Under the pieces are notes generated by a model. The model was not told the DNA's origin. It searched no databases and was given only the letters and a program-made list of their open reading frames with translations. From positions 108,114 to 172,113 of the forward strand of contig CAVWKA010000005.1 of NCBI GenBank assembly GCA_963755515.1: 64,000 nucleotides of DNA, read 5' to 3'. Position 1 is the first letter of the stretch; every line of letters starts with the position of its first letter. The translations under genes were made by a program, and so were the position numbers. Of the stretch, positions 1 to 64,000 are shown one piece after another. The stretch is from an uncultured Verrucomicrobiae bacterium. Lineage in GTDB: Bacteria; Verrucomicrobiota; Verrucomicrobiia; Limisphaerales; UBA11358.

Positions 1-86
1 CGAAGATTTTCCCCGGTTGCATGATGAGCGACACCGTGGCAATCCTCGGCTCGCTCGATTTTGTGATGGGAGAATGCGACCGATAA
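1..86 (+). CDS. nuoD: NADH-quinone oxidoreductase subunit D, C-terminal end (partial)
   Basis: Manual translation ...KIFPGCMMSDTVAILGSLDFVMGECDR* matches the NuoD C-terminus; directly upstream of nuoE. Confidence 0.9.
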   Translation, partial: KIFPGCMMSDTVAILGSLDFVMGECDR

Positions 87-90
87 ACCA

Positions 91-624
91 ATGAACGTCT
101 CGCATATAGAACCCATTCCGAACCCGCTGCAACATCAGCGCGAGTTCGCGCCGTCCGCCGCCCTCGACGCGGAGGTGAACGAATTGCTGACGCATTATCC
201 GGAAAAGCGCGCGGCGTCATTGATGGTGTTGCACGCCATCCAGGACCAGTTCGGCTGGATTTCACAGGAGGCGGTCGAGTGGACGGCGAAAAAACTGGAG
301 CTGGAGCCTATCAACGTCTATGAGTTGGTGACGTTTTATCCCATGCTGCGGCAGCAGCCGATGGGCAAATTCCAGATCAAAGTCTGCCGCACGTTGAGCT
401 GCGCCCTCGGCGGCGCCTATGAATTGCGCGAACATTTCTGTAAAAAATTGGGTCTGGACGCCCACGCGCACGGTCCCCAAACGACGAAGGATGGAAAGTT
501 CACGGTCGAATTCGTCGAGTGCCTGGCCAGTTGCGGCACCCCCCCGGTCATGATGTGCAACGATGATTTTTACGAAAACGTTTCGCATAAGAAAGCGGAT
601 GAGATTGTCGCGAACTGCAAATGA
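91..624 (+). CDS. nuoE: NADH-quinone oxidoreductase subunit E
   Basis: VTFYPM, CRTLSC and ECLASC 2Fe-2S motifs; operon context. Confidence 0.95.
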   Translation: MNVSHIEPIPNPLQHQREFAPSAALDAEVNELLTHYPEKRAASLMVLHAIQDQFGWISQEAVEWTAKKLELEPINVYELVTFYPMLRQQPMGKFQIKVCRTLSCALGGAYELREHFCKKLGLDAHAHGPQTTKDGKFTVEFVECLASCGTPPVMMCNDDFYENVSHKKADEIVANCK

Positions 625-650
625 CTGTAAAATGCCGGCAAAATTGAAAC

Positions 651-851
651 ATGAAGACAAGTCTCAAAGATTGGCCAAAAGTATATCGAAAGATCAAAAA
701 AATGCGCGGCATGAGTGTGGAAGAGAAAATTCAATTGGCGCGAAGCCTCGCGGCAACACCAGACGAAAGATGGCAAATCCACGAAACGTTTCTCCGCTCA
801 CACGGCTTGTTCAGTCATTGGCAGAGGAAGGAATACGGTTTCAAATGGTAG
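651..851 (+). CDS. small basic protein, putative partner (antitoxin-like) of the downstream nucleotidyltransferase
   Basis: 66-aa ORF with 'LAATPDER' motif of the kind seen upstream of small NTases; overlaps the NTase gene. Confidence 0.55.
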   Translation: MKTSLKDWPKVYRKIKKMRGMSVEEKIQLARSLAATPDERWQIHETFLRSHGLFSHWQRKEYGFKW

Positions 852-1237
852 GCATGTCCGCGGCAATTTTACAAGGCGTTCCGGCAACCACGACAGACAC
901 CGGTTTCTGGGTGGATTTGCCCGAACGACAATATGTTCGCCTGATGAATTTGGTTGTCAAACAAGGCGGCACGGCAATGGCGCGGACGATGTATGGATTG
1001 TCTGACGGTTCGGTGGTCAATTTCATTTTCAGCATGACCGGACTTAAAAATTTCAAAGATGAATTTGCGCGTTCGCGCGAGTTGATTTGGAACGGCCTAA
1101 AGGTCCGGGTCCTGCCTCTGGAACGCATTTACAAAAGCAAGCATGATTCAGCGCGCGAAAAAGACATCGCCCATCTTCCGCTAATACAAAAGGTTATACG
1201 AGGCGAGAAAATCATCGGTCGAGGAAAAAAACGCTGA
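770..1237 (+). CDS. small Pol-beta-like nucleotidyltransferase family protein (possibly degenerate active site)
   Basis: Likely ATG at 770; 'VGMSAAILQG.PATT.D' NTase signature and 'SK....REKD...LP' C-terminal motif; expected DxD reads DTG. Confidence 0.7.
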   Translation: MANPRNVSPLTRLVQSLAEEGIRFQMVGMSAAILQGVPATTTDTGFWVDLPERQYVRLMNLVVKQGGTAMARTMYGLSDGSVVNFIFSMTGLKNFKDEFARSRELIWNGLKVRVLPLERIYKSKHDSAREKDIAHLPLIQKVIRGEKIIGRGKKR

Positions 1238-1291
1238 AACGCTGAAGTCATGCAAATCGTAAATCAAAAATCTGAAATCGCAAATGCCGGC

Positions 1292-1365
1292 TGGCTGCCC
1301 GACATGGATTTGAACCATGACAAACAGATCCAGAGTCTGCTGTGCTACCGTTACACCATCGGGCA
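1292..1365 (-). tRNA. tRNA-Gln(CUG)
   Basis: Reverse complement TGCCCGATGGTGTAACGGTAGCACAGCAGACTCTGGATCTGTTTGTCATGGTTCAAATCCATGTCGGGCAGCCA folds as a cloverleaf with anticodon CTG, GTTCAAATC T-loop and encoded CCA. Confidence 0.93.
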
Positions 1366-1411
1366 AATCGGAGCAGCATGAAATTAAAGAATTTTGATTG
1401 AGAGTCAAGCT

Positions 1412-2857
1412 ATGCCGCAGGAACACAAATTGATTTTGAAACACGCCGATGAACCCGGTTACACCCGGGACATCGAATGCTATTTGCGCCATGGCGGCTA
1501 TGAGGCATTGAAAAAAGCCCTGGCCATGAAACCGAGGGATCTGCCGGATGGCAAAAAATTGTCGCCGCAGGAGCAAATCCGCGAGGACGTGAAAATCTCC
1601 GGCCTGCGCGGCCGCGGCGGCGCGGGATTTTCCTGCGGCCTCAAATGGAGCTTCGTGGACCGCAAAAGCGGCAAGCCGGTTTACCTGATTTGCAACGCCG
1701 ATGAATCGGAACCGGGCACCTTCAAGGACCGCCAGATCATGTATAAAGACCCGCACCAATTGATCGAAGGCATGGTCCTCTCGTGCTTCGCCAACGACGT
1801 GCATCTGGCCTATATCTACATTCGCGGCGAAATGGTGGACGGCGCGAAAATTTTAAACGAGGCGTTGAGGGAAGCGCGTGCGAAGAATTTCCTCGGCAAA
1901 AATATTTTGGACGGCGGATACGATCTCGAAATTCACGTTCATCGCGGCGCCGGCGCTTATATCTGCGGCGAGGAAACCGGCCTCATCGAATCGCTCGAAG
2001 GCAAACGACCCTATCCGCGCATTAAACCGCCATATTTCCCGGCCGTTCTGGGCCTCTGGATGTGTCCAACCATCGTCAACAACGTCGAGACCCTCTGCAA
2101 CGTGCTCCACATCGTCGCCATGGGCGGCGCCGAATTTGCCAAACTCGGCACGCCGAATAATACCGGCACCCGCATCGTCAGCCTGAGCGGCCATGTCAAA
2201 AAGCCCGGCTATTATGAAATCGAAGTCGGCAAAGCCACCATCGGTGAATTGATTAGCGACCCGAAATTCGGCGGCGGCCTCCTCGACGGAAGAAAATTGA
2301 AGGCCGTCATTCCCGGCGGCTCGTCGGCAAAAGTTTTCAAGGCCGGCGAAACATTCAAGCTCAAGCGCAAAGGTCCGGATGGCCAGATCACCGAGCAGGA
2401 AGTGGACATGCTCGATTTGCCCTACGATTTCGATTCCCTCATCGCCGCCGGTTCGATGAGTGGTTCCAGCGCCATCATCGTCATGGACGACAGCGTGGAC
2501 ATTGTCGAAGCCCTGGCGAACATCGCGGAATTTTACGCGCATGAAAGCTGCGGCCAATGCACGCCGTGCCGCGAAGGCGCGCTTTGGATGAGCAAGGCGC
2601 TGCATCGGCTCACGCACGGCGAAGGCCGCCCAGGCGACGCGGATTATCTCGTGAAAATTGCTGACAACATTCCCGGCGGCCGGACGATTTGCGCGTTTGG
2701 CGAAGCGTGCTCGTGGCCGGTGCAAAGTTTTGTCGGAAAATTCAAAGACGAATTTATCGCGAAAGGCAAAGCGGACGAGGAACGCCGCGCCAAGGAACAC
2801 ATTGAGCCGTCTGATGCCACTCCGCCCGAGCGGAAGGAATTGGCGACAGCGCATTGA
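1412..2857 (+). CDS. nuoF: NADH-quinone oxidoreductase subunit F
   Basis: GLRGRGGAGF, NADESEPGTFKDR, GAGAYICGEET and ESCGQCTPCREG motifs. Confidence 0.97.
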   Translation: MPQEHKLILKHADEPGYTRDIECYLRHGGYEALKKALAMKPRDLPDGKKLSPQEQIREDVKISGLRGRGGAGFSCGLKWSFVDRKSGKPVYLICNADESEPGTFKDRQIMYKDPHQLIEGMVLSCFANDVHLAYIYIRGEMVDGAKILNEALREARAKNFLGKNILDGGYDLEIHVHRGAGAYICGEETGLIESLEGKRPYPRIKPPYFPAVLGLWMCPTIVNNVETLCNVLHIVAMGGAEFAKLGTPNNTGTRIVSLSGHVKKPGYYEIEVGKATIGELISDPKFGGGLLDGRKLKAVIPGGSSAKVFKAGETFKLKRKGPDGQITEQEVDMLDLPYDFDSLIAAGSMSGSSAIIVMDDSVDIVEALANIAEFYAHESCGQCTPCREGALWMSKALHRLTHGEGRPGDADYLVKIADNIPGGRTICAFGEACSWPVQSFVGKFKDEFIAKGKADEERRAKEHIEPSDATPPERKELATAH

Positions 2858-2862
2858 TTGCA

Positions 2863-4548
2863 ATGTCCACAACAGCCACAACTGAAACCAGGCCCGCCCC
2901 CGTGATTGAAAAAATCAAGGTGAAGGTGGATGGCCGTGAAATCGACGTGCCCAAAACGACGCCCGACCCGATTTCCGGCAGGCAGATTCCCACCACGATG
3001 ATCCAGGCCGCCGCGCAGATCGCCGTGGACGTGCCGCATTATTGTTACCATCCCAAACTGCCCGTCGCCGGCAATTGCCGCATGTGCCTCGTCGAGTTCG
3101 GCACCCCGGCCCTCGGCCCGGACCGCAAGCCGATTATAAATCCCGACGGCACGCCGAAAATCGCCAAATCGCCGCGCCCCGCCATTGCCTGCGCCACGCC
3201 GATTTCGCCCGGCATGGAAATCTATACTGATACGCCCGCCGTCAAACAAATGCGTCAGGGCGTTTTGGAGTTTCTCCTCATCAATCATCCGCTCGATTGC
3301 CCCATCTGCGACCAGGCCGGCGAATGCAAGCTGCAGGAATACTCGGTGGATTACGGCCAGAGCGCCAGCCGCTTTGTCGAACCCAAAGTTCACAAGCCCA
3401 AAGCCGTTGACCTGGGACCGCGCATCGTTCTCGACGACGAGCGTTGCATCCTCTGCACCCGCTGCATCCGGTTCTCGCGTGACATCGCGGGAGATGATGC
3501 GCTGGGAATCGTCAATCGCGGCAGCTATAACACGCTGACAGCCTATCCCGGAAAAGTTTTCGACAACAATTACACGCTCAACACGGTGGATATCTGCCCG
3601 GTTGGCGCGCTGACGTCCAAGGATTTTCGCTTCCAGATGCGGGTTTGGTTCCTCAAGGAAACCAGGAGCCTCTGCACCAGTTGCGCCACCGGATGCAACA
3701 TCATCATCGGCTCGCGTGAAGAAAAAATATACCGCTACGAGCCGCGCCAGAACGACGCCGTTAATTCCTGCTGGATGTGCGACGCGGGCCGGTTGAATTA
3801 CAAATGGGTCGGCCGCGTTGACCGCCTGAAGGACGTAATCGTGCGGGGGCAAAAATCTGTCTGGACCGTCGCGCTCAACGAAATTGCGGACAAACTCAAG
3901 AATGCGCCGCCCGGTTCCACGGCCATCATCGCTTCGGCGCGGCAGACAAATGAGGAACTTTGGCTTTTAAGCAAATTGAAGGCGAAACTTGGCGCGGTCA
4001 GCGATTCGATCCCGCGCATGGCCGAAGGCGACAAGCTGCTCGTCAGTCCCGATAAAAATCCGAACACGAACGGCGCCCGGCTCACGGGAATCTGTTTTAC
4101 CGAGATGGGAAATAACCTGCCGCAAATCGCCGATGGCATCGAGAGCGGCAAAATCAAAACCCTGATCGTCTTCGGTGAAGACGTGACCAAATACGGCATC
4201 AGTCCCGTTTTGCTCGACAAATTGGAGACGCTCATCGTCAGCGATATTCTGCAGAATGCCACGACCGGGCTGGCGCATTATCTGTTGCCCGGCTGCGCCC
4301 ATGCGGAGAAGCGCGGCACGTTCACCAATGCAAAAGGGCGCGTTCAAAAATTCATGAAGGCATGCGAGCCGCCGGGCGATGCGCGGCCTGAATGGGAATT
4401 CTTGCATGACTTGGTGTATAACGTCACCGGCCAGAATGGGTTTCTCACCATCGAAGGTTTGTTCAATGAAATGGCCAGGGAAACGCCTGCGTTCCAGGAT
4501 TTGACGTGGGCCGGCCTCGGCGATTCCGGCACAACCGTAAAGATTTAA
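2863..4548 (+). CDS. nuoG: NADH-quinone oxidoreductase subunit G (short form)
   Basis: HYCYHPKL..AGNCRMCLVE, HPLDCPICDQAGEC and CILCTRCIRF motifs. Confidence 0.95.
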   Translation: MSTTATTETRPAPVIEKIKVKVDGREIDVPKTTPDPISGRQIPTTMIQAAAQIAVDVPHYCYHPKLPVAGNCRMCLVEFGTPALGPDRKPIINPDGTPKIAKSPRPAIACATPISPGMEIYTDTPAVKQMRQGVLEFLLINHPLDCPICDQAGECKLQEYSVDYGQSASRFVEPKVHKPKAVDLGPRIVLDDERCILCTRCIRFSRDIAGDDALGIVNRGSYNTLTAYPGKVFDNNYTLNTVDICPVGALTSKDFRFQMRVWFLKETRSLCTSCATGCNIIIGSREEKIYRYEPRQNDAVNSCWMCDAGRLNYKWVGRVDRLKDVIVRGQKSVWTVALNEIADKLKNAPPGSTAIIASARQTNEELWLLSKLKAKLGAVSDSIPRMAEGDKLLVSPDKNPNTNGARLTGICFTEMGNNLPQIADGIESGKIKTLIVFGEDVTKYGISPVLLDKLETLIVSDILQNATTGLAHYLLPGCAHAEKRGTFTNAKGRVQKFMKACEPPGDARPEWEFLHDLVYNVTGQNGFLTIEGLFNEMARETPAFQDLTWAGLGDSGTTVKI

Positions 4549-5609
4549 TGGACTGGAATTTCATCATCTTTAGCGTCGTCAAAGTCGCGATTGTCATCGG
4601 GGCAGTGCAAACATTTGCCGCGTATGCCGTCCTGGCCGAGCGGAAGATTTCGGCCTGGATCCAGGACCGCGTTGGCCCCAATCGCGTCGCGCCGCCGTTT
4701 GTGAAATACATCCCCGTCCTCGGCCCGCTCCTCACCCGCTGGGGAATTTTTCAACCGCTGGCGGACGGCTTGAAATTCATCCTCAAAGAGGATTTTACCC
4801 CGGCGAATGTGCGCAAGGCCTATTTCTGGCTGGCCCCGGCCATTTCCATCATTCCCGCCACCATCGTCGTTGCCGTGATTCCTTTCGGCTCCTATCTCGG
4901 ACATCAGAAAATGGTGATCGCGGACTTGAACGTTGGAATTCTTTATACCTTCGGCATCGTTTCGCTCGGTGTTTACGGAATCGTCCTGGCGGGCTACGCC
5001 GCCAATTCAAAGTACCCGTTCCTCGGCGGCATTCGTTCGAGCGCACAGATGATTTCGTATGAAATTTCGATGGGCATGAGCGTGATTCCCGTTTTTCTCA
5101 TCGCCAGCACATTGAATTTGAGCCAGGTCGTCAACTGGCAGGCGCAACACGGCTGGCTCGTGATTTACGCGCCGCTGTCGTTCATCATCTTCCTCATCGC
5201 CGGCTTTGCCGAAACCAATCGCCTGCCATTCGACTTGCCGGAAGCCGAAACCGAATTGGTCGGGGGCTATCACACCGAATACAGCTCGATGAAATTCGCG
5301 CTGTTTTTCCTCGCGGAATACTCCAACATGGTCGCCGCGTCGGGCATGATGGTGACCCTGTTTTTTGGCGGTTGGTCGCTGCCGTTTTGGGGACTGGACC
5401 AGCCGGCGCATACTCTCGGCATCGGCATCGCGCAGATCGTCGTTTTCATCGTCAAGATGGCCGTGCTGATGACGCTGTTCATCTGGGTGCGCTGGATGTT
5501 TCCGCGTTTCCGTTACGACCAACTGATGGATTTGGGCTGGCGGCGGATGGTGCCGTTCGCCCTGGCGAATATTTTAATCACAGCGATCGTGCTGTGGGCT
5601 GTTGCTTGA
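4548..5609 (+). CDS. nuoH: NADH-quinone oxidoreductase subunit H
   Basis: ERKISAWIQDRVGPN and ETNRLPFDLPEAE motifs; TAATG overlap with nuoG. Confidence 0.96.
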   Translation: MDWNFIIFSVVKVAIVIGAVQTFAAYAVLAERKISAWIQDRVGPNRVAPPFVKYIPVLGPLLTRWGIFQPLADGLKFILKEDFTPANVRKAYFWLAPAISIIPATIVVAVIPFGSYLGHQKMVIADLNVGILYTFGIVSLGVYGIVLAGYAANSKYPFLGGIRSSAQMISYEISMGMSVIPVFLIASTLNLSQVVNWQAQHGWLVIYAPLSFIIFLIAGFAETNRLPFDLPEAETELVGGYHTEYSSMKFALFFLAEYSNMVAASGMMVTLFFGGWSLPFWGLDQPAHTLGIGIAQIVVFIVKMAVLMTLFIWVRWMFPRFRYDQLMDLGWRRMVPFALANILITAIVLWAVA

Positions 5610-5610
5610 T

Positions 5611-6174
5611 ATGGCAATCATTGTAAATCGCAGACCATTGACGTTTTGGGAAAAGCTTTATCTGCCGGCGATTGTCGGCGGCCTCAAGGTGACCGCGCGG
5701 CATTTGGTCGGGTCGCTTTTTGGCGGCAAGACCGTCACCATGGAATATCCCGAACAGAAATGGTCCGTGCCGGAGGGTTACCGCGGCGCGCCCTACCTCG
5801 TGAAGGATCAGGAGGGCAAGACTAAATGCGTCTCCTGCCAGCTTTGTGAATTTGTCTGCCCGCCCAAGGCCATCAAAATTTATCCGCCCGGACCGTCCGG
5901 CCAGACCGCCGACCGTCCCAATGCCGAAAAAATGCCCGAAGACTTTCAAATCAATTTTCTGCGCTGCATTTATTGCGGCCTTTGTCAGGAAGTTTGTCCC
6001 GAAGAAGCCATCTTCCTGCTGAAGGATTATTCCATCACCGGTTTGACACGCCAGGAACTGGTCTATGACAAGGAAAAACTCCTCGCCCTCGGCGGCACTC
6101 ATGCCGGCATCCAGAAATGGAAACATAAACTGGAGGAAGCGGAGGAACAGGAATCGTTCCCGGTCAAAGATTAA
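5611..6174 (+). CDS. nuoI: NADH-quinone oxidoreductase subunit I
   Basis: Two CxxCxxCxxxCP 4Fe-4S motifs. Confidence 0.95.
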   Translation: MAIIVNRRPLTFWEKLYLPAIVGGLKVTARHLVGSLFGGKTVTMEYPEQKWSVPEGYRGAPYLVKDQEGKTKCVSCQLCEFVCPPKAIKIYPPGPSGQTADRPNAEKMPEDFQINFLRCIYCGLCQEVCPEEAIFLLKDYSITGLTRQELVYDKEKLLALGGTHAGIQKWKHKLEEAEEQESFPVKD

Positions 6175-6182
6175 AATTGCAA

Positions 6183-6689
6183 ATGGACCTCGTTGACATT
6201 TTATTTTATGTCTTCGCCGCCCTCACCTTGGGGTGTGGCCTCCTCGTCGTCGCCAATCCCTTGAGCCGCAATCCCGTCACCAGCGCCATGTTCCTGGTCT
6301 TGACCATCATTTCCATGGCCGGTTTGTTCGTCCTCCTCCATGCGTTCTTCCTCGCCGCCGTCCAGATTCTCGTCTATGCGGGCGCCGTTATCGTCCTCTT
6401 CCTGTTCGTCATCATGCTGCTGGATTTGAAGGCCGAGGTCCGCCGAAAGATAAAAATTTACGGCCTCATCGCGGGCCTCATTTCCGTCGGCGCAATCCTC
6501 GCCCTCTTTTTCAAAAATTTAATTTCAACCCCGCTCAACGCCAGTCCATCGCCAACCATCGAAGGCACCACCGAAGCGCTCGGAAAATTATTATTCACCG
6601 GCTATGTCCTGCCGTTTGAAGTCGTTTCGGTGCTGCTGCTGGTGGCGATGATCGGCGTGATTTTGTTGAGCAGAAAAAACCTGGAATAA
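6183..6689 (+). CDS. nuoJ: NADH-quinone oxidoreductase subunit J
   Basis: QILVYAGAVIVLFLFVIML and YVLPFE motifs. Confidence 0.95.
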   Translation: MDLVDILFYVFAALTLGCGLLVVANPLSRNPVTSAMFLVLTIISMAGLFVLLHAFFLAAVQILVYAGAVIVLFLFVIMLLDLKAEVRRKIKIYGLIAGLISVGAILALFFKNLISTPLNASPSPTIEGTTEALGKLLFTGYVLPFEVVSVLLLVAMIGVILLSRKNLE

Positions 6690-6691
6690 AA

Positions 6692-6997
6692 ATGCACGTG
6701 GGACTTGAACAATACCTGACGGTCAGTTTCCTGCTGTTTGCGCTCGGTTTATTGGGCGTCATCATGCGGCGAAACCTCCTGGTGATTTACATGTCACTGG
6801 AGCTGATGCTGAATGCGGCCAACCTGGCGCTGGTGGCATTCTCCCGTTTCAACAACAAGCTGGATGGACAGGTGTTGGTGTTCTTCATCATCACCGTCGC
6901 CGCGGCGGAGGTTTCAGTCGGACTCGCGCTCATCGTGGCGCTCTATCGCCGCCGGCAATCCGCGCATGTTGAAGATTTGACGGGATTGAAACTGTAA
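6692..6997 (+). CDS. nuoK: NADH-quinone oxidoreductase subunit K
   Basis: SLELMLNA and VAAAEVSVGLA motifs. Confidence 0.96.
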   Translation: MHVGLEQYLTVSFLLFALGLLGVIMRRNLLVIYMSLELMLNAANLALVAFSRFNNKLDGQVLVFFIITVAAAEVSVGLALIVALYRRRQSAHVEDLTGLKL

Positions 6998-8863
6998 TGC
7001 AACACGAACTTTTTCCCTGGCTGATTTTGTTCCTGCCGCTGTTTGCTGCGGCGGCCATTACGCTTTTCACTCTGCGATCCCGCGCGCTCAGCGCGTTCCT
7101 TTCCATCGGCGCCATTGTCACCGGATTTATTCTGTCGGTTATTTTCATCAATGCCAATGGCTGGCACCTGACCGCAGATATTCTCCAGGACCTGGCTGTC
7201 CATCGGCAGTCTGCAAATTGATTGGGGACTCAAGTTGGACGCCTTAAGCATGATGATGCTTCTGGTCGTCACCGGCGTCGGCGGCGCCATCCATATCTAT
7301 TCCATTGGCTACATGCACGAAGACAACGGGTTCTCCCGCTTTTTCGCCTGCTTGAGTCTGTTCACTTTTTCGATGCTCGGCATCGTCCTGGCGAATAATT
7401 TCATCGAGTTGTTTATTTGCTGGGAATTGGTCGGCGTCTCCAGCTACCTCCTCATCGGGTTTTGGTTTGAGCGTCCCAGCGCGGGCGATGCCGCCAAAAA
7501 AGCGTTCATTGTGAACCGCCTCGGCGATTTCGGGTTCCTGCTTGGCATCTTGATGGTTTGGGGCCTGCTGGGCACGCTGAATTTTTCCGGTTTGCACAGG
7601 CAACTTTCGGCAAACCCTGACGCCCTCGGCATCTCCGCTACCCTCGCCGGACTTTTGGTTTTCTGCGGCGCGGTCGGAAAATCCGCGCAATTCCCGCTGC
7701 ACGTGTGGCTGCCGGACGCCATGGAAGGCCCAACGCCGGTTTCCGCGCTCATCCATGCCGCGACGATGGTGGCCGCAGGTGTTTATATGCTTTGCCGGAT
7801 TTTCTTTTTGCTCAATCCCGACGCGCTTCACGTCATCGCTTATATCGGCGGATTCACCTCGTTGCTCGCCGCGCTCATCGCCGTTCAGCAGGACGACATC
7901 AAACGCATTATCGCCTACTCGACGCTTTCGCAACTCGGTTACATGGTCATGGCCGTCGGCCTTTCCGGCCCCACCGCCGCGATGTTTCATCTGACGACGC
8001 ACGCCTTCTTCAAAGCATTGCTGTTCTTAAGCGCCGGCTCGGTGATCATCGCCCTCCATCACGAACAGAACATTTGGAAGATGGGCAACCTGCGAAATAA
8101 AATGCCGATCACGTTCTGGACGTTTCTCGCCGGCGCCCTCGCGCTTTCGGGCATGTGGCCTTTCGCCGGCTTTTTCAGCAAGGACAGCATCCTCGCGCAA
8201 GCCCTCGCGCAGCATGATTATATCCTCTTTGCCGACGGCGCGCTCGTCGCCGGACTGACCACGTTTTACATATTCCGGCTCTTCTTCGTCGTTTTCCTGG
8301 GCAAAGAAAAATCCGAAGGCGTTTCGCATGCGCACGAATCGCCGTCAGTCATGACCTTGCCCCTGATTGTCCTGGCCGTCTTCAGCTTCATCGGCGGATT
8401 CATCGGCATCGAAGGCGTTTATTCCGGCATGTTTGTCGGTGAATCCGGGAACTCCACTGGCTTTGCCGCCGCAATTTTCGAGCCATTCATTCATTCGCCT
8501 TTGGCAGCGTCTCTCGGGTTGTGTTTGGTCGCCATCGGCTTCTTTGCCGCACTCTCGCTTTATGCCAAAGCCGATAAAGACCCCTTGCCGGAAAAACTCG
8601 GCGCTCTGGCGACGGCGATGAAAAATAAATTCTATTTCGACGAACTTTACGAAGCCACGTTTGTCCGCGCGCACGATTTTATCGCGGCGGTGATGGATTG
8701 GATTGACCGCTGGCTGGTCGAAGGATTTTGCATCGGCCTCATTCGCGGCGGCACGGACTTGACCGGCCGCGCGTTGCGCCTCGTGCAAACCGGCAACCTC
8801 CAGACCTACGCCTTTTTCTTCGTCCTCGGCGTGGCCGTGGTGCTGTGGCTCGTATTGAAATAA
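6997..8863 (+). CDS. nuoL: NADH-quinone oxidoreductase subunit L (one frameshift near 7180, probably sequencing error)
   Basis: N-part 6997-7221 plus main part 7235-8863 with KSAQFPLHVWLPDAMEGPTPVSALIHAATMV. Confidence 0.93.
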
Positions 8864-8864
8864 G

Positions 8865-10400
8865 ATGTCCATTTTAACCTATATTTTCGGCTGGCCGCTG
8901 GTGGCGGCCCTGGCGCTGATTTTCGTGCCGCGCAATTATCGGGTCGTCGTCCGCGCCATCGCCGTGCTGGCCACGTTGATTTCCGCCGCGCTGGCGGTGA
9001 AGATGTTTTGCGAGTTTGTGCCGGGCGCCAACGGCTACCAGTTCGAGCAGCAAATCCCCTGGGTGGATTCTCTCGGCATCAGCTACCACGTCGGCGTGGA
9101 CGGCCTTAACGTCGGCCTGATTCTCATGGGCGCCATTGTCGCCTTCGCCGCCGCCTGCTGCTCATGGGAAATCCAGACCCGCGAGAAGGAATTTTACATC
9201 CTCCTGTTGTTGATGAGCGGCGGCATCCTCGGCGCGTTCGCGTCGCTCGATTTATTCTTCTTTTATTTCCTGCACGAATTGGCGCTGGTGCCGACGTTCA
9301 TCATGATTGGCGTGTGGGGCCGCGGCGAACGCAAGAATTACGCGACCTTCCAGATCACGATTTACCTGAGCATCGGCGCGTTGCTCGCCCTCATCGGACT
9401 GATTGCGCTCTATCTGCAATCGGGCGCGAATACCTTCGATATCCCGGCGTTGATTGAGCACGCCAAAACGAACCCCATGACCGCCCACGCGCAAAACATC
9501 ATCTTCCCTCTGTTGCTGTTCGGCTTTGGCATTTTGGTCTCGCTTTGGCCATTTCATTCATGGGCCCCCCTCGGCTACGGTTCCGCGCCGTCGCCAACCG
9601 CGATGATTCACGCCGGCATCCTGAAAAAATTCGGCCTGTACGGTTTGATCCGCATCGCCCTGCCCCTGATGCCCCAGGCGGCCCATGCTTGGACGCATTT
9701 TGTCGCCTGGCTTTGCCTGGGCAACATTCTCTACGTCGGCTGGGTCGCCATGCGCCAGCGCGATCTGAACCTGCTCATCGGCAATTCCAGCGTCGCCCAC
9801 ATGGGCTTTATTTTCCTCGGCATCGCCAGCCTGAACCTGATCGGCATCACCGGCGCGGTCTTCATCATGGTGGCGCATGGGTTCCTGGCCGCCCTCACGT
9901 TCGCGTTGAGCGGCTATATCTATCAAAAAACCGGCACCCTCCAGATGAGCGAACTGGGAGGCCTCTGCCGCAAGCTCCGCTTCATCGGTACGGCGTTGCT
10001 CATGGCGGCAATGGCCGGGTGCGGCCTGCCCGGCTTCGCCAATTTCGTCGGCGAAATCACCGTGTTCTTCGGCGCCTGGAACGAATTTCCCGTCGTGGTC
10101 GTCCTGGCCGTCTGGGGCGGCCTGGTCATCGGCGGCATTTACATGACGCGCGCCGTGCGAACCATTCTGCACGGCCCGCTTCCGGCAAAATATTCCAATC
10201 TGGCCGATGCCACCAATTCGTGGCGCAGGCTGCCCTACGCCCTGTTGCTGGCCGCCTTGCTCGTCTTCGGCTTTTTCCCGAAATTGCTCACCAATCAGAT
10301 TGAGCCGGACGCCGGCAAAATCGTGAGCATGGCCAATCCCATGCCCGGCATGGCGGTGCTTTCCGAAACGCAAAATCCCAAAGCCGACAGCCGAAATTGA
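8865..10400 (+). CDS. nuoM: NADH-quinone oxidoreductase subunit M
   Basis: WPFHSWAP and SSVAHMGF motifs; operon order. Confidence 0.95.
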   Translation: MSILTYIFGWPLVAALALIFVPRNYRVVVRAIAVLATLISAALAVKMFCEFVPGANGYQFEQQIPWVDSLGISYHVGVDGLNVGLILMGAIVAFAAACCSWEIQTREKEFYILLLLMSGGILGAFASLDLFFFYFLHELALVPTFIMIGVWGRGERKNYATFQITIYLSIGALLALIGLIALYLQSGANTFDIPALIEHAKTNPMTAHAQNIIFPLLLFGFGILVSLWPFHSWAPLGYGSAPSPTAMIHAGILKKFGLYGLIRIALPLMPQAAHAWTHFVAWLCLGNILYVGWVAMRQRDLNLLIGNSSVAHMGFIFLGIASLNLIGITGAVFIMVAHGFLAALTFALSGYIYQKTGTLQMSELGGLCRKLRFIGTALLMAAMAGCGLPGFANFVGEITVFFGAWNEFPVVVVLAVWGGLVIGGIYMTRAVRTILHGPLPAKYSNLADATNSWRRLPYALLLAALLVFGFFPKLLTNQIEPDAGKIVSMANPMPGMAVLSETQNPKADSRN

Positions 10401-11851
10401 TGAATGCCTCTCTGATGTTTTTGGAAATCTGGGTAATCGCCCTCGGCATCGTGCTGATGCTCGCCGATTTCTTTTTCTGCGTCACCCCCGAACGGAAACG
10501 GTTCCTTGCCTACCTCGGCATCGCCGCCCTCGGAGTCATGTTCCTGGAACTTTTGGGAAGCGGTGTTCCCACCGGAATGGCCTTCCACGGGGCGTTCATC
10601 GAGGATCCCATGGCCATCTTTTTCAAACGGTTCTTCATCATCGCGGCCATTCTCGTCCTGTTCTTGTCCGCGGAGTTTTCGGAAAGCATCCCCGGCGGCA
10701 TCGTGGAGTTTTATTCGCTCATTTTTTTTGCGCTGGCCGGAATGCTCTTCGCCGCCTCCTCCAATGATTTTGTGATGCTGTTCGTTTCCATCGAGCTGAT
10801 CACCGTCACCTTTTACGTGTTGGTCAGTTACCAGCGCGCCAGGCTCCTCTCGCTCGAAGCCGGGGTGAAATATCTCATCATCGGCGCATTGTCTTCCGCT
10901 TTTATGGTTTTCGGCATCGCGTTGATTTGGGGCACGGCCGGAACCATGAATTTCACCGAACTGGCGCGGCTGGCCCCGCAATTCCTTGACAATAAAATCT
11001 TCCTGACGGGCGTCATCTTTTTGCTCGTCGGTCTGGGCTTCAAGATCGCAGCCGTTCCGTTCCAGATCTGGGCGCCGGACGTTTATCAGGGCGCGCCAAC
11101 GCCCACAACCGCCTTTCTGGCCGTTGGGTCCAAAGCGGCGGGATTCGTCCTGCTGCTGCGCGTCTTGTTCACGGCGATTCCCGCCGTCACCGCCCATTGG
11201 GCCGATTTTCTCATCATCGTCTCGGCCCTCACCATCCTTTACGGAAACCTTTGCGCCCTGCCGCAGCGCAATTTGAAGCGATTGCTCGGCTATTCCAGCA
11301 TTTCGCACGCGGGCTATATGCTGTTGGGCGTCGCCGCCATCAGCGCGAGTGGGCAATCCGCCGTGATGTATTACCTCGCCGGCTATTTGTTCACGGTCGT
11401 CGCCGCCTTCACCGTCATCGCGCTGGTCATGCAGCATCTGGACCACGAGGATGTCTCCGCGCTGGCCGGCTTGAACCAGCGTTCGCCCCTCCTGGCAACA
11501 ACGATGACATTCTCGATGGTTTCGCTCGCCGGCGTCCCGCCATTGGCGGGTTTCTTCGGGAAATTTCTCCTGCTCAAGGCTGTCATCGAACAGGGCTTTT
11601 CCACGCCAAACCACGGCTATTATTGCCTGACCTTCGTCGCCCTGGCCGGCGTGCTGATTTCGTTTTATTATTATTTCGGCGTCATCCGCGCCATTTATTG
11701 GAGCAAGGATGCCCGGGACCTTTCGCCGATTCCTCTCTCCGGCGGCGCGAAATTTCTGGCTCTCATTTGCATCGCCGGAATGTTCTGGATTGGAATGTTC
11801 CCGAACACCGTCCTCAATCTCGCCAACGCCGCCGCCTTCGGATTGAAATAA
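10397..11851 (+). CDS. nuoN: NADH-quinone oxidoreductase subunit N
   Basis: EAGVKY and FKIAAVPFQIWAPDVYQGAP motifs. Confidence 0.95.
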   Translation: MMNASLMFLEIWVIALGIVLMLADFFFCVTPERKRFLAYLGIAALGVMFLELLGSGVPTGMAFHGAFIEDPMAIFFKRFFIIAAILVLFLSAEFSESIPGGIVEFYSLIFFALAGMLFAASSNDFVMLFVSIELITVTFYVLVSYQRARLLSLEAGVKYLIIGALSSAFMVFGIALIWGTAGTMNFTELARLAPQFLDNKIFLTGVIFLLVGLGFKIAAVPFQIWAPDVYQGAPTPTTAFLAVGSKAAGFVLLLRVLFTAIPAVTAHWADFLIIVSALTILYGNLCALPQRNLKRLLGYSSISHAGYMLLGVAAISASGQSAVMYYLAGYLFTVVAAFTVIALVMQHLDHEDVSALAGLNQRSPLLATTMTFSMVSLAGVPPLAGFFGKFLLLKAVIEQGFSTPNHGYYCLTFVALAGVLISFYYYFGVIRAIYWSKDARDLSPIPLSGGAKFLALICIAGMFWIGMFPNTVLNLANAAAFGLK

Positions 11852-11865
11852 ACGCGGGCGGTTGC

Positions 11866-12267
11866 TTAAGGAGTCAGAATTTCAATGTCTGGCGCCACGT
11901 GCTGAAAGTGCGACGGGTTGCGCGTCACGATCTGCACCGCCTTCTTGCGGCGCGCAAAGGTCGCATGCAGGGAATCGTAAATTCCCCCGCCCATGACCCC
12001 CCGGCTGTGCGCCTCCCGAATCGCAGTTTCGTAGTCCGCCAACATCAATGCCTCCACCACGACCGAATCCCGCAAACTCAACATCACCTCGGTCGCCGCA
12101 TCCGTCGGCACCTTGTAAAAACCAGTGAGTGTGGCGAAGGTTTCCGCCAATGCATGGGCGTTGGTGAACGGACCCTCGGAATCCTCCAGCGCCGCGAGAC
12201 AAACCCCATGTTCGGAATGCGACTTCAAGACCGCCCCGACCAGAATTCCTGTGTCAAGGAAGGTCAT
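11866..12267 (-). CDS. PIN-domain (VapC-like) toxin
   Basis: FLDTGILV, E, YDSLH and TRN PIN motifs; coupled to an AbrB-like gene. Confidence 0.88.
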   Translation of the reverse strand: MTFLDTGILVGAVLKSHSEHGVCLAALEDSEGPFTNAHALAETFATLTGFYKVPTDAATEVMLSLRDSVVVEALMLADYETAIREAHSRGVMGGGIYDSLHATFARRKKAVQIVTRNPSHFQHVAPDIEILTP

Positions 12268-12512
12268 CGGATGTAGTGGCGGGCTTGTTCGACCGCATCC
12301 TCAATCGGCGTGGCCGGGACCGCGCCCGTCCAGACCTTTAGCTTGCCGCGTTTAATGATGTGGCCGGAAGCATTGGGCTCCATTTCCAAAACGATGCGCC
12401 CCGGCGTCGCGGAGACCAACAGTTTCTGTCTCCGTGGAATTCCGGCTGCCCGGCGCAGCTCCCGCGAAAGCACGATTCGGTTTGAGGCATCAAGTGCAAT
12501 TATAGTTTTCAT
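12264..12512 (-). CDS. AbrB/MazE-family antitoxin (VapB-like)
   Basis: 'LDASNRIVLSRELR' AbrB-type N-terminus; ATGA overlap with the PIN gene. Confidence 0.82.
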   Translation of the reverse strand: MKTIIALDASNRIVLSRELRRAAGIPRRQKLLVSATPGRIVLEMEPNASGHIIKRGKLKVWTGAVPATPIEDAVEQARHYIR

Positions 12513-12555
12513 GCCATGATTATGGCGCGGTAGTGGCGCGTTTGCAAGATTTCAT

Positions 12556-15500
12556 TCACTTGAGCACCCGGAACTTGTGCGTCCACGGATCAATCCGGCA
12601 GGCGGGGCTGTAGTCGCAATAGCCGCACGGCTTTTGGTTCCCTTTGCGATAGGGATTCACGTTCGCCACCCCCGCAAAAATAGCCCTGCCGAATTCACGC
12701 AACTGGGTTTCCACACGGTCGAGCAAATTCTGAAACGCCTCATGCGGCAGGGCTTCAATTGAATTCGCATACAGCTTGCCCCCGTCCGTTAAACGATAAT
12801 GGAACTGGTCCCGCGCGCCTTTGCCATCCAATCGGTCCAACGCCGCGGCGTCAAACCTTCCGGTGTGGCGATAGGCCGCCCGCCGCGCTTCATCGCGCCC
12901 GGCCAGCACCTCGTCGCGCGAGTCCCCATTCTCAAATTGGCCCCGAAGGTTGACGTAAAATACGCCCGCGGGATTCAGTTCTTTCACGCCAAAAATGTCC
13001 CGGGGATTTTTCCAATGCCGGAGTACGCTCAAGTACGCCAGCAATTGCAACTGAATTCCATGCTCCACCAACAGCGGCTCCAGCTTCTTCTCGCTGGATT
13101 TATAGTCCAAAACGATTGCCAGTGCGTTCCCGTTGCTTTCCCGGCACAAATCCACCCGGTCAATGCGTCCGTTCAACGCCAATTTCCCGTCTTTTCCCAA
13201 ATCAATTTCCCACGCCGTCTGCGGCGATTCTTTGCTCCCGAAACTTAATTCCGCCGCAACCGGTTCAAATTCATTTTGCTCGCGCAGCCAGGTCACGGTC
13301 ACGGCCGCAAAATCCTGCAACGATTCCGCCAGCGCGCGCGCCGCGAAACGCGATTGCGCGGTCTCGTTGAAAAGTCCGAGGCGGTATTCCTCAATCACTC
13401 TTTCAGATATTTTGGCGACCCGGTCGCGGGCCTCTTGCGGCGTCAAATCGCGCCAGCGTTTGCCTTCGGCGGCGGTTTGCTCGTGAAACCTTTTCAAAAT
13501 GTCGTGCTGAAAACTGCCGCGTTCACGCGCGTCCAACTCAAAAATCTTCCTCTCTTCCGCGCGCAAACCGCTGCTGACGAAAAACCGGAACGGACATGAC
13601 GCAAATTCCTCCAGCCGGTTGACGGAAGTCCGCAGAACTGGCCCATAAAGCTTGCCGGCGATTGGCGGCGACAGGTTTTCTTCGCCATCAGGCTCGCGCA
13701 ACTGCTTCAAATTTTCCACCAGACGCTTCAAGGCAGGCAACCGGAGCAATTCAGATGCGCCCGCCGTGTCGCCCTCTCCTCCGATTCCTGTCGGAGGAGA
13801 GGGCTGGGGAGAGGAGGTGATTCCAAAAAATCCCTCCATTTTAATTCCCCCGTGCCCTTCCGCCCTGTCCTTCCCTTTCGTCCCTTCCGCTCCATGGGAA
13901 GGAGCAGGATTAAGAATGCGCTCACAAGCCGGGGCCATGAGAAGAAGCTCGCGCCCGGCCGCCGCAAATTCGTTGAGGCTCTCCACCTCCGCCAAACCAG
14001 GTTCGTTTTGGAACTCCTCAATCTCCAGGCCGGGGAAGATTTTCCCCAGATGCGCCACGAATGGCGATGGATTCAAGATGGAGCCATCTTCACCGCTGCG
14101 CGAAAATGTCAACGCCAGTTTCTCACTCGCGCGGGTGCAGGCTATGTAACCGTAAAAGCGCTCGCGCGAAATTTGCGCGCGCAAATCCGGCCCCAGGGGA
14201 ATTGGCAATTCGGCGCGGTCGGTCTCGGTCAAAATTACCGGCGCCGCCGGCGCCGCCGGGAAAACGGTTTCATTGACGCCCAGGACGATTGCCAGTTTCA
14301 AGTCCGGGTTTCGCGCCCGGTCAATGGCGCCAATCAAAACCTCATCCAAAACCGGCGGAATGACGCCCACGGTCAGGTTGGCCAGGCCCGATTCGATAAT
14401 CGGCAGCCAGTCGCGCAAGGGCAGGCCTTTATTCGAAAAACCAAGTTCGAGGTTGTCGAGCAGGGCATTCATTTGCTCCAGAACCGATGCATGAATTGCC
14501 GATGGCCGATTCCCGATTGCCAACGGGGCTTCACCGGATGTGCTCCAACGCTCCAAAGTTTTTCCGACCTCCAATTCATCCCAAAGTCGGCGGAAAATTC
14601 CCGCCAGTTGGCTCCCATCAGGCTCAAACTGGCGCCTCGCCAAATGGCCGTAAAAATTTTCAAACGGCGGGAGGATTTTCTTTCGCAATCGCTCGAAGGA
14701 CTCGTCGGGCAGCGGTTCACGCCACTTTTTGCCGCGCCAGCCGAATTCCAGCGCGGCGTTTTCCAGACGGTCAATTTCCGTTTCCTCCACCGGGCAAAAC
14801 CCGGCCTTAAGCGCGGAAAATAAGTCGTCATTTTCCCAATCGGAGACCGCCGTCCGCAGCGCGCCGCGCGTCAGTTCAGCCATTGGGTGATGCGCCACGC
14901 TCTCGCGCTGGTCGAGAAAAAAGGGAATCTGGTACCGGCGAAATACCCGGCCCAGCGGCCGATGATAACTTTCCAAGCCGCGGACCAGGATTGCGCAATC
15001 GCGAAAACGGTTTCCCGCGCGGACAAATTTCAACAATTCCCGCGCCGCCAAGACCGCTTCCGCCTCGGGATTGGCGCAGGAATGTATTGAAATGGAGGAA
15101 GATCCGCCGGCAGCCTTTCCAGAGTCGCTGCGCGTTTGCCAATGTTGTTCCAAGGAGCGCAACGCCGGGCTTTTGGAGAACCGGTTCCTTTCGGAATTGA
15201 AAGGCAATATCTGAATTTCAATTTTGGCTTCCGGCAGGGCTTCAACCCTCCGGCGGCAGCTTTGAAATGTTTGCCGGACGGTATTCCACATTGAAAGCCA
15301 TGACTCCTCGTTCTCCGTCGCATTCTCTTCATCAAGACAAAACGCCAGGGTGGCGCTTTCGCAAAACGGCAAAACCGCGGCCAATAAATCCAATTCCTGC
15401 GGCGTCATTTCGGCAAAACCATCCAGATATAAACTGTCAATCCTCAGTTTTGGATTTTCAGCCTCACGAAGAGCGGCCGCCGCTAAATCCAGGAGGCAGT

Positions 15501-16038
15501 TGGCGTCTTGTACCTTCTTTTCGGCAAGCCACGCCGAATAATTTCCCTGAAGCGCCGACAAATCCTCCAGCTTCTCGCGCAGTTCAGACCGGACCTTCCG
15601 GCTTTGCGCCAGAGCGCGGAGTTTGACAGGGGTGACTTGATGCTGCTGCAATTCACGAAGCAGCAGGCTCAATTGCCGGGCAAATCCCGGACGTCGCGCG
15701 CTCCGGTGAAACACCTTCAACTCCGTCCCAGGCCCCGACAGCAGCGCGCGCAAAACCATCACGCGGCCGTCATCGGATAAAAGCGGCGGCGGCGCGGCCT
15801 CCAGTGTTTCAAAGACAAAGCGCGCCAGCCGTTCAAAAGACAAAATGTGCAGCCGCGCAAAGCCGCTCAGCGAATCATCGGCCAGCAATTGGCGTTCCAG
15901 TTGGAACGTTGCCTGTTTGGGCGCAAGAAAAACAAGCGGCGGTCCCCCGGCATTTCTCTTGAGCAAATCGCGGATTTCGGCCAGGCAGCGGGTCGTCTTG
16001 CCGCTGCCGGCCGCGCCCAAAAGAAATCGCGCGCGCAT
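12556..16038 (-). CDS. addB: ATP-dependent helicase/nuclease subunit B (AddB-like, PD-(D/E)xK nuclease)
   Basis: GAAGSGKT, PKQATF, LDGF, SCPFRFF, GRIDRVD..LDYKS, QLLAY and C-terminal CGYCDY..AC Fe-S staple. Confidence 0.9.
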   Translation of the reverse strand: MRARFLLGAAGSGKTTRCLAEIRDLLKRNAGGPPLVFLAPKQATFQLERQLLADDSLSGFARLHILSFERLARFVFETLEAAPPPLLSDDGRVMVLRALLSGPGTELKVFHRSARRPGFARQLSLLLRELQQHQVTPVKLRALAQSRKVRSELREKLEDLSALQGNYSAWLAEKKVQDANCLLDLAAAALREAENPKLRIDSLYLDGFAEMTPQELDLLAAVLPFCESATLAFCLDEENATENEESWLSMWNTVRQTFQSCRRRVEALPEAKIEIQILPFNSERNRFSKSPALRSLEQHWQTRSDSGKAAGGSSSISIHSCANPEAEAVLAARELLKFVRAGNRFRDCAILVRGLESYHRPLGRVFRRYQIPFFLDQRESVAHHPMAELTRGALRTAVSDWENDDLFSALKAGFCPVEETEIDRLENAALEFGWRGKKWREPLPDESFERLRKKILPPFENFYGHLARRQFEPDGSQLAGIFRRLWDELEVGKTLERWSTSGEAPLAIGNRPSAIHASVLEQMNALLDNLELGFSNKGLPLRDWLPIIESGLANLTVGVIPPVLDEVLIGAIDRARNPDLKLAIVLGVNETVFPAAPAAPVILTETDRAELPIPLGPDLRAQISRERFYGYIACTRASEKLALTFSRSGEDGSILNPSPFVAHLGKIFPGLEIEEFQNEPGLAEVESLNEFAAAGRELLLMAPACERILNPAPSHGAEGTKGKDRAEGHGGIKMEGFFGITSSPQPSPPTGIGGEGDTAGASELLRLPALKRLVENLKQLREPDGEENLSPPIAGKLYGPVLRTSVNRLEEFASCPFRFFVSSGLRAEERKIFELDARERGSFQHDILKRFHEQTAAEGKRWRDLTPQEARDRVAKISERVIEEYRLGLFNETAQSRFAARALAESLQDFAAVTVTWLREQNEFEPVAAELSFGSKESPQTAWEIDLGKDGKLALNGRIDRVDLCRESNGNALAIVLDYKSSEKKLEPLLVEHGIQLQLLAYLSVLRHWKNPRDIFGVKELNPAGVFYVNLRGQFENGDSRDEVLAGRDEARRAAYRHTGRFDAAALDRLDGKGARDQFHYRLTDGGKLYANSIEALPHEAFQNLLDRVETQLREFGRAIFAGVANVNPYRKGNQKPCGYCDYSPACRIDPWTHKFRVLK
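13771..13804. repeat. perfect 14-bp palindromic element inside addB
   Basis: gccctctcctccga-ttcctg-tcggaggagagggc. Confidence 0.85.
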
Positions 16039-16153
16039 GGGGAATTTTTAACGCAAAGACCCGAAGACGCAAAGAGCCAAAGCATAATTTTATTTCCTTC
16101 CGGCCAAAAATACTTATAATTTTTGGCTGTCGCGAAGAAAAATCATTCAAATT

Positions 16154-17119
16154 ATGCCACTGACTCACACGCGGGATTTGTTTGCCAAGGCCTTGAAGGG
16201 AAAATACGCGCTCGGCGCCTTCAACGTGAACAACATGGAACTGCTGCAAGCCATCATCGAGGCGTGCGAAGAGGAAAAAGCGCCGGTCATGCTCCAAATT
16301 TCCAAGGGCGCGCGGCAATATGCCAACCCGGTCTATCTCAAAAAACTCATCGAAGCCGCCGTCAGCCTCTCCAACATTCCCATCGCCGTGCATCTGGACC
16401 ACGGCGACACTTACGAGCTTTGCAAACAGTGCATTGACGAAGGCTTTACCAGCGTGATGATTGACGCCAGCCACGAGCCATTCGCCAAAAACGTCGAAAT
16501 CACCAAAAAAGTCGTCGAATATGCGCATAAACATGATTGCGTCGTCGAGTCGGAGCTGGGCCATTTGGTCGGCGCGCAATTCGATGAAGGCGAAGAAGGC
16601 GGCGCGCATTCCACCAGCGGACATTACACCGAGCCGGATGAAGCGGTGCAATTCGTCAAGGAAACGGGGTGCGACTCCCTGGCCGTGGCGATTGGCAACT
16701 CCCACGGCGCTTATAAGTTCAAAGGCTCGCAGCATTTGGACCTCGAACGCCTCAAGTTGATTAAAAAAGCGCTGCTGGACGCCGGCCTAGGCGATTATCC
16801 GCTGGTGCTGCACGGAGCTTCCAGCGTGCCGAAAGATTTGGCCGAGGAAATCAACAAATACGGAGGCAAGCTCGGCGCCGACACCGCCGGCGTGCCGGAA
16901 GCGGACATTGAAATCGCGCGGCGCGTCGGTTGCACCAAGGTGAACATTGACACCGATTTGCGCCTGGCCATGACGGCGGCCATCCGAAAAGTCTTTGCTG
17001 AAAATCCGAAGGAATTCGATCCGCGCAAGTTCCTTGGCCCGGCCCGGACCAAAGTAAAAGAGCTTGTCCGGCACAAAGTCAAAAACGTCCTCTGCTGCGC
17101 CGGCCACGCCTTTGATTGA
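16154..17119 (+). CDS. fba: class II fructose-bisphosphate aldolase
   Basis: HLDHG, AIGNSHGAYK, LVLHGAS, KVNIDTD and FDPRK motifs. Confidence 0.95.
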   Translation: MPLTHTRDLFAKALKGKYALGAFNVNNMELLQAIIEACEEEKAPVMLQISKGARQYANPVYLKKLIEAAVSLSNIPIAVHLDHGDTYELCKQCIDEGFTSVMIDASHEPFAKNVEITKKVVEYAHKHDCVVESELGHLVGAQFDEGEEGGAHSTSGHYTEPDEAVQFVKETGCDSLAVAIGNSHGAYKFKGSQHLDLERLKLIKKALLDAGLGDYPLVLHGASSVPKDLAEEINKYGGKLGADTAGVPEADIEIARRVGCTKVNIDTDLRLAMTAAIRKVFAENPKEFDPRKFLGPARTKVKELVRHKVKNVLCCAGHAFD

Positions 17120-17228
17120 TCCCTTACAGTTGTGCAATCCTGTCCCTTGTGGCGTGACATTTTTGCACAAATCCCTCCGCCATTGTCCTCCTTCATTCGG
17201 TTTCTCCATTATTTTTTTGCAAAAATGA

Positions 17229-17246
17229 TTGGCACGCACGAAGCTA
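17229..17246 (+). promoter_or_regulatory. candidate sigma54 (-24/-12) promoter upstream of hsp20
   Basis: ttGGcacgcacgaaGCta: TGGCAC plus GG-N10-GC spacing, about 40 bp before the ATG. Confidence 0.4.
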
Positions 17247-17287
17247 ATTAAAGGAGGTCAAAGAAACCATGTAACGAAAGGATCATT

Positions 17288-17728
17288 ATGAAACTGACAC
17301 GAGTAGCAACTTGGCCGACCCTGGGTCGGCTGACGGATTTGCGCGAGGAGATTGACCGTCTCTTCGAGGCGCCATTGGCGCGCACATCCGAGTTCCTGGG
17401 CTGGACGCCGGCGTTTGACGTTTTTGAAGAAAAAGACAACTTCATCGTCAAGGTCGAGTTGCCCGGCATGAAAAAGGAAGACATCAACGTTTCGCTTCAT
17501 GACGGCAGCCTGATTATTTCCGGCGAACGGCAGAACGAAACACACAGTGAAGGCACCGAAGTGTATCGCGCCGAGCGGTATTTCGGAAAATTCCAACGGG
17601 CGGTGACCTTGCCGGCCACCGTGGCTGCGGACAAGGTGAAGGCCCAATACAAGGACGGCGTCCTGACCGTCACGCTTCCCAAGAGCGAAGAAGCCAAGCC
17701 GAAACAGATTGCCGTCAACGTGAGTTGA
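17288..17728 (+). CDS. Hsp20/alpha-crystallin small heat shock protein
   Basis: ELPGMKKEDI, ERYFGKFQR, YKDGVLTVTLPK and C-terminal IxV motifs. Confidence 0.95.
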   Translation: MKLTRVATWPTLGRLTDLREEIDRLFEAPLARTSEFLGWTPAFDVFEEKDNFIVKVELPGMKKEDINVSLHDGSLIISGERQNETHSEGTEVYRAERYFGKFQRAVTLPATVAADKVKAQYKDGVLTVTLPKSEEAKPKQIAVNVS

Positions 17729-17736
17729 CCGGAGGA

Positions 17737-17778
17737 AATACTGTAGCCATGCAACCGCATGGCTACAGTATTGTTTTT
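17737..17778 (+). terminator. rho-independent terminator after hsp20
   Basis: 16-bp stem aatactgtagccatgc-aacc-gcatggctacagtatt followed by gttttt. Confidence 0.85.
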
Positions 17779-18061
17779 CACACATTCGCGGTTCGTTTTT
17801 TCTCTTCCTTGTCTGCTTTGTTCCTTTGCTGTTCAAAATCGTCCTGGCCCCATTTTTCTTTTGTGCGTTTTGCGCATTTTTGCGGCTAAAAACCCCGGCC
17901 CGCTTTGCGTGATCTGCGCCCATTTTCGTTATCCGCAGTTTCCCAGAGGTCGCGTCAACGTGTGAAATTCGCGGTTCATTTCCCGTTTTCCGTTCCCTTT
18001 TTGGGCTTTTTTGTTTTGCATTTTTGGCGGGAAAATGGCTTATTGTTCGGCTCGCAGCCGT

Positions 18062-18147
18062 GGTAGGTTACCCAAGTGGCCAACGGGGGCAGACTGTAAA
18101 TCTGCTGGCTTACGCCTTCGATGGTTCGAATCCATCACCTACCACCA
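18062..18147 (+). tRNA. tRNA-Tyr(GUA)
   Basis: GGTAGGT...GCAGA CTGTAAA TCTGC...GGTTCGAATCC..ACCTACC A CCA; long variable arm. Confidence 0.96.
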
Positions 18148-18407
18148 CTTCAAAAACAAAGGGAAAACTCCACTTTTAGTCAATGTTTTCAATGTGACGT
18201 TAAATTCTCCGTCTTTGGATTTGTGCGCTTTTGTGCTTTTACCGTCTTTTGCCTCCCCGTCCAAACCGGTGCTAGAAAAGCATACAATGATTTTGGCGCG
18301 GCAATTACACCAGACACACGCAAAACGCGCGTCCAGCGAACTGAACGCTTTCCTATCGGTTTCGTCTAACGTATGATTCGGTAGATTCTTTGCGGGAAAG
18401 AAAACAA

Positions 18408-19175
18408 ATGAAATTCGATTTTTCAGAACAATTTCAAAATTTATTGCACGCGCCAGTTGTGGAAGCGGTAATTGATTTTCGGGCAAAGCCGACGATTCCC
18501 TGTGATCAGGCTCAATTTGAAACTTATTTCAAAACGGAGTTCCAAGATTTTCCGATGGTTCAGGTCCACAACCAACTGAATTATCAATTGAAAGCCAAAG
18601 CAGACGGGCAACCCGAACCGGCACAAGCCACGAGTAGTTGGCATGGATTAGTTTTTCAGTCATCTGATAAATTAAGGATTGTTCAGTGTCAGCGAGATGG
18701 TTTTTCATTCAGTAGATTACCACCGTATGCCTCTTGGGATTTATTTGCAGGAGAAGCGTTAGCGCTTTGGCAAAAATATGCCACCTTGACAAAGCCCTCG
18801 GAGATTCAACGGCTGGGTGTGCGCTTTATCAATCGGATCGTAATGAAGCCAGAATGGCCAGACCTTGAGGATTATCTGACAAATGCTCCGCAGCCGTTAG
18901 CGGGCGGTGCGTTTCCCATGGTCAGCTTTTTCCATAGCAACACGTTTTTTGTTTCAGATCGAAATTACTTGATCAATCTCAATTTGGCGCTGCAACCGGC
19001 AGGTGGAGCAAACCCAACGTCAGCGATTATTGTTGATACCGATGTGTTCACGACAAACGCCCTAAATTTGGCGGAAAACACGTTGGACATTAAACTCAAG
19101 GAAATGCGCTGGTTGAAAAACAAGATTTTCTTTGCTAGTTTAACCTCGAAACTTATAGAATCACTAAAAGTATGA
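18408..19175 (+). CDS. TIGR04255-like protein
   Basis: 'APVVEAVIDFR', 'PPYASWD' and 'RLGVRFINRI' motifs typical of this family. Confidence 0.8.
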   Translation: MKFDFSEQFQNLLHAPVVEAVIDFRAKPTIPCDQAQFETYFKTEFQDFPMVQVHNQLNYQLKAKADGQPEPAQATSSWHGLVFQSSDKLRIVQCQRDGFSFSRLPPYASWDLFAGEALALWQKYATLTKPSEIQRLGVRFINRIVMKPEWPDLEDYLTNAPQPLAGGAFPMVSFFHSNTFFVSDRNYLINLNLALQPAGGANPTSAIIVDTDVFTTNALNLAENTLDIKLKEMRWLKNKIFFASLTSKLIESLKV

Positions 19176-19672
19176 CGATTCCTGCTGAAATTACGCTCTC
19201 CGTTGCTTCGGCTTCGGGGTCAATCGCTTCACGCGCCGCCAGCCCAACTGCCTGTTATATTCTCGCCGAATCTCGGCTGACTCGCGAGCGACTCCAAAAA
19301 TCCATATTTCTTGGATTAGGCAGCGAGGTGTTCAACGAACTGTTTGATGTTTCTGAAAACTGCAAACAGCCAGGTTGGGATGGTGATTCTGCCGAGCCTG
19401 TTTCTCACGATACTTTTTTGAACGCATTTCGTTTTTTGGAATCACTCCCATTTGGTATTCAAAAGCCTTCCGTTGGCGTCGAACCGGACGGTCACATCAC
19501 ATTGGAATGGTATAAATCGCCTCGGCACACGCTTTCTGCCAGTGTCAGCCCGGATGGATTTTTGTATTATTCTGCTCTCATGGGGCTGCGTAAGACCAAT
19601 GGCTCTGAACCGTTTTTTGGTGAAGTGCCCAAAATTATCTTGGAGTTGATTGGTAAAGTTTACGCCGAATGA
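19172..19672 (+). CDS. hypothetical protein with GWDG..A.P motif (putative antitoxin/partner)
   Basis: ATGA-coupled to both neighbours; 'GWDGDSAEP' and 'PDGHITLEW' motifs. Confidence 0.7.
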   Translation: MTIPAEITLSVASASGSIASRAASPTACYILAESRLTRERLQKSIFLGLGSEVFNELFDVSENCKQPGWDGDSAEPVSHDTFLNAFRFLESLPFGIQKPSVGVEPDGHITLEWYKSPRHTLSASVSPDGFLYYSALMGLRKTNGSEPFFGEVPKIILELIGKVYAE

Positions 19673-20061
19673 ATGGGGCCGCTGGGAATCCACTATCAGA
19701 TGACGAAATGCTCGCGCGCTTCGTCTTGAAAAAAGAGTGGATTCGCCCGGACAGCACCATCAAGCAGGACGCCTTCATACCTCCGAAAGATTTACAGCTA
19801 TCCGTTACACGTCATGCTGGAATTTCAACGGAACAGCTAATTGAGACGGGTAAGTCTATCGCAGCCGAAACATCTCTTGAATTTTTCGGTAGAGCAGACA
19901 TTGAAACCAGAGCGGTCGTCAAAAATGCTTTGAAAGCCGTGGCTTGGCCCCTTACAAATAATCCAAACCACGCTCATGTCGTTGGTTGGCCAGCCGACAA
20001 GGAAGCGCGAAAAACAATCGCTCAGGAACTGGCTGCGTCCACGGTATTTGTTCCTGCTTAA
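19669..20061 (+). CDS. hypothetical protein, putative ADP-ribosyltransferase/RES-like fold toxin
   Basis: 130 aa; R (LARFV), S (LSVTR) and H (NHAHVVGW) spacing reminiscent of ART/RES-like catalytic strands; coupled to the upstream gene. Function is inference. Confidence 0.55.
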   Translation: MNGAAGNPLSDDEMLARFVLKKEWIRPDSTIKQDAFIPPKDLQLSVTRHAGISTEQLIETGKSIAAETSLEFFGRADIETRAVVKNALKAVAWPLTNNPNHAHVVGWPADKEARKTIAQELAASTVFVPA

Positions 20062-20098
20062 TTCAACCCCCCAAGTTTGGCCAATTCTCTGTATCTTG

Positions 20099-20296
20099 TC
20101 AGATTAAGGCCAGCATCAGACTGGATTTCCAGCCGTAATTCCCTGCGCGAACGTTTTGAAAAAAACTCGTGTAGTCCTCCGGCGAGAGGAAATAAAAAAC
20201 CTCGTCAATGACTTGTAACGTCACTCCATAGTTTCTTACGAAATTCTCCGCTTCCTTTTCAAAATCGTGACGGCTCATTTGCCAATTGAGTTTCAA
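20099..20296 (-). CDS. small hypothetical protein or gene fragment
   Basis: 65-aa ORF with plausible composition; no family recognised. Confidence 0.3.
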   Translation of the reverse strand: MKLNWQMSRHDFEKEAENFVRNYGVTLQVIDEVFYFLSPEDYTSFFQNVRAGNYGWKSSLMLALI

Positions 20297-20303
20297 CTTC
20301 CAG

Positions 20304-20395
20304 TCAGTCTTTCCAAGTGGCTATTCCGTTCGGCGAACATTGCAGCCAGCCACAATAGCGTCCATCGGACGATAATGCGTCATAAGCCGCAGTCT
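20304..20395. repeat. copy 1 of a degenerate 92-bp direct repeat
   Basis: Shares exact tcagtctttccaagtg and gataatgcgtcataagccgcagtct blocks, at identical spacing, with 22147-22238. Confidence 0.85.
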
Positions 20396-20465
20396 CTCCG
20401 AAACCTAAAGCCTTTTGTCACCTTCAATCCTTCATCCCGTTGTCCCGCCGCACTCCGAACTCCTC

Positions 20466-21995
20466 TCACCCGTTACTCTTCGCCCTTCCCGTCGGCAGAA
20501 TTCCCAATAATATCAGGCCATAGCCGAACCAAATGGCCAATATTACATCGGACGATGAAAGAAATGCCGTCGCGCTCCACGGGCCATTGGCGCTTTCCAT
20601 TGTCCGGTCGGGATTGAGCACAACGATCATCAGGCAGGCCAAAAAGACAAAAGACGCTAGCAGCCCAAAAATCCATTTCCATTCCAATCTGCCCAGGCGA
20701 TGCACAAACAAAAACGGGATTATGGCAATCGGCAGATACGGCAAGCCAAATTCCCGCCCGGTTGCGTCAAAACACCAAAAAATTTGTTGGAAAATGAGAC
20801 TCATGTGGTCTGTGGGATGCATTTTCTCGTATTGGCCGCAGGTGATGAGATGGAAAAATCCCTCAACAGTCCGCGGATAGGCCCAATTCATCGGCGGATC
20901 CGTCATTGAGGCAATTGGCAAATAGAGATAGAGGGAAAGCCCGGCCAAAAAACAGGCGCAACAGAGAGCGATGGTTTTGATTTCGGTAAACAGCCGCCGC
21001 GTTTTGGCGGCCAGGATAATGCCTGCCAAACCCGCCAGAGTGCCAAGCAGAATAAAAGTCAAAACAAAGCCAGGCCCGTGTTCTTTGATTGAAGGCAGGA
21101 TTCCGCAGGCGCTTGCCACGGTCCAAAGCAAAAATAAAATCAGGCCAGTCACAAACATGTCCCTGCCGACCTTTAGATTTTCCATAGCCACTACGAAGGG
21201 AATTGCCGGCATAAATGCAAAGTGAATTTGGCTGTTGGTCAGCAACAATCCGTAGCAATAGGCGGCGGCGTAAAGGAATCGACAACGGCCCGGCTCATAA
21301 ATCCAGCGCATCAACAGGCAGAGCACGAGGCAGAGAAATGAAATGCTCAACGACCACGGCGCGGCAATCACGGCTTGCGACCAAAGCGCGCTGTTCATTC
21401 CGAAAACCATTCCTGCCGCGTAACCGCAAATGCCCCGCAGCCATTTCTCCTGACTGGAGTTGAGTTGACGCGGAATTTGTTTCAAAATTTCCGCGCCGAC
21501 GCGCGAAACCATCAGGGAAATGATGCCGTAAGCCAGTGCGCTGGCCGTCGCGCTGGCAAACGCCGCGCGCCATGCGATATTTCCTATCGGCAACAATTTG
21601 ATGAACATCCATCCCCAGAGCGTCCATAGCGGGTAGCCGGGCGGGTGCGGCACACCCGGATACATCGCGCCAGTAATGAAGATCCCGGAATTTTCCAAAT
21701 TCACGCTGGGAATGAGAGAAAAATAGTAAACCGCCAGTGAAATAAACGCTGTGGCGCAGAACGCCAACCAATCGGCCTTTTGGAAGAACGGCGGACGGAA
21801 CTTAGGCGGAAAAGCGCCACTGCCAGCACTCATTTCTGGTCCTTTCGGTTTGTCGGAATCCGCAATCATTTCCTGCAATGCCGGTACCGGATAGACACCG
21901 CCATGCCGAAATTTGTATGCGCTGGAGCATTTGCCAGGGCGGGATGGAAAATTTGCGCCAGCTTTTGAACTGCGGCAGTCATCTGCCGCTTTCAT
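20466..21995 (-). CDS. DUF2723 (TMEM260-like) membrane glycosyltransferase; true start probably near 21835-21870
   Basis: 'GVPHPPGYPLW', 'WSQAVI' and 'YLYLPIAS..PPMNWAYP' motifs; multiple TM segments. Confidence 0.8.
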   Translation of the reverse strand: MKAADDCRSSKAGANFPSRPGKCSSAYKFRHGGVYPVPALQEMIADSDKPKGPEMSAGSGAFPPKFRPPFFQKADWLAFCATAFISLAVYYFSLIPSVNLENSGIFITGAMYPGVPHPPGYPLWTLWGWMFIKLLPIGNIAWRAAFASATASALAYGIISLMVSRVGAEILKQIPRQLNSSQEKWLRGICGYAAGMVFGMNSALWSQAVIAAPWSLSISFLCLVLCLLMRWIYEPGRCRFLYAAAYCYGLLLTNSQIHFAFMPAIPFVVAMENLKVGRDMFVTGLILFLLWTVASACGILPSIKEHGPGFVLTFILLGTLAGLAGIILAAKTRRLFTEIKTIALCCACFLAGLSLYLYLPIASMTDPPMNWAYPRTVEGFFHLITCGQYEKMHPTDHMSLIFQQIFWCFDATGREFGLPYLPIAIIPFLFVHRLGRLEWKWIFGLLASFVFLACLMIVVLNPDRTMESANGPWSATAFLSSSDVILAIWFGYGLILLGILPTGRAKSNG

Positions 21996-22146
21996 TCGTT
22001 CCTACCAGATTGCTCCGGGGGGGAGCGAGATCAAAACAAAGCGGAAATGGCTAAGCTTACATAAGATTTAACAATTTTCGGGGTAATGCAACTGCTGAAA
22101 ACAAGCGGAAATCCGCCTAATTCCGCTGACGTGAAACGGTTTTCAA

Positions 22147-22238
22147 TCAGTCTTTCCAAGTGATTATTCCGTCCGGCGCAAATTTCAGCCAAGTGGAAAA
22201 CCGGCTATCCGGTGATAATGCGTCATAAGCCGCAGTCT
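22147..22238. repeat. copy 2 of the degenerate 92-bp direct repeat
   Basis: See 20304-20395. Confidence 0.85.
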
Positions 22239-22336
22239 TCCAGCCGGCGTAATTTGCCGTGCCCGGCGCAAAAAAACAGTTGCGCCCCCAACTCAAGTGA
22301 ATTTTAATCAATATGCAATTACCGCCAGCGTTGACT

Positions 22337-23438
22337 ATGAAAACAAAGCTGCAAGCCGTGTTCATCGGGCTGGCAATCATTGCTGGCGTTCACCAAACCA
22401 CGGCGCAAGTCTCCAATCTGGGCATCGCCCCGGTCCCGGGCGGGCAATCCGTCCTTTACTGGCCGAACAGCCCGACGAATTATGTTTTGCAAACCGTCAC
22501 CAACCTCTCGTCAACCAACTGGTTGACGGCGCGAACGGCGTTAGCGGCCAATGCGGCGGAGGCGACCAACTCGGCCCCGTCCGGCTTCTTTCGATTGCAG
22601 TCCGTGACTGTGCCGGCGGGCATGGCGTTGATACCGGCGGGCTGGTTCACGATGGGGGACACGGTGGATGGCGAGAGCGACGCCATCCCGACGAATGTCT
22701 ATGTGTCGGCATTTGTGATGGACATGAATCTGGTCAACTACGGTTTGTGGACCAACGTGTATGCGTATGCCACGAGCCACGGCTACAATTTTGTGAATGC
22801 GGGAGGGAATGGAGGCACAGGCACGAATTATCCGGTGACTGTTGTGAACTGGTATGATTGCGTGAAGTGGTGCAACGCGCGGTCGCAGCAGGCGAGTTTG
22901 ACGCCCTGTTATTGCACGGACGCGGCCATGACCCAGGTATATACCAATGGGGATGTGGATACCGTGTATGTAGAACTGGTCGGCCAATGGGTATCGTTTG
23001 CCGACGGAAGCGGAATGGGAGAAGGCGGCGCGCGGGGGCGGCATCGGGCGGCGGTTTCCGTGGGGAAATCTGATCCGAACAGATCAAGCCCAATACACTT
23101 ACAATTCGAGCGTCAGCTATGATTTCGGGCCGGCCAACTCGCCATCAGGCCCGAGTCCGGTGGGTTCGTTTGATGCCAATGGCTATGGATTATACGACAT
23201 GGCGGGGAATGTGTTTGAGTGGTGCTGGGACTGGTATGGGACGCCGTATGGCCAACCGACGACGACCAATCCAACTGGGCCGAGCGCCGAACCCGGCGGT
23301 TCTGGCAACGGCGTCCGTGTGTTGTGCGGCGGCAGTTGGCGCGGCAGCGCCGGCCTCGCGCGGTGCGCCTCTCGCGTCGGCGGCGACCCGGACGGCGCCG
23401 GCGACGGCTTTGGGTTCCGTTGTGTGAGGGGGCTTTAG
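22337..23438 (+). CDS. exported FGE-sulfatase/SUMF1 (C-type lectin fold) protein, DGR target-like; one extra base near 22973
   Basis: Signal peptide; 'IPAGWFTMG', 'PVTVVNWYDCVKWCN', '(YRL)PTEAEWEKAARGG', 'NGYGLYDMAGNVFEW' and 'GGSW...GFRCVR' motifs. Confidence 0.88.
23316..23438 (+). other. putative DGR variable region (VR)
   Basis: Non-conserved codons between the fixed GGSW/A/ARCA/R/P/GFRCV residues are nearly all NNC, as expected from A-mutagenised AAC codons. Confidence 0.7.
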
Positions 23439-23552
23439 TTTTTGCTCTTTTACGCTTTAACCCTTTTGCGCTGGAGCGCTAGCGGTCAGGCTGAAGGGCA
23501 GGACACACAAAAACCAGCCCCGCGCCGCGGTCAATTTTTTTGAGAAAATAAC

Positions 23553-23675
23553 ATGGCCGAGAACGACAATCTTTTGACGAAGCTGCAAGACCTGCTACTG
23601 TATCTCATCCCGCAACTGAACAAGCTTCCGCGCGACCAGAAGTTCGTGCTGGCTTGCCCGCGAACGTCCAAATGA
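23553..23675 (+). pseudogene. avd: truncated DGR accessory protein Avd (N-terminal 33 aa)
   Basis: Manual translation MAENDNLLTKLQDLLLYLIPQLNKLPRDQKFVL-ACPRTSK*; resembles the Avd 'P.L.K.PR..KF.LG' N-terminus, then breaks off. Confidence 0.7.
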
Positions 23676-23794
23676 CGTTGTGCGTTATTCGTGCATAACG
23701 GTGTAGCCGTACTTCCTGCACAGTTCGTTGCAAAACGAGTGGCATTTAAATTCTACGTCGCGCAGAGTGAAATTTGCGCCGCGCTCTTTAAAAG

Positions 23795-24595
23795 TTATTC
23801 CGGCCGGGGCGAGGGCGTTTGCCAGTTTAGATGCCAGTAGAGTTGCCAGAGGCTTTCCAGTTTTTCCAGTTCCACGTGGCCGTCGGCAAATCCGACATTG
23901 ATGGCGCCGGGCAACCGTTGGCGGGTGTCAAAATTCTGCGGGGCTTGGGACGGGATCATGCTGCCGTGCCGCGCAATGGTGCAACGCGCCATCCCTTCGT
24001 CATCGAAATTGCCGTCGTAAAGGTCCGTGCTGGGAGGGCTGGTTTCCAGCGGCCAGCAATCCACCCACATGGCATCGCAAAACACCGGCGTCTCCGATGG
24101 CCTCTGGATCATTGACTGCCTGCTCATCATGTACCGCGGGTTGTCGAGCGCGCTATACATGGGTTTGTCGTAAAGCCAGCCGTTCAAGGCGTAGCTGCCG
24201 ACATAACCGTTGGAGGCCCCTTCCCAAACCCAGGGCAGATCCGAGGTTCCCGGCCCGAAGCCGTTCGCCGACGGCGTTCCTTCATGCGTGGAGGGGCAGA
24301 TTAATATCTTCAACTGGTTGGCCAGGTTTGGATTTCCCATCCAGAGCGCATCGGTGGCGGCGTTGTCATCGTAGTTGGCTTGTGAGCCGGAATCGGTCGC
24401 GTAAAGGTAACTGGCCAGGGTCAACTGTTTGACATTGCTGAGGCAATTGGCCTGTTGCGCCCTGCGCTTGGCCGCGGCGAGCGTCGGCAGCAGTAACGCC
24501 GCCAAAATAGCGATGACCGCGATGACCACCAGCAATTCAATCAGAGTGAACGCCGCCTTCCATTTCATCATTGGAAGAAACTCTTGTTTGCCCAT
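23795..24595 (-). CDS. prepilin-type N-terminal cleavage/methylation protein (DUF1559-like, H-X9-DG type)
   Basis: [30 protein letters not shown] and RH...[11 protein letters not shown] motifs. Confidence 0.9.
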
Positions 24596-24682
24596 GGCTG
24601 CAAGTTGAATTTGGATTTCCCATTTGGTTTCATGCCCGCAACCAGCGTGGGCTGTTTTTCAGGATTTTGACTCCCCTCTGCG

Positions 24683-24747
24683 ACATTCGTGTCGTTTTGA
24701 GCACTGTCCCAAGTGCCGTCAGCGCAAAAAATAATTCGTTTGCTCAT
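24683..24747 (-). pseudogene. N-terminal fragment of a DUF2235 (Tle1-like alpha/beta hydrolase) gene
   Basis: MSKRIIFCADGTWDSAQNDTNV matches the DUF2235 'KRI..C.DGTW....TNV' start, then diverges. Confidence 0.65.
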
Positions 24748-24918
24748 TTTGATCTCCATCTCATTTGTTCAATTTCTGATTTGATATATCAAACATTTTC
24801 AAGTCTGCTAAAACTGTTTTTGCTTCGGAAGCACCTCCAAAAAAACCTTACTGAGAATTGAATTTTCTATGGACATTTCGCCGCTTCTGTGGTAATAATA
24901 ATACCACAAAGAAAAACT

Positions 24919-25288
24919 ATGTTTGGAACCTTCATCAAAGAATTGAGGGCGCGAAAGCGCCTCGGCCTGCGCGAATTCTGTCTGGAGCACGGCCACGACC
25001 CCAGCAACTGGAGCAAAATCGAGCGGGAAGTCCTCCCTCCGCCGCAGCGACGAGGAAACGCTGCGCAAATGGGCCAGGCAACTCGGCCTCAAGCCCGGCT
25101 CGGACGACTGGCACAAATTCCACGACTACGCCGCCGTGGACGCCGGGCGCATCCCCGACCACGTCATGGAAAATGAGGAATTGCTGGCCAAGCTCCCCGC
25201 CTTCTTCCGCACGCTCTCCGGCCAAAAACCCTCGCGGGAAGATTTGGAAAAACTGATCAAAATCATCAGAAGCGCCAACCGACCTTGA
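24919..25288 (+). CDS. XRE-family HTH regulator (frameshift near 25047)
   Basis: FGTFIKELR...PSNWSKIER; continues in another frame as DEETLRKWARQLG...AGRIP...LPAFFRT. Confidence 0.75.
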
Positions 25289-25922
25289 ACGACCCGGGAA
25301 AATTCAAAGCCCCATTCATCCCCAAAGGAAAGAATCTGGCAGGAAACCGAAAAGCTGCGTGCGGCCCATGCGGCGGGGCGGATCGTGCCGGTTCAGAGTG
25401 CTTGAACTCGCCGAATTTGATCTCGGCCTCGAACTGGTTCCGGCGGAAGGCTTGCGCGAGGAACTGGAAATTGACGCGCTGCTCATGGGCGATTTGAAGT
25501 CGATTCTGGTGGACCGGCGCGCCTTTATGAACCCGCGCATGGAATACCGCCTGCGCTTCTCCGTCGCGCACGAAATCGGCCATCTCATTTTGCACCGCGC
25601 CATCTACGGCGGCCGGAAACATGCCAGCGCCAAGGAATGGTTCGATTACATCGCCGCCCTTCCCGATGTCGAATACGGCTGGGTGGAATGGCAGGCTTAT
25701 GAATTTGCCGGACGCCTGCTGGTCCCGCCCGATGCATTGCGCCAGGCCTTTCAATCCGCAATCAAATCCGCGCAAGCTGCCGGCTATTCCGACTGGCTGG
25801 CTGCCGATGAAGCCGCGCTGGATTACATCGCCACGCGCATCGCGCCAAAGTTCGGCGTCTCGGCGGAAGTGATTGCCAAACGCTTGCGCGTGGAAAAATT
25901 ATGGCCGCCGACCACCATTTAA
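25285..25922 (+). CDS. ImmA/IrrE-family metallopeptidase (frameshifted 5' part)
   Basis: RLRFSVAHEIGH (HExxH), EWQAYEFAGRLLVP and FGVS motifs. Confidence 0.85.
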
Positions 25923-26059
25923 CCCGGTCCATCGTGAATCGAACCGCTGGCGGCGAAAAGATTCAGCGGCTCAAGGATAGCGGTCACGTCCGGCCGCTTG
26001 CTGATGGCCGCTTGCGTGGAAGTCGCGGATTTTTTGACAAATGGAAATGGCAAAAATTT

Positions 26060-28069
26060 TTACGATGCCGGAGGCTGCGATTTCGGCAACAAGCCGTGAA
26101 ATGATGACGAGCAGCACCACGACCACCACCGCCAGAATGCCCCAGAAGAGCACGCCGCCCTGTCCCGGCACTTGATTTTCACGCCACGAAGATTTTTTGA
26201 GTTGCTCCTCGGCGGAAAGCGACGCGATTTTTTTCTCCGCCGCCAGCAATTGTCCGGCGACGAGGCTCAAATCATAACTCGGCGGCGACACGCGCGGATT
26301 GCCGTAGTAAAGAAACAGTTCGTCGTCCGGCTTTCGCCTTGAACAGCATTCGCGTGGCCGGATAAAACGCCGTGAATTTTTCCAGTTCGATCGGCGGATT
26401 GTCGCCGTTCTCCGTTTCGAGAAACAACGTGTCGCTCTGCGGCGCGCTGTCCAACGTCAGCGCAAATTCTTTCGACTTGCGCTCCGGCGTTTGCGTCCAC
26501 GTCGCGCTCGCCAAGTGCGTGCCGATATTTGTCACCGCGCTCATCGGTGAGTTCTTCGTAAAGCGACATCGAGCGTTCAAACAACGGCGTTGGCGAGACG
26601 CAAGTCAAGCGCGTCAGACGGCAAATCGGCTTGCGGAAGTTTGATGATCCAGCGGCTCAACTTCGGATTTTTCGCGTCGTTCGTCGCGGTGACCGACGGC
26701 GCGAGCGCGCGGCTGATGGACGTGCGCTGGATGATGTAAGGCACCTGGTTGCTGCCGCGCAACACGCGCAAATCCGCGAAGTCCGGCCTGCGCGTGCGCG
26801 AGCACGTCGAGGTCGAGTTCGATTTGTTGCGCGCCGCGCGCTGGAAATTTCACCGGCTTGCGGAATTTCCATTCCGAAACGTCGAGCGCCGCGCCGGTCA
26901 CTTCAAGTCCGGGCAAAACTTCCGGCGCGCGAAAATCCGGGTTGTCCGACGGCGGCGGAATTTTAATCGGTGAAACTGGCACGCCTTTCAGATTCATGCC
27001 CAGCGCGGCCAGATCGTAGCGCGGCGCGGCGCAATGAGCGTTGCCGGTGAGCAAATGAAATGTGCCCGGCTGCCGCGCGAGGAAAACGAGATAAACCGGC
27101 CGCCGCTCCACGCGCACGGCAGAAATCGGGCAGCGGCGGGCTGTCGCCGTTTTTGATGAAGAAAATCAATTCGCGCGACGCGCACCAGATTTTCCAGCGG
27201 CACGGAAAGATTTTCGGAAGCGTGGCTGGCCTTCGACGGCGACGCGATAAACCACGCCTTGCCCGATGGTTTGTTCGCGAATGGAGTCCTCCGAAATCTT
27301 GCGGGACGGCGACGGAAACCTGGCGCATGAAAAGCGGTTCGGCGGTTTCAAGTTGGACCGAGGCGACGCTCAAATTCGCCGCGCCGAGATTCAACGCCAG
27401 CCGCGTTTCGCCGGGATTTTCGTCACGTTCGGTGATCGCGGCTGGAATCAATTCTCCGGGCGCAGGCTCGCCCGGTGGCCGCATGGACGAGCGCGCCGGT
27501 GAAGGGAACCGGCTGCGAACGCTGGTCGTCCACCGTCAGCCGCAGCCATTTTGAAGACGGCCGGCGGAAATGAAATTTGCAGGTGGCTTGCGCCGTAGGG
27601 CTGGCGAAAAATCGGCTGGCCTTGCGCGAGACGTCTGCCAGTGCTTGCCGTCGTCGGAACTTTCAACGCGCACGGCCTTGATGAAATCCATCGCCGGACG
27701 TTTCCAGCGTGACGCCATCGAGCGGCTGCGCCAGTCCCGTTTCGAGCGTGATGACGGTGTTGTTCGCGTTGAGCGAAACTTGAAACGATTTTGCCGTTCT
27801 GAACGATTTTCGGCGATCGGAACGGGACGTTCGATCAAATACGGAATTTCATTTCCCGCGTCGTCGTAGAGCCGCAAGTCTTCGAGTGCGGGACGCGCGG
27901 CGTCGAGCGTTTCAACCGGCAAACTGATTTTCACAAGTCCGGTTGTGGAAACGTCGAACGATTGTTCGTGCTGCCAGTCGGATGGCAGATTCGCGGCGGT
28001 TGCGGAAACGCCGAGCAAGAGCGCGCAACCGCAGAGCCAGCCTGCCGGAAAATTATTGAGACGTTTCAT
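26060..28069 (-). CDS. DUF3999-like exported protein with C-terminal TM (multiple frameshifts)
   Basis: Signal peptide; 'DLRLYD..GNEIPY', 'NGDSPPL', 'GN....APRYDL' and 'PPSYDL..' fragments across frames; follows DUF2339. Confidence 0.7.
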
Positions 28070-31000
28070 CTTTTGATTCCTTCTCCTTGTTGCCGGCGGC
28101 GAAGAATTTTTGATACGCAAACGACGCGAGCATCGCGATCACCGCCACGCCGACGAACGCGCCGATGCGGTAAAGCTGGCCGAGTTGCGCCAGGTCGTGG
28201 AAGAAAAGTTTCAGCAGCGTGACGCACAGCAAGCCCATGGCGGCATAGCGTGCGGCGGGAATTTTTTTGAGAATGCCATAAACGAGCAACACCAGCGCGA
28301 ACAGCGCCCACGCGATGGAATAGGTCATGTCGCGCGCGAAGTTGCCGCTGAATTGAAACGTCAGCGTCGAGCCGGGCGCGCTGAAATAGTCGGCGATTTC
28401 GATGTTCAACAGCAGAAACGCCAGCACGGTGCCGCAGTCCGGCGAGAATCGGCGGGACATTCGATTTCAAAACGAGATTGCGCGGCGGCGCGAGAAGTTT
28501 TGCCCCGGCGAACAAGACAGACGGTCACGATGCCGTAGGCGTAGAGATACCAGTTGAAAATCGGCGTCGCGGCGCGCGGATGGTATTCGAGCACGGCGGG
28601 ATTGAGCGCGAGCCGGACGAACGCGGCGACGAGCAGGCCGACGCCGGCCAACCGCAAACCCGGATGCGGCACGCGATGGAACAGCCACAGCAACGCCGCG
28701 CCTTCCAGCGCCCAGCCGATGGTGATCCATTGCCGGTCGAATTGGATCGGGAAAATCAGCGTGATGAAAAACAGCGCCACGCCGCCAAACCACGCGAGTT
28801 GCGTCATGCGCGATTTGTTTTCGGCGGAAATGTGTTTTCAAGACGACGACGAGGCTCAACAATCCGGGAATCGCAAACGCGGCGGGCAGCAAGCCCATGA
28901 TTTGATTCGGATAGACGGCGGATACGAAGCGGTGGATGAGGAAAAATTGCGGCGGCCCGGCCATCGCCGCGGCGGCCCACGGAACAACTTTGTTTTCAAA
29001 TTGTCGCAGAAATAAAAACGGAAACACCGCGAACACGGCGAAGAAAATCAAATACCACGTCAAAACCAGATTCAGCGGCTGATTTGGATTCGCGGGATCG
29101 AAACGGTTGAAATGCCAGGCGCATTCGAGCGCAGTCACGCACGCGAGGCCGATGGCCGGCATCCAGTCGAGCGAAAACAATTTTGTCACGCCAAGCAACA
29201 GCACGACCAGCAGCAGCGCCAGACCGAACACCGGCGATGGATTGATCAACGGCAGCCGCAGCGTGGCCATGATGAGCAGCAGAAACGGCAGCACGATGGA
29301 GCAGGCGGGCAGAATCGCGGCCAAGTCGCCCGGCGCGGCAAGGTCGTCGCCGAATTTGACCCCGGTTTTCAGCGCGTCGGGCTTGAATTTTCTCACAAGC
29401 CAGATGCTGGCGGCGACGAAGAAAACCACGAACGCGCCGAGCAGGAAAAACGAAATCGGCAGGCCGGTGAGGTCGGACGGGATTTTGAAAATGAGCGCGC
29501 CGGTGGCGGCGAGCGTCAGCAACAACACCGCCAGCACCGGCAGCAACGTGGCCGTCAGCACCGCCAGCGCGATGGCCAGCAAATCCACGAGCAGAATGAA
29601 CGGCCAGACGATGAACGAAACTTCCGCGAGTTTGAAAACCGGCACGAGCACGAGCGCGAGCGCGAGAATCGGGAAAAATGTGATTCGCCCAGGTTTGGCG
29701 TCGTTACGCCGCGCCGGCGCTGGAGCAACGCGGGCAAAGCCGAATGGACGACCGCGAAGATGAAATAAAACGCGAGCGCGGCATTGAGCAATTCGTTGGA
29801 CAGAGATTTTGCAGTCCAGAAGGCGAGCAGTCCAAAAACGGCGAAGCCGGAGACGGATTGCGCCGGAGAAATTTTTTCGTCAAGCCAGGCGACGGCGATG
29901 GCGACCAGGTCAATCAGGAAAACGAAACCGAACATCAGCCACGGCCGTTGCGCGAGCGGCGCGAAATCCAGAAACCACAGCGGTGAACGCCAGCGCGACG
30001 GCGACGAGGCCAAGCGCCGAGCCGGAGAGCCATTGAGTTGATTTGACTCGCGGCTGTCTTCGCCCACCAGTTCGCCGCAAGCCAAAGCGCGTTGAAGCCC
30101 AGCAGCACGGCGAGCGCGATGAGGATTTTGTTTCCTTCAAAATATCTTTCGCTGACGAAAAACTTTCGCGCCCAGCCGATTTGCATGATGGCCGTGCCGA
30201 GCGCGGCGAGCGCGGTGAGGAAATACCAGCGGCGATGCAGCGCGACGACAATCAGCCCGGCGTCGAGGATGGCGATGTAGCCGAACAGGCCGAGCGGATT
30301 GTCCTGGCCGGTCGAAAGCAGAATCGGCGTGAGGAAACCGCCCAGCATTCCGAGGATGGCGACGACCAGGGCATTAAGCCGGACGGCCAGCAAAGAAAGC
30401 CGTGGTCGTGATGAGCGCCATCAGCAGAAACGTCGGAATCGGCCCGAAGAATTCAAAATGATAAATCGAGCGGCACGCGAACGTGACGGCGTAGAGAATG
30501 ACGACGCCGGTCGCGCACAAAGTTTGCGAGAGCGCGGGGAAATTTTTGCGCGACATCACCACGCCGCCGACGAGCAGGCCGAGGCCGGTCGAGGAAACCG
30601 ATGGCCACGCGCAGTTCGGGCGGGACGAGATTGTTGTCGAACGAGTATTTGACGAAAAACGCAACGCCGAGGAACAGCGCGAGTCCGCCGACCCATGCGA
30701 AGCCTTTCACGCCCATGAATTGTTCCCAATTGATTTTCGGAGCGGGTCGTCCCGACGATTCGGGCGCAGCGGCGAACGGCGGAATAGATTCGGAAACAAT
30801 TTGCGGTTCGGGTTTTAGTTCCTGCGGAATTGGCGGAGGTGCGACAGTTTGTGGGATTTCTGGCGAAACAATGGATTGCGGAATAATAATTGGTTTCTGC
30901 GGCGCAATTTGAATTGGCGCGACAGGCTTTGGTTGCGGCACGACTTCGGTTGATTTTGCCATTTCGCCCTCGCGCTCCTGCCGCAAACGAAGCGTTTCCA

Positions 31001-31136
31001 TTTCAAGCGTGCCGACGCGACGGGACAGTTCTTCGATGCGGTTGCCTGCGCTAACGGCGCGCACAATCAGCCAGATTGCCAGCGCAATCGGAATTCCAAG
31101 AATGACCAAGACGACAAGAGCGATGCCGGGTTCCAT
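28053..31136 (-). CDS. DUF2339 family large membrane protein (multiple frameshifts)
   Basis: 'WEQFMGVKGFAWVGGLALFLGVAFFVKY', 'GGFLTPILLSTG' and 'KLFFHDL..L..LYRIGAF' motifs. Confidence 0.8.
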
Positions 31137-31549
31137 AATTTTATTTCAACTGGCGATACGACTTGGCTGCGCGCAGTCTGCGCCTCGTTGCCGGCTTGTG
31201 GCAAGCCAATAAAAGTCGCACGCATTGAAGTTGAAGTTTGGTTGAACTCATCTTCTGACAAAATAAGCGCCAACGATCCCAATGAGTTAATTGAAAAAAT
31301 TGATCGGATAATCAATAAAAACGATACTGTATTTTCCCTCTTTACGTCCGAGGCCATGCCAAATGTGCAGTTCACACAAGTCGCTTCACACGCCGCTTGT
31401 TGTCACGTCCGGCGATTTGCTGATGGCGGCTTTGGTATCGTCCGCAACTTCTGAATCATCACAGGCAACGATTTGCCTCATTCAATCCCCTCTCCTGCCA
31501 CCATCCCGATTCCTGTTTCGGAATTTTTTTTCTGCGCTAGACTGTTAAG

Positions 31550-32893
31550 ATGTTCGATTCGTTAAGCGGCAAATTACAAAACGCCTTCCGCAATCTGCGC
31601 GGCCTCGGAAAAATTTCCGAAAGCAACGTCGCCGATTCCTTGCGCGAAGTCCGCATGGCCTTGCTCGAGGCCGACGTCAATTTTAAGGTCGCGCGCGATT
31701 TCATCGAGCGCGTCAAACAAAAGGCCCTCGGCGCCGAAGTCGTCGCCAGCGTCCAGCCCGGCCAGCAAATCATCAAAATCATCCATGACGAACTGGTGGA
31801 GCTGCTCGGCTCGCAAAACGCGGGACTGAAACTGGACGGAAATCCCAGCTCAATCCTGATGGTCGGACTGCATGGCTCCGGCAAAACCACGTCAAGCGGC
31901 AAGCTCGCCCGGCTGTTGCAAAAGCAGGGACGCCAGCCGTTGCTCGTGGCGGCGGACGTTTATCGCCCGGCGGCCATGGACCAGTTGGACACTCTCGGCA
32001 AACAACTCGAACTTCCAGTGTTCGTCAAACACGGCGAAACCGATGTCCTGAAAATCGCGCGCGAGGCTTTGGACTTTGCCCGCGCGAACAATCGCAACGT
32101 CCTGATTTTCGATACTGCCGGCCGATTGCAGATTGACGAGCCGCTCGTGCAGGAATTGGTGCGGCTGCGCGGCCTCGTCCAGCCCGCGGAAATTCTTCTC
32201 GTCCTCGATGCCGCCACCGGCCAGGAAGCGGTGAACGTGGCCACCCACTTCGACCAGGCCCTGCAAATCACCGGCTCCATTTTGACAAAATTGGACGGCG
32301 ACGCCCGCGGCGGCGCGGCCTTGAGCCTGAAATCCGTCACCGGCAAGCCCATCAAGTTCGCCGGCACCGGCGAAAAACTCGATGAATTCGAGCCATTTCA
32401 TCCCGAACGCATGGCGTCGCGCATTTTGGGCATGGGCGACGTCGTCAGCCTGGTCGAGAAAGCCGCGGAAGCCGTCAGCGAGGCGGACGCGAAGAAACTG
32501 GAAGAAAAGATGCGCAAGGGCGAATTCACGCTCGAAGATTTTCTGGAGCAATTGCGCGCCATGAAAAAGCTCGGCTCGTTGGAGAGCGTGATGAAAATGC
32601 TGCCCGGCGGCGCCGAAGCGTTGAAACAGGTGGACATCGGCAAACAGGAAAAGGAATTCAAGCGCATGGAAGGCATGGTTTGCGCGATGACGCCGAAGGA
32701 ACGCAAAAGTCCGGCGATCCTCAATGCCAGCCGCCGCCGCCGCATTGCCGCCGGCAGCGGCGTCACCGTGACGGAGTTAAACACCATGCTGAACAAGTTT
32801 TTTCAGATGCAGCAGATGATGAAGAAAATGGGTAAGATGCAAAAGATGATGGCCAAAATGGGCGGTGCCATGCCGGGAATGTTTAAAAGGTAG
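31550..32893 (+). CDS. ffh: signal recognition particle protein
   Basis: GLHGSGKTT, DTAGR and TKLDGDARGGAA motifs; Met-rich M domain. Confidence 0.97.
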   Translation: MFDSLSGKLQNAFRNLRGLGKISESNVADSLREVRMALLEADVNFKVARDFIERVKQKALGAEVVASVQPGQQIIKIIHDELVELLGSQNAGLKLDGNPSSILMVGLHGSGKTTSSGKLARLLQKQGRQPLLVAADVYRPAAMDQLDTLGKQLELPVFVKHGETDVLKIAREALDFARANNRNVLIFDTAGRLQIDEPLVQELVRLRGLVQPAEILLVLDAATGQEAVNVATHFDQALQITGSILTKLDGDARGGAALSLKSVTGKPIKFAGTGEKLDEFEPFHPERMASRILGMGDVVSLVEKAAEAVSEADAKKLEEKMRKGEFTLEDFLEQLRAMKKLGSLESVMKMLPGGAEALKQVDIGKQEKEFKRMEGMVCAMTPKERKSPAILNASRRRRIAAGSGVTVTELNTMLNKFFQMQQMMKKMGKMQKMMAKMGGAMPGMFKR

Positions 32894-32913
32894 GAGACGA
32901 CGTGAGTCTCTGA

Positions 32914-33456
32914 TTAATCCCTGTTTCCGTCTGCACCGATTCCGTGTTTCAGGCAATACGCGGTGTTGGTGACATACTTTTCCGCCCACCATTTCAATCC
33001 CGCCCGCTCCTCCTTCGTCAACGTCCGGACAATCTTTGCCGGGGCGCCCAGCACGAGCGATCCAGGAGGAATCTTCGTCTCTCCGGTCACCAGCGCCTTG
33101 GCGCCAATGATGCACTGTTTGCCGATGACTGTGCCGTCCAAAATCACCGCGCCCATCCCCACGAGCACCTCGTCGCCGACGGTGCAGGCGTGGATAATCG
33201 CCCCGTGGCCCACGGTGACCCAATTGCCCACGATGCACTCATAATCATCCGCCAGATGCAGCACGGCATTGTCCTGAATGTTCGAGTGATGGCCGACGAC
33301 GATGCGGTTGATGTCGCCGCGCAGCACCGCGCCGTACCACACGCTGGAATGCGCGCCGAGCGTCACGTCGCCAATCACTGTCGCGGTCCTGGCGATATAG
33401 ACGCCCTTGCCGAGCTTTGGCTTCCGCCGCAAAAATTTGTCCAATTGCCTGCTCAT
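32914..33456 (-). CDS. gamma carbonic anhydrase family (YrdA-like) protein
   Basis: IGDVTLG..SSVW..AVLRGD, NIQDNAVLH and TVGHGAIIH hexapeptide repeats. Confidence 0.92.
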   Translation of the reverse strand: MSRQLDKFLRRKPKLGKGVYIARTATVIGDVTLGAHSSVWYGAVLRGDINRIVVGHHSNIQDNAVLHLADDYECIVGNWVTVGHGAIIHACTVGDEVLVGMGAVILDGTVIGKQCIIGAKALVTGETKIPPGSLVLGAPAKIVRTLTKEERAGLKWWAEKYVTNTAYCLKHGIGADGNRD

Positions 33457-33530
33457 GCCGTCAGTCTATTCCAATTCGACCCAGGTGACATTTATTTTAT
33501 TCGCGGCCCGCGGCGTGCTAAAATGATCCC

Positions 33531-34454
33531 ATGATGAAATCACAGCGGCCCCTCCGGCGAAAATTGCCGCGCTCTTTCAAGGATTTGACGCCCGCAAATC
33601 ATTTCAATCCGGCCACCTTTTTCCGCGAATTGGTCTGGAAGGCATTGATTACGCCGCGGACGGGCGTGTCCCGGCGTCCGATCTTTCCCAGGTTGAAATA
33701 TGGCGAGGTGGCGGTCACTTGGATTGGACACGCATCCTTTTTGATTCAGTTCACGGATTTAAACGTGCTGATTGACCCGAATTTTGCCAACTGGCTCTTT
33801 CTGTTGAAGCGGGTCAGACGCAGCGGCCTCAAAATTCGCGATTTGCCGCCGATTGATTTGGTCCTCCTCACCCACGCGCATTTCGATCATTTCCACAAAC
33901 CGACGTTGCGCAAGCTGCCGCATCCGAAAATTGGCATCATGCCGCGCGGCGTCGGTGATCTGGCCCACAACCTCGGCTTCTCGCGCATCGTCGAACTCGA
34001 ATGGTGGGATAGCTTTTCCCAGGCGCGCTCCAATTGGAAAGTGACCTTCGTGCCGAGCAAACATTGGGGCGCGCGGACACTCCATGATCAGCATCGCGGC
34101 TACGGCGGATTCGTCTTGGAATATCAAGGACGGAGAATCTATCACGCGGGCGACAGCGCCTATTTCAACGGCTTCGCGGAAATTGGAAAAAAATTTTCCC
34201 CGACGCTCGCGCTGCTCCCCATCGGCGCCTACCATCCGGAAAGCTTCCGCAAGGTCCACATGGGCCCTGACGAAGCCATCAAAGTTTTCAAGGAATTGGG
34301 CGCCAAATGGCTCGTCCCCATGCATTACGGCACCTTCAAGCTTTCCTTCGAAGAAATGGACGAACCGCTGCGCTGGCTTTTGGAAATTGCGGCAAAGGAA
34401 CATTTGACCCGGCAAATCAGAGTGCTCGAAGCCGGCGTGCCCGTGGTGTTTTGA
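33531..34454 (+). CDS. MBL-fold metallo-hydrolase (NAPE-PLD/RomA-like)
   Basis: TWIGHAS, THAHFDH, AGDS, LPIGAY and PMHYGTF motifs. Confidence 0.9.
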   Translation: MMKSQRPLRRKLPRSFKDLTPANHFNPATFFRELVWKALITPRTGVSRRPIFPRLKYGEVAVTWIGHASFLIQFTDLNVLIDPNFANWLFLLKRVRRSGLKIRDLPPIDLVLLTHAHFDHFHKPTLRKLPHPKIGIMPRGVGDLAHNLGFSRIVELEWWDSFSQARSNWKVTFVPSKHWGARTLHDQHRGYGGFVLEYQGRRIYHAGDSAYFNGFAEIGKKFSPTLALLPIGAYHPESFRKVHMGPDEAIKVFKELGAKWLVPMHYGTFKLSFEEMDEPLRWLLEIAAKEHLTRQIRVLEAGVPVVF

Positions 34455-34504
34455 AGTCATTTACATTGACAGACGGTTGACTTCGTTCTTTGCTGTCCGC
34501 ACAA

Positions 34505-35989
34505 ATGAGCGGCGACACCGGCAATTCGCTTTCCACAAAGTCCGATCTTTTGGAGCGATACGTGCCGCTGGTTGCCTGGGCACTCGTCTTTTTCGTGCTG
34601 CTGGCCATCCCCTTCAAAATCATCGCCTACGGCTATTTGCCCGCGGACGACGCTTTGCGGCATGCGGCCAAGGCGGTTTCCGGCAAACCTTGGACGGATA
34701 TTCTCGTGCTCGGCCCCGCTTACCATATTGACCCAAACTGGGGTTGGCACTGGTTTTTGCGGCGGTTCCATCTGGCGTTCAATTGGGACGCGGCAACCCT
34801 GGTGGTCTTCTCCGTCGTCATGCTCTTTATCGTCAGCAACTGGTCCATCGCGGCTTGTCTCAAGCGTCCGGAGGCATGGCTGGCCGCCTTTGTGCTCGTG
34901 TCGCTGATCTCCGACATGGCCTCGCGTTTTATGCTGGGCCGTCCCTTTCTGTTGAGCGTCGCCGCGCTCGGCATCATTCTGCTCGTCTGGCAGCGGCATC
35001 GGTCGGCGCCGCCAAAATGGCAAAATATCCTTTGGATGATCCCGCTGATCTCCGTCGCGGTTTTCTTGCACGGCGTCTGGTATTTATGGGCGCTGCCGGT
35101 CGCCGCCTTTTTTCTGGCGCTCGAGTTCCGCTGGTTCCTACTGCTGGGGACCAGTTGGGTGGCGGCAACCTTCCTGGGTTCAGCCCTGACCGGGCATCCC
35201 ATCGCAAGCATTCTCCAGGCAATTGAGCTGGCCATCAACGCACTGGGCTGGCACGAAAACCAACTGACTCTCGTCGGCGAATTGAAACCGTCCGGAGGCG
35301 AAATCATGCCGGTGATTTTTGTCGGCGGACTGATCGTGATGCGGCAACTGGCGAAGCTGCCCGCCCCGCCTCTTTCACGCCATCCGGCGTTCTGGCTCGC
35401 GGCGCTCGGCTGGTTGCTCGGCTGCCAGACGGACCGTTTTTGGGATGATTGGGGCGCGCCGGGGTTGATGATTTTAATCGCCGGCGATTTGCAGTTGTTG
35501 TTTGAAACGCGGTTTCCGGTGGATTCGCTCAAACGGCTCGGACTCGTGTGTGGCATCGCCGCCGCCCTCTGGGCGGTCACTACCAATGATATCGGCAATC
35601 GCTGGACCAATAACCTGTCGTGGCGACCGCTAAAAGCAGACGACCCCGCCCTGCAGGGCTGGCTTCCGGGAAACGGCGGAATTTTTTATACCGCGGAATC
35701 ATCGTTCTTCTTCCAGACGTTCTTCGAAAACCCCAATGCCGACTGGCGTTACGCCCTCGGCTTTGAATCCACGTTGATGACGCGTGATAATTTCAAAACC
35801 TACCAGGACATTGTCTGGAACCTTGGCGACGCCAGGGCCTACCAGCCGTGGGTGAATAAAATGCGGCCCCAGGACCGTCTGGTCATTTACGGCGCCGCCG
35901 GCGAGAGACCCAATATCCCGCAATTGGAATGGGCCAGGCCGGTCGGCAATTGTTGGATCGGACGGCTTCCGCAAGCATCATCCCCGTGA
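34505..35989 (+). CDS. multi-pass membrane protein (GT-C-like hypothetical)
   Basis: Many TM segments; DD motif (PADDALRH) in the first loop. Confidence 0.7.
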   Translation: MSGDTGNSLSTKSDLLERYVPLVAWALVFFVLLAIPFKIIAYGYLPADDALRHAAKAVSGKPWTDILVLGPAYHIDPNWGWHWFLRRFHLAFNWDAATLVVFSVVMLFIVSNWSIAACLKRPEAWLAAFVLVSLISDMASRFMLGRPFLLSVAALGIILLVWQRHRSAPPKWQNILWMIPLISVAVFLHGVWYLWALPVAAFFLALEFRWFLLLGTSWVAATFLGSALTGHPIASILQAIELAINALGWHENQLTLVGELKPSGGEIMPVIFVGGLIVMRQLAKLPAPPLSRHPAFWLAALGWLLGCQTDRFWDDWGAPGLMILIAGDLQLLFETRFPVDSLKRLGLVCGIAAALWAVTTNDIGNRWTNNLSWRPLKADDPALQGWLPGNGGIFYTAESSFFFQTFFENPNADWRYALGFESTLMTRDNFKTYQDIVWNLGDARAYQPWVNKMRPQDRLVIYGAAGERPNIPQLEWARPVGNCWIGRLPQASSP

Positions 35990-36253
35990 CAATTCATCCG
36001 CTTTCCTCGCCAGCGCAAAATCCTTTTCCGTCAAGCCGCCGGCGTCGTGAGTGGTGAGCGCCAGGGTGACTTTGTTCCACCGGATATCAATGTCCGGATG
36101 GTGCCAGGCCTGTTCCGCAGCGTCGGCAACGGCATTTACGAACTTCATTGCGGCCGGAAAATCCTTGAACCCGAACGTGCGCGAAATCACCTCGCCGTTC
36201 TGCTTCCAATCCGGCAGCGAGTAAAGCGCCAGGGCGATCTGCCCGGGATTCAT
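35978..36253 (-). CDS. phhB: 4a-hydroxytetrahydrobiopterin dehydratase (PhhB/PCD)
   Basis: FKDF, AE..WHHPDIDIRWNKV and TTHDAGGLT.KDF motifs. Confidence 0.9.
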   Translation of the reverse strand: MNPGQIALALYSLPDWKQNGEVISRTFGFKDFPAAMKFVNAVADAAEQAWHHPDIDIRWNKVTLALTTHDAGGLTEKDFALARKADELSRG

Positions 36254-36615
36254 TTTCAATGGCGGCGGCGCGCCAAAATTTTTGAGCGCCTCAACTTTTT
36301 TGTTGGAGGCCTCGCGTACCAGGCTGAGACTGGTTGCCAGTGACCAAAACCATGAGACCACCAGCAAAACTGACCGGCTTCGAGTGTCTTGATGTTGGGC
36401 TGATCGGGCGCCGCGTCGCTGAACATCATGCCGTAATACGCGGACATCTCCCGGAAAAACCAGGCCAGAATCAGCGCGCATCCCGCCAGCGCCAGCGCCA
36501 ATTGCCCCGCCCCCGCAATCCATCGTCCGCACAACAGCGAGCCGAGACCGGGCGTGGCCAATTGATTGAGCAACGCGGCGTTGCGCGCCCGGGCGTGGCT
36601 AACGGGTTTTCTCAT
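36254..36615 (-). CDS. small membrane protein, paralog of 36652-37017 (frameshift near 36370)
   Basis: ATPGLGS..GR...G..QL in one frame; SWFWSLATSLSLVREA in the phhB frame. Confidence 0.6.
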
Positions 36616-36651
36616 GGTTCATACTCTCTCACGCAGTGAAAAATTTAATTG

Positions 36652-37017
36652 TCACAATATCGGAGGAACATTTTTGCGCTTCTCCAACTCGTTCCTTTTT
36701 GCTTCGCGCACCAGGCTGACACAGGTCAGGAACGTCCACACCCAACTGATGCCAAAGCACGCGACGCCGCATTCCCATAACCAGCCGATTGAATCCTTTG
36801 ATACCATTTCGCCGATTTGCGCTTGGATAATCCGGTGACACCAACCGAAAATCCAGGCGCAGCCAAAACAAAATCCAGCCACCGCAAAACCCAATTGGCA
36901 AATTCCCGTCATTCTCCTTCCCGCCCGTATCGAGCCGGTCCCGGGCGTGGCCGCGTTCATCATCACACAGGACCACGCGCGATCACGGCTCAACAGGGGT
37001 TCGGACGGCAAAGGCAT
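36652..37017 (-). CDS. small membrane protein
   Basis: ATPGTGS..GR..G..QL ... SWVWTFLTCVSLVREA; in operon. Confidence 0.7.
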   Translation of the reverse strand: MPLPSEPLLSRDRAWSCVMMNAATPGTGSIRAGRRMTGICQLGFAVAGFCFGCAWIFGWCHRIIQAQIGEMVSKDSIGWLWECGVACFGISWVWTFLTCVSLVREAKRNELEKRKNVPPIL

Positions 37018-37023
37018 CGGCGG

Positions 37024-37677
37024 TCAACTGAATTGAGACTTCACGGCCGGCTTGGTCAATACGACCAGCGACCAGATGCCGAATGGCAAACCCAGGACGC
37101 AGCATGGGGTCACGCACGGAATCATCGCAATGATGGATGCCGTGACCGCAAATTCATAGCTGCGCAAGGACAACATCTTCGCGGCGCCCATCAAAACCAA
37201 AACCGACATGGCCAGCCCGAAAATAGCGTCCACAATCCCAAATGGGCCGTATGCAAAACTCATGATCTTTTGCATAAATTGTTCCATTTGCGGATTGTTC
37301 ATTTGCTGCATGGCGGCGTTGAATTGTTCCAAATTGGGATGGCCAAAAGCCTTTTCTCCCAGGCTCCAAAACGAAAGAAGCAAATCAATAATCCCATTCA
37401 CGATTAACGCGATGGCGGGACCCTTGACCATTCCCAATGCCGCGGCGCGGCCATCGCCCGACGACCCCAATGACGGCGGCGCGCCCGGCGCCAACGTGGG
37501 CGGCGCAAAGGCATCCGCAAATTCCGGAAAGGTCGAAAGGGCGCGAAATGCCGCGTCGCTCTCCGCCTTCGCCAAAGACTGCGCGTTAAGCCGCCCCTCG
37601 GATATCCATTTGCGCAAATCCTCCGCCGAAATTTGGCCGTATTCTTTGCCGTCGCCGCCGATGATGGTGTAGGTCAT
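37024..37677 (-). CDS. GYF_2/DUF4339 domain membrane protein
   Basis: YTIIGGDGKEYG...W..EGR N-terminal domain plus TM helices (PCC..GLPFGIW). Confidence 0.85.
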   Translation of the reverse strand: MTYTIIGGDGKEYGQISAEDLRKWISEGRLNAQSLAKAESDAAFRALSTFPEFADAFAPPTLAPGAPPSLGSSGDGRAAALGMVKGPAIALIVNGIIDLLLSFWSLGEKAFGHPNLEQFNAAMQQMNNPQMEQFMQKIMSFAYGPFGIVDAIFGLAMSVLVLMGAAKMLSLRSYEFAVTASIIAMIPCVTPCCVLGLPFGIWSLVVLTKPAVKSQFS

Positions 37678-37783
37678 AGTTTTCTCCCGCTTTTTAGCTT
37701 TGTAGTTTATCCACCAGCGTCGCGCAAGCTGATTTCAGGGGAGGCTGACGATGCAGCAGTGCGGTCTTCAGCGGCGCACCTGA

Positions 37784-38794
37784 CTAAGCGGCTCGTGATT
37801 CGCCGAAGATCGTCTCATAAACATACATCGTCGCGGCGATGGCAATGGGGGCCGTAAACAAAAGGCCAATGCAACAGACACACACCCCGGCAAGATTGAT
37901 GAGTCCGGCAACCACCGTAAATCCGAAAACGTGGAACCAATGTTTGTGGACCTTCTTAAAACTCATCTTCATCGCGTCCCAAAAGTCCATTTGTTTGTCT
38001 ATGATCAGCGGCAACGTGAATTGCCAGCTCACCGTCAAATAAACCGCCGGAATTATCCCAATCAGTGCATAGGGCAAAACTCCCGCCAAAGCCGGCCAAA
38101 CCTGGGACATCGTCTGATGCGCTTCAGCCGGTGCTCCTTGCATCTGATAAAACAGCGGCACCACTCTGCCAAAATAGATTATTTTAGCCGGGATCATGCT
38201 GAGCGTGGCCAAAAATACCGCGACGAAATTACCGAGAAAAAGCTGTGAAAATGCCCTTTGAAATCCGACGAACATCTCGCCGACGCCGGCGGCGCGCCCG
38301 CGCATTCGCTGGATGAAAACATAAAAAATACCGCCCAACAGCGGACCGTTAACCAGCCCAAGAATGACTTGAATCATCGTGCCGCTGCCAATCTCAAATC
38401 CCTCCGTGCGCTGCAATTCCGTGGGCACCGATTTGGCCATGATGACGCCGATGATTGCGCTGGCCGCGAAAATAATCACCATGCCCAGCAAAAAAACAAC
38501 AAACAGCGTCCCCATGTCGCTCTTGAACAGGTTCCAGCCGCGGCTGACGCACGCGCCAATGTCCAATTCGTAATCCCGTTCAGCCCAATCGCCCGGCGCA
38601 ACTTCCGGCGCGGGAACGTGTGGACCGAAAATGTCCGCGAATTCTGGAAACGTCGAAAGGGTGCGAAACGCCGCGTCGTTCTCCGCCTTCGCCGAAGACT
38701 GTGCGTTAAGCCGCCCTTCGGAAATCCATTTGCGCATGTCTTCCGCCAATATCGGGCCGTATTCCTTCCCGTCGCCGCCGATGATGGTGTACAT
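37784..38794 (-). CDS. GYF_2/DUF4339 domain membrane protein (DUF975-like TM region)
   Basis: Same N-terminal domain; 'GLINLAG..CCIGLLFTAP' C-terminus. Confidence 0.85.
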   Translation of the reverse strand: MYTIIGGDGKEYGPILAEDMRKWISEGRLNAQSSAKAENDAAFRTLSTFPEFADIFGPHVPAPEVAPGDWAERDYELDIGACVSRGWNLFKSDMGTLFVVFLLGMVIIFAASAIIGVIMAKSVPTELQRTEGFEIGSGTMIQVILGLVNGPLLGGIFYVFIQRMRGRAAGVGEMFVGFQRAFSQLFLGNFVAVFLATLSMIPAKIIYFGRVVPLFYQMQGAPAEAHQTMSQVWPALAGVLPYALIGIIPAVYLTVSWQFTLPLIIDKQMDFWDAMKMSFKKVHKHWFHVFGFTVVAGLINLAGVCVCCIGLLFTAPIAIAATMYVYETIFGESRAA

Positions 38795-38822
38795 AGTCGT
38801 TTTCCTTTATTTTTATTCCCAC

Positions 38823-39509
38823 TCACGGATCCCATCGCAAAGAATCGAGTTGGGATTGGTTCACCGTTTGAACACTGCCGTCAGCCAAAGCCACTGCGAA
38901 AATCCGCCCATTCCTGAAATGCGAACTCATGATTTCCCGCCCGCCGCTGGCATTCCACCCACTGTCCGATTCAAAAATCATCACAGTTTCCGGATTGACC
39001 TTGTCTTCGGCCATGCCATCAAGCTTTGCGTTAAATGCGAAATCAGACCTGCCGGGGTTTCCGCCAGGATATTGAAATGCCTTTTCAGAAACAACGAAGG
39101 GTTTAATCGCATCGCACCACGTCGCCGCAGGCGGCAAACTGTTTGTATGATCGCTCGAATACATCCTGATCGCCAACGCCAATTGCTTTTCGCTATTGAC
39201 ACAATTAATTTCCTGCGCCCTTTGCTTGGCCGCGGCCAATGCCGGCAAAAGCATCGCTGCAAAAATTGGAATCATGAAAACGAACAGCGCGGAAACTATC
39301 ATCCCGGCCAGCGCCAGGCCAAATCCTTTCAGTTTTCCGCCGCTGCCTTGGATTTTGACAATCGCGATGATTCCCAGAATCAACCCGATGAGCGCTGTCA
39401 CACCGCAAGTGAACAGCCCCAGGATTCCGAATACCAGTGAAGTGATGGCCAACGCGCTGGTTTTGGCGGGGATGGTATTTGGCAGCGGCGGCATGGTTTG
39501 ATCGGTCAT
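38823..39509 (-). CDS. DUF4190 domain protein with pilin-like C-terminus
   Basis: 'TSALAITSLVFGILG', 'GLALAG', 'LLPALAAAK..AQ..NC' and 'ADGSVQ' motifs. Confidence 0.8.
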   Translation of the reverse strand: MTDQTMPPLPNTIPAKTSALAITSLVFGILGLFTCGVTALIGLILGIIAIVKIQGSGGKLKGFGLALAGMIVSALFVFMIPIFAAMLLPALAAAKQRAQEINCVNSEKQLALAIRMYSSDHTNSLPPAATWCDAIKPFVVSEKAFQYPGGNPGRSDFAFNAKLDGMAEDKVNPETVMIFESDSGWNASGGREIMSSHFRNGRIFAVALADGSVQTVNQSQLDSLRWDP

Positions 39510-39570
39510 GGATTTCTTCTGTGTTCTTTGGTTCTAATCCATTCGCTTCAGCCGTGCAAGCTGATTTGAG

Positions 39571-40677
39571 TTACGAATTCCTGACGAACAATTTGCCCGG
39601 CAACTGCCGCACCAGTCGTTTCATTTCCAGGCTCAGCAATGCCACGCTCACCGCCGAACTCGGCAAATGGCTTTCCCGGATGACTTCGTCAATGCTCCGT
39701 TCTTCGCCGTCCAGGGCGTCATAAACCTTTTGCTCGCTTACGGACAGTTCCATCGCGGGCAGAGTTCCGGTTTCCCTCAGCGGCGGCGGCTTGTTGGACG
39801 AAGGAAATAAATACTCGAACTCGCTCAAAATATCCTCGGCGTCTTCGCAAAGCTTGGCCCCCTTTTTTATCAAATCATGACAACCTTTGCTGCGCGGCGA
39901 ATCAATCCTGCCCGGCACCGCGAAAACCTGCCGCCCGTATTCGGTGGCAAAATTCGACGTAATCAGCGCGCCGCTGTGCAGGTCCGCTTCCACCACCACC
40001 GTGCCCAGCGTCATTCCGGCCACGATGCGATTGCGGATGGCGAACGACTGTTTGTCCGCCTTGCGATTGAATGGGAATTGCGTGAGCACCGCCCCGCTTT
40101 CCGCGATGCGTTGGAACAAGTCCTTGTTTTCCGGCGGAAAAACAATGTTGATCCCGGTGCCCAAAACACAAACCGTCCGGCCTTTGGCCGCGAGGGCCCC
40201 TTGATGCGCCGCCGTGTCAATGCCCCGCGCCCCGCCGCTCACCACCGTCACCCCGACATAGGCCAGTTGATACGCCAGCTTGCGCGCCGTTTCGATGCCG
40301 TAATGCGTCGTTTGCCGCGAACCGACCATTGCCACGGCGTTCTTGTCCCTCGCCGTTAATTCGCCCTTGACGTAAAGCACCAGCGGCGGGTCGTAAATCT
40401 CCCGAAGTATCGCCGGATAATTCTCATCGGACGAAATCAATACGTGACAGCCAAAATCGGAAATGCGTCTCAACTCCCCGGCCAGGTCAACGGATTTTTC
40501 CCAATTGGCTATCGCCTCGGCGGTTTCGTCGCCGATGTTGCGCACGCGAAGCAATTGGGATTTGGAAGCCGCGAGAATTTTTTGGGGTTCGCCGAAATGT
40601 TCGAGCAACAAACGGGCGCGCACCGGCCCGACGTGTTCAATCAGGTTCAACGCGATGAGGGCTTCGCGGAAATCCAC
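39571..40677 (-). CDS. dprA: DNA-processing protein DprA
   Basis: DPPLVLYVKG, VGSR, SGGARGID, RNRIVAG and SGALIT motifs. Confidence 0.95.
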   Translation of the reverse strand: MDFREALIALNLIEHVGPVRARLLLEHFGEPQKILAASKSQLLRVRNIGDETAEAIANWEKSVDLAGELRRISDFGCHVLISSDENYPAILREIYDPPLVLYVKGELTARDKNAVAMVGSRQTTHYGIETARKLAYQLAYVGVTVVSGGARGIDTAAHQGALAAKGRTVCVLGTGINIVFPPENKDLFQRIAESGAVLTQFPFNRKADKQSFAIRNRIVAGMTLGTVVVEADLHSGALITSNFATEYGRQVFAVPGRIDSPRSKGCHDLIKKGAKLCEDAEDILSEFEYLFPSSNKPPPLRETGTLPAMELSVSEQKVYDALDGEERSIDEVIRESHLPSSAVSVALLSLEMKRLVRQLPGKLFVRNS

Positions 40678-40735
40678 ACGGATTAAATAGCCCCTGCCAA
40701 TGTTCGCTGCAAGAACTGTTTCGTCCCCGCGGAAA

Positions 40736-41119
40736 TTACTTCGCCGCCGGAGCAGCTGGGGCCGCCTTTTCTTCCTTCTCGCGCACGAGCGTGGCGCCTT
40801 TGCCCAGCCGTTTGCGCAGATACGTCAACTTGGCGCGGCGCACTTGGCCCTGGCGTTCAACTTCAATTTTATCCACGCGCGGCGAATGCACCGGAAAAAT
40901 GCGCTCCACGCCTTCGCCGTAGCTGATGCGCCGGACGGTGAACGTCTCATTCATGCCCCTCCCGCGTTTGCCGATGACGACACCCGCGAAAATCTGGATG
41001 CGTTCCTTGTCGCCTTCGACAACTTTGGTATGCACTTTCACCGAATCGCCGACCCCGAACTTCGCGTCGTCTTTGCGAAACTGTTCCGATTCAATTTTTT
41101 TCAACAATTCCTGGTTCAT
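40736..41119 (-). CDS. rplS: 50S ribosomal protein L19
   Basis: GDSVKVH, ERIQIF and [10 protein letters not shown] motifs. Confidence 0.97.
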
Positions 41120-41123
41120 AAAT

Positions 41124-41792
41124 TCATTTCAATAAATCCGGACGGCTTTCTCTCGTCCGCTTCTTCGCTTGTTCGCGCCGCCACTTCTCAATTTCGGCGT
41201 GATTGCCGGAAACCAAAACGTCCGGCACCTTCATCTCCCGAAACTCCGCCGGGCGCGTGTATTGCGGATACTCCAGCAACCCGTGGCTGAATGATTCGTC
41301 GTGCGAACTTTCGTCGTCGCCCAACACCCCGGGCAACAGCCGCGCCACCGCGTCAATCACCACCATCGCGGGAAGCGCCCCGTTCGTCAAAACGTAATCG
41401 CCGATGGATAATTCATCGTCCGCCAGCCCTTCGCGCACCCGCTCGTCAAAACCCTCATAATGGCCGGTGACCAGCAGCAAATCCGGCTGTCCGGCCAGTT
41501 CCGCCGCGATGGCCTGGCTGAACCTTCGGCCACCCGGCGACAGCAAAATGACCCGGCTTGGCTCCCGTCGCAAACTTTCGACCGCTTCAAAAATCGGCTC
41601 CGGCTTCATCAACATCCCCGGACCGCCGCCAAACGGTCGGTCGTCCACCGTCTTGTGCCGGTCATGTGTCCATTCGCGCAGGTCATGGATTTTCAAATCC
41701 AACAAACCATTCTTTCGCGCGCGCTTGATGATGCTTTCATCCAGCGGCCCCGCGAACATCGCCGGAAACAAAGTGAGCACGTCTATTTTCAC
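41124..41792 (-). CDS. trmD: tRNA (guanine-N1)-methyltransferase
   Basis: [26 protein letters not shown] and EYPQYTRP motifs. Confidence 0.97.
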
Positions 41793-41831
41793 TGCATCCT
41801 CATCCTCAAATGAGGCCGACGATGACGCCGC

Positions 41832-42071
41832 TCATCTTTTGTCCTCAATAATTTCCACAGAACAGCGCAGTCCTTTCTTCGCGCCGCCCGCCAAAAGCAG
41901 TGAACGAATCGCGTTAATCGTCACCCCCTGCCGTCCAATGATTTTTCCCACGTCTTCAGGATCCAGCCGCAATTCATACATCGTCACCCCCGCGCGCTCA
42001 ACCGGCGTTACCGTCACCGCCTCGGGCTTTTGCACGAGTCCTTTGACGACATATTCGAGGAACTCTTGCAT
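41832..42071 (-). CDS. khpA: KH-domain RNA-binding protein (KhpA/YlqC)
   Basis: DVGKIIGRQG..I.AIR motif; between rpsP and trmD. Confidence 0.9.
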   Translation of the reverse strand: MQEFLEYVVKGLVQKPEAVTVTPVERAGVTMYELRLDPEDVGKIIGRQGVTINAIRSLLLAGGAKKGLRCSVEIIEDKR

Positions 42072-42076
42072 TCAAA

Positions 42077-42337
42077 TCAACTCGCCGCCGGGGCGACGGC
42101 CTTGCCGGCCTTCTTGATGAAGCTGGCCACGGTGTCGCTGGGCTGCGCGCCCTTGCTCAGCCAATACTTCGCGCGATCCAGGTTGAGCGTGAAATTATCC
42201 CCCTTCTTCAAAGGCTGGTAAGTCCCGATTTCCTCAATAAACTTCCCGTCACGGGGACTGCGGCTGTCGGCCACCACGATGCGGAAGGCCGGCAGGTTCT
42301 TGGTGCCGACACGTTTCATGCGAATTTTTACTGCCAT
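42077..42337 (-). CDS. rpsP: 30S ribosomal protein S16
   Basis: [20 protein letters not shown] and GAQPSDTV motifs. Confidence 0.97.
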
Positions 42338-42528
42338 AAATTTATCAAAAGAGCAGGGAAAATATCATTTGCGCGCGGGTTTGCAAGCACTGATTTTTGG
42401 ATTTCCTCCCTGCCCTTTTGGCCGATTCGAGGGCGTTTGAGGAAAAACCATGGCCGCGCGGCGGGGCCAAATTGCGATGGGCGAAAAAATAAATTGAAAA
42501 AGATTGCCTGCACCCGGAAACTAACCCC

Positions 42529-43008
42529 GTGAGCCAGCCGTATGAGGAAATCCTGGAGGGCGCCGCCTTCCCCCGCTCCGCGCCCGATCCGCGGCACGAA
42601 ATCATTTGCGACCGCCTCCATTCGGCGGTGAACGCCAGCGTCGCCAACATTTCCACCGCTCAATTGCTCACGCCCCGCACAAAAATCCAGGTCGCCCGCT
42701 CCACAGCCCTTCGTCCCGACCTCGCCCTCATCATGGTCGCCACTCAAAGGCTCTTTTTAGCCGTCGAAATCATCGCTCGCGGCGACCACAACGCCGATAC
42801 CGTGGTGAAAAAGGAGGTTTATGAAAAAATCCGCGTCCCCCGTCTCTGGATGGTTGACCCGCGCTATGACAACGTCGAAATTTATCACAGCACCGAATTC
42901 GGCCTGCAATTAAAGGGCATCCTGGCCGGCCGCGAAATTTTGACGGAGCAATTGCTTCCCGAATTTCAAATGGTCATCTCCGAAATATTCGCCATGCCGC
43001 GCGCTTGA
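42529..43008 (+). CDS. Uma2/DUF820 family endonuclease-like protein
   Basis: RPD, LAVEII, KKEVY and LWMVDP motifs. Confidence 0.8.
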   Translation: MSQPYEEILEGAAFPRSAPDPRHEIICDRLHSAVNASVANISTAQLLTPRTKIQVARSTALRPDLALIMVATQRLFLAVEIIARGDHNADTVVKKEVYEKIRVPRLWMVDPRYDNVEIYHSTEFGLQLKGILAGREILTEQLLPEFQMVISEIFAMPRA

Positions 43009-43066
43009 TTTTTTTGAACTCAGCGTTAGTGTTACTGTTACAGTAGAAAGGAAAGGAATAACAATT

Positions 43067-43399
43067 ATGAAAAAAATGATATTAACGCTTGCCGCCGGAA
43101 TTTTCCTGGCGGCAACGGCCGGACGCGCGCTGGCCGCCGATCCTGTCACCATCACCGGAACCATGGTTTGCGGCAAATGCACCCTGCACCTCACCAAAGA
43201 GTGCCAAAACGTCGTCGAGGTCGCTCAGGGAACTAACACGGTGTATTATTTTCTCGAAATGAATGACGTGAGCAAAGCCGCGCATGACCCGATTTGCGAC
43301 CCGGGTTCTTCAGAAAAAGTCACCGTGACCGGCACCGTCGAGGTAAAGGACGGCAAGGAAGTCATGACGCCGGCCAAAATCGTAGTGCTGAAGTCTTAA
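43067..43399 (+). CDS. small exported Cys-containing protein (DUF6370-like)
   Basis: Signal peptide; CGKC..., HDPIC and VTVTG motifs. Confidence 0.7.
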   Translation: MKKMILTLAAGIFLAATAGRALAADPVTITGTMVCGKCTLHLTKECQNVVEVAQGTNTVYYFLEMNDVSKAAHDPICDPGSSEKVTVTGTVEVKDGKEVMTPAKIVVLKS

Positions 43400-43439
43400 A
43401 ATTGGAATGGAAGAGGGCATCTTTTCCATCTTCCATCTT

Positions 43440-44249
43440 CTATCTTCGTTCCCCGCCTTTTGTGGCCCGGCGGTTAAACTCCACGGCGTCCGCATAGCGC
43501 ACGCTGCTGCCGCCAAATATATCCAGCGCCGAGCCGATGGTCAGATCCACTTTGCCGCCACTCAGCCGCGTGACCTCTTCCAAATCGGCCAGTGAATTCG
43601 CCCCGCCGGCGTAGGTCGCCGGTATGGAAGTCCAGCTCCCGAGTTTTTCCACTAATTCGCGGTCAATGCCTCGGCACAAACCCTCTACATCCACGGCGTG
43701 AACCAAATATTCAGCGCAAAAATCGGACAATTTTCGCAGCGTTTCAGCGTTCACCTCCAACTCGGTGAACTTCTGCCACCGGTCGGTGACCACAAAATAA
43801 GCAAGACCGCCAGACGTCCGGCTTTGGATCTTGGGTTTTGGGCTCTGCTTCCGGCAACTCAAATCCAGCACCAGCCGCTCTCTGCCAATGCCTTTGACCA
43901 GTTCCTTCAACCGTCCCCAATCCACACGGCCTTCGCGGAAGACCCAACTCGTCACGATGACATGCGACGCCCCGGCATCGAGCCAATCGCTGGCGTTTTG
44001 GGCGTTCACCCCGCCGCCCAGTTGCAAACCGCCCGGATACGCCGCCAGCGCCGCGCGGGCTTCGGTCTCGTTCCCGGGGCCAAGCTGAATGACGTGCCCG
44101 CCGGCCAAACCGTCGCGCTTGTAGCGTTCCGCAAACCAGGCGGCGGATTTTTCGGAAATAAAATTTGTCCGCAGATGGGCCTCGCCCAGCGTGCCGCCGA
44201 CGATTTGTTTCACTTTGCCCTCATGCAGATCAATGCATGGACGAAACAT
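43440..44249 (-). CDS. hisA: phosphoribosylformimino-5-aminoimidazole carboxamide ribotide isomerase, His6 (eukaryote-like) type
   Basis: FRPCIDLH.GKVKQIVGG, RLVLDLSC, HAVDVEG and DLTIGSALDIFGG motifs. Confidence 0.92.
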   Translation of the reverse strand: MFRPCIDLHEGKVKQIVGGTLGEAHLRTNFISEKSAAWFAERYKRDGLAGGHVIQLGPGNETEARAALAAYPGGLQLGGGVNAQNASDWLDAGASHVIVTSWVFREGRVDWGRLKELVKGIGRERLVLDLSCRKQSPKPKIQSRTSGGLAYFVVTDRWQKFTELEVNAETLRKLSDFCAEYLVHAVDVEGLCRGIDRELVEKLGSWTSIPATYAGGANSLADLEEVTRLSGGKVDLTIGSALDIFGGSSVRYADAVEFNRRATKGGERR

Positions 44250-44410
44250 GGCGTTCAAAGTAAAGCGCCCGATGAGACGCGGAAAGCCCAAACGACGAAG
44301 CCGTGGGAGCGTGCAATCTGCCTGAACGTGACAATCCGGAAAACTTTTCGCTTTTCCCATTAAAAAATTTGACGAAATGCGGCGGAAGTAGAATCTTGTC
44401 GGGCTAGTCA

Positions 44411-47317
44411 TTGAAAAAGTTGTCATTCAAACTCAGGCCGTGGCTCGTCGTTGTCGCCTTGCTCGGTGGTTTCATCTGTTCCACGAATGCCAATCCCTAC
44501 GGATTGGATTCGCGCCCCTCCGTCGGCCCATTTCTAAATGGCGCCATGCCCGAAATTGCCCCCGCCATCTCCGGAAATTGGTCGGCGGTTGACGCCTTCC
44601 CGAATTTGCTGTTCACCAATTCAGTCGGCCTTACCTCCGTGCCCGGCACAGACCTGCTTTGCGTCTGGGAACGCGAAGGCCGCATCTGGACCTTTGAAAA
44701 CTCCCCCGGCGTCACCCAAAAAAAACTTGTCCTGGATATCCACAATCAGTGCCAGGGATGGGACGATTCCGGCCTGCTCGGCGTGGCATTTCAGGCCGGT
44801 TTTCCCACCAACCATTACATCTTTGTCTATTATACCTGGGTCAAGCCCGGGACCGTCGTCGGCGACGCCTACACCCGCCCCCCTCAGGCGGTGCCTGACA
44901 CCTACCACGACCGGCTCTCGCGCTTTACACTCGACGCCAACGGCGTCGCCATTCCCGGCTCGGAGACGGTCCTGATTGATTTGTTGGATGACACGATTTG
45001 GCACCACGGCGGCGGAATGTTTTTTCATCCCAAAAACGGGTTCCTCTACCTGACCATCGGAAACAATGCCACCCCCGACAACGACCAGATCATCAATCGA
45101 AGCCTGTTCGGCGGCGTCCTGCGGTTGGACGTTGACTGCCGCGGCGGCAACATCAGCCATCCGATTCCACGCCAGCCGCTCAACGGCCATACCGCGCATT
45201 ATTTTATTCCCAACGACAATCCGTTCGTCGGCGGAACCAATGCCCTCGGCGAAACCAACGTCCTCGATGAATTTTTTTGCCTCGGCCTCCGCAGCCCGCA
45301 TCGCATGACGTATGACCCGGGAACGGGCAGGATCTTTATCGGTGACGTCGGTGACAGCGCGCGCGAGGAGGTGGACATCATTGAGCCGGGCGAAAAGGGC
45401 CTGAATTTTCAATGGCCTTACTGCGAAGGCAAACTCGGCACCATGAAGCTCCCCTGCATCGGCATCAGCCGCGGCCCGGTCCTCGATTATCCGCACACCG
45501 ACGGCCGCGCCATCATCGGCGGATACGTCTATCGCGGCAAAAAATTCGCGCGCGACCTCGGCGGCAAATATATCTTTGGCGACAATGTCTTTCGCACGGT
45601 TTGGGCCATGGACGAAACCACCACGCCGGACAGCAAAACGCTTCTCGCTGTCATGCCCAAGGGCACCGGGCCAAATTCCGGCTCCGATTACACCGGCCTT
45701 TCCTCTTTTGGCACCGATGCCAACGGCGAAATTTATTTTTGCCAGATGAGCAGCATCGGCGGGCATATTTATACGCTCGCCCGCGGCGGCCCTCCGCCCC
45801 CAACACATCCCATTCCCAAATTGCTGTCACAAACCGGTGTGTTTTCCGATTTAAAAACCATGACGCCGGCCAGTTTCCTGATTCCCTATGACGTCAACAC
45901 CCCGCTTTGGTCCGATGGCGCGGCCAAGTCCCGCTGGATCGCTTTGCCGGACCATTCCCAAATCCATTTCTCGAACACACGCGAATGGAAATTCCCCGAC
46001 GGGACCGTTTTCGTGAAAACTTTTTCATTGCCCGTGGATGATGCCAATCCGAAAATCCTTCGCCGGCTCGAAACCCGCTTGCTCGTGCGCGACACCAACG
46101 GCGCCGTCTATGGCGCCAGCTACAAATGGCGGCCGGATGATTCCGATGCCGACGTCGTCAACGCCGGCATCACCGAACCTATTCAAATCAAGACCACCAC
46201 CGGCGCGCGCATCCAAAACTGGTTTTTCCCCGGCAAGCAGGATTGCTTGACCTGCCACACGCCGCAATCCGGCGGTGTCCTCGGCGTCAACACCCGCCAA
46301 CTGAACCGCCATTTCACCTACCCCAACGGCGTCACCGACAATCAGCTTCGCGCGCTCAACCATATTCATGTCTTTGATGCCGTGCTCCATGAAGAACAAA
46401 TTTCGCAAATGGACCAATTGGTTGCCATCACAAACACTGACGCCCCTTTGGATTTGCGCGCCCGCTCCTACCTCGACGCCAATTGCGCGCAATGCCATCG
46501 TCCCGGCGGTGTCGGCGCTTTTTTCGACACGCGATTTGACACGCCGCTCGGCCAGCAGGGACTCATCAACGGTCCCGTCGCCAACCCCCTGGGTATTTCC
46601 GGCGCTAAAATCATCGTGCCTGACGACCCATCCAAATCCGTATTGTTCCATCGCATCAACGAGCTCGGCGATTCCCAAATGCCCCCGCTTGCGCGCAATG
46701 TCATAGACACCAACGCCGTTGCCACCATTGACGCGTGGATCCGTTCGCTGCCCCTGACCCATTCGTCCCTGCCCCAAAACTGGTTGCACGCCAATATCGG
46801 CGACGTGGGCAAAAAAGGCGACGCCAACTATTTGGACGGCCGCTTCAACGTCATCGCCTCCGGCGCCGATATCTGGGGCACCAACGACGGATTCCATTTT
46901 GCCTGCACTTCCCTGGATGGCGACGGCCAGATTGTCGCGCGCGTCATGGCCATGCAATACACCGACCCCTGGGCCAAGGCCGGCGTCATGTTCCGTGAAG
47001 GTCTTGGGACTGGCGACAAATATGCCACCATCGTCGTCACCGCCGGCGGCGCTTCCGCTTACCAATGGCGTCCGTCTGAAAACACCGCCGGCCGCAACAC
47101 CGACGGCCCCACCGTCAATTTCCCGTTTTGGCTTAAGCTCGTCCGCGCGGGCGACACGTTCTCCGGTTATGTCTCCCCCGACGGCCTCACCTGGCATCGC
47201 GTGGACGATATCTCTGTCCCCATGGCGAAAAAAATTTACGTCGGCCTCGCCGTCAGTGCCCACAACAAAACCCTGTTGAATTCGGCATTGTTCGACCACG
47301 TTCAAGTTTCACCGTAG
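44411..47317 (+). CDS. exported PQQ-dependent sugar-dehydrogenase-like beta-propeller + diheme cytochrome c + C-terminal ConA-like domain
   Basis: HHGGG, GLRSPHR and GDVG..REE (GSDH-like) motifs; CLTCH and CAQCH heme motifs; GADIWG..D and AKAGVMFR beta-sandwich. Confidence 0.85.
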   Translation: MKKLSFKLRPWLVVVALLGGFICSTNANPYGLDSRPSVGPFLNGAMPEIAPAISGNWSAVDAFPNLLFTNSVGLTSVPGTDLLCVWEREGRIWTFENSPGVTQKKLVLDIHNQCQGWDDSGLLGVAFQAGFPTNHYIFVYYTWVKPGTVVGDAYTRPPQAVPDTYHDRLSRFTLDANGVAIPGSETVLIDLLDDTIWHHGGGMFFHPKNGFLYLTIGNNATPDNDQIINRSLFGGVLRLDVDCRGGNISHPIPRQPLNGHTAHYFIPNDNPFVGGTNALGETNVLDEFFCLGLRSPHRMTYDPGTGRIFIGDVGDSAREEVDIIEPGEKGLNFQWPYCEGKLGTMKLPCIGISRGPVLDYPHTDGRAIIGGYVYRGKKFARDLGGKYIFGDNVFRTVWAMDETTTPDSKTLLAVMPKGTGPNSGSDYTGLSSFGTDANGEIYFCQMSSIGGHIYTLARGGPPPPTHPIPKLLSQTGVFSDLKTMTPASFLIPYDVNTPLWSDGAAKSRWIALPDHSQIHFSNTREWKFPDGTVFVKTFSLPVDDANPKILRRLETRLLVRDTNGAVYGASYKWRPDDSDADVVNAGITEPIQIKTTTGARIQNWFFPGKQDCLTCHTPQSGGVLGVNTRQLNRHFTYPNGVTDNQLRALNHIHVFDAVLHEEQISQMDQLVAITNTDAPLDLRARSYLDANCAQCHRPGGVGAFFDTRFDTPLGQQGLINGPVANPLGISGAKIIVPDDPSKSVLFHRINELGDSQMPPLARNVIDTNAVATIDAWIRSLPLTHSSLPQNWLHANIGDVGKKGDANYLDGRFNVIASGADIWGTNDGFHFACTSLDGDGQIVARVMAMQYTDPWAKAGVMFREGLGTGDKYATIVVTAGGASAYQWRPSENTAGRNTDGPTVNFPFWLKLVRAGDTFSGYVSPDGLTWHRVDDISVPMAKKIYVGLAVSAHNKTLLNSALFDHVQVSP

Positions 47318-47437
47318 AGGTGGTCGGCTTGCCTCCGTTCCCGCCTCGACAAATCACGGAAATTTCCTAAATTTAAGGATTGTTTCGATTTGCCGCGCTA
47401 TTCGCAGCATTTGAAAATCGTAAATCGTAAATCATCA

Positions 47438-48217
47438 ATGAACAAACCTTTGGTCATCGCCGGGCAGAATCTTCCGGTCCCGCCTCATCCTCGGCACGGG
47501 AAAATTCTCGTCGCCCGAAGCCATGCGCGATGCCCTCGCCGCCAGCGGCGCGGAAATGGTCACCGTCGCCCTGCGCCGCGCCGATTTGACCGGCAAAGGC
47601 GATCCCTTCGCGAACATTTTGGAGTTCATTGATCCAAAACGATTTCTCTGCTGCCCAATACCAGCGGCGCGATGAATGCCGAGGAAGCCGTCCGCCTGGC
47701 CCGCCTCGCCGCCGCCGCCGGCCTGCCCAAATGGGTGAAGCTCGAAATCCATCCCGACCCCCGCTACCTGCTGCCCGACCCCGTCGAAACCTTTCGTGCG
47801 GCGGAATCCCTCGTCAAGGAAGGGTTCACCGTGCTGCCCTACATCAACGCCGACCCGGTTCTGGCGAAACGCCTCCAAGACGTCGGCGTGGCCACCGTCA
47901 TGCCCCTTGGCTCGCCCATCGGCTCCAATCGCGGCATCCAGACACGCGACCAGATTCGCATCATCATCGAACAGGCCACCGTGCCGGTCGTCGTGGATGC
48001 CGGTCTCGGCGCGCCCAGCCATGCCGCCGAAGCGATGGAAATGGGCGCCGACGCCGTGCTCGTGAACACCGCCATCGCCGTCGCAAACGACCCGAATAAG
48101 ATGGCCGTCGCATTCAAGATGGCCGTCGAGGCCGGACGCGCCGCGTTCGAATCCGGCTTGACCGCGGAAAATGAAACCGCCAGCGCAACCAGCCCGTTGA
48201 CGGCTTTTTTGGACTGA
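47438..48217 (+). CDS. thiG: thiazole synthase (5' frameshifts)
   Basis: [29 protein letters not shown] and VLVNTAIA motifs. Confidence 0.92.
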
Positions 48218-48230
48218 TTCTCGATTTTTT

Positions 48231-49250
48231 ATGAGCGCAAAAATTTTGTCCGCCTCCCGCGCGCCGGCAAATCCTCTCCGCCGCCAATAAGTCGCGTGTT
48301 CTCGTCCTCGGCGACGTCATGCTGGACCACTTCATCTGGGGAAGCGTGGCCCGGATTTCGCCCGAAGCGCCCGTGCCCGTCCTGGATTTCGAGCGTGAGA
48401 GCTTCATGCCCGGCGGCGCGGCCAATGTGGCGCGCAACCTCGCCGCCCTCAACGTCTCCGCGGAAATTTTCGGCGCGGTCGGCGATGACGACGCGGCTCG
48501 ACGGTTGAAGAAACTTTTGACCGCGCAAATGGTCGGCTTGTCCAGGCCTCGTTTCCAATCCCGCCCGCCATACCAGCGTCAAAACGCGCGTCGTCGCCCA
48601 TAAACAACAGGTCGTGCGCATTGACCGCGAGACGCGCGACGGCCTGGATGCCAAGCTGACGGCCAAATTGTTGCGCGCGCTGAAATCAAAGCTCAAGGAC
48701 GCCGACGCCCTCATCATCGGCGATTACGGCAAGGGAGCCGTCACGCAACCGCTGTTGAATGAAATCAAATCGCTCTGCCGCGGGCGCGGCATTTGGCTGA
48801 GCCTCGACCCCAAGCCGGTGCATCGTTTGGACTTGAGCGGCCTGTCCCTCATCACGCCAAACCGCAAGGAAACTTTTGAACTGGCGGATTTGCCCGATGA
48901 AACCCGCCAGCGACAATCCGCTCGCCGACCAAAACCTCATGCGCGCCGCCGATTTTCTCCTCAATGAATTGCGCCCCGCGCTCCTGCTCATCACCCTCGG
49001 CGAGTTGGGCATGCTCCTTTGCCAGCGCGGCCAAAAGCCCTTTCACATCCCCACCGTCGCGCAGGAAGTGTTCGACGTTTCCGGCGCGGGCGACACCGTG
49101 ATTGCAACGTTCACCCTCGCAATCACGGCGGGCGCGTCGCCGGTCGAAGCCGCAATTCTGGCCAATCACGCCGCCGGTATCGTCGTCGGCAAAATCGGCA
49201 CCGCCACGCCGTCCACCGAGGAATTGCTCAAAAGTTTTACAACCCGTTAA
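48231..49250 (+). CDS. rfaE1: D-glycero-beta-D-manno-heptose-7-phosphate kinase (RfaE domain I), frameshifted
   Basis: GDVMLD...RISPEAPVP, PGGAANVA, DYGKG, TPNRKE and DVSGAGDT motifs. Confidence 0.88.
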
Positions 49251-49387
49251 GCCGCCCGGACTGCTTGATCAAAACTCCATGTCACTGATAATTCCATATG
49301 GGTCGTATCCGTCCTCTTCGTCCCATTTCCCCTCCCCTTGATGGATGGATCTTGAGGCCGATGATCAATCACCCGGCAATTAGAGAA

Positions 49388-50161
49388 ATGAAAATCACCG
49401 TCGCAACCATCCGCGCCATGAAAAGCCGCGGCGAAAAAATCGCCTCGCTCACCGCCTACGATTTCCCCACCGCAAAACTTCTCGATGAAGCCGGCGTGCC
49501 GATGATTCTGGTCGGCGATTCGGTCGGCATGGTCGTGCTCGGCTATCCCGATACAACCCACGTGACCATGCCCGAAATGGAGCACCATGTCCGCGCGGTT
49601 TCCCGCGCAAAACCAACTTCCCTCCTCGGCGCGGACTTGCCGTTCAAAAGTTACCAAACCGTCAAAAACGCCGTCGCCAATTCAAAAAAACTCGCCGCCG
49701 CCGGCGCGGAATTTGTCAAGGCCGAAGGCGGACGGGAGATTCTGCCGCAAGTCCGCGCCATCATCGTCGCCGGTATCCCGTTTTGCGGCCATCTGGGAAT
49801 GTTGCCGCAGCACGTTCGTGAAGAAGGCGGCTACCACGTCAAAGGCAAAAGCGAAAATGAGCACCTGCAACTGCTCGAAGATGCCAGGCTGCTGGAAGAA
49901 GCCGGCGCCTTTGCCATCGTTTTGGAATTGGTCACGCCCGCCGTCGCCAGGGAGATTTCAAACTGTATTTCCATTCCGACAATCGGAATCGGCAGCGGCG
50001 CGGATTGCGATGGGCAAATCCTGGTGACCACCGATCTCATCGGGTTGTTTCCGTGGTTTCGTCCCCGCTTTGTGAAACCACGCGCCGATTGCGCCGGCCA
50101 AATCAAGTCCGCCGTCGCCGCCTGGAAAAATTCCGTCGAATTGCCGGAAAAAAGGAAATGA
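49388..50161 (+). CDS. panB: 3-methyl-2-oxobutanoate hydroxymethyltransferase
   Basis: LTAYD, LVGDS, GHLG and PTIGIG.G..CDGQILV motifs. Confidence 0.96.
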   Translation: MKITVATIRAMKSRGEKIASLTAYDFPTAKLLDEAGVPMILVGDSVGMVVLGYPDTTHVTMPEMEHHVRAVSRAKPTSLLGADLPFKSYQTVKNAVANSKKLAAAGAEFVKAEGGREILPQVRAIIVAGIPFCGHLGMLPQHVREEGGYHVKGKSENEHLQLLEDARLLEEAGAFAIVLELVTPAVAREISNCISIPTIGIGSGADCDGQILVTTDLIGLFPWFRPRFVKPRADCAGQIKSAVAAWKNSVELPEKRK

Positions 50162-50198
50162 TGCTAACGTTTTGGATGTTGCCTTGTCGAAATCCTCG

Positions 50199-50549
50199 AT
50201 GAGATTTTACGCCGTCATCTTGATTTTGGCATCGGCCGCCGGTTGTGCGTCCCGCTCCGGGACGCAGCAACAGCAGGCGTTTCTAGCCGGCCAAAACGCC
50301 GCCCTTCGCCAGGAGCAGGAATCCCAGTCCGTCACCGTCATCGGGCCTGTCCAGAATCCTCACGTCCCCTGGGTCGTGGGCTTGACGCTGGCGCAGGCGA
50401 TCGCCACGGCCGATTACATCGGCACGAGCGCCCCGCGCACCATTACCATCACGCGCAACGGCGAAAAAGCGGTGCTGGACCCGAAAGTTCTGCTGCAAGG
50501 CGCGGACGTGCCGCTCGACGCCGGTGACATTGTCGAAGTTGAGCCGTAA
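50199..50549 (+). CDS. lipoprotein with SLBB-like domain
   Basis: Lipobox AAGC; 'VTVIGPV', 'LTLAQAIA' and 'L.AGDIV' motifs. Confidence 0.65.
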   Translation: MRFYAVILILASAAGCASRSGTQQQQAFLAGQNAALRQEQESQSVTVIGPVQNPHVPWVVGLTLAQAIATADYIGTSAPRTITITRNGEKAVLDPKVLLQGADVPLDAGDIVEVEP

Positions 50550-50728
50550 CCGCCTGCTTGCCGCTCCATGGGAGTTCCAGAAAAACTGTAGCCGCGTCAT
50601 TTCCTTCTGGTTCGCTTTGACTGCAACATAACCTCTGGCGCAGCCGCCAACTAAAACCCGTAGGGGAAATGGCGCTTAGTTAGGATACAAAACTTTGGTA
50701 CGCAATGACATGCCTGGATGCCGCTGAT

Positions 50729-50795
50729 CAGCGCCGTAGGTGCGGAATATTTGTAGAAATCGGACAATAGTAATATTCCAGCTCCGTAGGTGCGG
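50729..50795. repeat. REP-like tandem repeat pair
   Basis: cagcgccgtaggtgcgg and cagctccgtaggtgcgg, 50 bp apart, each containing GTAG. Confidence 0.6.
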
Positions 50796-50936
50796 CATCT
50801 TCTGCCACGTAACATGGTCTGCCAAAATGTGTTATGCGAATGACTTCTTAACCCCAAACCTGCTGAAATTTCTTTTTAGCTTGGACAACCTTTGTCCCAC
50901 CCCCTCTGCCAGGATTGTCGCGAAGAAAGGCAAATT

Positions 50937-51152
50937 ATGACGACAATCAATATCACAAATCAACAACTCGAACTGGGGCTGGCTGGCCTCAAAATCTCCG
51001 CCGCTCCCCCGCTAGGCCGCGTCGCCCGCGCCAACTGGTGGTTCGCGCAAATGCGCGGCGTCGTTGGCCAGGCGATGGATTGGAGCCTCCCCGCCGAACC
51101 GCGCCCGGAGCAGGTCTGGATCCCCGGCGCGACCCGCGAAATCAACGTGTGA
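50937..51152 (+). CDS. small hypothetical protein
   Basis: RBS-like GAAAGG; 71 aa 'QLELGL...RANWWFAQMR..V..AMDW'. Confidence 0.6.
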   Translation: MTTINITNQQLELGLAGLKISAAPPLGRVARANWWFAQMRGVVGQAMDWSLPAEPRPEQVWIPGATREINV

Positions 51153-51157
51153 GCGTC

Positions 51158-51303
51158 CCATGAACCGTCTCCGGAGCGCGGGTCTGCGACCCGCAGCAAC
51201 TTCCTCAAGCAGAAGAAGTATGGAGCAAACGATAGCGCGCGAGAAACTCGGCCATCGCTGCGGCTCACAGAGCCGCGCTCCGGTGGCGCCTGGCGGTTCA
51301 TGG
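51158..51303. mobile_element. MITE/REPIN-like nested inverted-repeat element
   Basis: Outer IR ccatgaaccg/cggttcatgg; inner 27-bp IR (51171-51197 vs 51257-51283, 3 mismatches), each arm itself hairpin-like. Confidence 0.65.
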
Positions 51304-51411
51304 TCGCAATGCATGCGAAAACAATTGAAAAGGAAGCTTCCCAAGTCCGCCCTCCGCGCGGCAACCACAACCGCGTCCGTCTCCACCCGGTTTCGATGCG
51401 ACTCGCGCCGG

Positions 51412-52044
51412 TTATTTTTCGGAATAACCGGCGCGCACAAATTCACGCACCACCGCCATTTCCGCTTCACCGTAAATGGTGTGGTCTTTGGGAAATTCGC
51501 GCCAAAGAATGTCGAAGCCGGCCGCCTTCAATCGCTGCGTCTGTTGGCGCACTTCCGCTATCGGAATCAACGAATCAAATTCGCCATGCGTCAGCAGCAG
51601 CCGCTGTTGCCGCGCCACCGGCGATGCCTCTTTTAACAACTGTTCCACCTCAAATATCCAGCCGCTGATGCCCACCAGTCCCGCCAGCTTGTGCGGATAT
51701 CGCAGGCCCGCGTCCACCGTCATCAGGCTGCCTTGCGAAAAGCCGCCCAGGGTCATTTGTTCGGGCGCAAAACCGTTGGCGCGCAATTCATTCAGCATCT
51801 CAAACAGCAATTTGCGGCTGCGCAATATCCCCGGCTTCACGTCCCCCGGATAATCGAACCAGGAAAATCCCTCGTAGTATTCGTCCGGCGCGTTGACAAG
51901 CAGATAATTCAACCACGGCAAATCCAGGACCTCGGGCAGCCAGCGATAGCCCTCGATGCTGTCGCCGAGGCCGTGGAGCATCACCATCAATCGCCGGGAA
52001 TCTTTTTGCGGGGCGGAAATCAATTCGGAATGCAGCACGGTCAT
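51412..52044 (-). CDS. phospholipase/carboxylesterase (alpha/beta hydrolase)
   Basis: LHGLGD, GFSQG, HG..D and H catalytic motifs. Confidence 0.9.
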   Translation of the reverse strand: MTVLHSELISAPQKDSRRLMVMLHGLGDSIEGYRWLPEVLDLPWLNYLLVNAPDEYYEGFSWFDYPGDVKPGILRSRKLLFEMLNELRANGFAPEQMTLGGFSQGSLMTVDAGLRYPHKLAGLVGISGWIFEVEQLLKEASPVARQQRLLLTHGEFDSLIPIAEVRQQTQRLKAAGFDILWREFPKDHTIYGEAEMAVVREFVRAGYSEK

Positions 52045-52499
52045 TTTTGAGATTTCAATTTCGCGGCTTCGGCGTCCAGCCAGTCTTCCAGTTCCTGTCG
52101 CTGGCTGTCCGTCAGCCGCGCGTCGGCATGGATCAAGGTGTATTTTTTCAATGGCATTTCATCGTAACCGATTTCATCGCTCATGTCCTCCAGCTTCCGC
52201 GCCGCCCGCAGCGGATTGTCCACCGGCCAAGCCGAGAGGTTCAGATGCCCCCGCCCCCGCTCCACGTCGCTCGCAATCAGCCATGACACCGGTGCGACAT
52301 GCGAATACCACGGCCAGCGCGTTTCATCCGAATGGCAATCATAACAGGCCGCGCGCAACAGTGCCGCGACTTCGGGCGGCGCGTTGGTGATCGGAAAACT
52401 GCTCTTTACCGGCGGATTGACGTGCGGAGCGTTGGCCAATTGCAGCAAGGCGAATGCGACAACCGGCGTGGCCACGATCCATTGAATTCTTTTTCTCAT
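52041..52499 (-). CDS. heme-binding domain (Haem_bd) protein
   Basis: ACYDCHS.ET.WPWY..VAPVSW and MPL..Y...H motifs. Confidence 0.88.
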   Translation of the reverse strand: MRKRIQWIVATPVVAFALLQLANAPHVNPPVKSSFPITNAPPEVAALLRAACYDCHSDETRWPWYSHVAPVSWLIASDVERGRGHLNLSAWPVDNPLRAARKLEDMSDEIGYDEMPLKKYTLIHADARLTDSQRQELEDWLDAEAAKLKSQK

Positions 52500-52566
52500 T
52501 CGATGAGATGCGCCAAAAGATAAAAAAGTTCCGCCACAAGGCAACGGATGACGCCTTCCATCTTCG

Positions 52567-53430
52567 CTAAACTTTCGACCCCCCAACCGCATTGAACATT
52601 TCTCTGGCGATAATCCCGTCAGCCACCTTCGTCACCCCGCCAGTCATCCGGATGGAAAATCCGTCGCCGATCTCGATCTGGATTTTTCCGCCAGGCATGT
52701 GGACGGTGACGTCCCGGTCAACGAGGCCAAGCCGATGAGCCACCGCCGCCGCGGCGCCGCTGCTGCTGCCGCTCGCCAGCGTGTACCCGGCCCCGCGCTC
52801 CCAAATCTCAATCTGGATGTTTTGACGGTCCAGAACTTTGAGCAATTGCACGTTCGTGCGATTGGGAAAACGCGCGTGCGTTTCCAATAATGGCCCGATT
52901 TGTTTTGCAAAATCCGGGCTGATTTTCGGCAGGGGCAGGACGCAATGCGGATTGCCAATGGTGGCGGCGCAGAAATTATACCGTTCGCCGCGCAGATGAA
53001 TCGGCTCGTTGACGACCTCGCGTCGCGGCCCGGCCACCGGGATCTCGTCGCTCCAAAAGCTGACGTTGCCCATTTCGACGCGCACCGTCTGGCCTTTTTC
53101 CAAAACCGTCGAGTGAACGATGCCGCCCCGCGTCTCAATTTTAAATTCGCCGTTGCTCACAACCTTCTTGTCCCATAAATACCGCGAAAAAATCCGCAGA
53201 CCGTTTCCGCTTTTCTCCGCTTCGCTCCCATCCGGATTAAAAATGCGCAGGGCGCATTTCGCCTTTTTGGATGGCAAAGGCCCAAGCAAAATTCCGTCCG
53301 AGCCGATGCCAAAATTTCGGTGGCAAATGGTCTGGACCTGCTCCGGCGTCAGCGGCGACGGCCAATCCTTGGGATGGAGAACGATATAATCGTTGCCCAG
53401 CGCGTGATATTTTGAAAACGCAAAACGCAT
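52567..53430 (-). CDS. dapF: diaminopimelate epimerase
   Basis: KYHALGNDY, GSDG, NPDGSEAEKSGNG, GNPH and ERGAG.TLASGS motifs (Ser at both usual Cys positions). Confidence 0.9.
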   Translation of the reverse strand: MRFAFSKYHALGNDYIVLHPKDWPSPLTPEQVQTICHRNFGIGSDGILLGPLPSKKAKCALRIFNPDGSEAEKSGNGLRIFSRYLWDKKVVSNGEFKIETRGGIVHSTVLEKGQTVRVEMGNVSFWSDEIPVAGPRREVVNEPIHLRGERYNFCAATIGNPHCVLPLPKISPDFAKQIGPLLETHARFPNRTNVQLLKVLDRQNIQIEIWERGAGYTLASGSSSGAAAAVAHRLGLVDRDVTVHMPGGKIQIEIGDGFSIRMTGGVTKVADGIIAREMFNAVGGSKV

Positions 53431-53495
53431 TGGGAGAAAATACCCGACATTTTCTCCGCTACAAAGCGCAAATCCCGTGTATCCGTCCGTCGGGA

Positions 53496-54611
53496 TCATC
53501 GAAAAGTGTCGCTCCCAATAATCTCCTTCAAATCCCCAACCCCCTCCTTCTCCATCCTCAAAACAAGGTCGCACACTATCTCTTTGGCGAGGCCGGGGCC
53601 TTCAAAGACCAGCCCCGTATAAATCTGGACCAGGCTCGCCCCGGCGGAAATCTTTTCCCACGCGTCGTCAGCGTTGAAGATGCCGCCAACGCCAATGATG
53701 GGCAATTTCCCGCGCGTCTGTTTGAAGATATGCCGGATGATCTCGGTGCTCCGGGCGCGCAGCGGCTTCCCGCTCAGGCCGCCGGTTTCCGAATAAATCT
53801 TTTCGAGGTTCATGTCTCTGGTGTGGGGACGCGAGAGGGTGGTATTGGTGGCGACAATCCCGGATATGTCATGGGTCGTCGCCAACTCCAAAACTTCGTC
53901 AATCGCTTCATTGGAAAGGTCAGGCGCGATTTTAACCAGAATCGGTTTGAGAGATGGAGCGCCCGTCGCCGGGCGTTGCGCGTCGCGGATCGCCGCTAGG
54001 ATTCCGGCCAGCGCCGGCTTGTCCTGCAAGTCCCGCAGGCCGGGCGTGTTCGGCGAACTGACGTTGACCACAAAAAAATCGGCGCTCTCCCGCAAGGCGC
54101 GAAATGATTTGGCGTAATCTTCCGCCGCTTTTTCCAACGGCGTGATTTTTGATTTGCCCAAATTGATCCCCACCGGATGCCTCGGCCAGCAACCGGATCT
54201 TTTCCATTCGGCAAGATTCCGGGCCATCGCTTCCGCGCCGGGATTATTGAAGCCCATGCGGTTGACGATGGCGCCGTCGCGGACGGCTCGAAAGATTCGC
54301 GGCCGGGGATTGCCGGGTTGCGCGTGCCAGGTCACACCGCCCAGTTCGCAAAAACCAAACCCGAGTTTTTCCCAAATCGGAACGGCATCGCCCGCTTTGT
54401 CCATGCCGGCCGCCAGGCCGACAGGGTTGGGGAACTTCAGCCCAAAAAGCTCGATTGGCAATTCCGGCGCCGGAAAAAACCTTTCCACCGCGCCGCGTAC
54501 GAGTTTGCTGTGGCTCGCCCTCGCAAGGAGCCGCAAAGTGAAATCGTGGGCGCGTTCCGCGTCCTGGACGAAAAGAACGGGCCGGACAATTTTGTGATAG
54601 AGCCAATTCAC
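53496..54611 (-). CDS. pyrD: quinone-dependent dihydroorotate dehydrogenase
   Basis: NPVGLAAG.DK, NRMGFNN, NVSSPNTPGLR, KIAPD and GGLSG motifs. Confidence 0.96.
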   Translation of the reverse strand: MNWLYHKIVRPVLFVQDAERAHDFTLRLLARASHSKLVRGAVERFFPAPELPIELFGLKFPNPVGLAAGMDKAGDAVPIWEKLGFGFCELGGVTWHAQPGNPRPRIFRAVRDGAIVNRMGFNNPGAEAMARNLAEWKRSGCWPRHPVGINLGKSKITPLEKAAEDYAKSFRALRESADFFVVNVSSPNTPGLRDLQDKPALAGILAAIRDAQRPATGAPSLKPILVKIAPDLSNEAIDEVLELATTHDISGIVATNTTLSRPHTRDMNLEKIYSETGGLSGKPLRARSTEIIRHIFKQTRGKLPIIGVGGIFNADDAWEKISAGASLVQIYTGLVFEGPGLAKEIVCDLVLRMEKEGVGDLKEIIGSDTFR

Positions 54612-54748
54612 CTGAAAAACCGCGCTCAGGTTGCCAGCTTTTGGCCGGAATTTCCAAACTTATTCAAGGCGCCCCCACCGATGAATTTCCGCGTGGCTGT
54701 CTGCGAATGTGACCGCCCCGGAGCTTGCGTGAAGTCGGACGGGACATT

Positions 54749-56881
54749 TCAGGCAAATACAATCTTCGTCGTCGTTTCCTTTTCATCCCAGCCGCGCGTC
54801 GGCTCGGCGGTGACGGACGAAATGTCCTTGATGGAAATCTGCCGGCCCACGCGTTCGCGGGTTTTTCACTTCGACCTGCGCCGGGTCGCAGGTCTGCTGG
54901 CTGATTTTCTGGTGCGGCGCGGGTTTGTAGCGGACGTAAAGCATCTTCGGCGTGTCCGGCGCGAAATACAGGATGCGCGATTTTTCCGGGATGCACGAAT
55001 ACGCCTTGTTCAGGATCGAGCCGCCGAACGTGAATCGCTTCAGATAACTCGCGTCGCGGTCGGTGTAGGCGCAGGTGAACACGCGCTCGCGCTCCGGCAG
55101 GCCGCAATAAAACAATTCCTGCCCCGACGAACAATTTCTCCGGCAGTTCGGTGACCTTGTAGGTGCCGTCCTTGAACACCAGCAGCACCTTGTCGAACTT
55201 CGTGCATTCCAGCTTTGAATTCCTCGCCGTTGACTTTGTAGCCAACGTAGCCGCTCTCGCGGTCGTAGCTGACCTTGAACGCCTTGAACGCCACGGCCTT
55301 CGCGTCCACTTCCTCGTGCCGCGGCGGATTTCGTGGTCAGGCGCGGATATTGCGGGCCGTATTTTTCCAGCAACGCCTCGAGATGGCCGATGACATATTT
55401 CGGTGAGGTTCTTCAGATTCTTGCGCGTCTCGTCCAGTTCCGCCTTCGTCCTCTCCATCTCCTCGCGGTGCTTGTTGATGTCGAACAGCGAAATGCGGCG
55501 GATGCGGACCTGCAACAGCTTTTCCACGTCCGCGTCCGCCAGCTCGCGGATCAGCTGCTTCTTGAAGGGCTTGAACCCGTCATAAACCGCCGCGATCACG
55601 GCTTCGTTCGTCTTGCACTTCTCGATCGCCTTGTAAATGCGTTCCTCGATGAAGATGCGTTCCAGCGTGCGGTAATGCAGTTCGTCGAGCAGTTGCTTCT
55701 CGCGCAACTCCAGTTCGCGCTTGAGGATGGCGACGAGCTGGTCCGTGTTCTCGCGCAGCACCTCGCTCACGGTCAGCTCCACCGGGCGGTTGTTTTTGAT
55801 GACGACGATGCGGCTGGCGATGGTCGTCTCGCAATCGGTGAAGGCGTAGAGCGCATCCACCATTTTTTCCGCATCCACGCCGGCCGGGCATTTGATCTCG
55901 ATCTCGACTTTTTCCGACGTGAAATCATTGATGGATTTCACCTTCAACTTGCCCTTCCGCGTCGCGTCTTCAATCGAGGCGATGAGCGAGTCCGTCGTGG
56001 TGGTCGGCGGGATTTCCGTGATGAGCACGGTGGATTCGTCCTTCACCTTGAGGCGGGCGCGAACTTTGACCGAGCCTTTGCCGTCCTGATAATCGCGCGC
56101 GTCCATCAGGCCGCCGGTCGGAAAATCCGGCAGGCATTTGAACGGCTCGTTTTTTAAGGATGGCGATCTGCGCTTCGAGCAATTCGGGGAAATTGTGCGG
56201 CAGAATCCGCGCCGCCAGACCGACGGCGATGCCTTCGGTGCCGAGCATCAACGTGAGCGGCAGTTTGCACGGCAGGGTGATCGGTTCCCGGTTGCGGCCG
56301 TCGTAGCTCGGGATGAAATCGGTGATTTCGTCGTTGATCAGTTCCGTCCGCGCCAGGTCGGTCAGACGGCATTCGATGTAACGCGGCGCGGCGGCCGGGT
56401 CGCCGGTGAAAATATTGCCGAAATTACCCTGCCCTTCGATAAGGTAGCGTTTGTTGGCCAGCACCACCAACGCGTCGCCGATCGAGGCGTCGCCGTGCGG
56501 ATGATATTGCATCGTGTGACCGACAACGTTGGCCACCTTGATGAAACGCCCGTCGTCCTTCTCGTGCAACGCCCAGAGAATGCGCCGTTGCACCGGCTTC
56601 AGGCCGTCGGCAAGATTCGGAATGGCGCGGTCGCGGATGACGTAACTGGCGTAATCCAGAAACCCGCGATCCACCCGCGTGTGCAGGCCCGCGGCGAGCT
56701 TCCTGGGATCAAACAGCCGGTGTTCAACGGGTTGGACCGCCTCGGCAACGACGTGGTCGGCGCCATTGCCATTTGCCCCGGCGGCTTTCGGCTTCGCCGG
56801 TTTGCGTTCATCGGCCGCGGCGGGCGGGCTTTCAATCGGCAATTCTGGCTGGCCGGAATCGTTTTTGCGTTTGGCAGGCAT
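54749..56881 (-). CDS. parC: DNA topoisomerase IV / gyrase subunit A (multiple frameshifts)
   Basis: [17 protein letters not shown] and AAPRYIE motifs; reconstructed end ...TKIVFA*. Confidence 0.85.
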
Positions 56882-56899
56882 GTCTCTTTAAGATTCGGT

Positions 56900-58747
56900 T
56901 TATTCCTCCACCGGCACGACCAGGCGGTCCATGATGTAGTCCTTGCGCTCCGGCGTGTTCTTGCCCATGTAAAAGTTGAAGATGGGCGCCGGACTCGGCG
57001 CGCGGCGCGTATTCGACTTTGCTCAAGCGCATCTCTTTGCCGATAAACTGGGCGAATTCCTTCGGGCTGATTTCGCCGAGGCCCTTGAACCGCGTGATCT
57101 CCGGTTTGCCGCCGAGTTCCTGGATGGCGTTTTCACGCTCCTTTTCACTGTAGCAGTAAATGGTCTTCTGCTTGTTGCGCACGCGGAACAGCGGCGTTTC
57201 CAAAACATAAACATGGCCGTCGTGGACGAGTGGCTCGAAAAACTTGAAGAAATACGTGATCATCAAATTGCGGATGTGCATGCCGTCCACGTCCGCGTCG
57301 GTGGCGAGGATCACCTTCTCGTACCGCAGGCTCTCGGTGGTGTCCTCGACGCTCAAAGCCTGCATGAGATTATACATCTCGTCGTTTTTATACATCACGT
57401 CGCGCTTGAGGTCCCAGACATTGAGCGGCTTGCCCTTCAGCACGAACACCGCCTGATTGTTCACGTCGCGGCAGCTGGTGATGGAGCCGGCGGCGGACTG
57501 GCCCTTCGCAAATGAACACCATCGTCCCCCCGCCTTTGTCCTTTTTCTTGTCGAAATGATGCTTGCAGTCCTTGAGCTGCGGAATGCGCAGCGTGATGGC
57601 CTTGGCCCGCTCGCGCGCGAGCTTTTTCACGTCCTGCAACTCCTTCCGCAACTGCTGCGTGTCCTGGACCTTCGCGATGATCGTCTCGGCAATCTGCTTG
57701 TTGCGCTGGAAAAAATGCAGCAACTCCTCGCGCACGTTGTTGACCAGTTCGGTGCGGATTTCCGTGTTGCCCAGCTTGTTTTTCGTCTGCGACTCGAACA
57801 CCGGGTCCTTCAGCCGGATGGACACCGCGCCGACCATGCATTCGCGCACGTCGTCGCCGTCGAACTTGCCGTTGCCGTATTCGTTCACCGCCTTGAGCAG
57901 GCCCTCGCGGAAGGCGCTCAAATGCGTGCCGCCATCGCTGGTGTACTGGCCGTTGACGAACGAATAAAACGTCTCGCCGTAACGCGAGTTGCTGTGCGTG
58001 AAACAAAACTCCAGCGTCTTGCCCGCGTAATGCAGCGGCGGATAAATCGGCTCGCTGCCGTCGCTCGGCCAGGTCCTCCATCACCAAATCCATCAGGCCA
58101 TGGCGCGACTGGAAGGTTTCGGGTTCCGCGCCCGCGAAATTCAGCACCAGCTTCAGGCCCGTATTCAGATAGCTGTAATGCCGCAGCCGTCGCTCGATGT
58201 GTTCCAGCTTGAACTCGCTGTCCTTGAAAATGTCCGGGTCCGGCTCAAACTCGATGAACGTGCCATCGGGCTCCTTCGTTTTGCCGGTGTCTTCCTTTTT
58301 CAATTTGCCGACCTTGAAGCTCGCCTCCGCAAACTCGCCGTCGCGATGGCTCCGGACGAGAAAGTGTTTCGACAGCGCATTGACCGCCTTGGTGCCGACG
58401 CCATTGAGGCCGACGCTGAATTGAAACACGTCGTCGTTGTATTTTGCGCCGGTATTGATCTTGGAGACGCAGTCCACGACCTTGCCCAGGGGGATGCCGC
58501 GCCCGAAATCGCGCACCTTCACGCGGTTGCCATCCACACCGATATGGACCTCCCGGCCGTTGCCCATGATGAATTCGTCAATCGCGTTGTCCACGACCTC
58601 CTTGAGCAGGACATAGCAGCCGTCGTCCGGGTGCGCGCCCGTGCCGATGCGCCCGATATACATGCCCGTGCGCAGCCGGATGTGCTCCAGCGAAGACAGC
58701 GTCTTGATCTTGCTTTCGTCGTAAATCTGTTTCGGTTTTTCGGCCAT
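56900..58747 (-). CDS. parE: DNA topoisomerase IV / gyrase subunit B (multiple frameshifts)
   Basis: [32 protein letters not shown] and RFKGLGE motifs. Confidence 0.87.
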
Positions 58748-59074
58748 AAAAATAAAAATCGTGTGGTGACAAATTAAACGAAGCCCGGGAAATTAAAATG
58801 CGAAAGTGAAACCGTTCGCCAGAACGAGCCGGCAAGTCGTTTTTCAACAGCAGTTGTTCATTCGCGTTCATTGGCGTTCATTCGCGGTTAAACCATTTGC
58901 AGTTGTCCAACTGGCGGCGGCCGCATCCGGTCATGTAGTAGGCTGGCCTGCGCCAGGGATCGGTCCTATCGGACCTGCTCTTCGTATGTCGAAAACGCAC
59001 CGCTGGTAGTGGCCGCCAACAGACTGCTCAGCACGACTCGCCAGACAGAGATGCTTATTTCATTTTGAAGGCAA

Positions 59075-59160
59075 ATTACCACCGGCACGGATTTCAAAAT
59101 CTACCGCCGCCACAGCCGCTAGGTCGTGCCGTGCTTGATCCCGTGACAACTGCGCAATTG
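59075..59160 (+). pseudogene. 3' fragment of a PIN/VapC gene (copy 1, in-frame TAG)
   Basis: ITTGTDFKIYRRHSR*VVPCLIP*; near-identical to 60031-60116. Confidence 0.7.
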
Positions 59161-59249
59161 GTTCATTTGTCGTTCCTAAATTCTTTGTGTTGTGGTTAAA
59201 GCAGGTTCGGCAGCAGTGTCAAATCTGGCTCGCAACGCCACAGCCGAAA

Positions 59250-59618
59250 TTAATCGCTCAAAGGCAAAAGTCGCAGCCGCGACTTGTGGCCTTTGACGGT
59301 GATCAGTGCGCCGCGTATTAGATCGTCCTTCTGCTGTTCCAAAATCAAGAGCACATCTTCGCCAACGCTCTTGGGGCGCACGTCGTCCAGCCGGAGTTGA
59401 ATCACGCTGGGCAGCGAAGCGCGGCTTTGAAAAAGCAACTTCGTGAAATCAAGGTCTTGGGTAAGAATCACGGCGTTGTTTTGTTTCGCCCAATGCATGA
59501 TTTCCGAATCCGAGGCGTTGGGCGGTCCAAGTTCCCGCCAGTGGCGCGCTATGTGCCCGTGCTGGCGTAAATGTTCCACCCACGACAGCGGAAGGCAGTT
59601 GTCAATGACGATGGTCAC
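59250..59618 (-). CDS. DUF5615 (PIN-like) toxin
   Basis: IDNCL, SD.EI..WA, LTQDLDF and PSVIQLR motifs. Confidence 0.88.
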   Translation of the reverse strand: MTIVIDNCLPLSWVEHLRQHGHIARHWRELGPPNASDSEIMHWAKQNNAVILTQDLDFTKLLFQSRASLPSVIQLRLDDVRPKSVGEDVLLILEQQKDDLIRGALITVKGHKSRLRLLPLSD

Positions 59619-59848
59619 GCCGGCTGAAGCTCAATTTCGCGTTCGCGCGTGAGCCAGGCGGCATAAGCCATGCACGCCTTGATGTCGTCCGGTTCGAGGT
59701 CGGGATAATCCGCCAGAATTTCCTTTTCCGTCGCGCCGGCGGCCAGTAAGCCGAGAATCGTGGTGGCCGGTATTCGCATGCCACGAATGCAGGGCAATCC
59801 GGTCATTACCGCCGGATTCACCGTAATGCGCTTCAAAAGCTCGTTCAT
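59615..59848 (-). CDS. DUF433 antitoxin
   Basis: RITVNP..M.G.PCIRG.RI and IL.DYPDLE.DDI.A...YAA motifs. Confidence 0.92.
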   Translation of the reverse strand: MNELLKRITVNPAVMTGLPCIRGMRIPATTILGLLAAGATEKEILADYPDLEPDDIKACMAYAAWLTREREIELQPA

Positions 59849-59967
59849 GCTTTTAATCTACCATTAAACGGGGAACAGCCAAAGGCAATTCAAATCCGTA
59901 TGCCGCGACTTTGGCTTTGAGTGACCGCGCGTGTTGCCCAAACCATCCTTCATATTTCCACGCCGGT

Positions 59968-60102
59968 GTGCCCATGAGCCTGGCCGCCTGCCTGGTGCGC
60001 CTGACCGAAACCCTGCCCGATCCGGTTCTGATTACCACCGACACCGATTTCAAAATCTATCGCCGCCACAGCCGCCAGGTCGTGCCGTGCTTGATCCCGT
60101 GA
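59968..60102 (+). pseudogene. C-terminal fragment of a PIN/VapC gene (copy 2)
   Basis: VPMSLA-ACLVRLTE...ITTDTDFKIYRRHSRQVVPCLIP*; the D of the usual 'SLADAC' is missing and there is no N-terminus. Confidence 0.7.
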
Positions 60103-60210
60103 CAATCGCGCAATTGCGATGAATTCATTTTCCAACTTGACCCCGACGGCGGAAACGCTGGACCTCCCGCCCGGCACCTCGAGCGACCCAGCCAGACCGC
60201 AAAACTCCAA

Positions 60211-60621
60211 TTATTCTCCACCGCACAACTCGCGACATTCGGCCAGCAATTCATTCTCTTTCGTGGCGACCAGATATTTTTTTGCGAGCGCTAGGCGCTC
60301 CTTTGCCCCCGCCACATCTCCCTGTTTGGCGAGAACACAGCATAAATAAGCCCGCGCCACGCTTAAATGTCCGTCCCGATACGGGCGGCCTTTGGTTTTT
60401 TCCACCAATTCAATGGCGACTTCAAGGTCACGTTTGGCGGAGGCATAGTCTCCCGCCAAATAGGCGATGATGCCCTGACAGCGCAGAACAAATGGTTTGG
60501 CAGTGTCGGTCATCGGACTTTTTGTCGCTTCCGCCATGGCCTCACGCGCTTTTACCGGGTCGCGTTTGTATCGTGCGTAGCAGTTGGCCAGATCGGCTGG
60601 GCCATTCCCGCCGCAAGCCAC
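60211..60621 (-). CDS. TPR-like helical protein or fragment
   Basis: Ala-rich helical pattern 'GIIAYLAGDYASA' and 'LAKQGD..GA'. Confidence 0.45.
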   Translation of the reverse strand: MACGGNGPADLANCYARYKRDPVKAREAMAEATKSPMTDTAKPFVLRCQGIIAYLAGDYASAKRDLEVAIELVEKTKGRPYRDGHLSVARAYLCCVLAKQGDVAGAKERLALAKKYLVATKENELLAECRELCGGE

Positions 60622-60905
60622 TCGAAATCAAGCGTTTATTTCATCGCTGATGGTTTTAACATAAAACGCCTGTGTTTTCTGTCAAGGCGTTACTGCGCCA
60701 TTACAGTGATACTCCTCTCCGGTAACCGGGCGTAACAAGTTAAGAGGGCTGTTTGCTGGCAATTCTGCTGGCACTTTAATCACCGCGACGAACCGCGTCA
60801 CGCCCAAATCTGTGTCCGCTCTTCCGGGAAGAAATGCTATCATCCCACCTTTCTTGTCACTCATGCAACGATTTGGCAACCTTCTTCAATGACGCGCGTC
60901 AGCAC

Positions 60906-62303
60906 ATGATTTCACTTTCACAACTCGAAGAATGGGTGCGAGCCGGGGAATCGGAGACACTGGAATTCAAACGCTCCACTGGCGAACGCCGCGCGGGGGC
61001 ACAGACCCTCTGCGGGATGCTCAATCATCACGGAGGTCGCGTGCTTTTTGGCGTCGAAGCGGATGGACGAATTGTCGGCCAGATGGTCTCCGACCACACA
61101 ATCGAAGAAGTTGTGCAGGAATTGAAAGAAATTGATCCGCCGGTGTTTCCTTCAATTGAACGAGTGGACATGGCTGATGGCCGACAGGCGTTGGTGGTAA
61201 CGGTGGCGCAGGGCGCAAATCGGCCCTACAGTTACAACGGAACGGCCTATAGGCGCGTCGGCAACACAACGCTGGAACTGTCGCGGGAAGAATATCACCG
61301 GATGCTGCTGGAACGGCTGCATGGCGAGCGGCGGTGGGAAAACGAACCAGCCAGCGGATGGACGATTGGCGATTTGGACGCCACTGAAATTATCCGCACC
61401 TTGGAGGAATCCATCCGCCGGGGCCGGGCCGAAGACCCTGGCGTGCGTGACCCGTCAGAGGTGTTGCGCGGTTTGGGATTGATGCGTGACGGACAGTTGT
61501 TGCGCGCTGCGGCGGTGTTATTTGGCCGGATGGAGCGGCTGGAAGCAGACACGCCACAATGTCTGCTGCGCGTCGCTCGTTTTCGCGGACGCGACAAAAC
61601 AGAATTCCTGGACAACCGCCAATTTCATGGCAACGCCTTTGAACTGCTGCTGCGCGCGGAGCGATTCCTGCGGGAAAATTTGCCGGTAGCTGGGCGGGTG
61701 CAGCCAGGTTTGTTCGAGCGGGTGGACGATCCGCTTTACCCGCCGGTGGCCTTGCGCGAGGCATTAGCCAACGCAGTATGTCACCGTGATTACAGCATCG
61801 GCGGCGGTTCAATCGCCGTGGCGCTTTACGATGACCGATTGGAAATTACGTCGTCCGGGACGTTGCACTTTGGATTGACGGCGGAGGCACTTTTTCAGCC
61901 ACACGAATCGTTGCCGTGGAATCCGCTGATTGCCCGTGTCTTCTACCGGCGAGGTGTAATCGAAGCCTGGGGCCGGGGAACAATCAAGATGGCCGAACTG
62001 GTCACACGCGCTGGCCTGCCTCGACCGGAAATTGAGGAGGCCGGAGGCTGCGTATTGGTGCGGTTCCGGCCCAGCCGCTACGTGCCGCCATCGCGGGTTG
62101 CACAGGATGTGACAGAGCGGCAAAGGCGAGTGCTTGAAGTCCTGGGTGCTAGTTCCGGCAGCGGAATGGCCTTACGAGAAATTGGTGCCCAAATGGAAGA
62201 TCTTTCGCCACGGGCAATTCGGGAAGATTTGGCTGTGTTAAAGACGCTGGGATTAGTAACATCCACAGGCTGGGGACGTGGGGCGAGATGGAGGCTCGGC
62301 TGA
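60906..62303 (+). CDS. AlbA_2 (Schlafen-like) + HATPase_c_4 + winged-HTH protein
   Basis: GESETLEFK, N..GG.VLFGV, ALREALANAVCHRDY, NPLIA..F...G.IE.WG.G and GRGARW motifs. Confidence 0.9.
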   Translation: MISLSQLEEWVRAGESETLEFKRSTGERRAGAQTLCGMLNHHGGRVLFGVEADGRIVGQMVSDHTIEEVVQELKEIDPPVFPSIERVDMADGRQALVVTVAQGANRPYSYNGTAYRRVGNTTLELSREEYHRMLLERLHGERRWENEPASGWTIGDLDATEIIRTLEESIRRGRAEDPGVRDPSEVLRGLGLMRDGQLLRAAAVLFGRMERLEADTPQCLLRVARFRGRDKTEFLDNRQFHGNAFELLLRAERFLRENLPVAGRVQPGLFERVDDPLYPPVALREALANAVCHRDYSIGGGSIAVALYDDRLEITSSGTLHFGLTAEALFQPHESLPWNPLIARVFYRRGVIEAWGRGTIKMAELVTRAGLPRPEIEEAGGCVLVRFRPSRYVPPSRVAQDVTERQRRVLEVLGASSGSGMALREIGAQMEDLSPRAIREDLAVLKTLGLVTSTGWGRGARWRLG

Positions 62304-62410
62304 ATATGGCTCTTTCCGGCTCTTTCCGGCTCATTCCGGCTTATTCTGATTACTGACGGCCCTGGAGTAAATCCTTGCGCCAACCGAGAAGAATCATTCC
62401 AATTACGTGC

Positions 62411-63466
62411 ATGACTGCAAAAGTATTTTTCCGTACACATCTTGAAATTGAAGCACCTGATTTTTGGTGGAAGCTAAATCGGGAGGAAATTCAAGTTGAA
62501 TCCACTTCTGGCTTCACGCTTGAAATGTCCGTATTAGATGACGACGAAGGTTTGGCTCATTCCATAACCAAATGGAGAACTGCAATTACATGGACTCAGG
62601 CCATCCCACTTCCGCCCGCCCTGCACGACGTCATCCTGAAGGTTAAGGCGGGGCCTTCCTTTTCACAGGCTATGCAACAGGGACTACTCAATACGCCAGT
62701 CGTGGGATCAAAAAACATCCTTTCCTTCGATTGGATTCCGCAGGAGTTTTTCCCGGAAATGGAACAAACTCATCAGAATTTGGATCGAGCAGCATTCAAA
62801 GTCATCAATAGCTTGTTTTGGAGAGTGGGCATTCATTGCGGTCCGAGCAAACTGACTAGTGATTATTACGGCATGGAGTATTCCGTGGATGGGGTGGAAT
62901 TCGATTCTTTACCAATTTGGTTAAAATTGGAAGCAGTGCCATACGTCCCACCACCCTCGGAATCATTGCCCTCTGATTTCGAGAAAGCTATAGAGAAGAT
63001 AGAGGAAGCTCCAATCCACCATGCCCTATTTAATGAAGCATGGAAGTGCCGCGACTCAGAAGACCGGGTCGCCATCGTCATGGGTACCGCAGCAGTAGAA
63101 TCGGCAGTCAAGCATTTGATTTCCAATCTTCAGCCAGATACGTCTTGGTTGCTTGAAAACACCGCCTCACCGCCGGTTGTTAAAATGCTTCGGGAGGTTT
63201 TACCGCACTTGCCCGTCAAATGTAAATTTCGAGAAAAACCGTTAAGCCCCCCTCCGGGTGTAATCACCCAGGTTAAGAAGGCCATTGAGTGCAGAAATAA
63301 AATCGTGCATGGGTCTTCCTTTCAATTGCCGGACGGAATGGAACTGGAGCGGTGGCTCATCGCCATCCGGGACGTTCTCTGGCTGGTTGATTTCTATAAC
63401 GGTTATCAATGGGCTGAAGCACACATTTCGCCAGGAATCGCTGGCGAACTCCGTAACGGGTCGTGA
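62411..63466 (+). CDS. hypothetical protein with C-terminal HEPN-like domain
   Basis: 'AAVESAVK' helix and RNKIVH (Rx4H) motif; AT-richer codon usage. Confidence 0.65.
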   Translation: MTAKVFFRTHLEIEAPDFWWKLNREEIQVESTSGFTLEMSVLDDDEGLAHSITKWRTAITWTQAIPLPPALHDVILKVKAGPSFSQAMQQGLLNTPVVGSKNILSFDWIPQEFFPEMEQTHQNLDRAAFKVINSLFWRVGIHCGPSKLTSDYYGMEYSVDGVEFDSLPIWLKLEAVPYVPPPSESLPSDFEKAIEKIEEAPIHHALFNEAWKCRDSEDRVAIVMGTAAVESAVKHLISNLQPDTSWLLENTASPPVVKMLREVLPHLPVKCKFREKPLSPPPGVITQVKKAIECRNKIVHGSSFQLPDGMELERWLIAIRDVLWLVDFYNGYQWAEAHISPGIAGELRNGS

Positions 63467-63631
63467 ATCTGCTTTTGGTGGATAGCGAAGACCACAACGA
63501 GAGGACGGTGTTTTTTCGGTTGAAGCGCCTGCGCAGGTTTCAAATCTGCCGTGTGACCTTGATAAAAGTTTGAATGCCCCATGAATTTACGGCGCAACGT
63601 TCTGAACCAATAATGGCGTCATCAAGCTGCC

Positions 63632-64000
63632 TCATTGTAGTTGAATCGAACGATAAAACCGCTGTCCGACCATTGGTGTGCTTGTGTCTATCCAAAGATA
63701 TGGACTATATGGAAGTGAAAAATTCGTTATTGCCGTCCAGTTCGAATTCAGGCCCCCACTATACTGAATCTGGTACGTCAGGCCCACTGTTCCGTTCAAC
63801 GTAATACCAGCGAAGGGCGAGATGGCGAGCGATACAGGCGGCAAGTTTGAGGGCGTTGCAACTAAACCCGACTGACATATGCTGTAGTTTGACGACACGC
63901 CAACGAACAGTCCTTGACCATAAGTCATTGGATTGAAAACAAATCCAGTCTCATTGAAGTTTGTGGATTCAACATTCCACTCCCGGCCGTTCCCGCTAGA
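63632..64000 (-). CDS. C-terminal part of a secreted protein with Verrucomicrobia-type C-terminal domain (partial; continues beyond window)
   Basis: Frame open to the window edge; 'YGQGLFVGV' repeat-like segment and 'G.TYQIQYS..L..NW.......RFYR' tail. Confidence 0.75.
   Translation of the reverse strand, partial: SSGNGREWNVESTNFNETGFVFNPMTYGQGLFVGVSSNYSICQSGLVATPSNLPPVSLAISPFAGITLNGTVGLTYQIQYSGGLNSNWTAITNFSLPYSPYLWIDTSTPMVGQRFYRSIQLQ

Follow-up and report, generated by a model that had tools for sequence, protein, structure and literature searches.

A TIGR04255-headed three-gene cassette downstream of tRNA-Tyr as a putative gated toxin-antitoxin defence module

A 1.65-kb cassette of three coupled genes, found in a stretch of 64,000 nucleotides (the window), may be a gated toxin-antitoxin defence module, a reading to which we give an even chance. 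We infer toxicity, protein contacts, a phage trigger and protection as follows. ORF3 would be a toxin with an ADP-ribosyltransferase (ART) fold that cleaves NAD+, and the core of ORF2 would keep it inactive. The TIGR04255 protein encoded by ORF1 would bind a variable N-terminal segment of ORF2; a phage product competing for the same site would make ORF1 let go of ORF2, freeing the toxin and aborting the infection. That the putative role of the cassette is anti-phage we regard as fairly probable and, judged by analogy, it probably works like a toxin-antitoxin-chaperone (TAC) system with a sensor of a different kind. The model builds on predicted folds for ORF1 and ORF3 and on gene coupling, co-inheritance, conserved residues, toxin reuse, co-variation of the ORF2 N-segment and embedding in restriction-modification (R-M) loci, all of which are observed.

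The gene triad and its setting

The features of the locus are:

18062-18147, + strand: tRNA-Tyr(GTA), located with ARAGORN
18148-18290, + strand: post-tRNA stretch, likely an integrative-element remnant arm, as read from its alignment to three relatives
18408-19175, + strand: ORF1, 255 aa, TIGR04255 family
19172-19672, + strand: ORF2, 166 aa, 'WDG' core protein
19669-20061, + strand: ORF3, 130 aa, predicted to be a minimal domain of the ART superfamily

An earlier note on this DNA had picked out three AT-rich ORFs starting 260 bp past the 3' end of tRNA-Tyr, and coordinates, overlaps and GC content bear this out. ATGA stop/start overlaps couple ORF1 to ORF2 (19172-19175) and ORF2 to ORF3 (19669-19672). 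The GC contents of ORF1, ORF2 and ORF3 are 0.435, 0.481 and 0.494 against 0.56 for the genome, and their GC3 is 0.44-0.46 compared with 0.69-0.71 in the adjoining hsp20 and aldolase genes. An upstream TTG at 18390 offers an alternative start for ORF1 (261 aa); most of its nearest homologues, however, measure 254-255 aa. Contigs from two public DNA runs (X1 and X3), either of which may itself be the source sample of the window DNA, cover ORF1-ORF3 with no base change listed within.

Within the genus, tRNA-Tyr is a real integration hotspot. One genome of the same genus (G572) carries an element of ∼ 11.5 kb there, with a gene that by eye looks integrase-like and a 60-bp copy of the 3' part of tRNA-Tyr, and in another (G570) the hsp20-tRNA-Tyr arrangement is present and the cassette is absent. 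Alignments of tRNA-Tyr and the next 115-140 bases show 78-81% identity in G572, G566 and G568; the cassette's own genome holds no duplicate of the 3' part of tRNA-Tyr. The position beside a tRNA belongs to this copy; as a trait of the family we rejected it: any tRNA was found in just 7 of 160 loci, two of which (L081 and L149) have it just upstream on the same strand.

The three-gene arrangement is not due to chance. As the earlier note had proposed, the triad is conserved: among 80 genome loci anchored on ORF2 and independently fetched, the complete set occurs in unchanged order in 74, ORF3 is directly downstream in 78 and ORF1 upstream in 75. When 80 metagenome loci were anchored on ORF3, ORF2 lay upstream in 74, six were cut short and none lacked ORF2. 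The distance matrices of the three proteins correlate (61 rows; Spearman 0.61-0.68, permutation maximum 0.235), and the triad is spread over many bacterial phyla. Incomplete forms comprise ORF1-ORF2 without an ORF3 match (L085) and the ORF2 core by itself (L086), and degraded copies persist in which ORF3 is split by an insertion (L020/L229) or ORF1 is frameshifted (L005).

The expected defence-type neighbourhood was also found. In 18 of 72 loci a type I R-M subunit is among the nearest long ORFs (24 of 126 such ORFs), against 0 of 3804 ORFs of the cassette's own genome, a control that is a single genome set against non-independent loci; in the other 54 loci the nearest long ORF is not a type I R-M gene. 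In four loci (L023, L026, L030 and L040) the cassette sits between hsdS and hsdR. The window copy is surrounded by housekeeping genes, and no other defence genes were seen beside it.

TIGR04255 is present in 8 of 251 genomes of the same phylum and 29 of 301 of a second phylum, a frequency of about 3-10% in the genomes sampled. Among 30 relatives, similarity to the cassette DNA was limited to one 66% stretch of ORF2 at a different site. Viral contigs gave three weak matches to ORF2; plasmids gave three matches to ORF1 and, when searched for ORF3, none. This sporadic distribution and the foreign base composition would suit a selfish module for addiction or stress, stabilizing mobile DNA and R-M loci and playing no part against phages. 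However, addiction needs no dedicated third component, and TIGR04255 and related candidates are rated as defence by two independent published screens, so that we consider a purely selfish module improbable. In DefensePredictor Table S4 (PMC13092281), TIGR04255 proteins are listed as predicted defence genes, with log-odds of 9.3 and 7.4 for two of eight occurrences. The main text of PMC13069673 does not mention TIGR04255, and full-text literature, in a search that subscription journals and bioRxiv supplements largely escaped, yielded no paper on the family.

ORF3 and its predicted ADP-ribosyltransferase fold

We predict with good confidence that ORF3 is an NAD-using toxin. The AlphaFold model (pLDDT 95) has six strands, and a fold search over 48,161 chains placed KptA first (Z 8.2, 98 residues aligned, 3.0 Å) and Tse2 (PDB 5AKO) second (Z 7.0, 104 aligned, 2.9 Å, 14% identity). 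The top rows, which span Z 8.2-5.1, are ART-superfamily members: KptA/Tpt1, Tse2, AvrPphF, Scabin, Tne2, TreX, DarT and RES toxins. Since 8.2 lies close to the background Z stated for the tool, the ART call draws on the consistency of this list; the first match, KptA, is a repair enzyme, and a shared fold alone is no proof of toxicity. Foldseek returned no match to ORF3 at E ≤ 0.001 (best KptA, probability 0.92, TM 0.51). The best match in BFVD was unnamed (E 1.2e-3), and the Atlas returned only unnamed clusters, the nearest named one being DUF6098 at 0.91, a mere lead. Pfam matched none of the three window proteins and returned no consistent match across 139 members of the ORF3 family, and a PDB sequence search with ORF2 or ORF3 profiles returned nothing significant.

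R17, S45 and H101 are the sole invariant columns of the 139-sequence ORF3 alignment and, as placed from the predicted model, lie on strands 1, 2 and 5 (14-19, 44-48 and 101-105). A published passage locates the active site of the H-H-h ART clade on these same three strands. The ART-superfamily fold and the R, S and H residues that the earlier note had read from the sequence are thus supported, the fold as a prediction. A catalytic Glu was looked for on strand 5 and not found, the invariant His occupying that strand; the only acidic columns above 70% are E13, D28, D77 and D110. Because strand 5 bears His and not Glu, we tentatively favour destruction of NAD+ as the predicted chemistry; ADP-ribosylation of nucleic acid is a lesser possibility, and that of protein is unlikely.

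ARTs of the R-S-E and H-Y-E clades carry Glu, Asp or Gln on strand 5, whereas ORF3 has its invariant His. Tse2, a type VI secretion system (T6SS) antibacterial effector of P. aeruginosa, carries an Arg-Ser-His triad, but it is secreted and has a helical immunity protein, whereas the operon of ORF3 is not a secretion operon; by sequence the two show no match. ORF3 aligns to the C-terminal half only (chain 82-180) of the NAD-dependent 2'-phosphotransferase KptA/Tpt1, a housekeeping enzyme with an N-terminal RNA-binding lobe, whereas ORF3 is sporadic and does not have that lobe. The RES-domain toxins (MbcT, ParT, Xre-RES and VPA0770) belong to the same superfamily, with fold rows at Z 3.2-4.6. 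They differ in that none of the 139 ORF3 family members matches Pfam RES at E ≤ 0.1, strand 5 bears His and ORF3 has a partner other than an Xre/MbcA antitoxin. Likeness to CmdT was not borne out, the CmdT triad being H-Y-[E,D,Q] (PMC11618068) and that of ORF3 R-S-H.

ORF2, ORF1 and the proposed switch

ORF2 is the candidate inhibitor of ORF3, an assignment we think probable. A type II antitoxin is usually encoded upstream of its toxin gene and coupled to it. ORF2 consists of a variable, Ser/Thr/Ala-rich N-terminal segment and a conserved 'WDG' core; W69, P99, G107, W113, A135 and L136 are invariant, and conservation rises from 0.25 (residues 1-20) through 0.48 (21-49) to 0.68 in the core. Residues 1-27 are poor in aromatics (F+Y+W 5%), and no sequence similarity was detected between ORF1 and ORF2. 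In all 123 loci with ORF1 the ORF2 profile match begins at position 1-19, whereas in all five without ORF1 it begins at 39-49, about 45 N-terminal residues being missing. The N-segment thus tracks the presence of ORF1, behaving as a chaperone-addiction segment would, although a single deletion taking ORF1 and the adjoining start of ORF2 equally explains the pattern, which involves five loci. Once the chaperone-addiction domain (ChAD) is removed, a TAC no longer depends on its chaperone (bioRxiv 10.1101/2024.02.24.581848; PMC11618068). That ORF1 acts through the ORF2 N-segment seems to us slightly the better guess.

ORF1 is a member of TIGR04255 (NCBIfam), full-length and above the curated cut-off (E 2.4e-33 over residues 14-254; 116 bits, the cut-off being 30; model positions 4-252 of 252). 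The product is likely a sensor or a chaperone/keeper. The AlphaFold model (pLDDT 92) predicts a two-lobed, TBP-like β-sheet/helix fold, for which the best fold rows are AdoMetDC (Z 9.4, 106 aligned, 4.0 Å) and McsB (Z 7.8, 172 aligned, 4.4 Å), with TBP at Z 7.2 (161 aligned, 5.2 Å). The rows for TBP and RepDE cover the whole model (Z 7.0-7.2, 159-171 aligned), the conserved residues R135, R139, N142, R234, K237, N238 and K239 are basic or polar, and the triad includes no helix-turn-helix gene. These features are consistent with ORF1 being a nucleic-acid-binding sensor or regulator with a TBP-like saddle that controls ORF2-ORF3 via DNA or RNA and detects, for example, phage DNA or a failing host R-M enzyme. 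PrrC guards EcoprrI, and the four copies between hsdS and hsdR would fit such a role. However, Z values of 7-9 at rmsd 4-5 Å may mean no more than a widespread arrangement, ORF1 matches kinases and peptide-binding appendage domains equally well, and the co-variation of ORF1 with the ORF2 N-segment is left unexplained; we regard nucleic-acid sensing as unlikely.

The cassette resembles CmdTAC and other TACs in having three genes, an ART toxin (CmdT in CmdTAC), a third component that serves more than one toxin and, in our reading, an antitoxin segment of low complexity that goes with this component. The gene order of CmdTAC is toxin-antitoxin-chaperone, the reverse of that in the cassette (PMC11618068; bioRxiv 10.1101/2024.02.24.581848). 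The cassette might be a true TAC with reversed gene order if ORF1 were a very divergent, internally duplicated SecB-like chaperone, that is, a fused SecB dimer. SecB has the element order strand-short helix-three strands-two helices, which the C-terminal half of the ORF1 model repeats, and TACs likewise exchange toxins around one chaperone. Several results speak against it. SecB is absent from the top 50 ORF1 fold rows of two fold searches (Z ≥ 5.7 in one), and hhalign of the ORF1 family against a shallow, five-sequence SecB profile gave 0.25% (whole and halves ≤ 0.5%). Pfam SecB and the PADLOC models matched 0 of 51 ORF1 family members, Pfam found nothing consistent in these 51, and ORF1 has no internal repeat at the sequence level. 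The chaperone of TACs is described as a SecB tetramer and the ChAD as C-terminal and aromatic-patterned, whereas ORF1 is a two-lobed protein of 255 aa and ORF2 ends in its conserved core, its variable segment being N-terminal, Ser/Thr/Ala-rich and aromatic-poor. We therefore hold a true TAC to be quite unlikely. Of the earlier note's TAC-like module, the triad, the ART fold and the defence neighbourhood are supported, and ORF2 as candidate antitoxin and ORF1 as candidate sensor or chaperone agree with the results; a SecB-like ORF1, though not disproved, is not supported, and ORF3 is not CmdT-like. A search for three-gene anti-phage toxin-antitoxin systems with TAC or TBP-like components found none in the literature covered, subscription journals and supplements lying largely beyond it.

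Reuse of the components and related systems

The system is modular in both directions, TIGR04255 being reused with other toxins and the core/ART pair occurring independently. TIGR04255 heads operons that end, by Pfam, in PIN (L007 and L013) or PemK/MazF (L189), in a below-cut-off HEPN (L006) or in an annotated zeta toxin. In L011 a MazF-like gene follows it directly, a separate gene between the two being absent. This and the other MazF-like (L008, L188, L191, L197, L200 and L203) and papain-like (L184 and L185) assignments are by-eye readings that Pfam did not confirm. The third genes of L180, L186, L194 and L208 were considered as ORF3-like and rejected (hhalign ≤ 2.4%). PMC13092281 reports DS-42/PRO1, a validated three-gene E. 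coli system (-log EOP 1.1 on Bas1, marked replicated) that encodes hypothetical proteins of 238 and 190 aa and an MBL hydrolase. Compared by size and annotation, it shows the same gene-size pattern as our cassette; its effector is the MBL hydrolase, whereas ORF3 has a predicted ART fold.

It is conceivable, and we put it forward tentatively, that TIGR04255 supplies the sensor for a widespread, undescribed class of gated toxin-antitoxin immune systems, in which a non-SecB, TBP-like protein would grip the N-tails of unrelated antitoxins, so that a single phage-sensing switch would govern effectors of the ART, MazF, PIN, HEPN, zeta, papain-like and possibly MBL types. Such a class would parallel TAC by convergence, and the effector most often met in it would be an uncharacterised R-S-H family of NAD-using toxins with about 2,500 clusters (2,536 match the ORF3 profile at 50% identity). 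The proposal assigns a testable role to TIGR04255, a family so far without one. If the reading is right, phage sensing by an antitoxin-holding protein arose at least twice, many toxins can be coupled to a single sensor, and there is a natural context in which to look for the chemistry of the R-S-H branch of ARTs. The cassette is small enough for direct synthesis.

The ORF2-core/ORF3 pair, which also occurs without TIGR04255, is distantly related, as judged by profile comparison, to PDC-M32, a PADLOC phage defence candidate (Payne et al., bioRxiv 10.1101/2024.01.29.577857). The PDC set was drawn from genes embedded in defence systems, according to the same source (bioRxiv 10.1101/2024.01.29.577857). 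In PDC-M32, too, a gene whose product ends in a WDG-type domain is immediately followed by an R-S-H ART-like gene (B). The ORF3 profile picks up PDC-M32B proteins (96.7%, E 4e-10), the R, S and H residues coinciding in the alignment, and 19 of 139 ORF3-family members match PDC-M32B, a relationship at family level only. The C-terminal third of PDC-M32A is matched by 7 of 16 middle proteins tested, the matches of ORF2 relatives being confined to model positions ∼ 250-375. PADLOC gave no direct match with ORF1, ORF2 or ORF3 of the window. PDC-M32 has two genes and the cassette three, and PDC-M32A (∼ 375 aa) is longer than ORF2 (166 aa). A view of PDC-M32A as an ORF1-ORF2 fusion was rejected, its N-terminal part of ∼ 250 aa showing no similarity to TIGR04255 (0.5-0.8%). 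In the literature searched, which the bioRxiv PDC tables lay beyond, PDC-M32 appears only as a prophage listing.

The WDG core is fused to varied N-terminal modules upstream of the same ART, such as the PDC-M32A domain or, in L235, repeats; signal-input domains would be attached in this way. The gene order runs sensor-middle-effector. ORF2 could on these grounds be an activating adaptor and not an antidote, ORF3 staying inactive as long as ORF1 and ORF2 have not assembled on it. Yet core+ART pairs of two genes exist with no input module (L108, L166 and L238), and the upstream, coupled position of ORF2 is the usual one for a type II antitoxin; we think such an adaptor very improbable and retain ORF2 as candidate inhibitor. 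The kinship of ORF2/ORF3 to PDC-M32 and the reuse of TIGR04255 with unrelated toxins are two points that the earlier note had missed.

A conserved and modular three-gene unit

The cassette was recovered with the layout given in the earlier note, that is, as ORFs of 255, 166 and 130 aa that are joined by two ATGA overlaps and separated from tRNA-Tyr by a 260-bp gap:

18408–19175, plus strand, ORF1
19172–19672, plus strand, ORF2 (WDG protein)
19669–20061, plus strand, ORF3

ORF1 belongs to the TIGR04255 family (NCBIfam, E 2.4e-33); neither ORF2 nor ORF3 matched Pfam, NCBIfam or PADLOC. The anticipated conservation of the triad was borne out. A search with the ORF2 alignment retrieved 159 genome loci. 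Of the best 80 among them, 74 have ORF1, ORF2 and ORF3 in this order; ORF3 lies downstream of ORF2 in 78 and ORF1 upstream in 75 (two loci are cut by the locus end, three lack ORF1). The genome-locus titles name Verrucomicrobiota, Planctomycetota, Acidobacteriota, Nitrospirota, Cyanobacteriota, proteobacteria and others. The ORF3 alignment retrieved 111 metagenome loci; in the best 80 of these, ORF2 is upstream of ORF3 in 74, cut by the locus end in 6 and absent from none, and ORF1 is present upstream in 55, cut in 23 and absent from 2. There are some near-duplicates among the loci. The distance matrices of the three proteins correlate at 0.61–0.68 over 61 paired rows (permutation maximum 0.235), a level that shared ancestry alone could also produce. 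The window's own genome holds a second, very divergent triad:

L005 334–2019 (contig C14, 1119–2804), minus strand, second triad, third gene matched at 94% by hhalign

Its TIGR04255 gene is split over two frames, by a frameshift or an assembly error, and the middle gene and R-S-H gene beside it encode 153 and 128 aa. The triad stands tail to tail with an ORF that looks restriction-endonuclease-like by eye. At L229 2026–5100 (genome G572, contig C6) the triad lies among suf genes and a transposase gene interrupts ORF3.

TIGR04255 is reused with different effectors, and a different effector comes with a different middle gene. The family is present in 8 of 251 own-phylum genomes and in 29 of 301 from the phylum of genome G251. 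Nine own-phylum loci outside the window's genome comprise three clear triads and one weaker triad, two loci ending in PIN, one with a HEPN-like gene and two with a MazF-like gene (by eye). In the phylum of G251, where 30 loci were fetched from 32 matches, the end gene is a clear ORF3 relative in 9 (centre genome and one truncated gene included), a weak relative in 4, a doubtful one in 2, PemK/MazF-like in 10 (one by Pfam, E 1.1e-18, nine by eye), papain-like by eye in 3 and unclear in 2. Plasmid loci carry an annotated zeta toxin and a HEPN-like frame (by eye). At L184, L185 and L187, a conserved protein of ∼215–230 aa comes after TIGR04255 and a helical middle gene, and its His and Cys motifs suggest a permuted papain-like enzyme, possibly a new effector; the two of these proteins that were scanned matched nothing in Pfam or PADLOC. 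L191, L201 and L205 combine TIGR04255, an HTH-containing middle gene (a match to Pfam HTH_3 in L191) and a gene of ∼270–280 aa whose N-terminus looks MazF-like by eye.

The pair formed by the ORF2 core and ORF3 is likewise combined with different inputs. PADLOC PDC-M32B, the second gene of a two-gene phage defence candidate, is matched by 19 of 139 ORF3 relatives, and the C-terminal third of PDC-M32A by 7 of 16 middle proteins. At 11 PDC-M32B places in 10 of 301 genomes, alignment of gene B with the ORF3 profile (96.7%, E 4e-10) matches the R, S and H residues to one another. In 10 of these 11 places the gene upstream has a WDG-like domain at its end; hhalign of this domain against ORF2 is weak (0.75%). 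The N-terminal part of the upstream gene varies: it can be a domain with no relation to TIGR04255 or a set of repeats (L235), and in L238 it is missing. The cassette is not PDC-M32. The PDC set consists of candidate systems drawn from genes that lie within defence systems, type I R-M among them (bioRxiv 10.1101/2024.01.29.577857). L235 1866–3179 encodes tandem helical repeats fused to a WDG-type domain, with a PDC-M32B gene downstream, possibly a repeat-based sensor on the same toxin core. Orphan ORF2 cores with no ART (ADP-ribosyltransferase) gene occur at L024 4112–4507 and 7878–8012 and at L086 5821–6342; one is 3′ of a full triad and one lies between a Lamassu LmuB-like gene and hsdR. L085 3199–5154 has ORF1–ORF2, again with no ART gene, and a PIN-like gene (by eye) ∼230 bp further on.

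Predicted folds and the ORF2 N-terminus

The ORF3 profile matches 2,536 clusters (50% identity), and R17, S45 and H101 are the only invariant columns in 139 aligned members. In the AlphaFold model (pLDDT 95), a six-stranded structure, the three residues fall on strands 1, 2 and 5. Foldseek gave a weak result, nothing at E ≤ 0.001 (best match KptA, prob 0.92). Exhaustive structural alignment placed KptA first (Z 8.2, 98 aligned, 3.0 Å) and also gave Tse2 (Z 7.0, 104 aligned, 2.9 Å), Tpt1, AvrPphF, Scabin, Tne2, TreX, DarT and RES toxins; of the 50 rows, about two fall outside the ART superfamily. The earlier note's ART-like toxin is thus upheld as to predicted fold and invariant R/S/H, but toxicity does not follow from a fold. 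Since strand 5 has no acidic column in the 139-member alignment, ORF3 belongs neither with the R-S-E enzymes nor with the H-Y-E enzymes of CmdT type. The CmdT triad is H-Y-[E,D,Q] (PMC11618068). Tse2 reportedly carries an R-S-H triad.

The ORF1 model (pLDDT 92) predicts two lobes, each a sheet plus helix. Its top structural rows (AdoMetDC, spermine synthase, McsB, TBP and adaptin appendage domains; Z 7–9.4, rmsd mostly 3–5 Å) point to a common arrangement and give no assignment. SecB is missing from the listed rows, and profile tests of the ORF1 family against SecB, whose profile is shallow, were negative. The element order of the C-lobe resembles that of SecB. Tentatively, we lean against a SecB-like ORF1.

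Conservation along ORF2 is poor at the Ser/Thr/Ala-rich start, moderate from there to about residue 49 and high in the core that follows. The comparison with ORF1 used the 128 loci in which 400 bases or more separate the start of the ORF2 match from the locus edge. Here the first matched model position is 1–19 wherever ORF1 is present (123/123) and 39–49 wherever it is not (5/5). Such co-variation would be predicted if the N-segment ties the antitoxin to a keeper protein; a single deletion spanning the ORF1–ORF2 junction predicts it too. L108 and L166 are apparently intact two-gene pairs. In toxin-antitoxin-chaperone (TAC) systems, removal of the chaperone-addiction segment (ChAD) makes a TAC chaperone-independent (PMC11618068; bioRxiv 10.1101/2024.02.24.581848).

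Defence neighbourhood and a proposed mechanism

The nearest long ORF on each side was scanned in 72 of the 80 genome loci (126 proteins), eight likely near-duplicates having been removed beforehand. Type I R-M subunits account for 24 of the 126, at 18 of the 72 loci, and the cassette sits between hsdS and hsdR in L023, L026, L030 and L040. Models matched by other neighbours include DruE-like, HmaC, LmuB, type III REase, TIR and PDC-S01. Some further matches are housekeeping cross-hits (cysteine desulfurase, kinase, sigma-54 activator, MotB-like). None of 3,804 ORFs in the window's own genome, the single control genome, matches the 24 R-M proteins. TIGR04255 proteins appear among predicted defence genes in DefensePredictor Table S4, and DS-42, a validated three-gene E. 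coli system from the same source, has an MBL hydrolase as a component (PMC13092281). DS-42 shares the size pattern of the cassette but differs from it in carrying this hydrolase, and the cassette is not DS-42.

Most likely, ORF3 is a NAD-cleaving toxin held by the ORF2 core. TIGR04255 would grip the ORF2 N-segment and release it on infection, leading to abortive infection, and the cassette may often serve as a back-up inside R-M operons. The data here show the co-inheritance, the modularity, the conserved residues and the genomic context; the folds are predicted, and we infer the protein contacts, toxicity, trigger and protection in this scheme. If it holds, the cassette works like TAC, although the features that define TAC are either lacking or undecided. 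TIGR04255 might represent a new sensor class, a tentative reading that we rate a little below even. The literature searched contained no description of the cassette; supplements and subscription papers may hold one.

The tRNA-Tyr site

We regard the cassette as foreign to its host because the GC3 of its ORFs (0.44–0.46) is far under that of the neighbouring hsp20 and aldolase genes (0.69–0.71). In G570, of the same genus, hsp20 is followed by tRNA-Tyr and the cassette is absent. G566 has an integrase-like remnant at tRNA-Tyr, and G572 an element of ∼11.5 kb that is closed by a second copy of 60 bp from the 3′ part of the tRNA:

L225 1219–12780 (G572, contig C5), tRNA-Tyr element with integrase-like gene and Cas-like cargo, read by eye

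This cargo includes a 1375-aa gene of Cas12b-like look and, again by eye, a Cas4/Cas1-like gene of 600 aa. The 115–140 bases 3′ of the window tRNA resemble post-tRNA sequence in G572, G566 and G568 (78–81% identity, in alignments taking in the tRNA itself). The window has no integrase adjoining the cassette and no second att copy. We read the cassette as cargo left behind at a used integration site. As an integration hotspot, the tRNA stands for this genus but not family-wide, with any tRNA in only 7 of 160 homologous loci.

Between hsp20 and tRNA-Tyr, a 300-bp stretch (17732–18031) contains a repeat that recurs many times in the rest of the genome; contigs from two public runs omit exactly this interval, which is probably a small mobile repeat. 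At 24858–25922, some 5 kb away from the cassette, an HTH-like ORF is followed by an ImmA/IrrE-like metallopeptidase ORF with a HEIGH motif (by eye).
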